NCBI GenBank assembly: GCA_000092065.1
Contig: CP000581.1
DNA: 64,000 nucleotides
Strand: one strand, 5' to 3'
Source: Ostreococcus lucimarinus
Lineage: Eukaryota
In this document: positions 1 to 64,000 of the stretch, piece by piece
Numbering within the stretch: the first letter of the stretch is position 1
Layout of the letters: the number at the start of each line of letters is the position of its first letter
Made by a program: the position numbers and the translations under genes
Notes under the pieces: model-generated
Seen by the model: only the letters and a program-made list of their open reading frames with translations
What the model was told of the DNA's origin: nothing
Database searches by the model: none

Positions 1-221
1 CGCACACCGTCAGTCACTCGCGCTCTCGCGTCGTCGTTCCGTTCGCGCCCCGCGCGCGCCCGTTTGGATAAACCCCAAACGACCCATCTCGCCGTCGGCG
101 ATTCGCGCCGCGCGCGCCCGCGATTCGCGCCGCCCCCCCCCCCCGGCGCGTCCCGCACAAAAAAAAACTCCTCGCGCGCGTTTCTCGCTCGCGCGCGCGC
201 GTCGCGTCGCTCAAACGTACG

Positions 222-592
222 ATCAACGCCTCAACCTCCGCCGAGTTCCCGCCGACCGCGGCGAGCTGCGATCGAATGAGCTCGTCGCGATCGTCGAGCG
301 CCTTCCCCACCGGCCCGAACACCGTCTTATCGAGGATCGTCATCAGCAGCAAAAATTCCGTCGCGATGATCGGCAGCGTGAGATCGAAGTCGAACAGCTT
401 CCCCGCCTCGGCGTGCGCCGCCGGGACCGCGCACGCGATCTGCGCCGCGAGCGTCATCGCGGGGAGCTTGACGCGATCGACGACGTCGGCGACGCGCGCC
501 TTGACGGCGGTCGCGCGCGTCGCCGCGCGCTTGCTCGGCGCGGGCGCCTTCGCGGCGGTGATTCGGATCGCGCGGGCGGCGACGAGGGACAT
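222..592 (-). CDS. ATPG: Chloroplast ATP synthase CF0 subunit b' (subunit II, AtpG-type), nuclear-encoded. Only the first coding exon is in the window (transit peptide plus N-terminal membrane segment). The gene continues past the window start.
   Basis: The in-frame ATG at 590-592 lies inside track ORF 14..1387(-). It gives MSLVAARAIRITAAKAPAPSKRAATRA (transit-peptide-like), then AHAEAGKLFDFDLTLPIIATEFLLLMTILDKTVFGPVGKALDDRDELIRSQLAAVGGNSAEVEALI. LFDF(D/N)LTLP..EFLLLM..L is the hallmark of chloroplast b/b' subunits. The reading degenerates into junk immediately after EVEALI, where the minus strand reads GTACGT. That is a consensus intron donor with its G at about position 221. Confidence 0.5.
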
Positions 593-1385
593 CTCGTTCG
601 TGGGCGTGCGCGTGTGTGTCGCGATCCGCCGTCGCGGCGCGACGCGTGCCTCGCGCGGGGATTCGATCGCGAGATTCGCTTCGTCCGTGTGTCGCGCGGC
701 GTCACCGGTCTCGCGATCGATCGACCGTCCGCCGTCGATCGATGGCGCGACGGTCGCGCGCGCGCGTCGAACCTCGCGTCGTCGATCGACGCGCGACGTC
801 GCGACCGCGCGCGCGACGCCGCGCGCGGGCGTTCGCGCGCGACGCCGAATCGCGACGCGACGCGACGCGGCGACGCGATGCCGCGACGCGCGGCGACGCG
901 CGCGCGGTAGATCGATCGCCATGGCGCCGAGCCATCGATCGTCGTACGGCGCGCGCGATCGCACGTACGCGTGTCGCGCGACGCTGCGGATGTGGACCGC
1001 GTGCGCGTGCTTTCCGTGCGTGGGCGAGACGCTGTGCGAGCCCGGAGACTTGGGGTATCGCGCGCGATATCTCGTGTTTCGATGCGAGCGCGCGCGCGCG
1101 ATCGGCGGACGCGCGGCGGAGATGGCGGGGGAGGACGTGCGCGGGATGGTGGAGGCGCTCGAGGACGACGTCTTCGCGTGCCGGGTGAGCGCGGGCGAGG
1201 GCGCGGTGGAAGTCGAGATTCGAGCGGGAAGTCGAGCGAGGGTGCTGATGTACGCGCTGACGCTGCGGACGGCGGACGGGCGGGGGCTGGGGTTGGAGCT
1301 GGTGGAGGAGCGACGCGCGAGTCGACGCGAGACGGTTGGGTGGTGACGTTTCCGAGGGCGCGCTCCGAGGGCTTCATAATCGAGC

Positions 1386-2042
1386 ATGCGGTGGTCGAGC
1401 GCGTGGATCGTCGCGATGTGCGTCGTCGTCGCGGAGGCGACGTCGATACCGGCTGAACCGCGCGAGGTGACGCGATACGGCGCGGCGCAGATTACTGAGA
1501 TTTCTTACGAACAACTCGACGCGGCGGACGCGACGGAGGGCGAGACCGCGGGCTCGGGGGACTGGATCGAAATTTACAACCCGAGTGAAACCGACAAAGT
1601 AGATCTCACCGGTTGGGCGTTCACCGATCGCAGCGCGCGCGCGATCGAAAAGAATCCCGAAGTCGCGGTTGGTCATTGGTTCGAGCTGCCCGAACTCGAG
1701 CTCGCCCCGAAATCGTTCGCCGTGCTCGCGCGCGACGAAATGGCGTTTCGCACAGCGTATCGCGACCGCGACAACGCGCTCGACGCGCTCGTCCGAGGGA
1801 GCTTCAAGTTTGGACTCACCGCCAAGGGCGAGACGGTTCGTCTTTTGGACGCGTCCAACGAAACCGTGTACGAGCTGACGTACGACGACAAGTCCCCGTG
1901 GCCCGACACCTCGGAAGGTGGACACAGCCTCGAGCTCATCGACGTTCGTCTAGATCCGAACGATCCGTTCAGCTGGATCAGTTCATACGAAGAGGGAGGC
2001 ACGCCGGGCGAAATCAACTCGATCGCGGTCTCGTGGGGGTAG
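1386..2042 (+). CDS. Small secreted protein (218 aa) made of a signal peptide plus one lamin-tail-domain (LTD, bacterial-type) module.
   Basis: ATG at 1386. N-terminal MRWSSAWIVAMCVVVAEA is signal-like. The body matches the bacterial LTD consensus block by block: ITEISYEQ, GDWIEIYNPSETDKVDLTGW, FELPELELAPKSFAVLARDEMAFRTAY, GLTAKGETVRLLDASNETVYELTYDDKSPWP, GGHSLELID. Codon usage is GC3-rich like host genes. Confidence 0.6.
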   Translation: MRWSSAWIVAMCVVVAEATSIPAEPREVTRYGAAQITEISYEQLDAADATEGETAGSGDWIEIYNPSETDKVDLTGWAFTDRSARAIEKNPEVAVGHWFELPELELAPKSFAVLARDEMAFRTAYRDRDNALDALVRGSFKFGLTAKGETVRLLDASNETVYELTYDDKSPWPDTSEGGHSLELIDVRLDPNDPFSWISSYEEGGTPGEINSIAVSWG

Positions 2043-2043
2043 C

Positions 2044-2111
2044 GCCGCGTAATCGAAGCCGCGTAATCGAAGCCGCGTAATCAAGCCGCGTAATCGAAGC
2101 CGCGTAATCGA
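2044..2111. repeat. Tandem repeat: 14-bp unit gccgcgtaatcgaa, 5 copies (one copy 13 bp, last copy truncated), starting right after the stop codon of the LTD gene.
   Basis: Direct reading of 2041-2113: gccgcgtaatcgaa gccgcgtaatcgaa gccgcgtaatcaa gccgcgtaatcgaa gccgcgtaatcga. Confidence 0.8.
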
Positions 2112-2222
2112 CGCGCGTCGGTGCTCGATCGGATTCGATCTGTCTTTGAAATTCATTCTTTCATTTCGATCATCAACTAATACGTCGCGAGCGACACCGA
2201 CGCGGCGTAAATAAATGCTCCT

Positions 2223-3074
2223 CTACTTGATGGACGACCCCGAAGGCGTCTCTGGCGCCGTGCACTCACCCGCGGCGCACGCGAGCACCTTGTCGTCGTA
2301 CACCGCCTTGCCATCCTTCACGACGAGCTTTTCCTTAACGGCATCCCAAAACTTACTCTTGCACTCCTTCGGGTACGTCTCCGACGCGGTCATCCCCGTC
2401 GGCGTCACCGGCGCGCCGACTTCGGCGCCCTCGGGCGCGCGCACGAGCTTCACCTTCGTCTCGCCGTCAACCTCGAACTCCGTGGCCAGAATCATCGCCT
2501 CGGACGTTTGCCCCGCCAACTTCGCCACCTTCAAGTTCAAAATCGTCAGCACCAAAGCGTCCTTCAGTTCGCTCTCCGGGACAAACTTGCGCAACCCCGT
2601 GACGACTTGCCTCGGGTTCTCTTCGCCGCAGTCCACCTTGCACAGATACAATTTATCGCTATTCTCCACGCGTCCCACCTCGATCACGCGTCCGACGACG
2701 AGTTTCGCCTTTTCCATCGGATCCGCGTCCACCGCCGCCGCCGCCGCCGGTCTCTTCTCCTTCTTCTCCTTCTTCTTCCCGCCCTCGCTCGCGTCGCTCG
2801 CGGGCCTCCGCACCCCCTCCCCCCTCGGCTTGATCACCGGGTTCAGCATCGCCACGATGTACTCGCACGTCTGATCGAACGCCTCGGGCATGGGATTGTT
2901 CGCCTCGAACGGTTTCGTCATCACGTATCCCGTGCGCTCGCACGTCACGCGCGTCACGCCCCGCGGCGGCGCGCGCGCGATCGGATCGGCGCGCGCCGTC
3001 GCGTCGACCGCGCGCGTCGTCGCGGGCGCGCCGGCGCCGAGCAAAGCGTCGGCGAACGCGGACATCGTTTCCAT
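2223..3074 (-). CDS. tRNA-binding arm protein with a C-terminal EMAP/Myf-type OB-fold tRNA-binding domain (Arc1p / AIMP1 (p43)-like aminoacyl-tRNA-synthetase cofactor).
   Basis: ATG at 3072-3074. The C-terminal GRVIEVGRVENSDKLYLCKVDCGEENPRQVVTGLRKFVPESELKDALVLTILNLKVAKLAGQTSEAMILA is the conserved tRNA-binding (Myf) domain. A lysine-rich linker (GGKKKEKKEKR) precedes it, as in Arc1p/p43. Confidence 0.65.
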   Translation of the reverse strand: METMSAFADALLGAGAPATTRAVDATARADPIARAPPRGVTRVTCERTGYVMTKPFEANNPMPEAFDQTCEYIVAMLNPVIKPRGEGVRRPASDASEGGKKKEKKEKRPAAAAAVDADPMEKAKLVVGRVIEVGRVENSDKLYLCKVDCGEENPRQVVTGLRKFVPESELKDALVLTILNLKVAKLAGQTSEAMILATEFEVDGETKVKLVRAPEGAEVGAPVTPTGMTASETYPKECKSKFWDAVKEKLVVKDGKAVYDDKVLACAAGECTAPETPSGSSIK

Positions 3075-3438
3075 CGAGCGCTCGAGCGGGTTCGCGGTCG
3101 GGCGGCGCGCGCGCGAGTGCGACGCGCGCGCGCCGCGCCGCGCGCGAGGTCGGCGAGTTTTGAGTCGTCGCGACGCGCGCGTCGCGCGGGCGTCGCGGTC
3201 GTCGCGCGGGCGCGTCGCGCGCGTCCGCGCGACGCGACGCGAAAAAAATCGATAAAGAACACATCACCGGATCGAGTGACGCGCGCGCGAACGCCGCGTC
3301 GAGCGCGTCGTCACGGGCGCGGTGGACGGCGCGGAGCGTTTCTGGCGAAAACGCCCGCGCGGAGACGCGACGCGACGGGCGCGCGCGGCGCGAGGCGGCG
3401 CACGACGACGCGCGACGACGCGCGCGCGAGGGGTGAAG
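3075..3438. promoter_or_regulatory. Bidirectional intergenic/promoter region between the divergent Arc1p-like and zinc-finger genes. Extremely CG-dinucleotide-rich (gcgacgcg-type low complexity).
   Basis: It lies between two divergent start codons (3074 on minus, 3439 on plus). No credible ORF. The composition is about 80 percent GC, with repeated cgcgacgcg/gcgcgcg strings. Confidence 0.35.
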
Positions 3439-4029
3439 ATGGCGAACGATCCGTACGAACCGGACGACGCGTCGGACAGCGACGAGGACGCGCGCGAGCG
3501 ACGCGAGAGGGATGCGAGAGCGCGATTCGAGCGCGACGTCGAGGACGAGCTGGGCGACGCGACGGACGTCGACGAGCGATCGTGGGAGGGGTTTTGGCGA
3601 CGCGCGACGGCGGAGAACGCGGCGAAAATGCGGCGGGCGGGATTGGATCCGAATAAAGCGGAGAGCAAGGTGAAGTTCGGGAGACACGGGGAAAAGTTGG
3701 AGAAGGGGAAGTGCGCGACGACGCTTTGCTTTGGGTGCGACGCGCGGTGCGACGAGACGTTTGAGTGCGCGCAGTGCTTGGAAATTTATCGAGCGCGGGC
3801 GAAGAAAGTGGCGTTCGACGCTTGGGAGCGCGCGTTCTTTTGTTCGTGCAAGTGCTACATCGCGAATTGGGATGAGCATCGGCGGCGGCACGGGCCGAGC
3901 ACCGCGGGGCCGACGAAGATGGACGGCGCAGTGCACGAGTTTGAGGCGCCGCCCGGGCTCGGTGCGCTTTGGCACGGATCGGATTTGCGACGATTGGAGT
4001 TTGAAGAGTGCGCACCTATGATGTATTGA
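3439..4029 (+). CDS. Small acidic protein with a C-terminal MYND/HIT-type zinc finger.
   Basis: The first ATG (3439) in track ORF 3322..4029 gives MANDPYEPDDASDSDEDARERRERD... The cysteine/histidine pattern CATTLCFGCDARCDETFECAQC ... FFCSCKCYIANWDEHRRRH fits the CxxC...CxxC...(F/Y)CSxxC...W..H...H layout of MYND/zf-HIT fingers. Confidence 0.5.
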   Translation: MANDPYEPDDASDSDEDARERRERDARARFERDVEDELGDATDVDERSWEGFWRRATAENAAKMRRAGLDPNKAESKVKFGRHGEKLEKGKCATTLCFGCDARCDETFECAQCLEIYRARAKKVAFDAWERAFFCSCKCYIANWDEHRRRHGPSTAGPTKMDGAVHEFEAPPGLGALWHGSDLRRLEFEECAPMMY

Positions 4030-4077
4030 GATCACGGCGGCGCCTAGGGCTATCGTTCGCTACGTTGTGTGAGTCTA

Positions 4078-5205
4078 CTAGTCCGGCGTGAGGAGTTCAG
4101 ATTCGCCGCCCCGCGCGCCGCCTCCAGGTTCGACTTCCAACGGAGGTGCGGTCGGTGACGCCATCGACGGTGCGACGTAATCATCGCGACCGAAATCGGC
4201 TTTCGCATCGTTCCCACTCTTGTAATGCGATTCTTCGTCCGACGTCTCCACTCCTAGAGGCACGCCGTGCGTGCGTAAATATTCCGCCAGCGTGAAATGA
4301 TTATATTTCCCCGCGATATCGACCGCGGTTCGCCCTCGAACGTCTCTCGCGGCTGGATTTGCGCCGAGCACTAGTAACTTTTTGCACGTCGCCTTGTTCC
4401 CGTTCGCGGCGGCGATCATGAGCAACGTCTGCTCATCGCTCGTCTCGTCGCGCGCGTCAACGTCTAAGCCCTCGGCATCGACCAAACGTTCCATTTCGTA
4501 CGTACGATTCAGTTTGCACGCCCGAATCGCCGCCGTCATGACCTCGGCCTCTCGCGCGAACGGCGACGACGACGCGCGCGAGCCGCTCTCTGTGCGCGAA
4601 CTGGACAGCCGCGCGCCGGCGTCGAACGCGCTCGCGCCGATCCACTCCGTGTCGTCGCTGAACGTGTCTATCGCGGGATTGTTCAAAATCTCCAAAAGCT
4701 GCCCTGCGACCGTACCGATGGACATGATTTCATCGCACAACGCGTACGCCTCTTTCAAATCGGCGCCGCGCTCGACGTCTCGCGCAAACGTCTCGTAATC
4801 CATATCGCCAATAATCTCCGACCGCTCCTCATCGAACGACGTCATCAAAAACGCAAACACCGACCGTATTTCCTCATCCGACAACCTCTTCCATCGCACC
4901 GTCCGCGTCAGCCGATCGATCACCGCGTCCAGTCGCGTCGGCGTCCACAGCGCGCCGCATCGAACGCTCGCGCACGCCCGCCAAAAATCACACAATCGCA
5001 CCGTCCCGCGCCCGAACTGATCGCACATCGCGTGAAACCGTCGAAACACCACCGAACGCTCCCAGTCATCGCGTCCGAGCCCCAACGCGCGCGCCATCAC
5101 GCGCTTCTCCAATTTCGCCTCCGCGCTCCCGAACCCGTCCCGAACGACCGCGCGCAGGATTATTCCCGGTTTCGTCGCCCCCCGCGGTCGCAGCGCGGCG
5201 TACAT
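4078..5205 (-). CDS. Ankyrin-repeat protein.
   Basis: The C-terminal TLLMIAAANGNKATCKKLLVLGANPAARDVRGRTAVDIAGKYNHFTLAEYL reads as two ANK repeats. The track ORF start at 5331 is GTG. The first in-frame ATG is MYAALRPRG at 5203-5205. The start is uncertain. Confidence 0.5.
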   Translation of the reverse strand: MYAALRPRGATKPGIILRAVVRDGFGSAEAKLEKRVMARALGLGRDDWERSVVFRRFHAMCDQFGRGTVRLCDFWRACASVRCGALWTPTRLDAVIDRLTRTVRWKRLSDEEIRSVFAFLMTSFDEERSEIIGDMDYETFARDVERGADLKEAYALCDEIMSIGTVAGQLLEILNNPAIDTFSDDTEWIGASAFDAGARLSSSRTESGSRASSSPFAREAEVMTAAIRACKLNRTYEMERLVDAEGLDVDARDETSDEQTLLMIAAANGNKATCKKLLVLGANPAARDVRGRTAVDIAGKYNHFTLAEYLRTHGVPLGVETSDEESHYKSGNDAKADFGRDDYVAPSMASPTAPPLEVEPGGGARGGESELLTPD

Positions 5206-6282
5206 CGCGTCTCCCAGCCGCACCTCGCGCGCGCTCGCGTGCGTCCCGCGCCGGCACCGCCTGCATCGCCGAACAGCGTCGTCGTCGTCAGTCGTCCCTC
5301 GTCGTCGTCGTCGGCCGCGGCGCGTAACCACCGCGTCGGCATCCGCGCGCGTTTCGGCGCTCGCGCCCGCGCGCGCGCGCAGTCACCGCGACGCCGGCGC
5401 GCGTCGCGACTCGGTTCGCGATCGCTCGCGCACCTCGCGCTCGCGCACGCCCCCATGCGCGCGATCGCCGCGCGTCGCGCGCTGGCGTCGTCGCCGCGCG
5501 CGCGCGCGACCGACCGCGCCGACCCCATCCACCACTTGAGTCAAGACTCATCAGCGATTACATGGTAAAACCTTCCCTTGAATACGAGTCGCGCAAAACG
5601 ACGCGTCGATCGAAGCGACGCCGCGCGTCGGTCGACTTTTCGCGCGCGTCGTTTTGCGCGCTGCATACGCTCCGCGCGCGCTTATGTACGACGACGTCGC
5701 GCGTCGCGGGCTTTTATGTCCGCGCGCGCGCCTCGCGCGCGCGGCGACCGCCGACGGCGCGCGCGCGGCAGTCTGCGTCGCGCGACGCGCGGCGATCTCG
5801 ACGCCGTCGACGCGAGAGAGGTGCGTGGAAATTATCGCGACGCGCGCGCGTCGAGCGGCGCGCGCGGCGCGCGCGCGGCGCGCGGGAGGGTGGACATCGC
5901 GCGACGTCGCGCGCGAGGGCAAACGCGCGCGCGGTCGATCGGGGGAAACGCGCGGCGCGCGCGGTCGATCGGGGAGGTGGGCGCGCGCGCGGCGCGCGCG
6001 CGGTGGTTGAATATCGCGCGGGGTGGGGACGCGCGCGAACGGGGCGAACGGGACGCGCGCGCGCGCGCGAGGGGAGGGTTCGCGGCGGATTGATCGATTG
6101 GGGTATATGCGGTCGCGGGGCGGTGCGGACGGCGGTCGTGGACGCGCGCGCGAGGCGCTGGGGGGCGGGCGGGCGAGCGGGATGCGTTCGGGGAAAGCGT
6201 ACTGACGATCGACGCGCGTGATTCGCGAAAAACAGGTTGACGCGTGCGCTGGAGACGCGAGCGCTTTAAGTAGAGGTTTGCG

Positions 6283-9200
6283 ATGTCGGCGGCCAAGGCG
6301 GCGGCCAAAGCGGAACGCGCCGCGGCGCTCCGTAAGGATGTCGACTTCGTCGAACACACGTGGGCGGCGGAAAAGCTCTATGCGCACTTTGGATGCACGC
6401 TCGAAGATGGTTTGTCCAACGAGCGCGTGCTCGAGAACCGCGCCAAGTACGGCGAAAACCGGCTGACGCCTCCCGAGGTGACGCCGTGGTACATCAAGTT
6501 TTTGATGCAGTTTGCGAACTTTTTCGCGCTCTTGCTTCTCGGGGGTGGGGTGCTTTGCTTCGTTGGTTACGCCATCGATAGTGAAAAGGATCAAACGAAC
6601 TTGTATCTCGGCGTGGTGCTCTTCACCGTCGTCATGATTACGGCGACGTTTTCCTTCTTGCAAGAAGCCAAGTCCGAAGCCATCATGGAGGGTTTCAAGA
6701 GCATGATCCCGAAGAAGTGTAAGGCGATCCGTGGCGGCAAGGCTGTCGTCATCGATGCCTGGGAGCTCGTTCCGGGTGATGTCGTCGATCTCAACGACGG
6801 CGACCAAGTCCCGGCGGATATTCGCGTCATGCGCTCCAACGAACTCAAGGTTGACAACTCTTCTTTGACCGGTGAGTCTGAGCCGCAAGATCGTACTCCG
6901 GAACTCGCGGTCGACTCCAATGGTAACATCGTCACGCAGCCGCTCGAATCTACGAACTTGTGCTTCTACACGACGATCATCAACTCTGGTTCCGGTCGCG
7001 GCGTCGTCATCGGCAGCGGCGATCGCACCGTCATGGGTCAAATCGCTGGTCTCGCCACGGAAACGAGCGGTGAAGACTCGCCGATTTCTAAGGAAATCAA
7101 GAAGTTCATCCAACTCATTTCTATCGTCGCCATCACGCTCGGTATCGTTTTCTTTGTCGTCGGTTTGACCAACGGGACGGCGATTATTCAAAACGTCGTC
7201 TTCATGATTGGTATCATCGTCGCCAACGTGCCGGAAGGTCTCCTCGCCACCGTGACTGTGTCTTTGGCTTTGACTGCCAAGCGCATGCACGCGAAGAACG
7301 TGCTCGTGAAGAACCTCGAAGCCGTCGAAACTCTCGGTTCGACGACTGTCATCGCCTCCGACAAGACGGGTACGCTCACGCAAAACCGCATGACGGTGCA
7401 ACACGCGTGGTACGACAACAAGGTTTACTTCTGCCCGGCGGGTAAAAATATCCCGGATCTCAAGGTTATCTCTGAACCCGGCCAAACGCCGGATGGTGAA
7501 CCGTTCTACGATCAGTCTTCGGAAGCGTTCCAACGCTTGCTCCAAGTCGCCACTTTGTGCAACAACGCCGAGTACTTGACGAAGAGCGAAGACGGCTCCT
7601 TCATCGACCTCAAGGCTGAAATGATGAACCCGAACTTCAATATTCTCAAGCAACCGGCCACCGGTGACGCTTCCGAACAAGGTTTGCTCAAGTTGGTTCA
7701 GCCGCTCAACGACGCTCTCGACACCCGCGCCAAGTACCCGAAGTTGTTCGAAATCAAGTTCAACTCGACGAACAAGTGGCAGCTGTCCATTCACGGGCAA
7801 CCGGGCGGCCGTCCGCCTCTGCTCGTGCTCAAGGGTGCGCCGGAGCGCGTGTTGGCCAAGTGCACGTCGTACTTTTCCAACGGTAAGACGTCGAGCAAGG
7901 ATGCCGAATTCGAGCGCACCTACACGCAGTCTTACGAAGATCTCGGCGGTCGCGGTGAGCGCGTCCTCGGTTTCGCGTTCAAGGAACTCTCTGGATTCAA
8001 GAATGACTTCAAGTTTTCCCAAAAGCCGAAGCCGAACTTCCCGATCGATGACCTCACCTTCGTCGGTCTCTTCTCTCTCATTGACCCGCCGCGCGAAGGC
8101 GTTCCGGAAGCCGTGACGAAGTGCAACCGCGCTCGCATCAAGGTTTACATGGTCACGGGTGATCACCCGATCACCGCAGCGGCCATCGCGAAGCAAGTGA
8201 ACATCGTCTCTCAAGAAAACCTCGACAACGGCACAGCCTGCGTCGTGAAGGGCGACGACATTCGCGCGTGGACTGAAATTGAAGACCCGGTCGCTCAACG
8301 CGCCAAGTGGGACGCGGCTCTCGATCACAAGCAAATCGTTTGGGCGCGCGTGTCTCCGGCACACAAGCTCTTGATCGTCGAAAACTGCCAACGACGCGGC
8401 GAAATCGTCGCCGTCACCGGTGATGGCGTCAACGACGCCCCGGCGCTCAAGAAGGGTGACATCGGTATCGCCATGGGTATCGCCGGTAAGGATGTTTCCA
8501 AGGAAGCGGCTGACATGATTCTCATGGATGACAACTTCGCCTCCATCGTGAATGGTGTCGAAGAAGGTCGTCTCATCTTTGACAACCTCAAGAAGTCCAT
8601 CGCGTACACGCTTTCTTCCAACATTCCGGAAATCGCGCCGTTCTTGTGCTACATCACCGCCAAGATTCCGTCTCCGTTGACCACCGTGCTTATTTTGTGC
8701 GTCGATCTCGGTACGGATATGGTTCCCGCTATTTCCATGGCGTACGAAGAAAAGGAAGCCGACATCATGGATCGTCCGCCGCGCAACGCGCAAACGGATC
8801 GCCTCGTCAACTTCCGATTGATTTCTTTCGCGTACCTTCAAATCGGTATCATCCAAGCCCTCGCTGGCTTCTTCACTTACATGCTCGTCCTTAACGACTA
8901 CGGCTACACGCCGAGCATCTTGATGGGCAACGGCTTGAAGTGGACCAAAAACTCCTTGCTCTGCACCCTCAACGGTGACAGCATCGTGGACACGAATCAA
9001 GGCCGCGCCATCTACCGACCGAAGGCGTGCGGTTTCGGCTGCGCTGACTCGACCGGTACCATGGCGAACATGTGCAAAGGTGGATGCGCCATTCCGGTCG
9101 ATTACGTTCCGAGCACCACAGCCAATCTCGCGTCCCCGTTCCTTGCTCGCTTGGTGTCGACGAATGGAGCGACTGGAGTCACCGTGGATCCGTTCCTCGA

Positions 9201-9810
9201 ATTCGACGAGAATGGATTCCGCGGTAAAGGTCTCACGTGCGGCCGATCTTGCGCGTCGTTGGCATCTGCAACGCTTTCTACTGCCGAGCAAACCGCGTAC
9301 ACGTATTTCTGCTCGGACACGGGTACCACTGGCACTGCTTCCAACCTGGGCGGTGACACGGCCGGCTGGGGATTCTCCAGAGGGTACGTCGACGATAAAG
9401 CCATCGCTCCGGCGGGCGCGTACTACTGGTGGAACGGCGCTCCGCAGACGCAACCGAACGTCGACTACCAAACCGCCGCTCTCGAGTACGCGCAAACCGC
9501 GTACTTCATCACGATTATCATCGTCCAATGGGCCGATTTGATGATCGCCAAGACTCGCAAGTTGTCCATCTTTGAACAAGGCATGGGTAACGACTTCATG
9601 AACTTTGGTTTGATCTTCGAAACCGTCCTCGGCGCCACGTTGTGCTACACGCCCATCTTCAACAAAGTGTTTGGTACGCGCCCGCTGCACGTCCTTCACT
9701 GGTTCTCTGGCGTGCCTTGGTCGATTTTGATCTTCACGTACGACGAGTTGCGCAAGTCTTTGATTCGCTCCAACCCGAAGGGCTGGCTCGATCGCTGGAC
9801 GTACTGGTAA
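6283..9810 (+). CDS. P-type ATPase, subfamily IIC (Na+/K+- or Na+-ATPase alpha-subunit-like), 1175 aa.
   Basis: [13 protein letters not shown] phosphorylation motif, TGES, [24 protein letters not shown] hinge, and 10-TM layout. The N-terminal region up to the first TM is collinear with animal Na,K-ATPase alpha. ATG at 6283. A roughly 200-aa Cys-rich insertion sits between TM7 and TM8 (see findings). Confidence 0.9.
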   Translation: [1175 protein letters not shown]

Positions 9811-9977
9811 ACACGTTTACCGGGGTAGAAGATTCTTCCTAGCTTTTCCTTCCATATCTGTTTTAACGGAAAATTATCAAGTTGATTCATAACTTCATTA
9901 TTCCTATTACACACAGCTAAGACGTACGCGCGAACGAACGATTCGATTTGCTTGACGCGAGACGACAAAGTCGCTCG

Positions 9978-10646
9978 TCACACGATGTCGTGCTTCAGCT
10001 CCAACGCGTTGCATATCCTCCCGATGCAGCACGCCGCGCTGAGCGGATACCGCGACACGGATATAAAATCATCCGTGTACGCCACATCAACCTTCCCGTG
10101 CGCCATCGCCCCGATCGTAAACACCACCGCCGCGTCCTCCGGCAGCGCCTCGACGTATTCGGGCAATTTCTTCACCTCGGGCGCGCTAAACGAAAACCCC
10201 ACCCTTCTCGCTCCCGCCGGGAAGTACTTCGTCACCGGCTGTTTCACCACCTGCATCAATTTTTCCGGTCCGTTCGACGACCGTACGCTCAATTTCTGCA
10301 ACAACTGCACCATCAATCCGCAAAACCGCTTAAACGTCCGCGGCACGCGCGTCTTCGGCGACACCCTGAACAGCACGTTCTTCTGCGTGTTCACGTATAT
10401 CGCCTTCACCATCCCAGCCTTGTTCAGCGGCGAGTCCAATATCGCCAGCAGCGCCTGATGGCAGATGTCCGGTCGGTGATCGCCCGGCTGTTTCCCGTGT
10501 CGACGGATGAAGTTTGCGTGGTCGTCGCAATTCAGAATCGCGTACCCTTTCCCAACCTTGGCCGTCTCGAGCGTCGCGAGCTCGAGGACGAAGACGTACC
10601 CGCCGTCCTTGCGGTTCGCGTCGTCGTCCGGCGGCGGCGGCTCCAT
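9978..10646 (-). CDS. EMG1: Ribosomal RNA small-subunit methyltransferase NEP1/EMG1 (SPOUT family).
   Basis: Collinear with EMG1: FVLELATLETAKVGKGYAILNCDDH, RPDICHQALLAILDSPLNKAGMVKAIYVNTQKNVLFRVSPKTRVPRTFKRFCGLMVQLLQKLSVRSSNGPEKLMQVVKQPVTKYFP, AVVFTIGAMAHGKVDVAYTDDFISVSRYPLSAACCIGRICNALE. The track ORF extends to 10937 through an Arg-rich stretch. The first ATG in front of the conserved core is MEPPPPDDD at 10644-10646. Confidence 0.8.
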   Translation of the reverse strand: MEPPPPDDDANRKDGGYVFVLELATLETAKVGKGYAILNCDDHANFIRRHGKQPGDHRPDICHQALLAILDSPLNKAGMVKAIYVNTQKNVLFRVSPKTRVPRTFKRFCGLMVQLLQKLSVRSSNGPEKLMQVVKQPVTKYFPAGARRVGFSFSAPEVKKLPEYVEALPEDAAVVFTIGAMAHGKVDVAYTDDFISVSRYPLSAACCIGRICNALELKHDIV

Positions 10647-10974
10647 CGCGCGCGCGCGCGTCCGAGCGTCGCGAACTGCCGACGATGGGCGGCGGCGGCG
10701 CGACGCCACTCGCGACACCGCGACGCCGCGCGCGCGACCGCGCGCGCGCGACATGCCGACCGCGCGGTGCTCGACCGCGCGGGGCTCGACGGCGCGCGCG
10801 ACGCGCGATCGTCGACGCGCGCGACGCGAGCGCGGTTCGGGACGAAGGCGCGATGGGACGGGTCGCTCTCGGTCGACGTCGCCCGCGCGGCGCGGCGCGA
10901 CGACGCGGCGACGCGCGGGGGCGTTCACGAAGCTCATCGAGATACCCGCCGCGCGCGGCGTCGCGCGCGGGCTG

Positions 10975-12402
10975 ATGGTGCCGGCGAGGAATTTTTTGGA
11001 CGGGGCGAACGCGCGCGAGGTCGAGCTCGACCGCGTCGTCGCGCGGGCGCCGGACGCGGACAGGACGCCGGCGAGCGCGGCGGCGTTGCAGCCGTTGAGC
11101 GGATACGACGTCGGGGAGGTGCCGTTCGTGATGCAGGCGGTGTGCTATTACGAGAAGACGCTGGACGTGGGGACGCTCGAGCGAGGGCTGCGCGCGGCGC
11201 TGGGCAAATATCCGATGCTCGCGGGGAGGTTGGATTTAGAGACGAAGGGATGGTGGAATAAAGGCGTGCGTTTGACGAACGACGGCGTGCCGTTGCGCGT
11301 GGTGAGAGACGATGATCAGAAGTTCGAGGATTTGCCGCGGGATTACGCGGACGCGACGCGGCGGTTTTTGGATTTCGCGCCTTGGATAGATTTGATGCTG
11401 GGAGACGCGCCCGTGTTCACGGCCAAGGTGACGCAGTGCGCGGGCGGGGGGAGCGTGTTGGGGGTGTGCATGTCGCACGCGGTGAGCGATGGACAAGGAT
11501 TTATTGAATTTTTAGTGACGTGGGCGAAGGCGGCGAACAACGAGGCGCATCCGTGGGGGGATCCCGTGTTCGATCGTTCGCTCGTGGCGCAGCCGGAGGC
11601 GGATATGTCCGTCGAGGACATGCGAGCGATGCTTTCGGAGGAGGGGTTCGATAACATCAACTCTGGGGCGATGCTGGCGAATGCGCTGTTCGCCGGACGC
11701 ACGCTCGTCCCGGACTTTTTGCGTTTTCCCGCGGGGAATCGGATGATGGTGAGCATTAAGGAAGAAAACATGCGCGCCCTGCGCGAGGCATCGGGAGCGA
11801 CAAACGACAACGAAGCGTTGAGCGCGCATTCGTGGCTGGCTTTGGCCGATCTGTGCGATCTTCCGAAAGGCGCGCCGTTAGAGCACGTCACCGTCGTGAG
11901 TGGTCGAGGCGGACGCACGGGTCTGCCGGACATGTACTTTGGCAACGCCGCCATCGGCGTCGTCACGGGTCGCGTCAGCGTGGGCGACTACTCGACGCTA
12001 GCCCAAGTTCGCGACGGTCTGCGACCTGGATTCACAAAGGCTATGATGCGACGGAATAAATACTTAATGCTCACGGAAGCCGCGTTTCGCGCGGGTGTGA
12101 ACGGATTCGACTTCGACATCATGGCGTTCATGCAGGGTCAAATGGTGTGGTGCAACAATTTGGTTGAAATTTACAAAAAGTTGTACGACTTGGATTTCGG
12201 CACGGGCGGTCCGACCCTGGCGCTACCTCCGGAGCTGAATGATATCGTGCAAATCCAGTGTTCACGACCGGATCGCGCGACTGGGGCCCCCGCAGGGGCG
12301 AACGGGGTGGAGATGTTCATCAATCTTCCTCCTGCGGTGATGCGCAAATTGCGAGAGCCCGACTCCGTCGCGCGTTTAGCGGGTCAGACGGGCGTTAGAT
12401 AG
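10975..12402 (+). CDS. HXXXD-type (BAHD / transferase-family) acyl-CoA-dependent acyltransferase.
   Basis: HXXXD motif in CMSHAVSDGQGFIEFL. A DFGWG-like motif (LYDLDFGTGGP) sits near the C-terminus at the canonical spacing. The upstream part of track ORF 10507..12402 is antisense to EMG1. The start is assigned to ATG 10975 (MVPARNF). An alternative upstream ATG at 10753 is noted. Confidence 0.55.
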   Translation: MVPARNFLDGANAREVELDRVVARAPDADRTPASAAALQPLSGYDVGEVPFVMQAVCYYEKTLDVGTLERGLRAALGKYPMLAGRLDLETKGWWNKGVRLTNDGVPLRVVRDDDQKFEDLPRDYADATRRFLDFAPWIDLMLGDAPVFTAKVTQCAGGGSVLGVCMSHAVSDGQGFIEFLVTWAKAANNEAHPWGDPVFDRSLVAQPEADMSVEDMRAMLSEEGFDNINSGAMLANALFAGRTLVPDFLRFPAGNRMMVSIKEENMRALREASGATNDNEALSAHSWLALADLCDLPKGAPLEHVTVVSGRGGRTGLPDMYFGNAAIGVVTGRVSVGDYSTLAQVRDGLRPGFTKAMMRRNKYLMLTEAAFRAGVNGFDFDIMAFMQGQMVWCNNLVEIYKKLYDLDFGTGGPTLALPPELNDIVQIQCSRPDRATGAPAGANGVEMFINLPPAVMRKLREPDSVARLAGQTGVR

Positions 12403-12444
12403 ACTGATGTGTAAAGAAATTGCTGTGCTATATAATTTCATCTG

Positions 12445-15063
12445 CTAGAAGCCATCGATTGTGGACGCACTCACGCTCGATGACTCGTCGAAGCCGTCGT
12501 CGGGAATCGAGAACCCTTCCCCGGAGGTGAGCGACAAATCGGAGAGCGTCTCCGCGGCTCGTTGTTGCGCGCGCAGCACGCTCTTCGGCGGCGGCATCGG
12601 TGGCGGCGGCGGTGGCATCGGCGGTGGCGCCGGCGGTGGCGGAGGAACATCTTTCGCCGGATCGAGCAAAGAGTCGATCGAACCATCGTCGACTGGCTCG
12701 GGCGATGGCGACGGCTGCGCCGCGGCGAGCGCGACGTCCGCCGGCGCGGTGACGTTCGGAGACGGCGGCGGAGACGGCAAGTCCAGCCGGATCGGATCAC
12801 CAACCGGCGTCTTTTCTACGTCAGATACATGCGAGTGGCGAACAACGATGATTTCCTTGTCATCGTCGTTGTCGTCGTCGTCGTACGCGTCAGTGTCGAT
12901 TATTGACTTGAGCTTGGAACTCGCGCGCAAATAATCCTCCGTGGCGTCGGCGGCGGACGGCCCGCCGCGACTGCGTCGATGGCGGGCGTGATCGCTCTCC
13001 CCCACAGCCGCCGTCGACTGCCCCGCCACTGCACTCAAAAGTTTCAACATTTCCTTGGTTTGAATCTTCATCGTGTCTGGGCTATCTTTATCCTCGGCGG
13101 GCTTGTCCGGGAACTGGCTGTACGCGCGAATGAGACGCGCCGCATCCTCCTTGGAAGCGCCTTGCGGTAACTCGAGCGTGTCTTCGATCGAGTACCCGTG
13201 CGGGACCAGCGCGTGCTGCTTACGTTCGCTCGCGCTTCGCCCGGCCAAGTAATCGCTCAACGACCACGCTTTGATGTGCGAACCACCGTGGGGCATCTTC
13301 CATCCCCAAAAGAAACTCTGGATGCCGGCGCCCCGATACGCTTGCTCTTGATGCTCAAACATAATGTCCAAGACTTCCCTGTTCGAGCACGAGCGAGATG
13401 AGTCCGAAAACGTCGCCAGCGACCACTCCGATACGGCGAGATTTTGTACGCCGTACGTCTGCGCCGCCGCTCGGAAAGTACCGGCCCACTCGCCCGCGCG
13501 CTCGCCGACTTTTTGCGCGACGACGGATGGTTTGTCGTCGCAACTAAACGCGCACCCCGCGTTGGTGCCGCCCATGCATCCTGTGTACGACCACGCAAAG
13601 TAATGATGCACGTCTAACACCGCCCATGACTCGAGCTCTTTCACCGTGAATTGCGAACGCATCCAAGCCGCCATGTCCGCGACGTTCAGATCGAGCGTCT
13701 CGATCAAGTTGACGTACAGGTACGGGACGCGCTCGCCGTCGGGCACGCCGTCGTTGACGATTTCATCCTTGTACGTTTGCACAGCCTTGGCGAGCCAACG
13801 CAGAACCTTCGACCTTTGCGCCGGAAGGTTGTGCCCGGGCTCGTTCAGTAGCGTGATTCCGTGTACGGCGAGACGAGAGTCTTCCGGCAACGATTTGAAC
13901 CAGTTGAGCATGTTTCGAACGATGAGCAACCCCGTGCGACTGAGATCGTCGCGAGCGAACATCATCGGCGGATGCGGGAAAACGCCGTTGTACGTCCCAG
14001 CCGCCGCACCGCCGGGCATGCTGTGCAAATCAATCAACACCTTCAGCCCGGCGTTGCGAATTCGTTCGATCACCGCGTCTAAATCGGCGCCCGCCATGTT
14101 GACGAACAAGCGATCCGGGTACACGGGATCGACGAGGATGCGCTCGCCGCCGCGAGGCACCGTGGCCGGATCTCTCGCGAAAATGCTCCAAGACAGTGGC
14201 AATCGAACCATTTCGATCCCTTGCGACGCTATTTCTAATAAGTCTTCGTCCGTGATGTACTGCGCCCGATGCGCGGAGAAACTCGTCACCGCCGACTTCG
14301 CGCCAAAGTGCTTGACGAGCTTGTTGACTAAATCTCCCTCCGACGACCACGTGAACCCCAACGACGCGGCGTCGGGAAACATCGGCGGAAAACACACCCC
14401 GTTCTCGTCCCTGCGATCGGCGCTCACGTCGTGCGACGCGCCTTGCGCGAAGAACCACTCCTCTAAATGTAACCACCCGTGCAACGCCGCCCCCGTCGAT
14501 CTCCCCGCGTCGAACGTCGAGCTCGGGTGCGTCTTCGTCTCCTCGCCCTCCCACGCGCTATAACTCGACGTCATCGACGACGCGGTCTCTCCCGCGAGCG
14601 TCGCCGCGATCGACGCTCTCCCCGTCGCCTCGCCTTCGCCTTCGCCTCGCGTCGCCGCGTTCGCGTCCCGCTCGCTCGCGCGTTCGCGTTCGCGTCCATC
14701 TCCACCCTCCGTCGTCGTCGCGTTCCATCCGCCTCTCGTCCCGCGATGCCGCGCCATCACCAGCGCTCGCAATCCTCCCCCATCGCTCGACGTCGCGCTC
14801 GCGTACGCGCGCGCGCCGACCAGGACCGCCGCCGCCGCGAGCGGCGCCGCGCACGCGCACGCGCTCGCCCATCTTCCCCGCCCTACGCGCCCGCGCGCGC
14901 CCGTTCCCTCCCCCTCGCGCCCCGGCCCTCGACCGACGGCGTCACCCGCGCGAAACGGCCCGAAAAACCGCGCCCCGGGCCGTCGCTCGCCCCTCGACGC
15001 GTCGCGCCGCGCGTCAACACCATCGCCCCGCGTCGGCATCAATCTCGAGCGTTCGTTCGCCAT
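12445..15063 (-). CDS. Glycoside hydrolase family 5 (exo-1,3-beta-glucanase/cellulase-like) with an N-terminal signal-anchor and a C-terminal polyproline tail.
   Basis: GH5 landmarks: LHGWLHLEEWFF, catalytic acid context GITLLNEP, nucleophile context LAVSEWS. A hydrophobic segment WASACACAAPLAAAAVLVGARAYA lies about 75 aa from the proposed ATG (15063, MANERSRL). The C-terminal tail is VPPPPPAPPPMPPPPPPMPPP. The track ORF N-terminus (to 15651) runs into the neighbouring promoter and is discarded. Confidence 0.6.
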   Translation of the reverse strand: MANERSRLMPTRGDGVDARRDASRGERRPGARFFGPFRAGDAVGRGPGREGEGTGARGRVGRGRWASACACAAPLAAAAVLVGARAYASATSSDGGGLRALVMARHRGTRGGWNATTTEGGDGRERERASERDANAATRGEGEGEATGRASIAATLAGETASSMTSSYSAWEGEETKTHPSSTFDAGRSTGAALHGWLHLEEWFFAQGASHDVSADRRDENGVCFPPMFPDAASLGFTWSSEGDLVNKLVKHFGAKSAVTSFSAHRAQYITDEDLLEIASQGIEMVRLPLSWSIFARDPATVPRGGERILVDPVYPDRLFVNMAGADLDAVIERIRNAGLKVLIDLHSMPGGAAAGTYNGVFPHPPMMFARDDLSRTGLLIVRNMLNWFKSLPEDSRLAVHGITLLNEPGHNLPAQRSKVLRWLAKAVQTYKDEIVNDGVPDGERVPYLYVNLIETLDLNVADMAAWMRSQFTVKELESWAVLDVHHYFAWSYTGCMGGTNAGCAFSCDDKPSVVAQKVGERAGEWAGTFRAAAQTYGVQNLAVSEWSLATFSDSSRSCSNREVLDIMFEHQEQAYRGAGIQSFFWGWKMPHGGSHIKAWSLSDYLAGRSASERKQHALVPHGYSIEDTLELPQGASKEDAARLIRAYSQFPDKPAEDKDSPDTMKIQTKEMLKLLSAVAGQSTAAVGESDHARHRRSRGGPSAADATEDYLRASSKLKSIIDTDAYDDDDNDDDKEIIVVRHSHVSDVEKTPVGDPIRLDLPSPPPSPNVTAPADVALAAAQPSPSPEPVDDGSIDSLLDPAKDVPPPPPAPPPMPPPPPPMPPPKSVLRAQQRAAETLSDLSLTSGEGFSIPDDGFDESSSVSASTIDGF

Positions 15064-15357
15064 CGCGACGCTCGCGCGCGTCCGTCGTCGCTCGCGTTCG
15101 ATGGTTCGACGCGCGCGCTCGCGCTCGCGCTCGCGTCGCGTCGCCGCGGCGCGCGCTCGCGCGCTCGCGTCTCGCGTCGCTCGTCGCGCGGGTGTTGCGA
15201 CGGTCGCGGTCGCAGTCCGTGTGTAAACCCTAGTAATGAATGAATGTTCCGTGTGTGAACCACAACTCATGAGACTCGTCGGCGCCGCCGTCGCGCGCGC
15301 GCGCACACGCCGACGCGCGATCGCCCGCGCGGACGGCGCGCCGACCGGCTCGACGCG

Positions 15358-16839
15358 ATGGACTCCGAGTTCTGGGGGTGCGTCATCCCCGCGGGACGCG
15401 CGGTGCGCGTCGAAGTCGCGACGGACGAGGAGTACGTGCACGTCTCGCAGGCGGCGCTCGGCGCGGACGCGCGCGCGGGACGCACGACGGTGACGCTCGC
15501 GGTGGCGGACGACGCCGAGGCGAGCGGCGCGAGGGACGGGGCGCGACACGCGCTGTGCGCGCTGACGCGCGACGCGTGCGATCAGGTCGGGATGGACGTG
15601 GCGATGGACGCGAGCTTCGTGCTGCGAGCGACGGGACCGAACGACGTGCACGTGACGGGATGGCGGACGGCGAACGATGGGATCGACGAGGAGGAGGAGG
15701 CGAGGACGCTGGAGGCGATGGCGAGGGAGACGTCGAGCGAGGAGAGCGAACGGGAGAGCGAGGATTCGTCGGACGACGAGGACGCGGCGGAGGACGGGGA
15801 CGAGGAGGCGACGGACGACGAGAAGATGGACGCGGACTCGAGCGACGAGGAGGAGGAGGAGGAGGAGGAGGAGGAGGACGACGACGACGACTTTGAGACG
15901 CCGTACGACGTCGATAATTTGCCGAGCGACGGCGATTTATTCAGCGACAGCGAATGTGACGACGATAAGGCTTTCGCGAAAGCTATGGGTGTCGATAGCG
16001 AGGACGATCTCGAGAGCGATGAAGAGGAGGAATCCGATTCCGATTCCGAACCTGCCGTTCCGGAGCGAGACGCCGTGGTCAAGGTCGTGGGCGGGGATTC
16101 AGACAGCGAGGACTCGGACGAAGAGGAGTCCGACAGCGAAGAATCCGACAAACCGGTCAAGACGCTCGATCGATCGCCCGCGCTCAGGGACAAGCGCCAG
16201 AAACCCGACGAGTCCGAGTCGGAGTCCGAGTCGGAGTCCGAGTCGGAGTCCGACAAACCGAAAAAGAATGCGGAAGCGAGCGATTCCGACGAGTCCGAGT
16301 CAGAATCCGACAGCGACGAGTCGGATGGCGACGACGAGGACGAAAAATCCGCGTCCGAGCGCTCGGATGACAGCGAAAGTTCTTCCGACGTCGACGATTC
16401 TTCAGAAAGCGACGGTGACGACGCGGCAGAGGCAAATGACGATAGCGATTCCGATGACGCTGACAGCGACAGCGACGACGAATCGTCCGATTCGGACGTT
16501 TCTGAAGACATCAACGTCATCAAATCTGCAACCAAGCGGTTGGCCGAGACCTCGACGCCGAGCGGGTCGGCGAAAAAGCAAAAGAAGGAAAGCACGCCTG
16601 CGTCCGCAAAGGCACCGACGACGCCCAAGACGCCGACGACCGATACGAAGATGAACAGCGACGAGTACGCTAATCTTATTGTCGACTATCTCAAGGCGAA
16701 CCCCGAGACGATGATGTCCGCTCTCGGTGGACGCGTCAAGAAGCCGAAGAACTTTCCGCTCAAGCTCGGAGAGTTCATCAAAAGCAGAAAGGATTTATTC
16801 ACGATCGACGGCGCGTACGTTCGTCTCGTTAAAAAGTAA
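15358..16839 (+). CDS. Nucleoplasmin-like (HD2/HDT and FKBP53-type NPL) domain protein with long acidic Ser/Asp/Glu tracts and a C-terminal module of about 60 aa of unknown family.
   Basis: N-terminal MDSEFWGCVIPAGRAVRVEVATDEEYVHVSQAALG ... FVLRATGPNDVHVTGWRT matches the plant HD2-type/FKBP53 nucleoplasmin fold signature (MEFWG...HLSQAALG). Poly-acidic tracts follow. The C-terminus EYANLIVDYLKANPETMMSALGGRVKKPKNFPLKLGEFIKSRKDLFTIDGAYVRLVKK is globular and winged-helix-like. Confidence 0.65.
   Translation: MDSEFWGCVIPAGRAVRVEVATDEEYVHVSQAALGADARAGRTTVTLAVADDAEASGARDGARHALCALTRDACDQVGMDVAMDASFVLRATGPNDVHVTGWRTANDGIDEEEEARTLEAMARETSSEESERESEDSSDDEDAAEDGDEEATDDEKMDADSSDEEEEEEEEEEDDDDDFETPYDVDNLPSDGDLFSDSECDDDKAFAKAMGVDSEDDLESDEEEESDSDSEPAVPERDAVVKVVGGDSDSEDSDEEESDSEESDKPVKTLDRSPALRDKRQKPDESESESESESESESDKPKKNAEASDSDESESESDSDESDGDDEDEKSASERSDDSESSSDVDDSSESDGDDAAEANDDSDSDDADSDSDDESSDSDVSEDINVIKSATKRLAETSTPSGSAKKQKKESTPASAKAPTTPKTPTTDTKMNSDEYANLIVDYLKANPETMMSALGGRVKKPKNFPLKLGEFIKSRKDLFTIDGAYVRLVKK
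16210..16251. repeat. (GAGTCC/GAGTCG)n hexanucleotide microsatellite inside coding sequence (encodes the SESESE tract).
   Basis: Direct reading: gagtccgagtcggagtccgagtcggagtccgagtcggagtcc. Confidence 0.6.
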
Positions 16840-16900
16840 CTCACAACTCGAACGTAGCATGATAGCTATAGTCGTGTGCGCATCATCTTTGTGGCGTCAT

Positions 16901-17398
16901 TTATCGATCAATCACCTCCGAATCGCTCGCGTCGTCTTGGAATTCGTCAGAAATAAAACTCCAATCGGAGGGCGCCATCGAAACTTCGTCTTCGTCTTCA
17001 TCATCGTCGGCTAAACGGTCGTTCTCGAGAGGAATAGACATCGCTAACGCGTGTTCGACGCCCATGTCACTCGGTATCGCGGGTTCCACTTCGACTACTC
17101 GCCACGCCTCGCGCGCTTCTCGTTCTTCTCGTAATCTTTGCGAGCGCTCGACGAGCGACTTCGCCGCGAGCAACAGCCCCGCGACAGCCAGTGGCGTGTG
17201 TACTAGTACGTGCAAGAACCGCGCGAGCTGCGTCGCGCTGACGCTGCACGACACGGACAGACCGAGCGGATTGAAGACCTCGGCGCGCGCGCGACAAGGT
17301 CGCGTTGCGCCGTTCAAACCGCCGCCGCACAAGTTCAAGAGCGCGCGATCGTTCGTGAACACGAACGTCGGTCGCAGTTTACGCAAGAATGGAAGCAT
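16901..17398 (-). CDS. Hypothetical single-pass membrane protein with an acidic C-terminal tail (166 aa).
   Basis: ATG at 17396-17398 (MLPFLRKLRPTFVF...). One predicted TM (FLHVLVHTPLAVAGLLLAAKSLV) and a D/E-rich tail. GC3-rich codon usage. No family assignment possible by eye. Confidence 0.4.
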   Translation of the reverse strand: MLPFLRKLRPTFVFTNDRALLNLCGGGLNGATRPCRARAEVFNPLGLSVSCSVSATQLARFLHVLVHTPLAVAGLLLAAKSLVERSQRLREEREAREAWRVVEVEPAIPSDMGVEHALAMSIPLENDRLADDDEDEDEVSMAPSDWSFISDEFQDDASDSEVIDR

Positions 17399-17741
17399 CT
17401 GATCCCGTTTTAGCGAAAGCACGCTCGCGCGCGCGGGCGACCGACTTCGGCTTCGACTTTGGCCCGCCGCCTCGCGCGGCGAGTCTTCTCTGGAGGCTCT
17501 GTTGGAGTTGTCGTTATCCGTGCGCGGCGAACGCGCGCGCGCGATGCGCGGAGGGGGCTGGAAGCGGTTAGACATTGACTGCCTTTTGACGGAGGTGACG
17601 GCGCGCGCGCCGTGTAGTGGCGCGGTGCGGTGATTTGCACGTGGTGGCGCGCGCGTTTGGATTCTCGTCGTCGCGCCGACGATCGCTCGCACGCTTCGCG
17701 GTGATGTTACAAATGCCTCGTTATCGTGCCGATATTACATA

Positions 17742-19436
17742 TTAGTTTTGCGCGTCGATAAACTTTGCGGGCACGCCCATGTTCTTACGGAGTAAGTCCG
17801 CGAGCTGGATGACGACGTGGCCCTGTATGGAGAGTTCCTTTCCGTGATCGTGCTTGCCCGGTAAATCGTCGATCGAGACGGATGCGGAGAACTCCTTCTT
17901 CAAGATCGCGGCGAGTTCTTCAGGCAAAATGCAAAAGGTCTCCATGCCACTGATTCGCGTGATGTATTTACGACGTCCACGGTCTTCTGCTTTTATGACG
18001 ATTGGCTTGAGACTGCCCTTCTTCACGAACTCTGTCGTCTCGCCGTTGCGCGTCGATTGCACCACAACGTGGGGCTGAAGCTTACCGATGAGACGTTCGA
18101 ACAGGTCATCGAGCGGGTACAGGGAGTCCGTACCGTACTCAACCTCTTTCTTGTTGAATAATTCCTTCCCAAGTAAAGTATCGAGCTTTACTTCGCTCCC
18201 GGGCTTGCCATCGCCGAGCGCGTTGGCGACGACGTATTTCGACAACGCGGCGTGCGCCTCGGTCTTGGTGTAAAGCCGTTCCTTATTCTCGATCGCCCAC
18301 TGTCCAAAGATAGGACGATACATTGTGGAAGCCCTGTACCGCTTCTGCACTTCGATCGTCGCCGAGCCGATCGGCGGCGCGATTGCGTCCGACTCGATCG
18401 AAACCTCCGGCGTAGACGCGACGGCGTACTTGGCTAACAACGCGTGCTCGCGCTCGATGGCAACGATATTCTCAATCTTATGCACCAACTTTGTTTTGAT
18501 CAACTTGTGTTTCTTCTCCATGACGCTGAATAACTTTGCCTGCTTCTTATAAGTCGAGTGCTTCAAGTCGAGCTGCACGCCCTCCGGTCGCGCGGGAAGC
18601 ACAAAGTTCGCGTAAAAGTTCTCACATCGCATGGGCAATTCCGCATCGCTCACCTTGTTCGCCCCGATCGCGAAGCATCGCTCGAGCATCGCGTCCATCT
18701 TTTCAGGAGTGCTCACGTCGTGAATTTCTTCCTCTTCCGCGCCTGGCGCCGTCTCACTCAACGTCATCGCGCCAATCGCCGCCGCCACCGTCTCGGGCGC
18801 CTTATCCTCCTCCAAAATCAAAGCCGGCGTCTCCGGCGCCACTTCTCCCGTCTTGTAAATCCTTCCTCGCGAGAACGCCGCGGAGGGCGCCGATTTGTCC
18901 CCCAACGCCCACACCGCGTCTCCGTACGCGTGCGCGAGCCGCACGCCGACGCCCTTCATCCCGCTCGCAACCGCGCGCGCGGCGTCGCACCCAATCACTC
19001 CGACCGCGAACGGAATGTCGTTCCCGGTCACGTAGACAGCCGCTAACTCGTTCTCCGTCCAAGCAGAGACGTCGCTCGTGACGCCCGGCAGCATCAAGTC
19101 AGCGCCGCCCAACACCTTCGGCGACACCTCGCTGTGCGTCTCGACGCGCGCGAGCGCGTGCGCGTCGCCGAGCGCCCACAGGGCGTACACCGTGGGAAAC
19201 ATCTCGTATCGCCCGCCCGAGGGGTCGAAGAAGAGCGGAACACCGTCCACGACGTACACTAAGGCGCGGTTCGACATGCGAATGCTGTCGACGCTCGCGC
19301 CCTTTTTCAGCAGCGCGTCGACGCAGCGCTCACCCATGGCGCGGGCGAGTTCTATTTTGAGCTTTTTGACGTCGGCGCCACCGACGCGGGTGGCGACGCC
19401 CTTGACGGTGGCTTTGCGGAAGGCATCGAGTTGCAT
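17742..19436 (-). CDS. EIF2D: Translation initiation factor eIF2D (ligatin), with a C-terminal SUI1 domain.
   Basis: The N-terminus aligns with eIF2D: FPTVYALWALGD, VLGGADLMLPGV, GNDIPFAVGVIG. C-terminal SUI1 domain: RRKYITRISGMETFCILPEELAAILKKEFSASVSIDDLPGKHDHGKELSIQGHV. Confidence 0.8.
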   Translation of the reverse strand: MQLDAFRKATVKGVATRVGGADVKKLKIELARAMGERCVDALLKKGASVDSIRMSNRALVYVVDGVPLFFDPSGGRYEMFPTVYALWALGDAHALARVETHSEVSPKVLGGADLMLPGVTSDVSAWTENELAAVYVTGNDIPFAVGVIGCDAARAVASGMKGVGVRLAHAYGDAVWALGDKSAPSAAFSRGRIYKTGEVAPETPALILEEDKAPETVAAAIGAMTLSETAPGAEEEEIHDVSTPEKMDAMLERCFAIGANKVSDAELPMRCENFYANFVLPARPEGVQLDLKHSTYKKQAKLFSVMEKKHKLIKTKLVHKIENIVAIEREHALLAKYAVASTPEVSIESDAIAPPIGSATIEVQKRYRASTMYRPIFGQWAIENKERLYTKTEAHAALSKYVVANALGDGKPGSEVKLDTLLGKELFNKKEVEYGTDSLYPLDDLFERLIGKLQPHVVVQSTRNGETTEFVKKGSLKPIVIKAEDRGRRKYITRISGMETFCILPEELAAILKKEFSASVSIDDLPGKHDHGKELSIQGHVVIQLADLLRKNMGVPAKFIDAQN

Positions 19437-19606
19437 CTATGGCGAGGCGGCGAATGCGGCGCGCGAGTCGCGTCTCGCGCGATTCGAGCGATGCGATGCG
19501 CTGTGTGTTTGTGACAATTCGTGTATTCGTGTATTGAGAATGATGAATCGGGGCGCGGTGTATCGAGAGAGGCACGCGCGCGTTGACTCCGGGTGATGGT
19601 GTTGTT

Positions 19607-22054
19607 TTAGTTGCCCGCGAGGAACAAGCCTTTGCCCGAGTTTATCGACATGAAGAAATCGCAGAAAACCAAGGAAATGATGGCCATGAGCTTCATGAGA
19701 ATATTCACCGCGGGACCGGATGTGTCTTTCAAGGGATCACCCACGGTGTCACCGATGACGGCAGCCTTGTGGCACTCGCTACCCTTGCGTTGACGAACGC
19801 TAATGAGTTGTGGCGAACCGTCGACATTTCGCACGATGGCGCCGGTGTACGGACCTTCGACCGGATCCGAGTGCGCTCGCTCGCGCTTGGGGACGTCGAT
19901 GTACAATCCGCCCTTCTCGACAAACTTTTTCGCGTTATCCCAAGCTCCGCCCGTATTACTGGCGGAGATGGCGAGCTGCACACCTGACGCGAGGCCTCCG
20001 GCGAGAAGACCCGTGACGGCGCGAACGCCGAAAAAGGTTCCCGTGATGATCGGGGCCAGGATGACCAAAGCCGCGGGCGGTACCATCTCGCGAAGGCTCG
20101 CATCGGTGCTAATCTTGATGCAGCGCGCGTGGTCGGGCGGGGCGTGACCGGGCGTGCCTTCGAGAAGACCCGGAATGGTGTCGAATTGACGCTTGACTTC
20201 CTTGACCATTTCCATCGCGGCGATGCCGACGGACTTCATCGTCATAGCGCTGAACCAGTACGGCAACATGCTACCAATCAACAAGAAAGCGAAAACCGAT
20301 GGATTGAGGAGATTGACACCATCCTCCAGCGCGCCCGATCGCGTGACGAACGCGGCAGTAAGCGCGAGAGAGACCAAGGCAGCTGAACCGATGGCGAAGC
20401 CTTTACCGATGGCTGCCGTCGTGTTACCTGCGGCATCCAGCGCATCCGTCTTTTCGCGCACGTCATCAGGCATGCCAGCCATTTCAGCGATACCTCCAGC
20501 GTTGTCACAAATCGGCCCGTACACGTCGATGGTGAGACAAGTCGAAAGCGTTCCAAGCATGCCGAGCGCGCACAACGCGACGCCATACATGTCCATGAGA
20601 GAAAACGACAGCCACACGCCGAATGCGAGCACGCATACAGGAACGATGGTGGATTTGTACCCAAGGGCCAGACCGTAAATGATGTTTGTCGCGGCGCCGG
20701 TTTCCGTCGAGCGAGCGAGCTCGCGAACGGGAAAGTATGAGTGCGAAGTGTAGTATTCAGTGATGAAACCGATGATCAATCCACCCCACAAACCAGAGGC
20801 AATGCACGCAAACGCGGCATTGGCGCCGTTCGAGATGCACTTACTGCTCGTGTCACCAACGCAAGCGGTGTTAAAAGTGTTGCCGCCGAGGTAGAACTGA
20901 TCAGGCATGTACATGTAGCAGATGGGGTACATGCACACCGTCATCGCGATCGTACTGAGCGTGAGCTGCATCTTGAGTACTCGCTCGATGCTGATCTCGT
21001 TACGCACGGGTTGCACATCCGTCGCGACGAATGACACGGCGATACACACGAGGATACCCACGGCGGATATGTACAGCGGGAAGATGACAGCATCCCAACC
21101 AGCTCTCACGAGATCCGTGGACTGCGCACCGATGACGAGAGCCGCGCACGTAGCTTCAGCGAAAGAGCCAAACAAATCGCTACCCATACCCGCAACATCG
21201 CCAACGTTGTCACCCACGTTATCGGCAATCGTCGCCGGGTTACGCGGGTCGTCCTCAGGAATGCCGGCGACGACTTTGCCCGCCAAATCCGCGCCGACAT
21301 CCGCCGCCTTGGTGTAAATACCACCACCGACGCGGCCGAACATGGCGATCGCGCTCCCGCCGAGCCCAAAACCAGCGATGCACTCGAACAGTTTTATCGC
21401 ATCGGATTCGAACGAGTACGCCACGCTGAACGTCAACATCAAAAAGTACATCACCAAGAGCCCGAGACCGCTGAGCGCGAACCCCATGACGCCGCCGCCT
21501 CGGAACGCGGCGTTGAAACTTTCCTTCCACGCCATGCTGTCCGGAGTGATGCTCGCCATGACACAGCATCGTGCGTTCGTGTAGGTCGCCACCATCATCC
21601 CGATATACCCGGAAATCATGCTCGTCGCCCCTCCCGCGACGAACGCGAACGCCGTCAAGAACCCAACCTTCCCTTCGAACCCTGACGCGCCGTTCGACAC
21701 GAGCACCGCGATCACCGCCCCAAATACGGCGATGAACATCACGCACATCCTGTACTCCGCCGCCAAGAACGCCTTGGCGCCTTCCTGAATGTCCCGGTAA
21801 ATCACCCGCACCTTCGTCAGCGCGTCCCCGCCGTACGACTCCCCGGTCTCCATCCTTCGCATCAGCGCCTCATCCCCGCTCTCTTCCGCTTCGGAATAGT
21901 GTTCGCTACGACTCAACGAGCTCGAGCTCTGCGGGCGAGGCACGGTTTGCGCGAGGTGCAGGGAAATCTTGCTCAGCTTGCGCGTGAACAGCCAAAACGC
22001 GAAAAAGATTCCCGCGAGCGCGGGCGCGATGACGAGCACGGATCCGCTCGCCAT
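19607..22054 (-). CDS. H+-translocating inorganic pyrophosphatase (V-PPase), K+-dependent type.
   Basis: DNVGDNVGDVAGMGSDLFGS and GNTTAAIGKGFAIGSAALVSLALTAAF signatures. An Ala in GNTTAA indicates the K+-dependent type (established for the family). The track start at 22078 is GTG. The first ATG is MASGSVL at 22052-22054. Confidence 0.9.
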   Translation of the reverse strand: MASGSVLVIAPALAGIFFAFWLFTRKLSKISLHLAQTVPRPQSSSSLSRSEHYSEAEESGDEALMRRMETGESYGGDALTKVRVIYRDIQEGAKAFLAAEYRMCVMFIAVFGAVIAVLVSNGASGFEGKVGFLTAFAFVAGGATSMISGYIGMMVATYTNARCCVMASITPDSMAWKESFNAAFRGGGVMGFALSGLGLLVMYFLMLTFSVAYSFESDAIKLFECIAGFGLGGSAIAMFGRVGGGIYTKAADVGADLAGKVVAGIPEDDPRNPATIADNVGDNVGDVAGMGSDLFGSFAEATCAALVIGAQSTDLVRAGWDAVIFPLYISAVGILVCIAVSFVATDVQPVRNEISIERVLKMQLTLSTIAMTVCMYPICYMYMPDQFYLGGNTFNTACVGDTSSKCISNGANAAFACIASGLWGGLIIGFITEYYTSHSYFPVRELARSTETGAATNIIYGLALGYKSTIVPVCVLAFGVWLSFSLMDMYGVALCALGMLGTLSTCLTIDVYGPICDNAGGIAEMAGMPDDVREKTDALDAAGNTTAAIGKGFAIGSAALVSLALTAAFVTRSGALEDGVNLLNPSVFAFLLIGSMLPYWFSAMTMKSVGIAAMEMVKEVKRQFDTIPGLLEGTPGHAPPDHARCIKISTDASLREMVPPAALVILAPIITGTFFGVRAVTGLLAGGLASGVQLAISASNTGGAWDNAKKFVEKGGLYIDVPKRERAHSDPVEGPYTGAIVRNVDGSPQLISVRQRKGSECHKAAVIGDTVGDPLKDTSGPAVNILMKLMAIISLVFCDFFMSINSGKGLFLAGN

Positions 22055-22359
22055 GGCGCGCGCGGTCGTCGCGTTCACGATCTTCGCGCGACCCGGGGTG
22101 CGAGCGCGAGAGAGCGCCGCGTCGTGGTCTGCGGCGCGCGAGATCTGGATTAGTGTGAAGGCGCGTGTGGATAGGACAGCCGGCGGAGACGGCGCGGCGA
22201 AGCCGAAACGCGCCGCCGCGCGCGCCGCGCGCGCGTCGACTCGGAACGCGCGGCTCCGGCGATGTCGAAAAGAACTAAAGGTATGTTACAAGATGGATGT
22301 CGCGCGGACGCGACGCGGACGCGACGCGACGTCGATTCCGCGACGCGCGAAGCGGCGGC

Positions 22360-22935
22360 TCACGCGCGCGAGGCGTCGTCTATGACCTTCAACAGCAGCG
22401 CGTAACACCGTTTTTTGCGCTCGATGGCGACGTCCAACTCGCCGAGATGCGCGGTTTCTTCGGCGATCGCCTTTTTGAGGCCCTCCGCGATGGACGCGCT
22501 CTCCGCTCGACTCGGGTACTCGCCGCACGCCCGCACGGCTTCGTCGCGCGCCGTTCGAAACGCCCGTTCCCGCACCGTTTCGTGTAACTTGCCCTTCAAC
22601 TCCGCGTCCTGAGACTTTAACTCTCGCGTCTTTGCCGCCAAGGCCTCCTCTTCGTCGTCGTACGATTCCATCTGTGTTCGATTCGCCGCGACGACGGTCG
22701 AGTACCGTCCCATGCTGAATTCATACGTGTCTAATTCCGTCAAAAACGCCTCCTGAGCGGCGTCCAGGCCCTCGCCACCGGCATCGATCGCATCGTTCAA
22801 CGCAAAAAAGGTCTTGACGAGCTTGCGGAGCGGGTAATCCTTCCCGGGTTGCAGCGTCGCCGTTTGTTCGATAATTTTTTGTTTGATGATGGCTTCCTCC
22901 TCGGCGGTGATGACGAGCTGTTCTTTCGGCGGCAT
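22360..22935 (-). CDS. THOC7: THO complex subunit 7 (THOC7/Mft1-like).
   Basis: Collinear with THOC7: AIIKQKIIEQT / PLRKLVKTFFALND / AQEAFLTELDTYEFSMGRYSTVVAANRTQMESY / ERKKRCYALLLKVIDD. Coiled-coil C-terminal half. ATG at 22933-22935. Confidence 0.6.
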   Translation of the reverse strand: MPPKEQLVITAEEEAIIKQKIIEQTATLQPGKDYPLRKLVKTFFALNDAIDAGGEGLDAAQEAFLTELDTYEFSMGRYSTVVAANRTQMESYDDEEEALAAKTRELKSQDAELKGKLHETVRERAFRTARDEAVRACGEYPSRAESASIAEGLKKAIAEETAHLGELDVAIERKKRCYALLLKVIDDASRA

Positions 22936-23168
22936 CGCGCTTGATGGCGAACGTGAGGGGTCTATGGTGTCTACGATCTATGTGAGTCTACGTGACGCTC
23001 GCCGTTTTAGTCGGTCACGACGAACCGCGCGCGAGAGTGGCGCGCGATTTCAGAGAGGAGCGCGCGAGCGCGGTTCGAGTCGTCATTCGTCGGGTTGATT
23101 TTCTATTAAAACACGCCGCCGAGCTAGATTGATGTTGCTACGCTATTTTGATGCAAACGTTCGCGCGC

Positions 23169-25031
23169 TCACTCCCCCTCGTCCATGTCCACGGACTGGT
23201 CCATGTCGACGGACTCGTCCACGGCGGCGCTCGCAAACGGCGTTTGACCGAATGTGGGCGTGCTGCGAAAGCTCCGCGGGGAGGGCGGCGGGAATAAACC
23301 TCCCTGCGGCGATGGCGCCTCGGGAGTCGCCGCGATAGGATCGCCGATGGGGAATGCGGTTTCAAAATCCACCTTTTCGTGCTTGGGAACCGTGATCGCG
23401 GATTGATCGATGAGCGCCAGTTCGAGGTGGTGCTGAGAAAACGCGTCGTCGGAGCGCAAACTGAGCGCCTTGTGGTAGTGTTCGATGGCCAAGCCCAACG
23501 ATACTGGTTCAGTACATCGGCTTTTGACTTGGTATGTGAACGCCAGCGCGGCGTGTGTGGACGCGTTGCGCGGTGCGACGGAAAGAGCGTATTGAAACTG
23601 CTCGATGGCTTCGTCGTGACGGCCCATCTTGCGCAACGCTTGGGCCAAGTTTACGACGAGAGACTCCCAACGATGCGTCACCGGTTTCGGTGCAAGATCC
23701 AACGCGCGCTCGAAGTTCTCGACCGCACTCACGTATTCGCCCTGGCGATAAAGCAAGACGCCGTACTCGTTGAAGAGGAGCGGGTCGGTGCTGCAAATCT
23801 CAAACGACTTGCGGAAAAATTGACTCGCCAAGCTCAGATTATTCGTGCGCTGGTACTCCATGCCGATGGACATCACGGGAATATGCGTGCCCGCGAATAA
23901 TCGCGTGGCGGTCCTGTACGCCGCCATCGCTTGGTCGCTTTCATCCTGGGCGGCGAACGCGTGCCCGTAACCGATCCACGCCTGCACGAACGAGGCGTCG
24001 ATGCTCGTCGCCTTGCTGAAATACTTTCGCGCGGCGTCGTACTGGCGAGTTGCCATGTAGTAACATCCGATCGCAAACCACGTCACGGCTTTCTTCGGGT
24101 ACTCGTCCACCAAGGAGTGCGCCAATAGATACAAATCGTTCTTCTTCCCGAGCTCGACGAGCGTGGCAAAATACAGAGGCAACCCGTTCAATCGAGACGG
24201 CTCGAGCGCAAACTGACGCTGCAACTCGGCGCAACACGCTGCAAATTCACCGCGCTGATACATGCGCCGCGCACACGCGATGCGAACATCGCCGTTGTGC
24301 TTGAGCAGTTCGAGCGCGGCGGACGTCGACGCCGTGGCGTTCGTCTCCTCGCCCGCACCCCGCGCGAGCTCGGAATCCACCTCCCGCGAGTTTCCCATCA
24401 CCACATACACATCCCTGATCCACACATCGTCCTCGTGTCCGTCCAACGAAGCGACGAAAACACGCTCCTCTTCTTCGCTCAACATGTGCGTCGCGAGCAC
24501 CGCCTCGTACGCCTCGTAACACATCGGATCGAACGACAGCGCCAACGAGTGCGCCTCGAACGCCTTCACCGTGTTCTCCAAGGCCTCATACGCCCGTCCA
24601 CGCAGCGCGCACATCGCCGCCGCGTCGCGCGCGTTCCCATCCGCCAACCGCTCGCACCGCCGCTTCTCCGTCTCGCCGGGCGCCGCCGCGCCGCCCTCGT
24701 CCTCCCCCTCCAGCGTCATCACGCACTCCTCGTACGCCTTCAGCGCGAACAAACACCGCGCTCGCAACAACCGCGCCCTCCCACCGCCGCACTCGCCGAC
24801 GCGCCGCAGCACGCCGAGCGCGCGTCGATGCTGTCCGTCGACGCGCAACAGCTCGGCGAGCGCGAGCGCATCTTTCGCGTCGTCACCGCTCAGCGACAGC
24901 GCTTTATCGGCCAGAAACACCGCGGTGGCGATCGAACCATTCGCGGCGTACGCGTCTCGCGCGTCGCGCGCGCGCCGCAGCGCGTTCTCGCCGAGCGCCG
25001 CGCTCATGTCGCGTCGCCGTCTGTCGCGCAT
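23169..25031 (-). CDS. CDC16: Anaphase-promoting complex subunit 6 (CDC16), TPR-repeat protein.
   Basis: The N-terminal region matches CDC16: ATAVFLADKALSLSGDDAKDALALAELLRVDGQHRRALGVL and CLFALKAYEECVMTL. Multiple TPR repeats follow in the C-terminal half. The track start at 25043 is GTG. ATG at 25029-25031 (alternative ATG at 25007). Confidence 0.65.
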   Translation of the reverse strand: MRDRRRRDMSAALGENALRRARDARDAYAANGSIATAVFLADKALSLSGDDAKDALALAELLRVDGQHRRALGVLRRVGECGGGRARLLRARCLFALKAYEECVMTLEGEDEGGAAAPGETEKRRCERLADGNARDAAAMCALRGRAYEALENTVKAFEAHSLALSFDPMCYEAYEAVLATHMLSEEEERVFVASLDGHEDDVWIRDVYVVMGNSREVDSELARGAGEETNATASTSAALELLKHNGDVRIACARRMYQRGEFAACCAELQRQFALEPSRLNGLPLYFATLVELGKKNDLYLLAHSLVDEYPKKAVTWFAIGCYYMATRQYDAARKYFSKATSIDASFVQAWIGYGHAFAAQDESDQAMAAYRTATRLFAGTHIPVMSIGMEYQRTNNLSLASQFFRKSFEICSTDPLLFNEYGVLLYRQGEYVSAVENFERALDLAPKPVTHRWESLVVNLAQALRKMGRHDEAIEQFQYALSVAPRNASTHAALAFTYQVKSRCTEPVSLGLAIEHYHKALSLRSDDAFSQHHLELALIDQSAITVPKHEKVDFETAFPIGDPIAATPEAPSPQGGLFPPPSPRSFRSTPTFGQTPFASAAVDESVDMDQSVDMDEGE

Positions 25032-25413
25032 TCGAATTTTCACACTGTTTACTCGTACGAGCGCGCGAACGGTCGGTCGGACGCGAGCGCCGCGCGCGGT
25101 GTGATTTTCCTAGGGCTTTTGAGGCGCGACGCGACGGCGCGTGCCGTCTCTCACAGACGCACGGTCGCCAAGGTACGCGCGTCGCGATGGCGCGAACGCG
25201 CGCGCGCATCGCGTTTACGTCGCATCGCGCGATGTCGCGAGCGATGCGCGACGCGTGGACGACGCTGGTGACCGCGACACGCGCGCGAAAAGACGACTGA
25301 CATCGATCGCGCGCGCATCGTTACTCTCGCGCAGGGTCGACTACACAACCCTCTAGTCGTTCGAACCCGTTCGTCGACGTTGATAAACAAATCTCTATCG
25401 CAGATTTACAGCC

Positions 25414-25842
25414 ATGCTTATTCCGAAGGTGAACCGCAACGAGGTCTACAAGGCGCTCTTCTCCGAGGGTGTCATTTGGGCCAAGAAGGATTACAACTTG
25501 CCGAAGCACCCGGAGGTGGGGCAGTCGGGTGAGAACCCGATCGATGTGCCGAACTTGCAAGTGATCAAGCTCATGCAATCGTTCAAGTCTAAGGGTTTCG
25601 TCAATGAGATCTTCTCCTGGAGACATTACTACTGGTACTTGACGGATGAGGGCATCGAATACCTTCGCGAATACTTGAACTTGTCGGCGGACGTCGTGCC
25701 GAACACGTTGAAGAAGGCCGCGCGCGCGCCGACTCGCGAAGCCGAGGCCCCGCGCGGTGGTCGCGGTGGCCGCGGTGGCTTCGGCGGCGATCGCGGTGGC
25801 CGCGGTGGCTTCGGCGGCGACCGTCAAGGCTACCGCCAGTAA
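25414..25842 (+). CDS. RPS10: 40S ribosomal protein S10 (eS10).
   Basis: [35 protein letters not shown]...[19 protein letters not shown] is near-identical to eS10. RGG-repeat C-terminal tail. Confidence 0.9.
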
Positions 25843-26006
25843 GTCGTCGGTCGTTTCCGAAACAAACAAAAATACATTTACAATCGTGTGTCAAACGTGA
25901 TTAAACGATAGTGACGTAGATATTAGCGCGTGTTTTTATAACCAAGCGAAATCTGTGTCGTATGACGATAGAGGCGCAAATTATTCGCGGCGAAGAGCGC
26001 GTGATA

Positions 26007-27734
26007 TTACATTGGACAGTCCTTCGTGTCGTAGAGTGCGTACACGGCGGACCCGTCGAGCTTATCGTAGTTCTCGTCTAGAATCCAAGTCCCAAACTCC
26101 TCCGCCATGGTTTGTACGCCGCATTGCGTTTGTGACTCGAAGTTGAGCACCATGACTGGGTCGTGAAGCGAGCAGCGAAGGAGAAACCACCCTTGCCTGC
26201 CATCGCCCTCGTCTACGCAAACTCGCAAGCCTTCGTAGTTGTCCGGCGCCGGCTTACACTTGCCGAATAAAGAGTGAGCAGGATCATTTACGGCTGCGAG
26301 AAGGTTTTCGATGACGTTCAAACCGTACGCTTTAAAATCGGGATCGGCAATCTTAAGTCTCACTTCGGCTTCTTCAAGCGGCTCCTCGAGCGTCTCGAGG
26401 ACTTGGCCTATCGACGGCTCGTTCGCCAGACGTCTGCGTACGGCTTCGATGATAATTTTCACAGCCAAGTATGCACCATCGTCCAAGTCGTAGTTTTCCT
26501 TCATCGCACCGTGCCCACTCGTTTCAATCATCAACGGCGTCACGACGCCCGATGCGTTGAGCTCCTTCCCTTTGTTGATGACATTTTTGTATCCACGCAT
26601 GAATCGAACGTGTTTCCCACCCTTGGCGGTGATAAATTTGTGAAGGCCATCGCTCGTGACGCTGTCTGTGACGATCGTCGCGCCTGGGCTCTCTTTGAGC
26701 ACGATTTCAGACAGGAGCGCGATGAGTTTGTTGCGGTTGATTTCTTTGCCGCTCGAATCGATGACGGCGCTTCGATCGACGTCCGTGTCGAACACGATCC
26801 CGAGATCCGCTTTTGCGTTCAACACGCACTGTACACCCGCCGCCATGGCCTCCTTGTCTTCCGGATTGGGACTGTGATTCGGAAAGTTGCCATTCGGATC
26901 GAGAAACTGCGAGCCCGAGGTGTCGGCACCGAGCGCTTCGAGAACCATATCCGCAAAGAAACCGCCGCTCCCGTTCCCGGCATCGACGACAATCTTCATC
27001 CCAGTCAAAGGTTTGTCGTAATTATCCGTGAAGTTCACACCTTTTCGAATGATATCGCACAATTGCGCGGCGTAGGTCGGTAAAAACGGTGCCGAGACGA
27101 CGCCGCTCGGCGCCGTCACGCTCCCGACGCCCGCCTCGACGTACGCCGCCGCGCGCGCGCAGATATCCGTAATATCCGGTTTATCCAGACCACCCTCACT
27201 CGTGAAGAATTTCATCCCGTTTCGATTAAACGGCAAGTGCGACGCCGTAAGCATCACGCTCCCGTCGTACTTGGCGCCCTCAGTCACGCACGCCATGAAG
27301 CACGCCGGCGTCGTCGCCAGTCCCATATCAATCACCCTCGCGCCCCCCTCGACCATGCCGGCGAACATCCCATCCCTGAGCGTTTCCCCGCTCAATCGCG
27401 GATCGCGCCCGACGCCCACGGAGATGTCCTTCGCGTTTGGATTTCTCGCTCTCAACCAATCCGCGAACGCGCGTCCAATCGCGCTCGCCGTCGCCGCGTC
27501 CAGCGTGATCGCCTCCCCCTCGACGCCGTCGAGCGCGACGCCGCGAATGTCCGACCCATTTTGAAGCTTCTTGACCCGCATCGCGTCGTTCGCGCTCGCG
27601 CGCACGCGCATGGCGTTCGCACGTCCAACGCCGTCGCGTCGGGCGATCGTTCGCGCGCGCGACGTCAATCGGCGACCGCTCGCGTCGCGCGCGCGCCCGA
27701 CGATCGCTCGTTGCGCGCCAGCCGCGTGCGCCAT
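26007..27734 (-). CDS. Alpha-D-phosphohexomutase (phosphomannomutase/phosphoglucomutase, AlgC-like) with an N-terminal transit peptide.
   Basis: Catalytic Ser-loop TASHLPFNRNGMKF, metal-binding loop FDTDVDRSAV, sugar-binding GEMSGH-type region. Arg/Ala-rich presequence. The first ATG is MAHAAG at 27732-27734. The track ORF N-terminus up to 28028 is discarded. Confidence 0.8.
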   Translation of the reverse strand: MAHAAGAQRAIVGRARDASGRRLTSRARTIARRDGVGRANAMRVRASANDAMRVKKLQNGSDIRGVALDGVEGEAITLDAATASAIGRAFADWLRARNPNAKDISVGVGRDPRLSGETLRDGMFAGMVEGGARVIDMGLATTPACFMACVTEGAKYDGSVMLTASHLPFNRNGMKFFTSEGGLDKPDITDICARAAAYVEAGVGSVTAPSGVVSAPFLPTYAAQLCDIIRKGVNFTDNYDKPLTGMKIVVDAGNGSGGFFADMVLEALGADTSGSQFLDPNGNFPNHSPNPEDKEAMAAGVQCVLNAKADLGIVFDTDVDRSAVIDSSGKEINRNKLIALLSEIVLKESPGATIVTDSVTSDGLHKFITAKGGKHVRFMRGYKNVINKGKELNASGVVTPLMIETSGHGAMKENYDLDDGAYLAVKIIIEAVRRRLANEPSIGQVLETLEEPLEEAEVRLKIADPDFKAYGLNVIENLLAAVNDPAHSLFGKCKPAPDNYEGLRVCVDEGDGRQGWFLLRCSLHDPVMVLNFESQTQCGVQTMAEEFGTWILDENYDKLDGSAVYALYDTKDCPM

Positions 27735-27872
27735 GCGTGAACGCGCGCGAGAGGCGCGCCGCCGACGCCGCGTTGTGATGCTGACGCGGACTCGCGCGCG
27801 CGTCAAACTCTCGCGCGACAGCGCGCGACGCGCGACGCGTCGCGCGGCGAACGCGCGCGCGCAGACGACGCG

Positions 27873-28502
27873 ATGTCGTCGGCGCGCGCGCGAGGCGCGT
27901 CGAGCGTCGCGCGCGGCGCGCGCGCGACGTGCGCGGCGAAGAAGAGAGTCAAACCACCGGTCAAGCGCGGCGACGGTCGAGCGACAGAACTCGAACCGGC
28001 GTCGCTCATGGACGTCGAAGAGAATCACGCGCTCGAACAGTTTTATTACGACGACTCGACGCTTTCGAGATTGATGACGATCGCGCGGACGTTCGAGCGG
28101 CCGTTGTTCATGTGCAACCCGAGCCTCGCGAGCGCGTGGGAACGCGACGTCGGAACGGCGTGCGTTTTGCTCGACTGCGATTTGCGATTCAAGACGAAAA
28201 TCAAAGGGTTTCGCGCGTTTGATCTCAGGCGACCGTTTCAGGTGCGGTTTCCTTACGACGTGGTGTTCGTGGATCCGCCGTTTGCGAACGTGTCGCCGGC
28301 GGAGGTAAAGCGCGCGGTGGATTTAATAGCGGCGACGGAGGCGCAGAGAGCGGCGCCGTGTTACATCGCGTACAACTCCGACCGAGAAGAGGCATTACTC
28401 GAGTCGTTCGAGGACTCGATGCGCATCGGCCGCGCGTTGGGGTACAAGAGCGTGAAGGAAAACACGCAGGCGAAGATACACTTGTACGGGCCGAAAGTGT
28501 GA
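27873..28502 (+). CDS. EEF1A lysine methyltransferase 1-like (EFM5/N6AMT2 family, putative protein-lysine N-methyltransferase).
   Basis: Collinear with EEF1AKMT1: ALEQFYYDDSTLSRL, LFMCNPSLASAW, LLDCDLRF, YDVVFVDPPF (DPPF motif). ATG at 27873. Alternative start MDVEEN at 28008. Confidence 0.6.
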   Translation: MSSARARGASSVARGARATCAAKKRVKPPVKRGDGRATELEPASLMDVEENHALEQFYYDDSTLSRLMTIARTFERPLFMCNPSLASAWERDVGTACVLLDCDLRFKTKIKGFRAFDLRRPFQVRFPYDVVFVDPPFANVSPAEVKRAVDLIAATEAQRAAPCYIAYNSDREEALLESFEDSMRIGRALGYKSVKENTQAKIHLYGPKV

Positions 28503-28633
28503 ACCAGCGACCCATTCTGTGTTGTATCGTTGTCTTAGGTTCTAGTCGTCTTGTTTAAGTCATAGTCATAGTACTTTCTACTACTGGTGGTCGTAAATGC
28601 GTCATGGTACACAACTCGATCGCGCGGCGTCAA

Positions 28634-29644
28634 CTACGTTGAGACGGAAAACGACTCTCGCACGTTTCTGTAATTGGTGGTATCGTGCAAGCCCAGCGCG
28701 GTGTCGCCGTTGTCGTCGGCGCGAACGCGCTTGCGTTCGCGTTTGGGGGTGACTTCGTGACGTTCGTCTTTCGCGCGCGCGCCGTAGAGAACGTCTTCGT
28801 CCACATCCTCTCTCGTCGGCATCATGCAACCGTCCGTGCCGCCCAACATCGCGTTCAGCGCGCGCCAGTTCCCCATATCCATGTGCAACACGAAACTCGA
28901 ACGATCGTTTCCGCTCGCCGGTGGCGTCGTGTGCGAAAGCGTCGGCGCACCGCCCGTAGCCGAAGGCACGATGCCAGCGTTACCATCCTTGACCAAAAAC
29001 GCCGCCGTGAAGACGTTTTCGACAAACTGAGGAAAGCTCTCCGGGTTGTTCGTCCCGCGCACGACATCCGTCGCTCCTCCCGGCTGCTTCTTCAACTTTT
29101 TATTCATCGCTATCATCATCTTATCCGTCTGCCGCTCCGCCGCGGTATCTCGCACCTCGTCCGGCGCCACGCTCGGACCGAGCGCCTCTCTCGCGCGTCG
29201 CTGCGTCGCCCGCCGCTCCTTAATCTCCGTGTCCATCACCCCATTCATGAACCCCGGCGCCGGCGCCTCCCTAAAAAACTTCCCCGCCCCCGTCCCGAGT
29301 CGTTCCCATCGCACCTCCTCCCCCCACCGTCGCCGCAAGCTCTGCAAAAACGCCTTCGCGCTCACCGCCGCCCCTCCCCTCGGCCCCAACCGTTTCGTCC
29401 GCTCCAACGAAAACGCCGCCAGCTGTCCGTAGTGTTCCATGTCCAGGCACATCTCCCTCGGTTTATCCACGCCCTCGTTCATCGCGTCCGCCGCGTCGAC
29501 CGCGCGCTCCAGGTCATCGCACTCTGGTTTTTGCAGTTCCTCTTGATTCACGCGCGCCGCGTCGATCGCCGTGCGCAGCTCGCGTCGCTTCTCCCGTCGC
29601 TTCCGCGCGTCATCGCGCTGACTCGCGACGTCATCGCGCGCCAT
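28634..29644 (-). CDS. NSE4: Non-SMC element 4 (NSE4/EID3 family, kleisin of the SMC5/6 complex).
   Basis: C-terminal Nse4 signature SFPQFVENVFTAAFLVKDGNAGIV. N-terminal basic coiled region. The first ATG is MARDDVASQRDD at 29642-29644. The track ORF N-terminus to 29941 is discarded. Confidence 0.55.
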   Translation of the reverse strand: MARDDVASQRDDARKRREKRRELRTAIDAARVNQEELQKPECDDLERAVDAADAMNEGVDKPREMCLDMEHYGQLAAFSLERTKRLGPRGGAAVSAKAFLQSLRRRWGEEVRWERLGTGAGKFFREAPAPGFMNGVMDTEIKERRATQRRAREALGPSVAPDEVRDTAAERQTDKMMIAMNKKLKKQPGGATDVVRGTNNPESFPQFVENVFTAAFLVKDGNAGIVPSATGGAPTLSHTTPPASGNDRSSFVLHMDMGNWRALNAMLGGTDGCMMPTREDVDEDVLYGARAKDERHEVTPKRERKRVRADDNGDTALGLHDTTNYRNVRESFSVST

Positions 29645-29713
29645 CGTCGCCGAGCGGTCGCGCGCGCGTCTCCGCCGTCGTTCGCGTCGCGCGCGTCGTT
29701 TTGAATCTTTCGT

Positions 29714-29795
29714 CGCCCCCGTTCGGCGAAATCGCAAAATCGCCCCCGTTCGGCGAAATCGCAAATTCGCCCCCGTGTGGCGAAACGCAAATTCG
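29714..29795. repeat. Tandem repeat of a 27-bp unit (cgcccccgttcggcgaaatcgcaaaat), about 3 copies, in the divergent promoter/5'UTR between NSE4 and the RBR-like gene.
   Basis: Direct reading of 29701-29800. Copies 1 and 2 are near-identical. Copy 3 is degenerate (cgcccccgtgtggcgaaacgcaaattcg). Confidence 0.7.
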
Positions 29796-29837
29796 CGACG
29801 CGACGCCGCGCGCGCGACGGCAGAGGCGCGCGCGCGC

Positions 29838-31328
29838 ATGGCGTGCGTCGTGTGCGGCGACGATCCGGACGCCGACGGCGAACCCGTGCTCTGCGAGCGC
29901 GGACACGCGCTCTGCGAAGCGTGCTTCGACGCGCACGTCAAGACGGAGAGCGAAAAGGATGTCGCGGCATTGACGACGCGCGACGGCGAGGTGCGATGCC
30001 CGATGCGCGCGGCGGCGTTCGGCGACGACGCGTGCGACGCGGGATGCTACGAGGCGCGGATGATCGCGAGACGGTGCTCGAAAGAGACGTTCAAGGCGTA
30101 CGATGAGGCGAGGAGACGGGTGAACGAGGCGAAAATCGTGGACGAGACGGAGCGGCGCGTGGCGGCGGAGCGAGCGAGGATGCGAGAGAGCGCGGGGGCG
30201 GATGAGAAGTTGAGAGTGACTCGGGAGCACGTGATTGAGAAGATATTCACGACGTGCTGTCCGAGGTGCTCGCAGGCGTTCGTGGATTTCACGGGGTGTT
30301 TCGCGTTGTCGTGTTCGAGGTGTCGAGCGGGGATTTGCGCGTATTGCTTGGCGGATTGCGGGAAGGACGCGCACGCGCACATCGGATCGTGCGCGCAGGC
30401 GAAGGCGATGTCGGCGTGGAATTCGAGGCAAAAGAAGAATAAGGCGAATTTGGCGGCGACGAATCGCGGGCATCCCGCGGGGACGTACGGGTCGACGGGG
30501 ATGTTTGAAGAGGCGCAACGCAGGCGAAGGTTGGAGATGTTCGCGCTGTACTCCGAACACTGGGATGACGCGTTTTTACAGAGCGTGCTCGAGTCTTTGA
30601 TTCGCGAGATGAAAGACTTGAATATTTCGAAAGAAGATATCACGCGCGCGCGCAGCGCGAGGCTCAAGGTGAACAAGGCGCCACCAGCTCCCAAGCCCGC
30701 GCCAGGGCGCGCCCGCCAGGGCAGGCGTGCTGGCGTTGGCGCCTTTGCCGAGCGTTTGCTCGAGGGTGCGGGAGAGCCTTTTCCTCTTCCGGAACAGTGG
30801 GGTATCGTGTTTCCCGAAGTGCGACGGCGCGGCGCTCGTCGGGCCGTCAGAGGGCCTCCGAACGCCTTAGAGTGGGCACTCCAGCTGAGAGATCCGGTGG
30901 AAGACCAGGGGCGCTTGCAGGCGGAGCTGCGCGTTCGTAGAGCGGAAGAGGAGGCGCAACGTGAGCGCGAGAGACAGCGTCAAGCTCGAGAGAAGCTCGC
31001 GAAGAAAGCTGAGGCAGAGATACGCAAAAAAGCCGAAGCGTGGCGCATAAAAGGCGATGCAAAGACGAAGGCGGACAAAATGCTCGAGCAAAGGAATTTA
31101 GAACTCGCAATTAGCGCTTCGATGCGTACCGCGGCGGATGAGCGACGACGCGGCGCGCGAAGACCGGTACCTCTACCTGACGTCGCGGGACCTTCGCGCC
31201 CAGCGCCAGAGGTCGTCAGGATAGACGAATCTCCGCCAGAACGTCTCGCCGCAAGGCGAAACAAGCGTGCGAAAGCAAGCAAATCACAAGACACCGCAAG
31301 CAAAGACTCTGTGATTGACCTCACGTAA
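29838..31328 (+). CDS. RING plus IBR/RING2-type zinc-finger protein (RBR/TRIAD-like E3 ubiquitin-ligase-like) with a long K/E/R-rich coiled-coil C-terminus.
   Basis: ATG at 29838 (MACVVCGDD). RING-like module CVVCGDDPDADGEPVLCERGHALCEAC...RCPMR. Second module CCPRCSQAFVDFTGCFALSCSRCRAGICAYCLADC resembles the IBR/RING2 pattern CPxC....GC....C..C....C..C. The track ORF start at 29775 is GTG. Confidence 0.55.
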   Translation: MACVVCGDDPDADGEPVLCERGHALCEACFDAHVKTESEKDVAALTTRDGEVRCPMRAAAFGDDACDAGCYEARMIARRCSKETFKAYDEARRRVNEAKIVDETERRVAAERARMRESAGADEKLRVTREHVIEKIFTTCCPRCSQAFVDFTGCFALSCSRCRAGICAYCLADCGKDAHAHIGSCAQAKAMSAWNSRQKKNKANLAATNRGHPAGTYGSTGMFEEAQRRRRLEMFALYSEHWDDAFLQSVLESLIREMKDLNISKEDITRARSARLKVNKAPPAPKPAPGRARQGRRAGVGAFAERLLEGAGEPFPLPEQWGIVFPEVRRRGARRAVRGPPNALEWALQLRDPVEDQGRLQAELRVRRAEEEAQRERERQRQAREKLAKKAEAEIRKKAEAWRIKGDAKTKADKMLEQRNLELAISASMRTAADERRRGARRPVPLPDVAGPSRPAPEVVRIDESPPERLAARRNKRAKASKSQDTASKDSVIDLT

Positions 31329-31801
31329 ACTGTAGTATATATAGGAAATGCACGCGATGTAGTATCACTTTCGAGAAACGACGACTAGCGCCCAAAATAA
31401 GTCTCTTCGTCTCCCACGCCAGCGGGTAGCACCTTCACAACGTGCGGTGTCCCGCACGACCGCACGCGCACTAAGAGTGCCACGGGTAGAACGCACGAGG
31501 GTATTGTCGTGGACGTTTCGAGCTCGACACATGCAAAACTTCGCGCGCCTAAGAACCGACGCAGCACCAGAGACGACGGCGGCTCAGCAATTGGCGCATT
31601 CTACCGATCACTCGCTTTGTCGCGCTCTGAACGCGCTGAGCGAAGTGCTCCCACCGCTAGGTATTGCCATGAAAGGTTTGGTGCACTACGTTACGCGGAT
31701 CGATTACGACGCAGCGCTGGAAACGACGCTTGAATTGTATTACGGCGACATAATCTAAGACATAATCTAAAACGCGGCTCGCGCTTGTGAAATTACTCCC
31801 T

Positions 31802-32653
31802 TTACTCTTTCTTATTGTTCTGCCCGAAATTCTCAGGCGTCACGGTGGTTCTAGACTTTGTAAACAAGGTCTTAATGATCGCCGTTAACCAAATGACGTT
31901 CATCAACTGCAACGCCGCGCTCGCAAACGTGTACCATATGTATAACCAAAGCGGACTCGCTTTGCCCGCCTTGAACATCGAGTACGCGTCGCTGAAGTAC
32001 AAGTACATCATCGGCACTCCGATGAAGAAGCGGATGAACACCCAAAGCCCGAACCCAGTGAGTTCAACGATCTTGAAAACTCTCGTAGATCCCATTCCAG
32101 CCTTGATCATGATGTATCGCGCGGCCAAAAACGGCAGCGTAGCTTCCCAGAGCAGGAAATTCGCCGCGTACATGTGTAAAAAGCCCTTCGGCATGAACTG
32201 CGGCGCCAAGAAAGTCACCACAGAGATGACGGCGTGCAAAAAATACTGCATGCCGTAGTGCTTATGCGACACGATGGCGTCGTACATGAAATATCCAACC
32301 GCCAGGCACACCAACTCTTCGCACCCTTCCAACGGCGGCGACGCGTACATTCTGCTCAGCGTATCGGTCGACGTTTTCAGCGCTTTCCGCAGCAGCGCGG
32401 CCGACCAGACGCCGCATAACAGCCCCCAGGCGCTCGACGCGCATCGCACCCCGAAATCCATCGCGGATTTCGCGTCGAGCGTGCTCAAGAAGCGTTTATG
32501 GAATCGTTTGACGTAGAACAACGACCCGTACTGAATGGCGAAACAAATCACGAGTCCGCCGACGATGTGCGCGATTTGCGACTTGGACAGCGCGAAGTCG
32601 AGCGTCACCGATACCGGCGCGCGGCGCAGGGCGTCTTTGGCGAAGAGTTTCAT
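31802..32653 (-). CDS. TLC-domain (TRAM/LAG1/CLN8-like) multi-pass membrane protein.
   Basis: 283 aa with about 6 TM segments. LLWEATLPFLAARY resembles the TLC ELSTPFLN.RW motif. The gene is noticeably lower in GC than its neighbours. Confidence 0.5.
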   Translation of the reverse strand: MKLFAKDALRRAPVSVTLDFALSKSQIAHIVGGLVICFAIQYGSLFYVKRFHKRFLSTLDAKSAMDFGVRCASSAWGLLCGVWSAALLRKALKTSTDTLSRMYASPPLEGCEELVCLAVGYFMYDAIVSHKHYGMQYFLHAVISVVTFLAPQFMPKGFLHMYAANFLLWEATLPFLAARYIMIKAGMGSTRVFKIVELTGFGLWVFIRFFIGVPMMYLYFSDAYSMFKAGKASPLWLYIWYTFASAALQLMNVIWLTAIIKTLFTKSRTTVTPENFGQNNKKE

Positions 32654-32712
32654 GACGCGCGCGATGTAGTGCGGGTTCGCGTGATTTCGGTTTGAATTTC
32701 AAGCGCTACAGC

Positions 32713-33564
32713 CTAGTCCGAATCGTCGTCGCCGCCGTCGCTCTCCGACACCTCCTCGAAATCGTCCGAAATTGACGCCACGTCGTCGTCGTCTAAGTCT
32801 GGGTTTAAATCTAACGAAACGAAAGGCACGACGCGAGGCGCGGCTTTCGCCGCCGCGACGGCGTTCGTCGGCTTGACGAGCGCGCCCACGCCCGCGTCCT
32901 CGCGTTTCGGCAATTCAAAGTGCAGCGCATCGCCCGGTTTCCATCCCGGCGGCGGGGGCGGGATTCCATCCGGCCACGGCTCTCCGGGCTTCCATTTGCT
33001 CAATCGCTCGATGAGCTCTTCGGGCGGAATCGCCGCCGCCGCTTCGACCATCCTCAGTCTCGCCTCCTCCTTTTGTCGCGCCTCCGCCGCCGCCGACGCC
33101 GCCTTTTCTTTCGCACGCCGTTCAGCGTTGAACGCCGCGAGCCTGGACGCCTGAAAGTGTTCTTCCTGCGGCGCCGGGGGCATTATTCCGCACAGCGGCG
33201 CGCCGGGGACGTATCCCGCGGGCGCGAAGGTGGTGTAACTGATGCGTCGCGCGTAATCCAACACCTCGCTCACCTTTAGCTCGCCTGCGTGGTCGATCGA
33301 CGTTCACGTCAGTCTACGCGCGCGCGAGACGAAGAAACGAACCACGACGGCGGCGCGGCGCGACGTACTCTCCGGTGGAAGCTTCACGTGGCCTAAATTC
33401 GTCGCTCGATCCAACGCATCGCGGAGCGCATTTCGCGCGCTCGCGAGCTCGAGAGCGATGTCACCGAGCGCCTGGTTCGACGACGACGCCGCATCGACGT
33501 CCATCGCGCTCGTATCACCGACGTCGGTGGACTTCGCGGCGGATTTGCCGCGGCGCGGAGGCAT
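32713..33564 (-). CDS. MED4: Mediator complex subunit 4 (MED4). Two exons: exon 1 33369..33564, intron 33285..33368 (84 nt, GTACGT...CAG), exon 2 32713..33284.
   Basis: Exon 1 (track ORF 33304..33564, ATG at 33562-33564) ends ...HVKLPPE followed by GTACGT on the minus strand. Exon 2 (track ORF 32713..33273, which starts at an internal GTG) is preceded by CAG, and the phases match (split codon A|GC = Ser). Exon 2 carries the MED4 signature EVLDYARRISYTTFAPAGYVPGAPLCGIMPPAPQEEHFQASRLAAF (compare EELIKYAHRIS...APL.W.PGDP..PYPTDLEMR..LL). Confidence 0.55.
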
Positions 33565-33679
33565 GGCGACGACGAGGCGCGCTCTGCGGCGACGCGAACG
33601 ACGACGCGGGGAGACTTGGGCTGGTGATTAGATTCACTCGATTCGATGAGATGACAACGCGACGCATCGTAACTAATGT

Positions 33680-34408
33680 TTATGCCGACTTTTCGCGCCT
33701 GTCGCTGCGCTCGAGGGAGGCGACGGCCATCTTGCGCCTCGCCGCGGCGACGCCCTTCTTCACTTTGAGCGCCACCCAGTTCAACAACAGCGCCCCGCAA
33801 ACGCTCCCGATGATCGTGCCGTACTTCACCCAATCCTCAATCGTCCGGCACGCTCCGAGCGTGAGATACTTCCCCACCTTGAGCGCGGCGAAGATGTTCT
33901 TCTGCATCGTCGTGTACACGGGCGTCGCGCCCAAGACGTTGCTCGAGCCGTGCGTCGTCTCTCGTCCGCTCGTTCCCAAATACGACACGCTCACCGCGCC
34001 GCCCGGGAACGATCCCGATTTCTTCGGCACGACGACGAACGAATATTCCACGCTCTCACCGGGCGCGATCGTCGCGTACGTCGCGCTCAGAGACTCCTTG
34101 CCCGTGATCAACTCGAAGTCGTCCTCGTTCGCGAACCCGTCGTCGCGCGCCTTCACCTTTCTCGCCTCCGTCTCCCCCGCGTTCGTCAGCGTGACGGCCA
34201 CGGTGACGTTCGAGCCTTCGACGACGAGGTCCTCGACGATTCGCTTGCGAACGAGCACGCGCGCGGGCCCGGGAGGGGCGTCCGAGGCGTCGGCGTCATC
34301 TTGCGCGACGATCGGATTCGCGAACGATGCGACGACGACGAGCGCGCAGAGCGCGACGCGGGCGACGGCGCGCGCGGTGAACGCGCGCGTTTGTTTTCGC
34401 GCGGGCAT
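33680..34408 (-). CDS. SSR2: Translocon-associated protein subunit beta (TRAP-beta/SSR2).
   Basis: Signal peptide (MPARKQTRAFTARAVARVALCALVVVASFA). Lumenal domain collinear with TRAP-beta: ARVLVRKRIVEDLVVEGSNVTVAVTLTNAGETEA, EDFELITGKESLSATYATIAPGESVEYSFVVVPKKSGSF, GGAVSVSYLG. C-terminal TM plus short basic tail. Confidence 0.7.
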   Translation of the reverse strand: MPARKQTRAFTARAVARVALCALVVVASFANPIVAQDDADASDAPPGPARVLVRKRIVEDLVVEGSNVTVAVTLTNAGETEARKVKARDDGFANEDDFELITGKESLSATYATIAPGESVEYSFVVVPKKSGSFPGGAVSVSYLGTSGRETTHGSSNVLGATPVYTTMQKNIFAALKVGKYLTLGACRTIEDWVKYGTIIGSVCGALLLNWVALKVKKGVAAARRKMAVASLERSDRREKSA

Positions 34409-34495
34409 GGCGAGCGCGAAAACGGGACGCGACGCCCGACGATGTGTGCGGCGACTAGGAATGAATGAATGAAGCCGATCGCGCGGGCGAGCAGT

Positions 34496-35593
34496 CTACG
34501 GCGCGGGCGACGACGCGCGGCGGCGACATCGAAGCGTTTTTTCGCCGTCGTCGTGCCAAGATTTCACCCGCGCGGATTCGCGGTCGGCGCGACGGAGCGC
34601 TAAATCGTCCTCGATGACGTCGACGTCGAACCCGCGCGCGTCGAACGCGGCCAAGAGATCGCGGAACATGTCGGCGTAGCGAGACGCGTTGACGAGCCAG
34701 CAGACGCCGTCGCGCGCGAGTCGACGATCGACGCACGCTGGAAGCGCGGCGACGTGTTGACGCTCGTACAGGACGTCGGAACCGATGATGACGTCGAACA
34801 CGGCGTCGTCGGGCATGACGTGCCGCGGATTCGCCGCGGGCGTCGGAAGACGCTCGGCTTCTTTGGTCCAATCGACGGCGCGCGCGACGCACGCGTCGCC
34901 GACGCCGTTATCGGCGACGCTTCGATCGAGCGCGTCGAGCAAAGCGTCCTCGAAATCCGACAGCGTCACGAACGCCGCCCCGAGCTTCGCGCACAGAATC
35001 CCGCACATCCCCACCCCCGCGCCGACTTCCAGCACTCGTTTCCCTCGCACGATTTCCGGCGTTCGCGCCAATCGTTCGCTCAGCGTCACCGCCGCGTTCC
35101 ACAGTTTCGCCCCGACCCCGTTCCCGATCTCCGTCTCCAGCACCCGCACCTCGACGCCACCGCACGCGCGCGTCCGCACGCGCTCCCCATTCGTCGCCGC
35201 CGCGTCCTCGCACGCCCGCGCCGCGTCCTCGCACGCGCGCCGCGCGTCGTCGTCGTCGCCGAACGTCTCCAGCGCGCGTCGCGCCGCCTCCCCCACCCTC
35301 GCCCGCGTCGCCTCCGCCGCGTACGTCCGATCGCGTCGCGCCTCGCGCGCGATCGTCTCGCACGTCTTCGCCACCCTCGCCCTGCGCGCGCGCGCCCTCG
35401 CGCGTCCCGCGCCGTCGCGCGCCGTCGTCGCGTCTCCCCCATCCTCGCGGTCGTCGCGCGCCGCGCCGTCGAGCGCGTCGATCGCGTCCGCGCACCGCTC
35501 CGCGGCGACGACCGCGCGCACCGTCTCGCCCTCGCTCGCGCACGAGCTCGACGCGTCGGACGCGTCGCGCGTCTCGTCGCGCGCGCGCGGCAT
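34496..35593 (-). CDS. Seven-beta-strand methyltransferase, family 16 (FAM86/METTL21-like putative protein-lysine methyltransferase).
   Basis: KLWNAAVTLSERL...GKRVLEVGAGVGMCGILCAKLGAAFVTLSDF matches the Methyltransf_16 motif I / post-I region. DVIIGSDVLY matches motif II. ATG at 35591-35593. Confidence 0.6.
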   Translation of the reverse strand: MPRARDETRDASDASSSCASEGETVRAVVAAERCADAIDALDGAARDDREDGGDATTARDGAGRARARARRARVAKTCETIAREARRDRTYAAEATRARVGEAARRALETFGDDDDARRACEDAARACEDAAATNGERVRTRACGGVEVRVLETEIGNGVGAKLWNAAVTLSERLARTPEIVRGKRVLEVGAGVGMCGILCAKLGAAFVTLSDFEDALLDALDRSVADNGVGDACVARAVDWTKEAERLPTPAANPRHVMPDDAVFDVIIGSDVLYERQHVAALPACVDRRLARDGVCWLVNASRYADMFRDLLAAFDARGFDVDVIEDDLALRRADRESARVKSWHDDGEKTLRCRRRASSPAP

Positions 35594-35970
35594 CGCGATT
35601 CGATTCGACGCGCGTCGAATGAACCCGTAATAACGCTCGCGCGCGTCCGCGTCCGTCGCCGATCGGCGTCCTCGACGACTGGTTTACCTGGCCAGAAGCA
35701 TTCAAAGAACCGTTTGACAGGTTTCGCGAACGGTGATTAGAATTCCTTGATGACGGTGATTATACATTTTGCGCCGCGGCGCGTCGTATTTAAGCACCGC
35801 GCGCGCCCATGATCGACACCGCGGCGAGGCGATAAAAACCACCCGGCGCGCGCGCGAAAGTGCCGCGCCCGCACTTTTCGGCCGTTGCCGCGCGCGCGTC
35901 GAATCTCGCCCCGACCCGCGCGTCGTCGACGCCGCGACGCGAGCGACGACGGCGCGCGCGTCGACGCGCG

Positions 35971-38550
35971 ATGGCGTCGAGCGCGCGCGCGCGGTCGGCG
36001 GACGCGGCGAGCGCGACGACGCCGACGACGGCGGACGCGACGTCGACGATGTTTGATTTGGGGAAATTCGGCGCGCGAGGCGCGGACGCGCGTGCGACGC
36101 GCGGGACGGCCGTTTCGGCGGCGCGAGGCGCGGGTGGTGGTGACGACGCGGTCGACGCGTCGGGCGCGGGGGACGCGCGGGCGCGGGCGCGCGCGACGCG
36201 GGCGACGGGGGGGGGGAAAGAGGACGGGTTGTTGGAGGAGACGGGGCGGGGGACGCTGAACCCGTTCGATATGGACGGCTCGGAGCGGGAGACGGTTCGA
36301 TTGAAACCCGGGATGACGCGGGGGCAGTTTGCGTTGTTGCTGGCGAGCGAGTGCGCGCTGGCGGTGGGACTGTTTGCGCTTTACACGATGATTGGATTCG
36401 GGGACGACGTGTACTCGGAACTGGCGAACGACGGTAATTGGCGTTTGTCGTGGGCCATCGCGGGTGGAAGCATGGCGCTTTTCGCTGTGCTGTGGATTTT
36501 GGATGCGATGGAGGCGGCTAGATCGCGAGGGCGCGCGATCCGGAGGACGGTGACGTTTCTTTTCGCGAGCGTCGGCGTCGGAGGATTGGTCGTGAGCGGG
36601 ATGCTGAGCGTGAAGGAGTACGAGACTTTGCCGCTGTCGTTCTACGTGCTCTTCAAGGCTGGGCTCATTCGCGTGTTCAAGGGAACAGTGTGCAAGCGAA
36701 CGCACAACGGGTCGTTTTTACGACACGTGGCGTACGCGAGCTACTTCGTCAGCTTCGCCTCGTTGACCGCTTGGATCGTGTGGGTCTTCGGGTGGGACAA
36801 AAAGTGGAGCAAGCGATTATTCGATGAGTTCTCTTTGCGACTCGGTTGCGACACGACGAGCACGAATGGCTCGTCGAACGCTGGCGACGGCGAGGCGGGT
36901 GGTTGTGACAACGTGGCGTACATCATGTACGCCGCGCCACTCGCGGTGTCGGCTTTGAACCTCGTCTACGGGCTCTCCTGCACCAAATTATCAAAGCAAT
37001 CCAGCGCGTTGCAATTGATCGCGATTCTCGCCGTGCTGGTCGCTTTCGGGACGTGGGTCAGCGTCTCTCTTTCCGCTATCGAAATGGGCGTCGCGAACGA
37101 CGTCATTCAGCTCGCGGTAGTGTTTTGCGCCATCTTCGGCGTCGCGTGTCTCATCACCGCCGGGCCTCACCGCATTTACCGACAATTGAACTCTTATCAA
37201 CTGACGAAGAAGGTCGTGGGTTACACGCAGACCGATTTGGCGAAAGCTCTTCTATTTTGTTGCACGATGACGTTATTGCCGTTTACTCTGGCGATATCAG
37301 CCGTCAGCGCGGCTGCACGGCGCGTCGGTCTCACCTTGCATAAACCGCCGCCGGACGCGCCGAAAGACGGATTTCTCACGTACTCCACCTATGCTCTGTT
37401 CGCGTGGTGGTTCGCGGATCCAACCAAAATTTTCAAATACTCTGCCTACTTATCCATTTTTTATTTCACCTTCTCCATCGGAGTCGGCAAGGGCGCGATT
37501 CTATTTCTTGCATGGTTGGTGGACGTGCTTGGAAGTTTGAACGAATACGTCGTCATCGGGGTTTTCATCGCTATAGGCGTGGGTATGTTTTTGCTTCCAC
37601 CAGTGCCTGGCCCGCCCATTTACCTCACCGGAGGTATTCTCGTCGTCGGCACGTGGGAACCGAAGATTGGATTCTGGCCCGCGGCGTTTTTGTGCTGCCT
37701 GGTGTGCTGGTTCACCAAGCTATTTTCTTGCGCACTCCAGCAGAAGCTGATTGGCGAACAAATGGGCAAAAAACCCTCGATTCGTTACGCGGTGGGTATA
37801 AACTCGCTAAACATGCGTGCGATTCGATACTGCTTGGAACAGAAAGGATTCTCCAGAGCGAAGATTGCTATTTTATGTGGCGGCCCTGACTGGCCGACGT
37901 CCGTGCTCTGCGGCATTCTCAAGCTCGACTTGCTGCAGATCATGATCGGTACTATGCCTGTTTTGGTTCTTTACCTCGGCTACACCACCATCGCAGGTGC
38001 GCTCCAACTAAAAGTTGGCTCTTGCGGAGGTGACGGCGCCGCTGCGAGCGACTCGAGTAGCTGGGGTTTGTTGAACTCGATGTTTTTGGCTCTTGCGTTT
38101 GTGAGCATGCTGTGCACGTCTCTTTCAGCGGTGTACTACATGGAACAAACTGTTCTCACAAAGCGCGAAGAGCTGGATGCGATGCCTATCGATGAAGAGG
38201 TAGAAGAACTCGAACGACTTGATCGAGCAAAAGAGGAAGCTTACGCAGCGGTTACCGACTGGAATCACCTTTCGACTTTGTCCAAGGTTTCGATTGTCGT
38301 CGCGGCTGTGTCGGGAGTTTTGAGCTGTCAACTTGGCGCCGTCCTTTCGCAACGCTCGTTCGAATCGTTCTCTGTATCGTGCCCGGTTGCGGTCAAAGAT
38401 GTGGTGAAGCCTACTGGTTGGGTGTCAGTCGGGTTAATTGTGGTGTGCACGATTTTCACGAGTATTTTCAGATCCATCGCGAAAAAGAACGTGCGCTCTG
38501 TGCTCAACGTAACGCAATCCGCGGCGCAAGCCACGGCGACTCGTCCGTGA
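35971..38550 (+). CDS. Large polytopic membrane protein. The N-terminal region has about 8 TM segments. The C-terminal region resembles a DedA/TVP38/TMEM64-family domain.
   Basis: There are 14 or more hydrophobic segments. MFLLPPVPGPPIYLTGGILVVG and ILCGGPDWPTSVLCGILKLDLLQIMIGTMPVL resemble the two re-entrant loop motifs (G..P...G / P.W..N..G) of DedA/TVP38. The track start at 35860 is GTG. The first ATG is MASSARARS at 35971 (alternative MFDLGKFG at 36049). Lower GC than the surroundings. Confidence 0.45.
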   Translation: MASSARARSADAASATTPTTADATSTMFDLGKFGARGADARATRGTAVSAARGAGGGDDAVDASGAGDARARARATRATGGGKEDGLLEETGRGTLNPFDMDGSERETVRLKPGMTRGQFALLLASECALAVGLFALYTMIGFGDDVYSELANDGNWRLSWAIAGGSMALFAVLWILDAMEAARSRGRAIRRTVTFLFASVGVGGLVVSGMLSVKEYETLPLSFYVLFKAGLIRVFKGTVCKRTHNGSFLRHVAYASYFVSFASLTAWIVWVFGWDKKWSKRLFDEFSLRLGCDTTSTNGSSNAGDGEAGGCDNVAYIMYAAPLAVSALNLVYGLSCTKLSKQSSALQLIAILAVLVAFGTWVSVSLSAIEMGVANDVIQLAVVFCAIFGVACLITAGPHRIYRQLNSYQLTKKVVGYTQTDLAKALLFCCTMTLLPFTLAISAVSAAARRVGLTLHKPPPDAPKDGFLTYSTYALFAWWFADPTKIFKYSAYLSIFYFTFSIGVGKGAILFLAWLVDVLGSLNEYVVIGVFIAIGVGMFLLPPVPGPPIYLTGGILVVGTWEPKIGFWPAAFLCCLVCWFTKLFSCALQQKLIGEQMGKKPSIRYAVGINSLNMRAIRYCLEQKGFSRAKIAILCGGPDWPTSVLCGILKLDLLQIMIGTMPVLVLYLGYTTIAGALQLKVGSCGGDGAAASDSSSWGLLNSMFLALAFVSMLCTSLSAVYYMEQTVLTKREELDAMPIDEEVEELERLDRAKEEAYAAVTDWNHLSTLSKVSIVVAAVSGVLSCQLGAVLSQRSFESFSVSCPVAVKDVVKPTGWVSVGLIVVCTIFTSIFRSIAKKNVRSVLNVTQSAAQATATRP

Positions 38551-38631
38551 GACCACACTGTATTATTTTGTACACCTACAGTACAGTGTAATGAAAAATT
38601 CAATAACCAATTCGATAACTTACATCAGAAG

Positions 38632-40701
38632 CTATTGCTCGTCCGAACTAAAGATTTGCTCCCTTGCCTTTTCGTATCCGCGGTTTCCGTGGTTTCCGTG
38701 GAACACTTTGTTGAACACTTTTCTCCACGCGCCACCTTGTTGCAATTCTTCGGTCGTCGCCGGTTGCAATCCACGACGCTCGGATTGCTTCCGCCCTAAC
38801 GCAGCCTCGCGCGGGATCCCAGAACCAGAAGCTTCGTTTTGCATCTCCGCAGCTTCAACGACTTTCGCGACGTTTTCGTGGCGAATGTTGTGCCCATCCT
38901 CCTCCGAGTCTTCGTCGATGGCGTCGTACGCATCGTTGACCTCTTCTTCGACACCTAATTTCGGAATCGAGCGTCTAAGTTTTTCGTGCGTCTTTTCATT
39001 GTGACCTTTAACCTTCGACAGGTACTTTGCCGCTGCGGCTTCAGACATTTTGCCAACCTTCGCGCCAGATATGTCGGATGAGCGAGACTCAGTGTGCGTC
39101 GATGCCTTCACCGTTGGCTCCGGCGCGTCGTTCCAGTCCAAAGACTTTGATTTCGTCGATGCCTTCTTGTTCGTTGACGCCGACGATGACGAGTGTGCCG
39201 CAGTCTTTTTCGATTTTTCCGGTTCGTCCGACCAATCATCGTCGCTCAACGCGCTCGCCTTCTTCGACTTGTGCGGTGACTGCTTTGATGTCGACGGCGG
39301 CGCGTCGGACCAATCATCGTCGCTCAACCTGGACGCCTTCGCCGACGGTTTCTTCTTAGTTTCCGTAGCTCGATCGCGCTTTCTATGCTCGACGTGTTTA
39401 CTCGCGTCTTTTGACGTCACTTGCAGCGAAGACATCAAGTCATCCATGTCCACATTCTCCTCCTCGTGCTTACCAGTCTTCGCGGATCGACTCGGATACG
39501 CGTGCGTGCCATCCGTCGCGGGATAGTTGGAAATGTCAATGTTCGTGTCAACCGTAAGCCCGTCCAAACGCCCGCTCCCGCCTCGAGGCGTCAGTCCACG
39601 CCCATATTTAAAGTCGTCGATCGTATCTTGATCGTATTCCCCCAAATCTAGCAAATCCTTCTGCTTGTAAAACACGTTGACGTCGTTGGCGTCGTTTTCA
39701 TCCACGTCGTGAATGTGGTGCGGGTATTGCTTAAGCTTGCCACTTCCGCGCGAAGATCTCTCGTCGCGTGAGCCGCTACCGCGTGCTCGCGTCATCAAGC
39801 GATCGAGGTGTGATTGCACGCGCTCCTTGAGCGACGAGGGCTTCTTCTTTCGGTTGAAGCTCAACTCGTTGAACACCATCGAGTCCAACTTGTTCGACTT
39901 CTTCGACGACGCGTGAGACGATTTCAAACGCGAATCATCAGCCTCGGAGCGTTTAACAGTCGACTTCATGGTTGACTTCTTGGTCGGCTTCTCGACATGT
40001 TTGACGTGTGTTTCTTTACCTTTCGAACTCGACTCTTTGTCATGCGAGTTGTGTTCGACGGTCTTCGCCTTGGGTTCGTCTCGCACCCACGATTTCCCCG
40101 TTTTGTGCTTCTCCGCATGGTCGGCGTCAACCATCAAGTCCGCCAGCGAAATGTCATCACTCGGTTTACTGGTTTTCCCCAGATCTGGTGCGTCCTCGTA
40201 TTGCTTCTCGATGCTCCCTTGCTTGACCAAATTAACTATATCACCCACGAAATCACCGACGAAATCCGCATTCTTCGGCGCCACCACTGTCGCCGCCGGC
40301 AGCGCCGCGGGCGTTTGTAAGCGCGCGGGCGCGACTGGCACCGGCGAAGGCACAGCCGCCTGCGACGTCCCTATCGCGGCGCTGGCGCGATGGTTGATCA
40401 GCGATACGCGGTGCTGCCCAAAGTGAGGATCGTACGCAATCTCCGGCTGCGTCACTTGATCGTACTCTTGCGCCCAACGCTTGGCCAACCCGCCCGTGCG
40501 GTCGGGGTGCACCTCGCGCACGACGTCCGATTGGAACGACCCGAAATCCAACTTCCGCACATCCAGCGCGTTGTTACGTATCAATTCGCTCGTCCAATCA
40601 CCACCGGCGCTCCCAAGTCTCGCGACGCCGCGCGGCGAAGCAGACGTCGTCGTCGCGCCCGCCGCGCAGATCACCATCGCGCCCAGCGTCACCGCCGCCA
40701 T
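38632..40701 (-). CDS. Secreted, low-complexity K/S/D/E-rich protein (689 aa) with three DDDWSD-type repeats. Likely intrinsically disordered.
   Basis: ATG at 40699-40701 gives MAAVTLGAMVICAAGATTTSASP (signal peptide). The remainder is hydrophilic, with repeats LSDDDWSDAPPSTSKQSPHKSKKAS / LSDDDWSDEPEKSKKTAAHSS / SLDWNDAPEPTVKAS. The 5' 1.1 kb of track ORF 38632..41793 is antisense to the DUF1365 gene region and is discarded. Low-GC codon usage. Confidence 0.5.
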   Translation of the reverse strand: MAAVTLGAMVICAAGATTTSASPRGVARLGSAGGDWTSELIRNNALDVRKLDFGSFQSDVVREVHPDRTGGLAKRWAQEYDQVTQPEIAYDPHFGQHRVSLINHRASAAIGTSQAAVPSPVPVAPARLQTPAALPAATVVAPKNADFVGDFVGDIVNLVKQGSIEKQYEDAPDLGKTSKPSDDISLADLMVDADHAEKHKTGKSWVRDEPKAKTVEHNSHDKESSSKGKETHVKHVEKPTKKSTMKSTVKRSEADDSRLKSSHASSKKSNKLDSMVFNELSFNRKKKPSSLKERVQSHLDRLMTRARGSGSRDERSSRGSGKLKQYPHHIHDVDENDANDVNVFYKQKDLLDLGEYDQDTIDDFKYGRGLTPRGGSGRLDGLTVDTNIDISNYPATDGTHAYPSRSAKTGKHEEENVDMDDLMSSLQVTSKDASKHVEHRKRDRATETKKKPSAKASRLSDDDWSDAPPSTSKQSPHKSKKASALSDDDWSDEPEKSKKTAAHSSSSASTNKKASTKSKSLDWNDAPEPTVKASTHTESRSSDISGAKVGKMSEAAAAKYLSKVKGHNEKTHEKLRRSIPKLGVEEEVNDAYDAIDEDSEEDGHNIRHENVAKVVEAAEMQNEASGSGIPREAALGRKQSERRGLQPATTEELQQGGAWRKVFNKVFHGNHGNRGYEKAREQIFSSDEQ

Positions 40702-41178
40702 CGTCCGCACCCGCCGCGTCCGTCCCTCGCACACCTCTTCGCGCTCGCACGCGCCGACGATCGCATCCGCGCGTCGCTTCGCCCGTTCGTACGCGTCCCC
40801 GACCGCGCGCGCGACGTCGCGCGCGCGCGTCCCGGCGCCATCGCGTCGGCCCCGTCGTCCGCTTCCCGACGCCGTCTCCACGTCGCGCGCGCGCTCCGGA
40901 AGCAACGGCGCGCGATCGTCCATCGCCATAGTCACCGCGTCGACGTTCGCGAGTCGACGCGCGCGTCGGCGCGCGCTCGCGGCGTCGCGGCGTCGCGTTC
41001 TGCGGCGCCCCGAGGTTGGGTGTTGAGCGCGGATGTTGGGCTCGAGCCGACCGGCCGCACTCTCGAGCGCCGCCCGCGCGCGTCGGCGCGTCGCGCGTCG
41101 GCGCGCGCGCCGCGAATCGCGCGCGAGAGTTACGATTCGAGCCATCGCGGGCGCGGGCGCCGACGCGACGCGCGCGCG

Positions 41179-42096
41179 ATGGCGCTGCAGATCGCGGCGC
41201 AGGTGTTGGATTTGCTCTTGCGAGCGCTCGGCGCCGCCGCCGTCGCGGTTTGCGGCGTCGCGCTCGCGGCGTTGAGCCCGATGACGTGGTTGGGGATCGA
41301 CGATGGCGACGGAGCGCGGTTCTACGTCGGTGAAGTCGCGCACGCGCGGCTGAAGCCGGTGAGAAGGGAGTTTAAGTACCCTCTGCGGTGCGCGGTGGTC
41401 GACTTGGACGCGCCGCCGCGATGGTTCGCGGCGAGCGGGCAGGCGCGCGATCACCTGACGGCGGATGAAGCGCGCGAACGCGTGGGGTTGACGGGTGCGG
41501 TGGAGCTGTTGACGTCGCCGAAGTCGTTCGGGTACGCCCAGAATCCAATCTCGGTGTATTACTGTCGGGACGACGCGGGCGAGCTGCGCGCGGCGCTCGC
41601 CGAGGTGACGAATACGCCGTGGAACGAACGCGTGGTGTTCGCGTTCGATCCGACGCCGGTGTCGAATGAAAACGAAGCCACGGTGCCGAAAGCGTTGCAC
41701 GTGTCGCCGTTCATGGACATGGAGGGCGAGTGGTACGTCTCGAGTACGGCGCCGGGGGACGACGTGACGCTGCGCGTCAACGTGTTGAACCATCCAAGAT
41801 ACGGTGATTACTTTTACGCCTCACTCAAGGCAAAATTGGACAAAGGTCGATACGTGAGGTGTCGAAACGAACGCGCGGGATTGGTTAACTTGCTCAAGCA
41901 CGGGTGCACGCCGCACAGGGTGGCGTATTGGATTTATGCGCAGGCGGTGGCGATTCTCTTAGCGGGCGTCTCGTTTTACGCGCCGCCCGGGTTGAGCAAC
42001 GTCGAGACGCGCGTTCGCGCCAAAGGCGATCGCGGAGGTATGTGCCCGATGCGCCCGACGTTCAGAGGCGCGCCGTATTGGCCATGGCGTACTTAG
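41179..42096 (+). CDS. DUF1365-family protein.
   Basis: Collinear with DUF1365: GEVAHARLKPVRREFKYPL.CAVVDLDAPP, DHLTADEARERVGLTG.VELLTSPKSFGYAQNPISVYYCRD, LAEVTNTPWNERVVF. The first ATG after the antisense region is MALQIAAQ at 41179. Confidence 0.6.
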   Translation: MALQIAAQVLDLLLRALGAAAVAVCGVALAALSPMTWLGIDDGDGARFYVGEVAHARLKPVRREFKYPLRCAVVDLDAPPRWFAASGQARDHLTADEARERVGLTGAVELLTSPKSFGYAQNPISVYYCRDDAGELRAALAEVTNTPWNERVVFAFDPTPVSNENEATVPKALHVSPFMDMEGEWYVSSTAPGDDVTLRVNVLNHPRYGDYFYASLKAKLDKGRYVRCRNERAGLVNLLKHGCTPHRVAYWIYAQAVAILLAGVSFYAPPGLSNVETRVRAKGDRGGMCPMRPTFRGAPYWPWRT

Positions 42097-42199
42097 CGAT
42101 AGCGCGTATTACAGCAACATAGATTGTAGCGGAAGAATTTGAAAGAATTTTACAAGAGTGTTTGTTTGTACAACGCGATCGCGCGATTTCGACGCGCGA

Positions 42200-43156
42200 T
42201 CACGGCATGTTACACGAGCACACTTCCATACCGAGGTACGTGAGGTGATCGGAGAGCGAAGCGTGCGTCCACTCGGAATCGCTACCGTTCGGATCTTCGC
42301 CGCTACCGTCGCCGACGACGTACTCGCCCTCGGCGTTTTGAAACACCTCCGTGGCGACGTGATGGTACCCGAGCAACCTGGGCGGTAGGCTCGGTACCGC
42401 ATCGTGCGCGTGCGTGAATCGATGCGTTCGATCACCGAGCTTTTCGTCGTAATAATCGGCAAAGCGCCAATCTCCCACGCGCGGCGACCCGAACGTCGTC
42501 ACGCGCGCGATTCGAAATCCGAGCGCCTCGAGCTCCACCGCCAAAAGCGTGCTCAGCGCCCCCCCCAGCGAATGTCCCGTGATCTCCACCTCAAAATGTC
42601 GCCACATCCCATCGTAATTCGTCCTCAGCTTGATCATGTGCGATATCAACCCCTTCCGCACGCTCTCGTACGCGTCTTGAAATCCGCTGTGCACTCTCCC
42701 GACGCCGTCCTTCGCCTTCGCCGTCGGCAGCGTCGAGTGCGCCGCGTCCAAATTCTCCACCCAATTATACAACGAGCTCGGTTCGGTCCCTCGAAACGCG
42801 ACCACGCCTCTCTTCAGCGTCCCATCGTACCCCGCGTACGCCCTGACGCGCTTGCGTTCGTGTTCAAACACGCCGACGTCCGCCAGCGTCGTCTTCGAGC
42901 TCGCGCAGTACGCGCACGTCCAGTTCTCCACCCCCGTTCGACAGTACGCCGCGCCCGCGAACCACAGCGCGCGCGTCGCGCCGCGCGCGTCGACGTCGTC
43001 GCGCGCGCGCGTCGTCTCGCGCGCGACCGCGACCGCGACCGTCGTCCCGGTGCGCGTCGCGACCGCCCTCGCGTCGCCCCGGCGCATTAGCAGCGCCCAC
43101 GCGCACGCGCGGACGACGCGCCGCAGTCGCGCGCGACGGGACGCGCGCCGGCGCAT
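42200..43156 (-). CDS. Class 3 (fungal-type) lipase / alpha-beta hydrolase, probably secreted.
   Basis: GHSLGGALSTLLAVEL (GxSxG nucleophile elbow). Upstream conserved blocks AFRGTEPSSLYNWVENLD and RVHSGFQDAY. Downstream HAHDAVPSLPP fits the catalytic Asp/His region. Start assigned to MRRRASRRARLRRVVRACAWALLM (about 43156). An alternative ATG is at 43084. Confidence 0.65.
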   Translation of the reverse strand: MRRRASRRARLRRVVRACAWALLMRRGDARAVATRTGTTVAVAVARETTRARDDVDARGATRALWFAGAAYCRTGVENWTCAYCASSKTTLADVGVFEHERKRVRAYAGYDGTLKRGVVAFRGTEPSSLYNWVENLDAAHSTLPTAKAKDGVGRVHSGFQDAYESVRKGLISHMIKLRTNYDGMWRHFEVEITGHSLGGALSTLLAVELEALGFRIARVTTFGSPRVGDWRFADYYDEKLGDRTHRFTHAHDAVPSLPPRLLGYHHVATEVFQNAEGEYVVGDGSGEDPNGSDSEWTHASLSDHLTYLGMEVCSCNMP

Positions 43157-43234
43157 CGCGCGCCGCGCGCCGCGCGCCGATGTGCGGCGACGCCGAACGC
43201 ATCGCCGACCGCCGACCGCACACGCGCGCGCGCC

Positions 43235-43750
43235 ATGGCGACGTCGCACCGCGACTACCACGACGCCGTGCGCGCGGCGCTCGAGGACGCCTTCGCGCTG
43301 CGCTCGGCGCCGTCGAAGAAGATGAGCGGCGAGAACCGCGCCGAGGTGGAGTACGCGGACGCGCCGAGCCTGCTGATGCCGAGCGCGGAGATCACGCGCG
43401 GATGCGCCGAGGACGGCGCGTGCCTGATCGAGCGCGCGGTGAACAGCGCGCGCGTGAGCGTGCGGGTGCGGCAGTGCGATGAACTGGAGGAAATCTTGGC
43501 GCGGGCGTTCTGTAAGTCGCTGGGGCGACGCGCGGACGCGTTCGAGGTGCTGCGGCGCGCGCCGGTGGAGGGATACGACGTGTCGTTTTTGGTGCTGCTG
43601 GCGCACGCGGAGCGAATGGAGGCGAAAGGGTTGGTCGATTTCGTGGTGACGTTCATGGAGGACGTGGATAAGGAGATCAGCGAGCAGAAGTTGAGCGTGA
43701 GCAGTCGGGGACGAACCGTGGCGGCGGCGTACTTGAGGCAATTCGCGTGA
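43235..43750 (+). CDS. ARPC4: Arp2/3 complex subunit 4 (ARPC4, p20).
   Basis: Near full-length collinearity with ARPC4: HRDYHDAVRAALEDAF, AEITRGCAEDGACLIERAVNSARVSVRVRQCDELEEILARAF, FEVLRRAPVEGYDVSFLVLLAHAERMEAKGLVDFVVTFMEDVDKEISEQKLSVSSRGRTVAAAYL. Confidence 0.85.
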   Translation: MATSHRDYHDAVRAALEDAFALRSAPSKKMSGENRAEVEYADAPSLLMPSAEITRGCAEDGACLIERAVNSARVSVRVRQCDELEEILARAFCKSLGRRADAFEVLRRAPVEGYDVSFLVLLAHAERMEAKGLVDFVVTFMEDVDKEISEQKLSVSSRGRTVAAAYLRQFA

Positions 43751-43863
43751 GCGAGCGGCGAGTCTAGGAATTTGTGTACATTACGACGGCGCGTATCTTA
43801 CCGTCTAACTATGATGTGTGTCCACGGCGCGCGAACGCTCGAGCGCGTCGTCTCAATCGAGTC

Positions 43864-45004
43864 TCAATCGAGTCTCAGAACGTTTTCGCAGCACAAGAAG
43901 ACGCGCGGCACGTCTTCGTTCACGGCGGAAGTGGTTTCGTCGACGCGCCCGGGCAGGTCGATCTCGCGCCACGGAGGGTACACGGCGACTCGACGACCGG
44001 GCTCGAGACTGAGCTCTTGCGCTTGCGTCGAGTTGAAAATCACGACGGCGCGCGCGTATTCGACGTCGGCGCCGTCCGTCTCATCGCTCGTCGCGCGGTG
44101 TAAATCGCAAATCGATCCCGCGCAATTCGTCAGCGACGCGTCGGGCCGCGACGCGTTCACGGTGAACAGCAGCGCGCCTCGCGACGACGGAGGTTGCGCG
44201 GCGCCGACGCGCTTCAAGAACTGCGCGTGCGACGCTCGAGCGTTTTGCAACACGCGTTGTAGGCGCGTCGTGAGCGAACCGGTGTTGCGCGAGCGGTTTC
44301 GCTGCGACGTCATCGACGCCCCCACGCTCGAACGCGGCGCGAACGTCGGCGAGGACATCTTCGGCAACATGGCCAACGCGCCCAGCCCACCCGGCGCGTT
44401 CGATTCCACGTTCTCCTGCCCCATCGCGCGCGGCGCCGCGTCCTCCTCCGCGCTCGACGCGCTCGCGGCGTCGTCGTCGATATCGTCCGCGGCGACGTCG
44501 TCCTCGACCTCCGGCGTCTCCTCGACGTCCCGCGCGCGTCGATCGCCTCGATTCGCCGTCACTCGCGCCGCGTTCGCCGCGACGCCCTCGCGCGCCACCG
44601 GTACCACCGCCGCCGCCGTCCCGCGCGCCGTCGTCCGCGTCAGCAGATTCAATCGTCCGAGCGTCCCTCCCGAGCCGTCCGCGCGCTTCGTCTTCGCGCG
44701 CTTCGCCCCGCGTCTCGGCGACGCCGCGCGCTTCGCCTTCGTCCGCGTCGTCGTCGCGCGCCGCGTCTCGTTCGCCGCGCGTCCCGCGCGCGCCGTCATC
44801 GCGCCCGTCTCGCCCCGCATCGCGCGCGCCGTCGCCGCCGCGCGCGTCTCGCTCACCCCCAGCGCCTCGGCGAGCACCGCCGCGTCGCGTCTCGCGCGCG
44901 GCGACGGCGTCGGTTCGCGCGACGCGCGCGCGTCCGTTCGCGGGCTTCGCCGCGGCGTCGACGGTCGTTCTCGGCGTCGTTCGTCGTCGTTCGCCGTCGT
45001 CGTC

Positions 45005-45054
<50 letters not shown>

Positions 45055-45216
45055 CCAATCGAATCCCACCGGCGCCTTCCTCGCGCTCGCGCTCGCGCCC
45101 GCGCGCGCGTCCGCGCGTCGCGCGCGCGTCGGCGTCGTCAGCGTCGACGGCGCCGCGCTCGTCGGGCGCGCGCCGTACCCGACGACCTCGTACTCGTCGT
45201 CGTCGTCGTCGTCCAT
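43864..45216 (-). CDS. Hypothetical acidic protein with a poly-Asp tract and a conserved-looking C-terminal region.
   Basis: The first ATG after the antisense region is MDDDDDDEYEVVGYG at 45214-45216. A D-tract of about 16 residues. The C-terminal 120 aa are non-repetitive (LLFTVNASRPDASLTNCAGSICDLHRATSDETDGADVEYARAVVIFNSTQAQELSLEPGRRVAVYPPWREIDLPGRVDE). Strand choice over the antisense track ORF 43772..45655 rests on sequence quality. Moderate confidence. Confidence 0.4.
45005..45055. repeat. (GTC)n / (GAC)n trinucleotide repeat, about 16 units, encoding poly-Asp on the minus strand.
   Basis: Direct reading of 44995-45060: uninterrupted cgtcgtcgt... run. Confidence 0.7.
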
Positions 45217-45276
45217 CGCGCGTCGCGCGATGGCGACTTCGCGACGCGCGCGCGGCGCGACGTCGCGCGGCGCGGC

Positions 45277-46659
45277 ATGGCGCGGCGCGCGGCGTTCGCG
45301 ACGCTCGCGTCGGCGTCCATCGCGCGACCGCGGCGCGGCGCGCGCGCGCGAGGGACGACCGGGACGCGCGCGACGACGGCGCGCGATGCCGACGGCCGCG
45401 ACCTCCGCGCGCCGCGCGCGGCGTACGTGCACCTGCCGTTCTGCCGCTCGAGGTGCTACTACTGCGACTTCGCGATCTCGGTCGTCGGACGCGCGGGCGA
45501 GACGCGGCCGGACGTCGACGCGGCGATGCGGCGGTACGGCGCGGCGACGCGCGCGGAGGTCGCGGCGACGGCGCGCGCGATGCGAGCGAACGGCGCGCTC
45601 GACGCGAGCGCGCCGCTGGAGACGGTGTTCTTCGGCGGTGGGACGCCGTCGTTGATGCCCGCGGACGAGATCAAGGCGATTCTGGGAAGCCTGCGGGAGG
45701 CGTTCGGGCTGGCGGCGGACGCCGAGGTGAGCGCGGAGATGGATCCGGGGACGTTCGACGAGGAAAAGTTGAGGGCGTTTCTCGCGGCGGGGGTGAACCG
45801 CGTGTCGCTGGGGGTGCAGAGTTTCGACGATGGAGTGCTGCAACGCGCGGGACGGTCGCACGACGCGCGAGCGGCGGAGGAGGCGATCGATACGCTTCGG
45901 CGGTGCGGGGTGCCGAGATGGAGCGCGGATTTGATCAGCGGCTTACCGGGCGTGGACGCGAAGACGTGGAGGACGTCGCTCGAGCGCGTGATCGAGGCGG
46001 GGGCCGATCACGTCTCGGTGTATGATTTACAAGTAGAGCGAGGGACGGCGTTTTATCGATGGTACGGGGAAAACGCGGGGAAAGACAAAAAGGAGGGGTT
46101 ACCGAGCGAAGACGCGAGCGCGGCGATGTTTCGAGACGCGAGCGCGACGCTGGGGGCGGCTGGGTACGAGCACTACGAGGTGAGCTCGTACGCGAAACCC
46201 GGCGCGCGGTGTAAACATAATCAAATTTATTGGGAAAACGCGGGATGGTACGGATTCGGGTTGAGCGCGACGTCGCACGTGAACGGCGAACGCGTCGCTC
46301 GCCCGCGCAAGATGAACGAGTACTACGCCTACGTCGAGGCGCTCGAACGCGGCGAAAACGTAGGCACGGTTTCTAGCGGCGGCGATGGCTCGGATGCGCT
46401 GTTCGAGCACATCATGTTGCGTCTACGAACGAGCGATGGGCTTGATCTCGGAAACGTCTCCCGCCGATTCGGCGACCACGTCGTCGAAGAGATTCGCGAG
46501 GCGATGGAACCTTTCGTACCAGAGTTCGTAGATTACACCGTCGCCGCTGATAGCTCGCCCGCGGCGCTGCGCTTGACCGATCCGGAGGGCTTCCTCGTCA
46601 GCACCGCAGTGCTTTCGACGTTGATTTCGAAGATGCCATCGCTCGAAGACGACGAGTAG
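45277..46659 (+). CDS. Radical SAM protein of the HemN/HemW family (oxygen-independent coproporphyrinogen-III-oxidase-like / heme chaperone HemW, RSAD1-like), with an organellar presequence.
   Basis: YVHLPFCRSRCYYCDF (CxxxCxxC radical SAM cluster motif). ETVFFGGGTPSL, GVNRVSLGVQSF. HemN C-terminal domain. Arg/Ala-rich N-terminus. Confidence 0.8.
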   Translation: MARRAAFATLASASIARPRRGARARGTTGTRATTARDADGRDLRAPRAAYVHLPFCRSRCYYCDFAISVVGRAGETRPDVDAAMRRYGAATRAEVAATARAMRANGALDASAPLETVFFGGGTPSLMPADEIKAILGSLREAFGLAADAEVSAEMDPGTFDEEKLRAFLAAGVNRVSLGVQSFDDGVLQRAGRSHDARAAEEAIDTLRRCGVPRWSADLISGLPGVDAKTWRTSLERVIEAGADHVSVYDLQVERGTAFYRWYGENAGKDKKEGLPSEDASAAMFRDASATLGAAGYEHYEVSSYAKPGARCKHNQIYWENAGWYGFGLSATSHVNGERVARPRKMNEYYAYVEALERGENVGTVSSGGDGSDALFEHIMLRLRTSDGLDLGNVSRRFGDHVVEEIREAMEPFVPEFVDYTVAADSSPAALRLTDPEGFLVSTAVLSTLISKMPSLEDDE

Positions 46660-46709
46660 ATTTTTGTGTAATTTTTACAAGGTTTTATTGTTTCGGCGCC
46701 GCGGCCCTA

Positions 46710-47477
46710 TCACTTCGCGACCTTCGGCGCCGGCGCACCCGGAAGCGGACCACCCGGTCGCTTCGGCGCGAACATGGGTGTCGGCTTGGGAAGCGGCTTC
46801 AAAGCGTCGCCGAAGCGTTCGGCGCGCGCCTTGAGTTTGGCTTCAAAGTCAGCCTTGTCCTTCGCCTTTTCCTCCGCAGTCTTTTCCTTCGGCGCCGCGG
46901 TCCCGTTCGCACCGTTCTCGGCGTTGTCCAAACCAAACTTCTTTTCAGCGCCGACGTTGCGAATGCGCGTCTTCTCTTGTTCGCTCAATGCGAACGGCAA
47001 CTTGAAGCGCTCGGCGCGTTCCTTTCTGCGTTCCAAATCCTTCACGAACGCTTCGTCCGCTTCCTTCTTCGCTTTTTCAGCCGCCGCCTTGCGTTCGGCC
47101 TCAGCCTTTTCGTAAGCCGCCTTCTTTTCCGCTCGGATCTTTTCTTGCTCCGCCTTGCGTTCCGCTTGCGCCTTTTTACGCTCCGCCTCCGTCGGCTTCG
47201 GCTTCGGCAAATCCTTCTTCGCCGCGCCCGCGGGCGTCTTCGCCTCCGCCGCCGGTTCCTTCTTTTCCAGCTCAGCCAGTTTCGCCGCATCTGCCGCCGA
47301 CACTTCCACGTCCGGAACGTCCTCGAGCTCGTCTTCGCCCTCGCCCGCGCCTTCGCCCGCGAGCGCCTCCTCGAGACGCTCGACGAGCTGCCCCTTCAAC
47401 CCGCTCGTGTCCAATCCTCGCTTCTCGAGCTCATCTCGAAGCTCCTGCGTCGACGCGTCGCCGATCACGCGGCGCAA
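46710..47477 (-). CDS. SARNP: SAP-domain ribonucleoprotein (SARNP/CIP29/Tho1-like).
   Basis: N-terminal SAP motif STQELRDELEKRGLDTSGLKGQLVERLEEAL. Lys/Ala/Glu-rich middle. C-terminal RAERF(K/G) repeats (RKERAERFKLPF, KARAERFGDAL), as in SARNP/Tho1. Confidence 0.6.
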   Translation of the reverse strand: MRRVIGDASTQELRDELEKRGLDTSGLKGQLVERLEEALAGEGAGEGEDELEDVPDVEVSAADAAKLAELEKKEPAAEAKTPAGAAKKDLPKPKPTEAERKKAQAERKAEQEKIRAEKKAAYEKAEAERKAAAEKAKKEADEAFVKDLERRKERAERFKLPFALSEQEKTRIRNVGAEKKFGLDNAENGANGTAAPKEKTAEEKAKDKADFEAKLKARAERFGDALKPLPKPTPMFAPKRPGGPLPGAPAPKVAK

Positions 47478-47802
47478 TCGTCAGTCATCGCGCGTTCATC
47501 GTCGCTCGAGAGCCGCTCGCGCGCGTCGCGACGTCGCGCGGCGTCGAAACGAACGCAATTATCCTCCATTTCAAATGCGATTCGAAATTAATCCATCGCG
47601 TCGCCTCTCGTCGCCCTCCGCGCCGCGCGCGCGCCGCGAGACCGCCCCCGCGCGCGTCCTTCGTCGCCCGCACCTGCACTTTCATCTTTTTCGCGTCCAC
47701 GTCGCTCATGTCGATCGCGTCGCGCTCGAGTGTGACGAATTCTCGGTCCCAGTCAGCACCTGGGACGCGCGATCGCGTCCCGTCACAGCGACGCGCGTCG
47801 TC

Positions 47803-48957
47803 ATGCGCGCCGCGGCGCGCGCACCGAGCGCGGGTGCGGCGCGACGCGTCGCTCGACGCGACTCGGACGCGCGCGCGGCGACCGGGGCGCGCGCGGGAGG
47901 GCGATCGGTCCGAGGGCGAACAAGATGCGAAGGGCTCGCGGTTGAACAGAACGCCGCGCTCGTGGACTTTTACGAGCTGCTCGGCGTCGCGGACGACGCG
48001 GACGCGAAGACGATCAAGAAAGCGTACTACGGATTCGCGAAGGAGTGTCATCCGGACGTTTCGGAGGACGAGGAAGAGGGGCACGACATGTGCGTTTTAC
48101 TCAACGAGGCGTATGAGATTTTGAGCGACCCAATCGCGAGAGCGCTCTACGACGCCGAGCTCGAACAGCAGCGAGAGGACGACGAGGATTCGTTCACGGG
48201 AAATCCTTATTCTAAATGGACGACGAGGAAGGCGAAACCTGGGGAAACGCGCGCGGTGTTCGTGGACGAGTTCACTTGCATAGGCTGCAAACAGTGCGTG
48301 TGGCAAGCGCCGGCGACGTTTCGTATGAACGACGACTACGGTCGCAGCCGGGTCTTCGCGCAGTGGTTGAACGACGAGGACGACATCCAGTGCGCCATCG
48401 ACAGTTGCCCGGTGGATTGCATTCACTGGGTCGAGCGCGAGCAGCTTCCTTTTCTCGAGCACGTGGCGGTGAACTATGAAAAAGTCAGCGTCGGCATCAT
48501 GCAAAGCCAGACCGGCGTCGTCACGGATCCCTTCGAAGCCGCATCGAGCTTCCAGAAGATGCGTCAAAGGAAGATCGACGCCCGCGCCGAGGAATTAGCC
48601 GAGCAAAGGCGACGCATGACGGACGAAGAGAAGCGCGCGAACACGTCCGAAGCGCAAAGACGCGCGTATCGCAAATCCGCCGACGCCATTCGAGCGCGCT
48701 GGACCGAAGCCACGGGCGTGGCCTTCGCCCGCGCGAGACGTCGTTACGACTCAAACACCGGCAGCACGATCCCATTCGAGCGTTCGGTCGTCCTCTACGG
48801 CTCTCCCGGATCGCGCGACGACTTGGACGATTTCCTATCCTTCGACGAAGACGACGACGACGACGACGGCGTCCACGCCCGAGACGCGGTCGACGACGAC
48901 GACGGCGTCCACGCCCGAGACGCGGTCGACGAGCGAGCCCTCACGACCGCGCGCTGA
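47803..48957 (+). CDS. DnaJ (J-domain) protein with a 2x[4Fe-4S] ferredoxin-like domain (DnaJ-Fer type), with an organellar presequence.
   Basis: J-domain DFYELLGVADDADAKTIKKAYYGFAKECHPD. Ferredoxin-type clusters CIGCKQCVWQAP and CAIDSCPVDCIHWV. The track ORF N-terminus (47155-47800) is antisense to SARNP and is discarded. The first ATG is MRAAARAP at 47803. A C-terminal 14-aa tandem duplication (DDDDGVHARDAVD x2) is present. Confidence 0.75.
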   Translation: MRAAARAPSAGAARRVARRDSDARAATGARAGGRSVRGRTRCEGLAVEQNAALVDFYELLGVADDADAKTIKKAYYGFAKECHPDVSEDEEEGHDMCVLLNEAYEILSDPIARALYDAELEQQREDDEDSFTGNPYSKWTTRKAKPGETRAVFVDEFTCIGCKQCVWQAPATFRMNDDYGRSRVFAQWLNDEDDIQCAIDSCPVDCIHWVEREQLPFLEHVAVNYEKVSVGIMQSQTGVVTDPFEAASSFQKMRQRKIDARAEELAEQRRRMTDEEKRANTSEAQRRAYRKSADAIRARWTEATGVAFARARRRYDSNTGSTIPFERSVVLYGSPGSRDDLDDFLSFDEDDDDDDGVHARDAVDDDDGVHARDAVDERALTTAR

Positions 48958-49103
48958 TGTACCAATTTATTCCTACCACTACAGTACTAGTATGTCATCA
49001 CTATTTCAGCTAAAATCACGCGCCTCCGCCTCGGCGAACCGTCGAAGAACGCTCGCGCGCGCCGCGCGCCTCCGCCTCGCCGCCGCCGCCGCGCCGTCGC
49101 GTC

Positions 49104-49388
49104 TCAGTGCCCCTGCCCGCCCTCCGGCCGCCACACCGCGCGCATCTCGTACGCCTCCCTGTCCTCGCGCGCGTCGATCAACCGTCGCCGCTCCGCCTCC
49201 GCGTCGAATCGCGCCATCGCGCGTCGCACGCGCTGCGTCCGCGCCGGCGCGCGCGCGTCCACCTCCCCGAGCGCGTCGCGCACCTCCAACCGCCCGCCGA
49301 CGACGCGCGCGAGCCCGCTCGCGCCGACGGCGACGAGCGCGACGAAGGGCGCGCCGTAGGCGAAGAAGCGCGCGCCGCCGCGCGACAT
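49104..49388 (-). CDS. Hypothetical small protein (94 aa) with one N-terminal TM helix.
   Basis: Track ORF. MSRGGARFFAYGAPFVALVAVGASGLARVVGG is hydrophobic, followed by a charged soluble tail. GC3-rich. It lies in an otherwise gene-free 1.2-kb gap. Weak support. Confidence 0.3.
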   Translation of the reverse strand: MSRGGARFFAYGAPFVALVAVGASGLARVVGGRLEVRDALGEVDARAPARTQRVRRAMARFDAEAERRRLIDAREDREAYEMRAVWRPEGGQGH

Positions 49389-49747
49389 CGAGTGCGGCGC
49401 GTCACGAATCGACGCGAGACGACGACGACAAAATCATGTTCGCCGCGAGCGCCGTCGCGGGACGACGCGCCGCGAGCGCGTGCGCGCGACGCGGCTTGCA
49501 CACGACGAGAACCGCGATGGGGGGCGCGGACGAACCGGTGCGGCGACGACGCGCAAAGCGCGCGGGACGCGATCGAGCGCGAACGAGGGACGGGGGGGAC
49601 CGCGCGAGAAAGCGCGCGGGACGACGCGCGCGCGAAAACGCGACGCGCGCGCGAAGAGACGTCGACGCGTCGACGCGGGATGACTGACGAGGACGACGAC
49701 GCGCGAGGGCGCGGCGACGCGCGCAGGCGTACATTCACGCGAAGCGC

Positions 49748-50008
49748 ATGTACGACGTCGGCGCGACGAAGAACCGAAAGTTGGTCTTCGGCGTCGCCAC
49801 GGCGGCGATCGTGCTGATCGGGGGGTACATTCCCGTGTTTGCGATTCAGTTTCAGGTGCGCGCGCGCGCGCGACGCGCGACGCGCGGGCGAGGGCGCGAC
49901 GCGCGGATACCCTAACGCGACGCGAGGGGCGATCTCGCTCGAGCGGTCGAGACTGACGAACGCGACGACCGCGCGCGCGAATCGCAGCAAAACAAAACCA
50001 AGGCGTAG
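49748..50008 (+). CDS. Candidate micro-gene. Exon 1 49748..49855 (36 codons), intron 49856..49987 (GTGCGC...CAG), exon 2 49988..50008. It encodes a one-TM peptide of about 42 aa. The unspliced alternative is 56 aa, ending at 49915.
   Basis: ATG at 49748 gives MYDVGATKNRKLVFGVATAAIVLIGGYIPVFAIQFQ. This is clean TM-helix coding with host-like codon usage, and it ends exactly at a GTGCGC donor. A downstream CAG acceptor leads to QNKTKA-stop. It is not in the ORF track (under 60 aa). Confidence 0.3.
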
Positions 50009-50157
50009 GCGCTTAGGCGAGACGCGCTTCGAACGCGCCCCGATCGCGGGCCTCGGGTTGTGATGCCGCCACACGTGCTGTACGATTACACGCGCCGCCG
50101 CTTCGATTTCGACCTCGAGCGCGACGTCCTCCTAATCTCATCCCTCGACCGTCGCGC

Positions 50158-50760
50158 TCACCGCTTCGCGCGCTTTCCCCCCGCGTCCGCCGCGTCGTCG
50201 TCGTCCGCCTCTTCCGCCACCGCACCGACGTAATACGGCGGTTTATGCAAGTTCACCCCGTAATCCTTGAGCGCCGCCGCCAAGTCCTCCGTCTCCAGCA
50301 CCAACCGCTTATCCCTCGGGTCGTACCCTCGCTCCTTCTTCTCCCGCGCCTGCGCCTGATTCCGCTGCACCGCGCACCTGTACGCGTCGTCCGCGATCTG
50401 CCTGACGAACCGCTCCGCCGCGAGCGACACCAACCGCGTCACCCGCGCGTCCGGCGTCGCCGCGCCCGCGCGCTTCAGGTACAGATTCGTCAGCTCGTCC
50501 GGTATCTGAAATCCGCGCGTCCGTTCGCGAGACAGCGTCAGTCGCGCGTCGACGCCGTTCGCATCGCGCGTTCCCGATCGCGCGCGCGCTTCGCGCCGTC
50601 GTCGCGTCGCGTCCGCGCGCACCACCGGTTGAAAATCATCGAGCGCGCGCAGAAAATCATCCACCTCCGCCTTCGTCGCGCCCGGCACGCCCGGGTACGC
50701 GTCGGCGTCGCGCGCGTCGGCGCGCGCGTCGTCGCGAGCGTCGTCGCGTCGGTGCGCCAT
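50158..50760 (-). CDS. TAF10: TFIID subunit TAF10.
   Basis: Histone-fold region collinear with TAF10: DDFLRALDDFQPV, IPDELTNLYLKRAGAATPDARVTRLVSLAAERFVRQIADDAYRCA, LVLETEDLAAALKDYGVNLHKPPYY. The first ATG is MAHRRDD at 50758-50760. Confidence 0.75.
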   Translation of the reverse strand: MAHRRDDARDDARADARDADAYPGVPGATKAEVDDFLRALDDFQPVVRADATRRRREARARSGTRDANGVDARLTLSRERTRGFQIPDELTNLYLKRAGAATPDARVTRLVSLAAERFVRQIADDAYRCAVQRNQAQAREKKERGYDPRDKRLVLETEDLAAALKDYGVNLHKPPYYVGAVAEEADDDDAADAGGKRAKR

Positions 50761-50984
50761 CGCGCGTCGATGCGACGCGTCGTCGTCGCGCGACGCGCGA
50801 TCTTCGGCGTCATGGTGTCTCACTCGGTATGGCTTTTCATGATGCCGCGCGCGCGACGCCGCGCGCGCGCCGACGCGCGCGCACACGACGACGCGCGCGG
50901 CGCGCGGCGCGCGAGCGACGCGACCGTTCGATTCGCGTCGCGCTCGGCGGCGCGCGGCGACGCGCGGAGGCGCGGCGGGCGACG

Positions 50985-52763
50985 ATGTCGCGATGCGCGC
51001 TCGCCGCCGCCGCCGGGACGACGGCGCGCGCGGCGACGCGACGCGACGCGACGCGGCGCGCGCGCGCGACGCGCGACGCGCTGGGAAGAAGAGGACGGCG
51101 CGAACGACGCGCCGCGACGGACGCGGTGAACGACGGCGCGGAGGCGAGCGCGAGACGAGACGACGGGGAGCGAGGGAATCGAGGCGGAGGTTTGGAGGGG
51201 CCGCGCGCGGGCGAGGGACGGGACCGGAGACGCGCGCGGCGAGAGATTCAGGAGGCGATCGGGGCGTGCGAGCGCGCGTTCGACGTGCTGGAGATTGTCG
51301 GGAGGCGAGGGGAGGCGTTTAACGCGGTGAACAGCGTGACGGCGATGTATAAGATTTCGAGACTGTTGACGTCGCGCGCGGGGCGGTTGCGAAGGAGCGA
51401 GGCGAAGCAGGTGAGCGCGGACGCGAGGTTCTCGAGATTGCTCGAGATGGTCGAGGGGGGGGTGCAGCAGTTGGATAAGGTTGGGTTGGAGCACCGACGA
51501 TGGGCGTATCACAAGATGGCGCTGCCGAGCGAGTATAGGATGAAGGCGGCGCTGAGCATTCGCCTGCTCGACAGGGCCAAGGATTTGCAGGGCGACTTGA
51601 TGGACGCGAGCGACGTGGAGTTTATATTGACCATGGTGGAGGAGCAAGAGGAGGTGTTCAACAAGGTGAACGCGTCGACGGCGTTACATCGCGTGGCGAG
51701 GCTAACGACGCAGAGATTGCCCGGGCAGTTGAGGCCGACGATGGAACGCTCGACGCTCTTCGGCGACGAAAGGTTTCAGACGCTCATGAGCATGGTCGAC
51801 CGCATGGCGGGGGAGATGTCGATGCAAGGCGTGTCGAACGTCCTGTGGGCGCTCGCTCGATTGGATTATCCCACCGATGAAGCGTTGCTCGAAGCGCTCG
51901 CCGCGCGCGCGGGCTCGCAAGCCGCGAGCGCGGAGCCGAAGAATTTGAGCACCACGCTTTGGGCGCTCGCCGTGCTCGGGCACAAGCCGAGAAGCAAGCT
52001 GTTGAAATCAATCTCTGAGCGCGCGCTCGCCGTCGCACACGATTTTCGGTCGCCGGACGTGGTGAACATGCTGTGGGCTTACGCGCGGTGGGTGCGATAC
52101 CTTCCGCCCAGCGATCGCCCGACGCCCGTGGTGCAGGCGATGCTGGACCAGGCGGTGAGCACGATGCAGAGCTACACGCCGTATCAACTCGCCAACTTAT
52201 CCTGGTCGCTGGCAATGCTGGACTGCCCGCCCGCACCGAGAGTTCTGGAGTACGTCTTGCAGACCGTGGCATCGGAGCCGAGTAAACTCGATGGCACCGC
52301 GCTGACGCACGTCTTGTGGGCGTACGGCGTCATGGGTTCGCCGCACAACGGCGCCTCGAGCGATTTCAGCAAGCTTCTTCGCGAGTCTGGACGTCGCGCG
52401 GGCGCGAGTCAGGTCGGACGAACCGGTGCTGCGGGCGTTCTTTGGGCGTGTGGGCGACTCGGGGTCGAGCCAGACGCCAAAGATACCGCGTTCCTCGTCG
52501 ATCGCATTTACTCGCAAAAGGGCTCGCAGAAAACTGTCGATCCGCAGGCGCTCGTGCACTCGGTGTGGGGCGTCTCTACTTTTGAGAACTATTCATTCGA
52601 TGAAAAAACCAAGAAGGAGGTGATTCGTAATCTGAGCGAGCTCGTGAGTGCCGGGTCCATAGGTTCGGTACACGCGAACGCGCTTCGAGATTCGGCCGAG
52701 GACGCAGGAATCAGTCTAGAGTCGCTCGAAAAAGTTTTGCCCGCGCGCGAAAGCATTTTTTAG
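50985..52763 (+). CDS. Octotricopeptide-repeat (OPR)-type helical-repeat protein, a likely organellar RNA-binding factor.
   Basis: About 8-9 degenerate repeats of about 38 aa carry the xxxLWAxAxLG core (VSNVLWALARLD, LSTTLWALAVLGH, VNMLWAYARW, LANLSWSLAMLD, THVLWAYGVMG, AGVLWACGRLG, LVHSVWGVSTF). This is typical of green-algal OPR proteins. N-terminal Arg/Ala-rich presequence. The first plausible ATG is 50985 (MSRCALAAAAG). Confidence 0.55.
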   Translation: MSRCALAAAAGTTARAATRRDATRRARATRDALGRRGRRERRAATDAVNDGAEASARRDDGERGNRGGGLEGPRAGEGRDRRRARREIQEAIGACERAFDVLEIVGRRGEAFNAVNSVTAMYKISRLLTSRAGRLRRSEAKQVSADARFSRLLEMVEGGVQQLDKVGLEHRRWAYHKMALPSEYRMKAALSIRLLDRAKDLQGDLMDASDVEFILTMVEEQEEVFNKVNASTALHRVARLTTQRLPGQLRPTMERSTLFGDERFQTLMSMVDRMAGEMSMQGVSNVLWALARLDYPTDEALLEALAARAGSQAASAEPKNLSTTLWALAVLGHKPRSKLLKSISERALAVAHDFRSPDVVNMLWAYARWVRYLPPSDRPTPVVQAMLDQAVSTMQSYTPYQLANLSWSLAMLDCPPAPRVLEYVLQTVASEPSKLDGTALTHVLWAYGVMGSPHNGASSDFSKLLRESGRRAGASQVGRTGAAGVLWACGRLGVEPDAKDTAFLVDRIYSQKGSQKTVDPQALVHSVWGVSTFENYSFDEKTKKEVIRNLSELVSAGSIGSVHANALRDSAEDAGISLESLEKVLPARESIF

Positions 52764-52858
52764 AAGCACACTTTATTGTAAATACCACGTGCAACCAGTT
52801 AATTCACGACAAGGAGGAAAGTGGTGACACAATTTTGCTATCACGTCTAACGTTTTGT

Positions 52859-54016
52859 TTACAATTGCGAGCAATCTCTGGGATACGATCCGAGTACGCG
52901 CAGAAACGTCGCCGACTCTTGCAGGTGACGCAACGCGTTTTGCATATTTTCATCCGCCATGTTCGCCTCGAAATCAATATAGAATAAATATGTGAACTGC
53001 ATCGATTGCCTCGCGCCCGCACTCGTCACGGGGTTCGTGCGCATCGGCCGTGATTCAATCTTTGTCATGTTGATGTCGCGCAGCGAAAAGCACGCCAACG
53101 CCTTGAAGAGAGCCCCTGGCTCTTCCTTCAACGACACCGCGATGGACGTTTTATACGGTACATCCGTTTGCATCGCGGGAATCGGTTCCCGCGATAACGC
53201 TAAGAAGCGCGTGACGTTGGACTTATCATCCTGAATCCCTTCGTCGTACACCTCCAACCCGTAAAGCTCCGCCGCGCGCCTGCTCGCCACGGCCGCCACG
53301 CCCTTCGCCCCCGCCTCTGCGATCGCTTTCGCCGCCCCCGCGGTGTCATCCACCGCCTCGCGCACCATCTTTAAGTTCGTCAAGTATCCCTCGCACTGCG
53401 CCAGCGCCTGCGGATGCGACTGCGCCCGCGTCAAATCCGCCACTCGTTGCCCCGGCAGCGCCAACAAGCAGTGGTTCACGCGATAATACACCTCGCCCAC
53501 CACGTGCAGCTTGTGCGTGAGAATCAAATCATAATTCCTATGAATCGACCCACCGAGCGAGTTTTCGAACGGCAGCACCGCGCGGTCGACTTCTTGCGCC
53601 TCCGTCGCCGCGTAGACGTCGTCGAACTGTTCCTTGGGCACCGTCTCGCAGTTCTCGTACGCCGCGAGCGCCGCGCCCTCCGAGTACGCCCCCGGCACGC
53701 CCTGATACGCCACTCGAAGGTCGCTGGACGCGACGAACACCGTCGGGTCGACGCTCGCGCGCGCGACGACGCGTCCGCGCGCGACGACGCCGCGCACCGC
53801 GCGCGAGGTCGATTGCACCGACGCCCTCGACGCCGCGCGACCGCGCGCGCGCGTCGCGCGCGACCGCACCGACGGCGCGACGCGCGCGCGCGACGTCGTT
53901 CGCATCGTTCGACGCGCGCTCGCCGTCGTCGCTCGCGCGCCGCGCGTCGACGCGCGCTGACGTCGCGTTTTGAGGTTTTCGGTCGCGCCGCGACCCGTGG
54001 GTCGATATCGACGCAT
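52859..54016 (-). CDS. Arogenate/prephenate dehydratase (PDT catalytic domain plus ACT regulatory domain), with a plastid transit peptide.
   Basis: [40 protein letters not shown] (TRF motif), ACT domain [26 protein letters not shown]-rich N-terminus. An alternative internal ATG is at 53905. Confidence 0.85.
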
Positions 54017-54195
54017 CGACGCACACCGCGACCTCGGGCGCGCACTGCGCGACGCGCGACGACGCGCGACGACCGCGCGAGCGAACGCAAAATTTTACGC
54101 GCGCGCCCGAGGCGAACGCGGGACGAACGCGCGAGGATCGACGACGCGGTGCGCGACATTTGAGAACGAGCGAGCGAAACGACACTTCTGTGCAC

Positions 54196-54492
54196 ATGGC
54201 GAAGAGGGACGAAAAGAAAAAGGAAGAGGGGGGCGCGACGGCGTCGGCGAGCGAGGAGACGACGAAGCGAGGCGCCAAAGACGTGGTGAAGGAGATCGAG
54301 CACGCGGCGCAGGATATCGCGGAGAAGGTGACGCACGGCGCGGAAAATTTGGTTTCTCGCGTGGACACGGCGCTGCACTACGGTCGGGACAAGGCGAAGG
54401 AGACGGCGGACGTCAACGGGGACGGTGTCGTGGACTCGAAGGACGTCACGGCGGCGGGGGAGAAGTGTGCGACGAAGTGTTCGATAATGTGA
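54196..54492 (+). CDS. Small hydrophilic protein (98 aa) ending in a CaaX prenylation box (CSIM).
   Basis: ATG at 54196 (MAKRDEKKKEEGG...). The track start at 54160 is TTG. Lys/Glu-rich, LEA-like composition. Terminal KCATKCSIM-stop gives a canonical CaaX. Confidence 0.45.
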   Translation: MAKRDEKKKEEGGATASASEETTKRGAKDVVKEIEHAAQDIAEKVTHGAENLVSRVDTALHYGRDKAKETADVNGDGVVDSKDVTAAGEKCATKCSIM

Positions 54493-54706
54493 TGACTCGC
54501 GGCGGCGCTCGGTCGCGAGCGCCAAAATCAAGAACCATGCGCAAGAAACGATGATACGAGAAACAAACGATGTTGACGACGCTCGCCGTTGGAATGAGAA
54601 AGATTACTTGATCTTTGAATTCGATGCTATTTCGCTATTTGATGTGAGTGCCCACGACATCGCGGAAACGACGGCGCGGTTTCTCGATGATGGTGCGGCC
54701 GGCGTC

Positions 54707-54748
54707 TCACTCGACCATCGGCTCCGAAGGCGCGTCGCCGCCGCTCGC

Positions 54749-54779
<31 letters not shown>

Positions 54780-55429
54780 GTGTTTCTCGTCCCATCGCTG
54801 TCGCCCGTAGAAATACCCGCACTCACGCCCTGACTCGTCGTCTGCCCGCCGTCGTCCGTTCTTTTCCGCTTGTCCTTTTTCTCCTTCTTCGACTCCCGTT
54901 TGCGCTTCTTCTTCTCGCGCGCGCTCGTCTCATCTCCACCCTCCGCCTTTTTCGCCTCCGTCGCCCTGAGCGCCTTCAACGCCACGATTGCCGGCGCGAC
55001 TGCGCCTTTGTCCTCTTCGCTCAGCGCAAACGGCGCTCCTTTTCCGAGTCCGCCGAACGCGCGCGTCAGCGTCGCTCGATCCGGCGCCTCCAGATTCATC
55101 TTCGCGATCGGCAGCGCCTGTCGCAGCAGCGGTTCGAGCTCATTCGCGCGTCCCGTGCGCAGCTCGTATCCCGCGCTCACGCCCGGGATCTCGGTCGCGC
55201 AATCGATCCCCTCCGCGAGCGGCGGTTGCGCGCGAAAGTACGCGCGCCACTTGGCCAATCCCAACGGCGTGAGCGCGTCCCGCGCGCCGTGGTGCGCGTC
55301 CGGCGCGCGCGTCGCCGGTAAAGCGCCCAGCGCTTCGTCCACGCGCGACATGCGCGCGCCGCTCGCTCGCGCGCGCCGCGCGTCGCCTTCTGCCGCACTG
55401 CGCGGCGCGCGGCCCCGAACCTTCGCCAT
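54707..55429 (-). CDS. Hypothetical nuclear protein (240 aa) with a Lys-rich NLS-like C-terminal tail.
   Basis: ATG at 55427-55429 (MAKVRGRAPRS). A conserved-looking block WRAYFRAQPPLAEGIDCATEIPGVSAGYELRTGRANELEPLLRQALPIAKMNLEAP. KKKRKRESKKEKKDKRKR tail. The N-terminal half of track ORF 54707..56338 is antisense to the next gene and is discarded. Confidence 0.4.
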
Positions 55430-55618
55430 GGGCCGCGGTTGGTTCTTCGGGCTCGGCGGCGACGACGCCGAGTTCGACGGCGACGAATTCGACGACGTCT
55501 TGCCGCCGTTCTGGGAGACGGACGTCGTGCAGCTCACCGAGCGCGACCGGCGCGAGGTGAATCTGTACGAAGGCTTGCAACCGCTGTGGCCAAAGTTGGG
55601 ACAGCTCATGGTGCGTCG

Positions 55619-55649
<31 letters not shown>

Positions 55650-55727
55650 ATACCGTCGACTCGCGCGCGATCGAGCGACGGCGACGGCGACTGACGGAAC
55701 GCGCTCGATTCGACGCGCGACGCGCAG

Positions 55728-56477
55728 ATGATGGCGTTCACGGTGAAGGGTGTTGTGGACGGCTTGGAGTCGTTCACGGGAAAACGCATCGCGGGAACGT
55801 CGCAGCCGAACATCACGCTGGATGACTTTAAAGATATCATCGAGGACGCGCTGGAGCTTGGGATCGTGCGGGCGCACGATATGAAACTGCGGCGGACGGG
55901 GACGCCGTCGAGGACGAAGGAACACCCGGGATACGAACCAATCCAGCACGCGGCGCTGGAGCAGACGCCGTTTGAGGTGGTGACGGAAGGATTAGAGTTC
56001 ACGGTGGATGATGTGATTGAGATATTGAGGTATAGAAAGCGCGTGGCTGAGAATTGTGAACGCAGGGAAAAGATGGTGAAAGCTGTGATATGGTGGCGTT
56101 CGGGAAAGCCGCCTCGCGTGATTCGCGAGGAACTCATGCGCGATGAGGCTCGAGCGGTGGCGGAGGCGAAGCGGCTCGGGCAGCCGCTCCCAAAATCCGT
56201 GTTCGGTACGGATGAAGAAATAGAGGCGCTGTTGTCGGTGCAAAATGATCGGCGGCAAGAGATGAAGGTGACGCTCGAAGAGAATCCTTCGGGCGCCGTC
56301 AACTTGATGTGGCCCGAGGAGCACGAAACTTGGTACAATCAATCGCTCGCGCACGAATTGAGCCGATTTGAGGTCGTGCTGCTGCGAATGGAGTACTCGG
56401 TGAGCATGGGGTTGAAGGTAGGTAAGGACGGTAAGATTATGCCGCGGCGACGCGTGCGAGGGTGTTGCGGCGTGTGA
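55728..56477 (+). CDS. Hypothetical protein (249 aa), no family assigned.
   Basis: ATG at 55728. Non-repetitive, balanced composition, host-like codon usage. It sits between two assigned genes at typical spacing. Confidence 0.4.
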   Translation: MMAFTVKGVVDGLESFTGKRIAGTSQPNITLDDFKDIIEDALELGIVRAHDMKLRRTGTPSRTKEHPGYEPIQHAALEQTPFEVVTEGLEFTVDDVIEILRYRKRVAENCERREKMVKAVIWWRSGKPPRVIREELMRDEARAVAEAKRLGQPLPKSVFGTDEEIEALLSVQNDRRQEMKVTLEENPSGAVNLMWPEEHETWYNQSLAHELSRFEVVLLRMEYSVSMGLKVGKDGKIMPRRRVRGCCGV

Positions 56478-56532
56478 ATTTCGTATCTTACATCAATGAA
56501 TCGTAGCAAATGTAAATCAGCCAGGCTTAGTC

Positions 56533-59500
56533 TTAGTCATAAATGTCCTCTCTTTCGATGTGCGAATGCTGATTGTCGTCTTTTGTGATTCTCCAATAGT
56601 AATCCGTGAGTTCGCGCTGACCGAGTACGTGAGCAAACTCCATGTCGTGCGTGATGACAATCAATTGGAAGTTCTCTTGATCACGGCGGCTCTTCATGAT
56701 TTCGATAAGCGACCTCGCGAGAGCGTCAGAGTTTGGCGCGTCGAGATTTGTCGTCGGCTCGTCAAGCGCTAGGATCCCACAGTTCAAGCAAAACGTCTCA
56801 GCGAGTGCAAGGCGAATGATCAAACACGCGAGAACCTTTTGTCCGGCGCTGCAACGACCGCGCATTTCCAGCTCTGCGCCGCCGCACAACATAACGACGC
56901 GATAGTTGTACGAGCTTCTGCCGGTAGTGCCGTCAGAGTCGCTTCGGATCTGGATGCTATCAATATCTTGACCGCGGTAGGTGCGTTGCCATAATTCGCG
57001 AACAACCTTGTTGATTTCTTCCATCTTGGTCGCGTGGAATGACATCAGTGCCTTGTCAAGAGCTTTGTGATATCGATCCAAGTCATCGCTCACCATTTCG
57101 ACGGTTTTCAATTCGACGAGTTGTTTCGACAGTCGTTTCTCGATGTTGTTGTACTCGGCACCCTTCAGCTGGTCACCAGCGGCTTTCATAGCCTCACGAT
57201 GCGCCTTCACTCGACCCTGCGCTTCGGCAGCCTCGGTACGGAAATCGTTCTTGACGTTCGTCACTTGCCGCAGCTTCTTTTCCACATCCGGCATCTGGCC
57301 CATGTTGTGCATCTCCGCGGTGAGTTGATCGATCTCTTTCAATATCGTTTCTTCTTCTCGCTTACCCCTCAAGAACGCGATGTTATCTTCCAACTCGCGT
57401 TTCAGATCGTTTTGTCGCGCGATGACCTCCTCTTTCGCCTTGAGTTGTTTGCCTCTTGTCTGTAACTTGGCCTCAAGCTCTTCTATTTTCCCATTCGTCT
57501 CCTCGAGCGATCTGTTGTGCTCTACTAAGCGCTCAGAAGTTCCCGCAGCATCCGCCGCCTCGATTGTCTTGCTCATACTGGTGATCGTGTCAACGACGCG
57601 TTGCAACTCGCGAATTTCGTTTTCAAGCGCGTCTTGCTCTTGAGCGTGCGTCTTGCGTTGAGATTCACGCTCACTCGAGAGTTTTTCTTTCTCTGCGAGG
57701 CCAGGAGCGCGCTCTTCCTCCATTCGCTTTTGCTCCGCAGCGCTCTCCGCTGTCGCCTTAGAGATGTCGGCCATCTCCGCCTTGAGCTGTGTGCGTTTCT
57801 CGCCGCGCGACTGCGCCACGAGCAGTTCCTCGCGCATGTCACGAGCATTCCGCTCTAGGTTTAACAACTCCGTTTCGTGCCGCTCCTTACGCTTGACCAA
57901 AATTGCCTTTTCACGATCGGCGGCTTCGCGCTTCACGTCGAGCATCTCTATCTCGTTGGAGATGTCCAGCGCCGAACGCGTCTCACCATTCGATTCGAGG
58001 TAACGAGATTCCAAAGAATCAATCGTGCTCTGCAGTGCGTCAACTTCCTTGGCAAGTCGCGAAATGTTTCCGGCGTCTTCGAGCAAAGACGCCGTCGACT
58101 CTCTCGCGCGCTGCCTGTCTGCAAGGTTCTCCTCCGCGTTTTTTTTCTTCGCTTGCGCGTCGGCTAAACTGTCTTCCAAATTCGAGACATCGCGTTCGGA
58201 ATTGGGGATCTTTTCAGACACGGCCTTGAATCGCGATGCAGTCTCGCTTAAAGCTTGAAGCAATTCACGGCGTTCGCGCGTCTTTTGTACGCGTTCCTCC
58301 AATGAGGCAATTTGTGCCGGAGCGTTGGCGATGTTTGTTTGCATATCTTGAATGAAAGTATCCGCAGCGTTGAATGACGGGAAACCCCGCTTGCAAAGGG
58401 AACACGTCTGGTTCTTCTCGGCTTCGGCGACAAACTTCGAAAACAAGGTTTGTAACGCCGTAAGCGTTGTAAGGTTCTCCTCAACGTCAGTGACTTCGCG
58501 ATTGACGGCGTCGAGAGCTTCTCGATATCCAGCAAAACCTCCCGCGCCAAGTAATCGAACGTTTGCTTCTATCTTCTCAGTCGACTTGATCTCTTCTAAT
58601 TCTCTTCTATCACTTTGTAACGCGGCCCTCGCGGCTTCGAGCTCGTGTTCGAGCACGGCGACGTTCGAAGTATTTGTGTTGCATTCGGTTTGCGCGTTGG
58701 CCGTCTCCTCGGAGAGTTCGTTCAATTTTTCAATCACTGCATCCTTGAGCTCTATGTTCATCGGCATCGCCGCACCGAAGATTTCGCGTAGTTGCTCAGC
58801 ACGGCTGTCGACGATAGTTTCAAGTGTGTTGTTCTTAGTGGAATATTCCTCCTTCTTCATACGCACTTTCATCTCGCTCTCGCCTGCTTGCACGGCGCTC
58901 TCTTGCTCCGATCGCAACTTCGTCATCTCTCGCTCAAGCTCACCTAATTTCTGATCAGCTTGCTCCATATCCACCTTCAGCTGTGTGGCGAAATCAGATT
59001 TGCTCTTGGACGCGTACGCTTCGTTTGCTCGCTTCACACGGTTTTCGAGTTCCTCTATCGCCGATTCGTTCACCGCGTTCTCGCCTAGTTCCTTGTTGAT
59101 CACTTCGAGGCGAGCTTTACGCGCAGCTTGCTGCTCGTTGATGATTTGGATTCGTTGCGTGTGCGAGCTCAACCTTTCGGTGATTTCATCGATTTTTGCC
59201 CCACAAGCAGTGTCTAAATCACGGTGCTTTGAGCGCATCTTGTCAATCGCCTGTTGGCGCATCGACAGTCGCGAGTCCAGCGCGTTCGACAGGGCATTCG
59301 GGGCGATTTCTGGCGAGATCTCGACACCTATTTCAGGATACTTCTTCGCAATTGACTGAGCAAACACCGAACGCTCCGCGATGCGCTTTGTGTGCGCTTC
59401 AGCTTCCGCGCCCAGTCTACCGGCAGTCTTGATCATGCGCTCACGATGTTCCTTCAAAGCCTCCATCTCTAAACGTACGTCGTTAAGCTTGCGATCTAAC

Positions 59501-60553
59501 ACGTCGCGTTCTTGCTTCATAGTCGCAAACTTTTGATTGAACGTATCACCCATTTTCTCGAGCTCTTCCAGTGACTCAGTTAACTCGGTGTTCATGCTCG
59601 CTAATTTACGTGCGTTTTCCGAAGTCACCGCTTCGCGGCGAGCAATCAACGCATTACGCTTCTCATGAATTTGTCGCACCGAAGAAAACACTGCTTCGAT
59701 CTGAGCGATTTCCTCCTGCGCCGCTTGTATCTTGGCTTCGAGCGACGAGATGTGATCGGTCAAATCATCCGCCTTGTCTCGGTTCGTTTCAAACGTCGCG
59801 CGCAGTTTCATTGCGTGGTCTTTTTGAATCTTCAGCGACTCAACCTTACCTTTGAACTCGCGAATCAATCCAGTTTGCTCGGTTTTCAATTTTCGTATGT
59901 GTTCCAACGCTTTCGTGTACTTTGTCGCGCTAAAAATCTCATCAAACTTCTTCTTCAGTCCCGCGCTGTCGCCGAGCGGCCAATTCGATTCTTCCTGATG
60001 CACGAAGACGACATTTTCCAATATCGCCTTTGACACCCCCATCAGCGCCGGCACTTCGGCGTTGATGTCTACGCACTTCCTCGATATGCTCACCATCTTC
60101 CCACCGTCATCGACGCTCTGAATCACGCTATCTAAATCCTTCTTCTCCAACTTTCCTCTCGCCTTTTGCGTCAACTGAAACGACCGAATCACCACGAACG
60201 GTTTCCCCATCACGTTCCTAAACCGCAACTTGATCTGCGCCTTCACCTCCGTGACGTCCGCGACCTTCGGATCGTGAATGAACGCCTGTCCGGACCTCGC
60301 CGACGGCGGGAGTTCGCCCGTGGAGCCCATCTTCAGGCACTCGATGATGGTCGTCTTCCCCGCCCCGTTCCGCCCGACGATGAGCGTCAGCGGTTTCGGG
60401 AACTGAATCACGTGCTCGTTCTCGGGCGAGAACGAGCGAATGCCCTTTATGAGCAGCTGCGCGCGCGTCGCCGTTCGCGTCGATCGCGTCAGTTGGCGTT
60501 CGTCGAGCGCGCGCCGCGTTCAAATCTACGAATCGACAGCTCGCGCGCGTCAT
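56533..60553 (-). CDS. RAD50: DNA double-strand-break repair protein RAD50. Main exon 56533..60456, plus a proposed 5' mini-exon 60530..60553 (intron 60457..60529).
   Basis: Walker A LIVGRNGAGKTTIIECLK, zinc-hook CSLCKRGF (CxxC), signature motif CSAGQKVLACLIIRLALAETF, D-loop ILALDEPTTNLD. Nearly collinear with Arabidopsis RAD50 from LLIKGIRSFSPENEHVIQFPKPLTLIVG onward. The track ORF starts at an internal GTG (60411). The in-frame upstream region has no ATG before a stop, but a CAG acceptor precedes LLIKG. An ATG at 60553 (MTRASCRF) followed by GTAGAT would supply the missing N-terminus. Confidence 0.8.
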
Positions 60554-60710
60554 CGCGCGTCACCGCGTCGCCGCGCGTCTTCGCGCGCACCTTATCCACC
60601 GTGCACATCGCGCGCGACTCTCCCGCGCGCGTCGCGCGCCCTCGCGCCGCGCGCGTCCGACGTCGCGCCGCGCTCTGACGCCGCGCGCGGCGTCACTCGC
60701 GCGCGCGCGG

Positions 60711-61103
60711 ATGCTTTCGCCGCGCGCCGCGACGCCGACGCCGCGCGCCGCGACGCCGCGCGCGGCGCGTCGCGGCGTCGTCGCGCGCGCGAACCCGAGC
60801 GCGCAGGGCGGGCTCACGAAGACGCGGTGCGACGCGTGTCAGGGCGCGGGGACGCAGCCGTGCCCGACGTGCAACGACATCGGACTCACGGGCTGGACGA
60901 TCGACGGGAACACGCAGCGGTGCGAGCGGCGAGGGTACGTGCCGGTGATGACGGGCGGCGTGCTCGGGATGGGGGCGAAGAAGACGGGGGAGAGGGCGTG
61001 CGAGCGGTGCAACGAGGGGACGAAGAAGACGCCGGGGAGGATCGCGTGCGGGCGGTGCCAAGGGAACAAGTTTTTGCTGTTTCGAAGCGCGGATTGGCGA
61101 TGA
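60711..61103 (+). CDS. BSD2-like / DnaJ-type zinc-finger (4x CxxC) small chloroplast protein.
   Basis: ATG at 60711. N-terminal MLSPRAATPTPRAATPRAARRG is transit-peptide-like. Four CxxC(xGxG) motifs: CDACQGAG, CPTCNDIG, CERCNEGT, CGRCQGNK. Confidence 0.55.
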   Translation: MLSPRAATPTPRAATPRAARRGVVARANPSAQGGLTKTRCDACQGAGTQPCPTCNDIGLTGWTIDGNTQRCERRGYVPVMTGGVLGMGAKKTGERACERCNEGTKKTPGRIACGRCQGNKFLLFRSADWR

Positions 61104-61209
61104 ATTCTCGCGAGCGGTGTAATATTAAATAATTAATCGAAGAATAAATCGAAGCGCGGTGTGTGCTACAGAGACGGGGGGCGAGGGACTTGACAAGACG
61201 CGCGCGCGT

Positions 61210-62766
61210 CTATATGGAAATGTCGATGTCGGGCAAGTAATACTGCCGAATGCGGCAGTACACGGTGAGAAAGATACTGATGGCTGGACCCCAATACAGA
61301 ACGCGTTCCTTCGCGCCGACGAAGAAGCCGGGTAGCCCGGAGTCGGAGTACACGCCGAGCGCCGTGTCGATTGGAGACGTTCCTGGTGCGTCTTCGGGCA
61401 AACCGGCGTCGGCGTTCGATTTGCGTTCGTTGATCATGCGGGTGATGACGACGTCAACCGGGGTCGTAAAAATGGCTCCACACACCCCACCGAACGCACC
61501 GAAGAGAGCTTCGGTGAGAGGGGCGTCCGGATCGAGCGCTTGAATGCTCGCGACGACGAGCAGCAGCTTCAAGTACTCAAACACGGCTAGCTGAATGCCG
61601 CCAAAGGGAATGTCGCGCAGAAGCGCGACTTTCCAACACTTGAACAGATTCTTTCTCGCCGCTGGGGTTAAAACGTTGGTCTCGAGCGCTTCGGGAATGC
61701 TCATCCCTATTTGCGTACCATTCTTCACCGCCTCGGCCGGGAGGCGAAGAATCGAAGCGAAAAATTCCCCGAACCCGCCAGCGATGAGATAAATAACGAT
61801 CGGATGCGGCCGCATAACGTCCACTTGAAGCAAGATATCTTTGGCATACTCGTACAAGCCGAGGTACAGCGCGAGTGGAATGCCCTCCTTGAACAAGTTT
61901 GATGACAAACCGTCGTACAAGGAAACCACTCCGCCCTCGCCGACGATTTCGTCCCACGTTGGATCGTACCCTCGAATTTCGTCCGCGCTCTCGTCGACGC
62001 TCAAGTCAACGCTCGCGCCTACTTCTTTTGATTTCTTCTGCCTCAAGGATATTTTTCTAACCTTTATAGTGTCCAAAGGGTGCATCGTTGCGTTGGACAC
62101 GATGGACGCCACTAACGCGGCGCCGTACACGACGACCGGGCCTTGCGCCGCCAATCGCCCGAATATAACCTTGCGCTCCTTCAACCGACGTTGCAACGAG
62201 GCCTCGTTCGACCTCTTATTCACCAACCGCTTCTTTTGATCGCTCAAATTCGCGTACGCATCCGTCTCCGTGTACTCGCTCAGCTGTCCCTCCAAATTCT
62301 TCGCCGCGAGCAACGCCAGCTCCGCGTCCACTTGTTCCAACGCCTCCTCGTTCACCGCTTGGAGCGCGTTCAGCTCTTGCAACAACAAATCAATGTTCCC
62401 TCGCGTCAGCACGCTCGCCTTGCGATTCCGCGCCTTCTCGTCGAGCTTCAACAAATTTTCCAGCTCGACGCCGCGCTTCGGATTATACAGCACCCCGCTC
62501 GACGCCGACCCGAACCCCTCCGCGCGCGCCTCCATCCCGTTCGCCCCCATCGCCGCGATCGCGACCGCGAGCGCCGCGCCCGCGACCTTCCCGCGCGTCG
62601 CCATCGCGAACGACGACGACGGTCCGTCGTCGTCCGCGTCGTCGGCGTCATCGCGCCATCGCGCGTTCGCGCGCGTCTTCACCGCGCCGTCGCGTCGCCC
62701 GCGGGCGTCGACGCGCCTCGCGCGCGCGCCGCGCGGCGCGAGCGATACCACCGCGCGCGTCGCCAT
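61210..62766 (-). CDS. Mitochondrial-carrier-family (SLC25) protein with a long N-terminal coiled-coil extension and a presequence.
   Basis: Three carrier repeats with Px(D/E)xx(K/R) signatures (PLDTIKVRKI, PAEAVKNGTQI, PVDVVITRMI) and 6 TM helices in the C-terminal 300 aa. The first ATG with a presequence is MATRAVVSLAPRG at 62764-62766. Confidence 0.65.
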   Translation of the reverse strand: MATRAVVSLAPRGARARRVDARGRRDGAVKTRANARWRDDADDADDDGPSSSFAMATRGKVAGAALAVAIAAMGANGMEARAEGFGSASSGVLYNPKRGVELENLLKLDEKARNRKASVLTRGNIDLLLQELNALQAVNEEALEQVDAELALLAAKNLEGQLSEYTETDAYANLSDQKKRLVNKRSNEASLQRRLKERKVIFGRLAAQGPVVVYGAALVASIVSNATMHPLDTIKVRKISLRQKKSKEVGASVDLSVDESADEIRGYDPTWDEIVGEGGVVSLYDGLSSNLFKEGIPLALYLGLYEYAKDILLQVDVMRPHPIVIYLIAGGFGEFFASILRLPAEAVKNGTQIGMSIPEALETNVLTPAARKNLFKCWKVALLRDIPFGGIQLAVFEYLKLLLVVASIQALDPDAPLTEALFGAFGGVCGAIFTTPVDVVITRMINERKSNADAGLPEDAPGTSPIDTALGVYSDSGLPGFFVGAKERVLYWGPAISIFLTVYCRIRQYYLPDIDISI

Positions 62767-63018
62767 GCTCGCGCGCGTCGCGCGTCGCGCCGTGACGCCG
62801 CGCGCGGCGTCGTCGCGGCGCGGCGGCGTCGCGGCCACGTCATCGGATGCATAAATGCCTCGATGGCTTTAAAAAGCCCACGATGCGAGATGTGTAAACC
62901 CTAATCCGAAAAACCCTCGACGGGAGGGGGTCAATTTCGACGACGCGCGGCGCGCGCCGCACTCCGCGACGCGCCCTCGCGCCCGCCCGCGACGACGCAC
63001 GTCCCGCGCTCGCTCGCC

Positions 63019-63939
63019 ATGCGCGCCTCCGCGCTCGCCATGCGCGCCGCGAGCGTCTGCACCGCCCGCGCGACGCTCCGAAACGACCGAACGCTGTCGA
63101 AGCCGCCGTCGACGCGACGCCGTAAAATCAACGTCGCGACGCGCGCCGCCGACGTCGACCCGCAATCGCTCGCGATTCTGCAGCAAAAGCTCGGTCAATC
63201 GATCTCGTTCGAAGGCGCGGGGGCGGAACAGCTGAACAAGGGCGTCCTGCTCGACGGCACCGGGAAGGCGATGAGCAGCAAGGATAAGGGGCTCTCGACG
63301 AAGAACGAGCAGGCGTTGGAGATCGCGTACGATCCCGATGGATTGTTTCCGGAAGTCGATGAGACGTCCGCGAGCATGCTGATCGATCGTAGGTTGGGGG
63401 TGAAGGCGCAGGAGGCGGAGAAAGAGGCGGAGGAGGAGGCGAAGAAGAGACACAAGGAGGAACGGGAAAAGTTGCAGGCGGAGCGGGACGCGCGCGTGCA
63501 ACCGGGACCGGAGGATCCGGAGGCGTTGGTGCGGTATTTTTTTGAGACGGAGATCAATGAGATGGAGTATGAGATCGTGCGTTGCAGACCGTTGTTGACG
63601 GATGATTTTTTCAACTCGCTCAAGGCGAGCATCGAGAAGGAGGAGGGGTTGGAGAAGGAGAAGCGCGAGGCGTTGTACACGGTGACGAGCGGATTCGTGG
63701 GATTCGTCGATCAGACCACGAAGGCGATGTTACAACCGCGCGAGCGCATGATGAAACTTTTGACAGCCAAGGATAAGAAGGCGATGATCCTCGAGATGGT
63801 GGAAACTGGAGAGTTGGACATCAACTTGATGGCGTTGCTCAAGACGAACGAAAACACCGCTCGCGAGGCGGGATTGACGCAAGAAGCTGACTTTATGAAG
63901 AAGATTTACAACGCGTGCTCAAAGTTCGTGAGCGTGTAA
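63019..63939 (+). CDS. Hypothetical chloroplast-targeted protein (306 aa).
   Basis: MRASALAMRAASVCTARATLRNDRTLSK is transit-peptide-like. Conserved-looking blocks ALVRYFFETEINEMEYEIVRCRPLLTDDFF and ILEMVETGELDINLMALLKTNENTAREAGL. The 3' UTR is AT-rich, as for other genes here. Confidence 0.45.
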   Translation: MRASALAMRAASVCTARATLRNDRTLSKPPSTRRRKINVATRAADVDPQSLAILQQKLGQSISFEGAGAEQLNKGVLLDGTGKAMSSKDKGLSTKNEQALEIAYDPDGLFPEVDETSASMLIDRRLGVKAQEAEKEAEEEAKKRHKEEREKLQAERDARVQPGPEDPEALVRYFFETEINEMEYEIVRCRPLLTDDFFNSLKASIEKEEGLEKEKREALYTVTSGFVGFVDQTTKAMLQPRERMMKLLTAKDKKAMILEMVETGELDINLMALLKTNENTAREAGLTQEADFMKKIYNACSKFVSV

Positions 63940-64000
63940 TCGTTCACATCGCCTCGCGCGTGGAGCACTATTGTTATAACTGAAGAAAACGCACAATCAA

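Follow-up and report, generated by a model that had tools for sequence, protein, structure and literature searches.

A stand-alone, probably secreted lamin-tail-domain protein of bacterial type in Ostreococcus lucimarinus, and the short minisatellite beside its gene

Lamin-tail domains in described proteins and in a picoalga

The lamin-tail domain (LTD) is most familiar from animal lamins, whose globular tail it forms. Proteins of FCB-group bacteria (Latescibacterota, Bacteroidota, Gemmatimonadota and Ignavibacteria) combine the domain with a CotH kinase and a T9SS sorting tail (Por_Secre_tail), and in the extracellular nuclease ExeM of Shewanella oneidensis it lies directly behind the signal peptide and is accompanied by an OB-fold and an EEP nuclease domain (PMC6085458). 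The study of ExeM states that the role of the bacterial LTD “has not yet been elucidated” and, as relayed in that study, Mans et al. (2004) proposed that the domain directs proteins to membranes or membrane-associated structures (PMC6085458). ExeM deprived of its LTD degrades DNA more slowly in vitro, whereas in vivo the breakdown of extracellular DNA does not require the domain (PMC6085458). DNA binding has been proposed for the LTD found in DNases of halophiles (PMC4486849).

The gene considered here lies near the start of a 64,000-nucleotide stretch of the Ostreococcus lucimarinus genome, referred to below as the window, and encodes a protein of 218 amino acids (Table 1). Over residues 36–216 this protein is 34–39% identical to the LTDs of FCB-group bacteria and shares with them the motifs I.E..YN, W.EL.NPS, Y.D...WP, G.SLE and W..S...GTPG..N; the algal and bacterial proteins are all extracytoplasmic by prediction. 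Unlike the FCB-group proteins, the algal product consists of one free LTD preceded by a predicted signal peptide of eukaryotic style. It has neither the catalytic domain nor the C-terminal sorting domain that marks bacterial LTD-bearing surface enzymes, being without CotH, nuclease or phosphoesterase domains and without a T9SS tail, and it differs further in being strongly acidic and in possessing two helical insertions. The placement of the LTD immediately after the signal peptide recalls ExeM, but ExeM continues into catalytic domains and a C-terminal hydrophobic region whereas the algal protein ends after its LTD. Metazoan nuclear lamin tails of types A/C, B1 and B2 (PDB 1IFR, 3JT0 and 2LLL) have the same fold as the algal model, yet they are only 10–13% identical to the algal protein and yield no sequence match at E <= 10. 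The coiled-coil rod, nuclear localisation signal and CaaX box of nuclear lamins and intermediate filaments are likewise missing from a chain of 218 residues in which the LTD is the sole Pfam match and the C-terminus reads ...SIAVSWG, and a predicted signal peptide stands in place of nuclear localisation.

Table 1. Features at the LTD locus and state of the 14-bp array in related genomes (coordinates are positions in the window)
Feature or genome	Position or state	Strand	Basis or remark
LTD gene, CDS	1386..2042	+	ATG to TAG (2040-2042 included), 218 aa; from ORF list
Predicted signal peptide	1386..1445 (residues 1 to about 18-20)	+	hydropathy and -3/-1 rule
Lamin-tail domain, single	1473..2036 (residues about 30-217)	+	Pfam, family profile, tblastn, AF2, Foldseek
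Stretch aligned by Pfam model	1488..1883 (residues 35-166)	+	PF00932 HMM
14-bp minisatellite, GCCGCGTAATCGAA x 4.9	2044..2111	+	Tandem Repeats Finder; 3' flank or 3'UTR of LTD gene
Convergent spacer, LTD stop to tRNA-binding-domain gene stop	180 bp		contains 68-bp array
Remainder of convergent spacer	2112..2222	.	common to 3' ends of both genes; alignable with 79%-identity sister species (L011/L012)
tRNA-binding-domain gene, convergent with LTD gene	2223..3074	-	PF01588
Window and 13 other assemblies (L001-L010, L020, L022, L029)	5 copies		identical array
L021	6 copies		
L023 (diverged strain)	4 copies of variant unit GCCGCGTRRGCGAA		GCCGCGT(GG/AA/AG)GCGAA
79%-identity species (L011/L012)	no array		TCGAGAG x 2 in place; rest of spacer alignable
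62% species (L013)	no array		
O. mediterraneus-like (L030)	no array		spacer 51 bp
Bathycoccus-like	no array		spacer 49-52 bp
69%-GC lineage	no array		

The gene, its product and its orthologues

The reading frame is open throughout its 218 codons, and an in-frame TAA at 1377–1379, three codons 5' of the ATG, makes position 1386 the earliest possible start. The gene corresponds to XP_001415406.1, ABO93698.1 and UniProt A4RQK6 of O. lucimarinus CCE9901 (the 90% cluster of the exact 218-aa protein). NCBI names the product “predicted protein” and begins its 208-aa gene model at M11, 10 codons 3' of M1. An MMETSP transcript, however, contains a 218-aa ORF whose sole difference from the protein of the window is M11V, so that in that strain translation cannot begin at M11, and M1 is to be preferred. 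The choice matters because the 208-aa model shortens the signal peptide. A4RQK6 carries the automatic label “LTD domain-containing protein” in UniProt; the domain call is thus already known, and the finding is modest and leaves current views unchanged. A search of the literature retrieved no paper linking the lamin tail domain with Ostreococcus and none citing the accessions of this gene. Upstream, a conserved ORF of 141 aa (921..1346) ends just 39 nt before the LTD start codon.

The locus is an ordinary, expressed nuclear gene under purifying selection. Pairwise Nei-Gojobori estimates of dN/dS are 0.12 against a 99% relative, 0.26 against the 79% species and 0.20 against the 62% species, the overall range against the three relatives being given as 0.12–0.30. 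Codon usage had been described from the sequence as fully host-like, and this is borne out by a CAI-like index of 0.715 for the gene, compared with a mean of 0.681 +/- 0.035 in 16 long genes from the window and 0.48–0.65 when the same DNA is read in its five other frames. GC contents of 0.62, 0.48 and 0.77 at codon positions 1, 2 and 3 form the normal coding signature here. Transcripts of the gene are present in MMETSP for an O. lucimarinus-type strain (one amino acid different) and for O. mediterraneus, and the lack of expression that might have told against the gene is therefore not observed. The possibility of a spurious GC-rich frame was ruled out by dN/dS, the codon index and the existence of orthologues.

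Assignment of the product to the LTD family rests on both profile and fold. The Pfam model PF00932 matches at 44.5 bits (E = 2.3e-11), above its gathering score of 34.3, and neither a second Pfam family nor any NCBIfam family matches the 218-aa protein. The Pfam alignment stops at residue 166; bacterial LTDs, by comparison, align to the algal family profile over residues about 30–215, including the segments G.SLEL, SW..S and GGTPGE.NS (up to GGTPGEINS), and tblastn matches span query residues 36–216. The alignment of bacterial LTDs to about residue 215 indicates that the entire mature chain is one LTD, and the family profile, which extends over residues about 30–217, leaves no space for a further domain. 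The motif blocks by which the preliminary description had recognized a bacterial LTD are all found in the translation: EIYN at 62–65, VDLTGW at 72–77, FAVLARD at 111–117, GETVRLLD at 148–155, YDD..PWP at 166–173 and GHSLEL at 179–184.

An AlphaFold model built from an alignment of 13 sequences had a pLDDT of 63.6, and one built from 37 sequences including bacterial ones reached a pLDDT of 87 and a pTM of 0.81. The latter is a beta-sandwich with strands from residue 35 to 199 and two short helical insertions at 84–97 and 118–134. When it was compared with the PDB by Foldseek, the Ig-fold tails of lamins B1, B2 and A/C occupied the top eight of eight places (E from 1e-3 to 6e-3, probability >= 0.99, target-normalised TM 0.50–0.63) and the ninth match had E = 0.16; lamin tails were likewise at the top for the earlier, shallow model. 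The protein thus belongs to PF00932 by gathering threshold and is predicted to adopt the lamin-tail Ig-like fold, as the description of a single LTD module had anticipated. By sequence, the family profile retrieved no lamin chain from the PDB at E <= 10. The PDB sequence matches that the protein and family profile queries did produce, to the satellite panicum mosaic virus coat protein and a complex I subunit, had E values of about 0.3–1.2 and are regarded as noise.

Orthologues and synteny had been singled out as a means of checking the gene, and a conserved locus was found in five lineages: O. lucimarinus-type, the Ostreococcus of 62% identity, O. mediterraneus-type, Bathycoccus-like and a lineage of 69% GC. 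The last is tagged Micromonas-like, an assignment to Micromonas or a relative that is probable and is based partly on GC content and synteny. The Bathycoccus-like loci fall into two lineages, of 42% and 47% GC, and one cluster holds a record named Bathycoccus prasinos. Gene order is conserved, an Npa1-domain gene being followed by an ATP-synthase-b-like gene (-), the LTD gene (+), the tRNA-binding-domain gene (-) and an ankyrin gene. A word-based search yielded 12 proteins, all with the same small architecture, and a profile search that also included a Bathycoccus-like member gave 46 matches; the gene is present in all Ostreococcus lineages sampled, and a precomputed PF00932 match is recorded for every orthologue except a truncated O. 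tauri model. Synteny shared across Ostreococcus, Bathycoccus and the Micromonas-like lineage indicates that the gene is at least as old as their common ancestor. A free-standing LTD in a picoalga had been thought unusual; the domain is indeed free-standing, but it is not a peculiarity of this alga, as it belongs to a syntenic family spanning these lineages.

Targeting, origin and possible role

The N-terminus of the protein consists of MR, the segment WSSAWIVAMCVVVA and EA, with TS beyond the likely cleavage site, which is predicted to follow A-E-A18. The Kyte-Doolittle 9-mer maximum is 3.26 at residue 8, within a 14-residue uncharged run, and small residues (A-x-A) occupy positions -3 and -1. 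By hydropathy and the -3/-1 rule, then, the segment has the basic n-region, the h-region of 7–15 residues and the small -3/-1 residues of a classical signal peptide. Signal peptides evolve by keeping their properties while their sequence changes, and the equivalent N-terminal segment of Ostreococcus and Bathycoccus orthologues is conserved in property and not in sequence. A signal-peptide-like segment can be discerned in all orthologues by the same two measures, in keeping with the signal peptide that had been proposed, although N-termini are weak or truncated in some orthologue gene calls (P0002 and P0007). No second hydrophobic segment, KDEL/HDEL-like end or CaaX box was seen in the 218-aa protein, whose C-terminus is ...IAVSWG. 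The mature protein contains no Cys and has 39 D/E against 17 K/R, a net charge of about -22. On hydropathy and the -3/-1 rule, the protein is probably secreted.

The hydrophobic N-terminus might instead act as a signal anchor or organelle-targeting sequence, in which case the LTD would stay tethered to a membrane, or would reside in the lumen of the ER or nuclear envelope or in the plastid, rather than being secreted. One 19-residue window (5–23) barely attains a TM-like hydropathy of 1.63, and in several orthologue calls (P0006, P0009, P0232 and P0234) long basic N-terminal extensions precede the hydrophobic stretch. However, those extensions stem from prokaryote-style gene calls and may start too early, and the uncharged core amounts to only 13–19 residues and is followed in most orthologues by small -3/-1 residues (A-E-A here). 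An anchor or organelle-targeting sequence is accordingly judged unlikely, and a cleavable signal peptide is the reading adopted below.

The question of origin was approached by an exhaustive profile search of 1.84 billion representatives, which gave 14,897 matches at E <= 1e-3; among the best 150 of these, huge multi-LTD proteins dominate once the algal family has been passed. When the matches listed were rescored per domain, the best outside Ostreococcus was a Bathycoccus-like orthologue with 139 bits, and the best beyond the algal family scored 75–88 bits. Proteins in this group, at 88 bits or below, carry CotH kinase, T9SS Por_Secre_tail, CHU_C and FlgD-Ig as companion domains, and their named sources are Latescibacterota, Bacteroidota and Sphingobacteriales. 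A scan of GTDB with one genome per species returned 237 bacterial loci, the best with 36–39% identity over residues 36–216 (34–39% for the closest set). The best of these relatives are in Latescibacterota, Gemmatimonadota, Bacteroidales/Paludibacter, Balneolaceae and Ignavibacteria, with Planctomycetota and Verrucomicrobiota lower down. One CotH/T9SS-type match sits between SecA and DnaJ genes.

The closest non-orthologous relatives are therefore bacterial LTDs that align over the whole domain, and the view that the protein is of bacterial type, put forward in the preliminary description, is supported by these comparisons: outside the algae it comes closest to CotH/T9SS/LTD proteins of bacteria, and no metazoan lamin tail is retrieved with the family profile. 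No viral relative was present among IMG/VR contigs. A link to giant viruses or phages was also considered, and the best BFVD structure match (E = 7e-3, probability 0.89, unnamed) was not convincing.

An ancient bacterial origin of the gene is plausible but unproven. On the simplest reading, the Mamiellales ancestor would have obtained the gene from bacteria once, long ago, and the gene would since have adapted fully to host codon usage; given a syntenic family that spans these genera, any transfer must be ancient. A neighbour-joining tree of 46 domains over 146 columns places the algal sequences in one group (bootstrap 50/100) among the bacterial LTDs and has no clear bacterial sister. Vertical descent would account for the same gene without horizontal transfer if early eukaryotes or green algae had already possessed a bacterial-looking LTD that then survived only or mainly in Mamiellales. 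Such a history accords with the age of the gene within the order, its fixed synteny, its fully host-like codon usage and a tree that gives no bacterial donor; moreover, the databases searched are overwhelmingly bacterial and the profile matches inspected were the best 150 of 14,897, so that other eukaryotic LTDs of bacterial type could be missed. It is harder to reconcile with the lack of any eukaryotic source outside the algal family among the 46 profile-search matches, from a collection that includes MMETSP, EukProt and Tara, with closest outside sequences that are all bacterial at 34–39% identity, and with lamin tails that are not detectable by sequence. We consider vertical descent improbable, and treat the gene as a candidate for ancient transfer from a bacterium to an alga.

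Taken together, the account that we regard as likely is one of a functioning gene for a secreted LTD of bacterial type, acquired long ago, beside a neutral minisatellite. Its product would comprise a cleavable N-terminal signal peptide and one bacterial-type LTD, folded as an Ig-like beta-sandwich into which two short helices are inserted, and would have no catalytic domain, membrane anchor or retention signal. The protein would most likely enter the ER and be released at the cell surface, into the medium or into an endomembrane lumen, where it may serve as a stand-alone binding module, as is thought for LTDs attached to bacterial surface enzymes. That it is a soluble binding module of the secretory pathway, at or outside the cell surface, is proposed with modest confidence.

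By analogy with the nucleases, the protein could be an extracellular DNA-binding accessory for the scavenging of DNA or phosphate. Some secreted nucleases contain a fused LTD, among them ExeM, in which deletion of the domain slows DNA degradation in vitro (PMC6085458), and for the DNases of halophiles it has been put forward that the LTD is an added module that binds DNA (PMC4486849). However, the ExeM LTD is dispensable in vivo (PMC6085458), and the algal protein has no nuclease domain and its gene no nuclease neighbour. The acidic, Cys-free composition of the mature chain argues against simple DNA binding, which seems unlikely given the net charge and the want of a nuclease partner; the accessory role itself is very improbable.

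The Mamiellales rank with the most abundant picoeukaryotes of the sea and can be manipulated genetically (O. tauri). A small, single-domain LTD family of the secretory pathway that is under purifying selection is among the simplest systems in which to ask what a bacterial-type LTD binds. One scenario, which we put forward as speculative and rather doubtful, is that the LTD of a surface protein from a marine FCB-group bacterium was captured by the Mamiellales ancestor and has persisted since then, through hundreds of millions of years, in the form of a free, secreted and strongly acidic binding protein at the interface of the alga with bacteria, viruses or dissolved polymers, perhaps co-expressed with the 141-aa ORF as a bicistronic pair. 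If true, it would be the first stand-alone use by a eukaryote of a bacterial-type LTD with an extracellular role. What can be said with less reserve is mildly interesting: a free, probably secreted LTD of bacterial type is conserved across the Mamiellales genera sampled and possibly derives from an ancient transfer.

The 14-bp array in the convergent spacer

Five copies of a 14-bp unit had been reported at the stop codon. Tandem Repeats Finder recovers them as 4.9 copies of period 14 with 96% matches and a score of 129, beginning one base (C2043) after the TAG and covering 68 bp; the third copy is one base short, at 13 bp, and the last ends ...CGAC. Elsewhere in the 64-kb window the unit is not found at 0–1 mismatch. 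The array is clearly non-random, and arrays of similar score occur about eight times in the window.

Head-to-tail 14-bp units, differences in copy number between strains and rapid divergence of the unit are features that the array has in common with eukaryotic minisatellites or VNTRs of intergenic or 3'UTR location; compared with these it is very short, lies right after a stop codon and is represented by one allele in most of the genomes sampled. Related genomes have 5, 6 or 4 copies, the copy-number polymorphism by which minisatellites are recognized. The array is no more than mildly unstable, since 13 of 15 further assemblies compared have exactly 5 copies. Both its creation and its changes in length would be due to replication slippage within the short stretch that separates the two convergent genes.

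It had been suggested that the array is either slippage-prone or a regulatory element of the 3'UTR. The first part of this proposal agrees with the variation among strains, and the second is not supported. Every unit contains a TAA, the first in-frame one at 2064, so that stops occur in all three frames, but this is a trivial consequence of a 14-bp period. Shuffled sequences are predicted to fold as stably as the RNA of the repeat region (z-score 0.06), and a search of positions 1..5000 against Rfam gave no match at E <= 1. That the array is a functional 3'UTR element, such as a poly(A) or termination signal, a protein-binding site or a back-up cassette of stop codons, is highly improbable: its start one base from the stop codon, the stops in all frames, the related array at the same place in the diverged strain L023 and the exact 5 copies kept in 13 other assemblies could be cited in its favour, but the array is missing from the 79%, 62%, O. 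mediterraneus-, Bathycoccus- and Micromonas-like loci though the gene is conserved in them, the unit itself drifts (TAA to TGG/TAG in L023), the RNA resembles its shuffles, Rfam is silent and comparable arrays are common in the window.

A function for the array is thus not supported, as nothing indicates one, and judging from the sequences compared the array is best seen as a probably young, lineage-specific minisatellite that changes by slippage. A G-to-T change downstream of it is common to L001-L010, L020 and L022. The only interest of the repeat is that it might serve to mark strains in O. lucimarinus-type populations.

Translation start and variable loop of the LTD protein

The deposited NCBI model of the lamin-tail-domain (LTD) protein, XP_001415406.1, was found to begin at M11 when compared with window 1386..1415, and therefore cuts the core of the signal peptide by half. 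In a near-identical strain, a MMETSP transcript encodes V at this residue, pointing to the ATG further upstream, at 1386, rather than M11, as the probable start codon. Further into the protein, the Bathycoccus-like and 69%-GC LTD orthologues carry poly-Asp or otherwise acidic insertions (e.g., DDDDDDDK and DDDDDDDDDDD) in the loop where the Ostreococcus protein has its first helical insertion. This loop is hypervariable and acidic within an otherwise conserved domain.

Genes and repeats upstream of the LTD gene

The 141-aa ORF upstream of the LTD gene displays amino acid identities of 77% and 47% to its counterparts in other Ostreococcus species, with indels that comprise whole codons; in O. 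mediterraneus-like contigs the counterpart comprises 152 aa. Only 39 nt separate the end of this ORF from the start codon of the LTD gene, which lies on the same strand, and the corresponding gap in the other species is 61-124 nt. The two may represent an extremely tight gene pair or be expressed from a bicistronic transcript, as known from green algae (PMC7896298). Oriented divergently to both is the gene for an ATP-synthase subunit b/b'-like protein, whose reading frame in the window continues past ...EALIVRLSDA as arginine-rich junk, suggesting an intron or a mis-extended ORF. The intergenic and promoter regions of the window are made up of degenerate CG-rich short repeats, which give rise to numerous spurious ORFs of considerable length on either strand.

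Features at the LTD locus and its orthologues
Feature	Coordinates	Strand	Remarks
ATP-synthase subunit b/b'-like gene	window 14..about 595	-	ATP-synt_B matches at orthologous loci L014, L016, L024
141-aa ORF	window 921..1346	+	conserved across Ostreococcus species; no Pfam family
tRNA-binding-domain gene	window 2223..3074	-	convergent with LTD gene; PF01588, 92 bits
CG-rich repeats	window 790..906, 3105..3241, 5357..5508, other intergenic stretches		degenerate, CGCGACG-like
Spurious long ORFs (examples)	window 276..1346; 454..1377	+; -	from CG-rich repeats
LTD orthologues with acidic insertions	L024/L025 5001..5720; L026 5001..5756; L016 5478..6329		
TCGAGAG x 2	L011 1470..1490		tandem duplication; Ostreococcus species at 79% identity

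The convergent 3' boundary

Orthologues of the tRNA-binding-domain gene bear the JGI name AIMP1-like. Throughout the order, the stop-to-stop spacer between this gene and the LTD gene is very short, measuring 51 bp in O. mediterraneus-like and 49-52 bp in Bathycoccus-like contigs, and the two 3'UTRs must therefore overlap or be minimal. The TCGAGAG duplication lies directly past the LTD stop codon, the position occupied in the window by an array of a different unit; the site immediately 3' of the stop seems to be repeatedly prone to tandem duplication.
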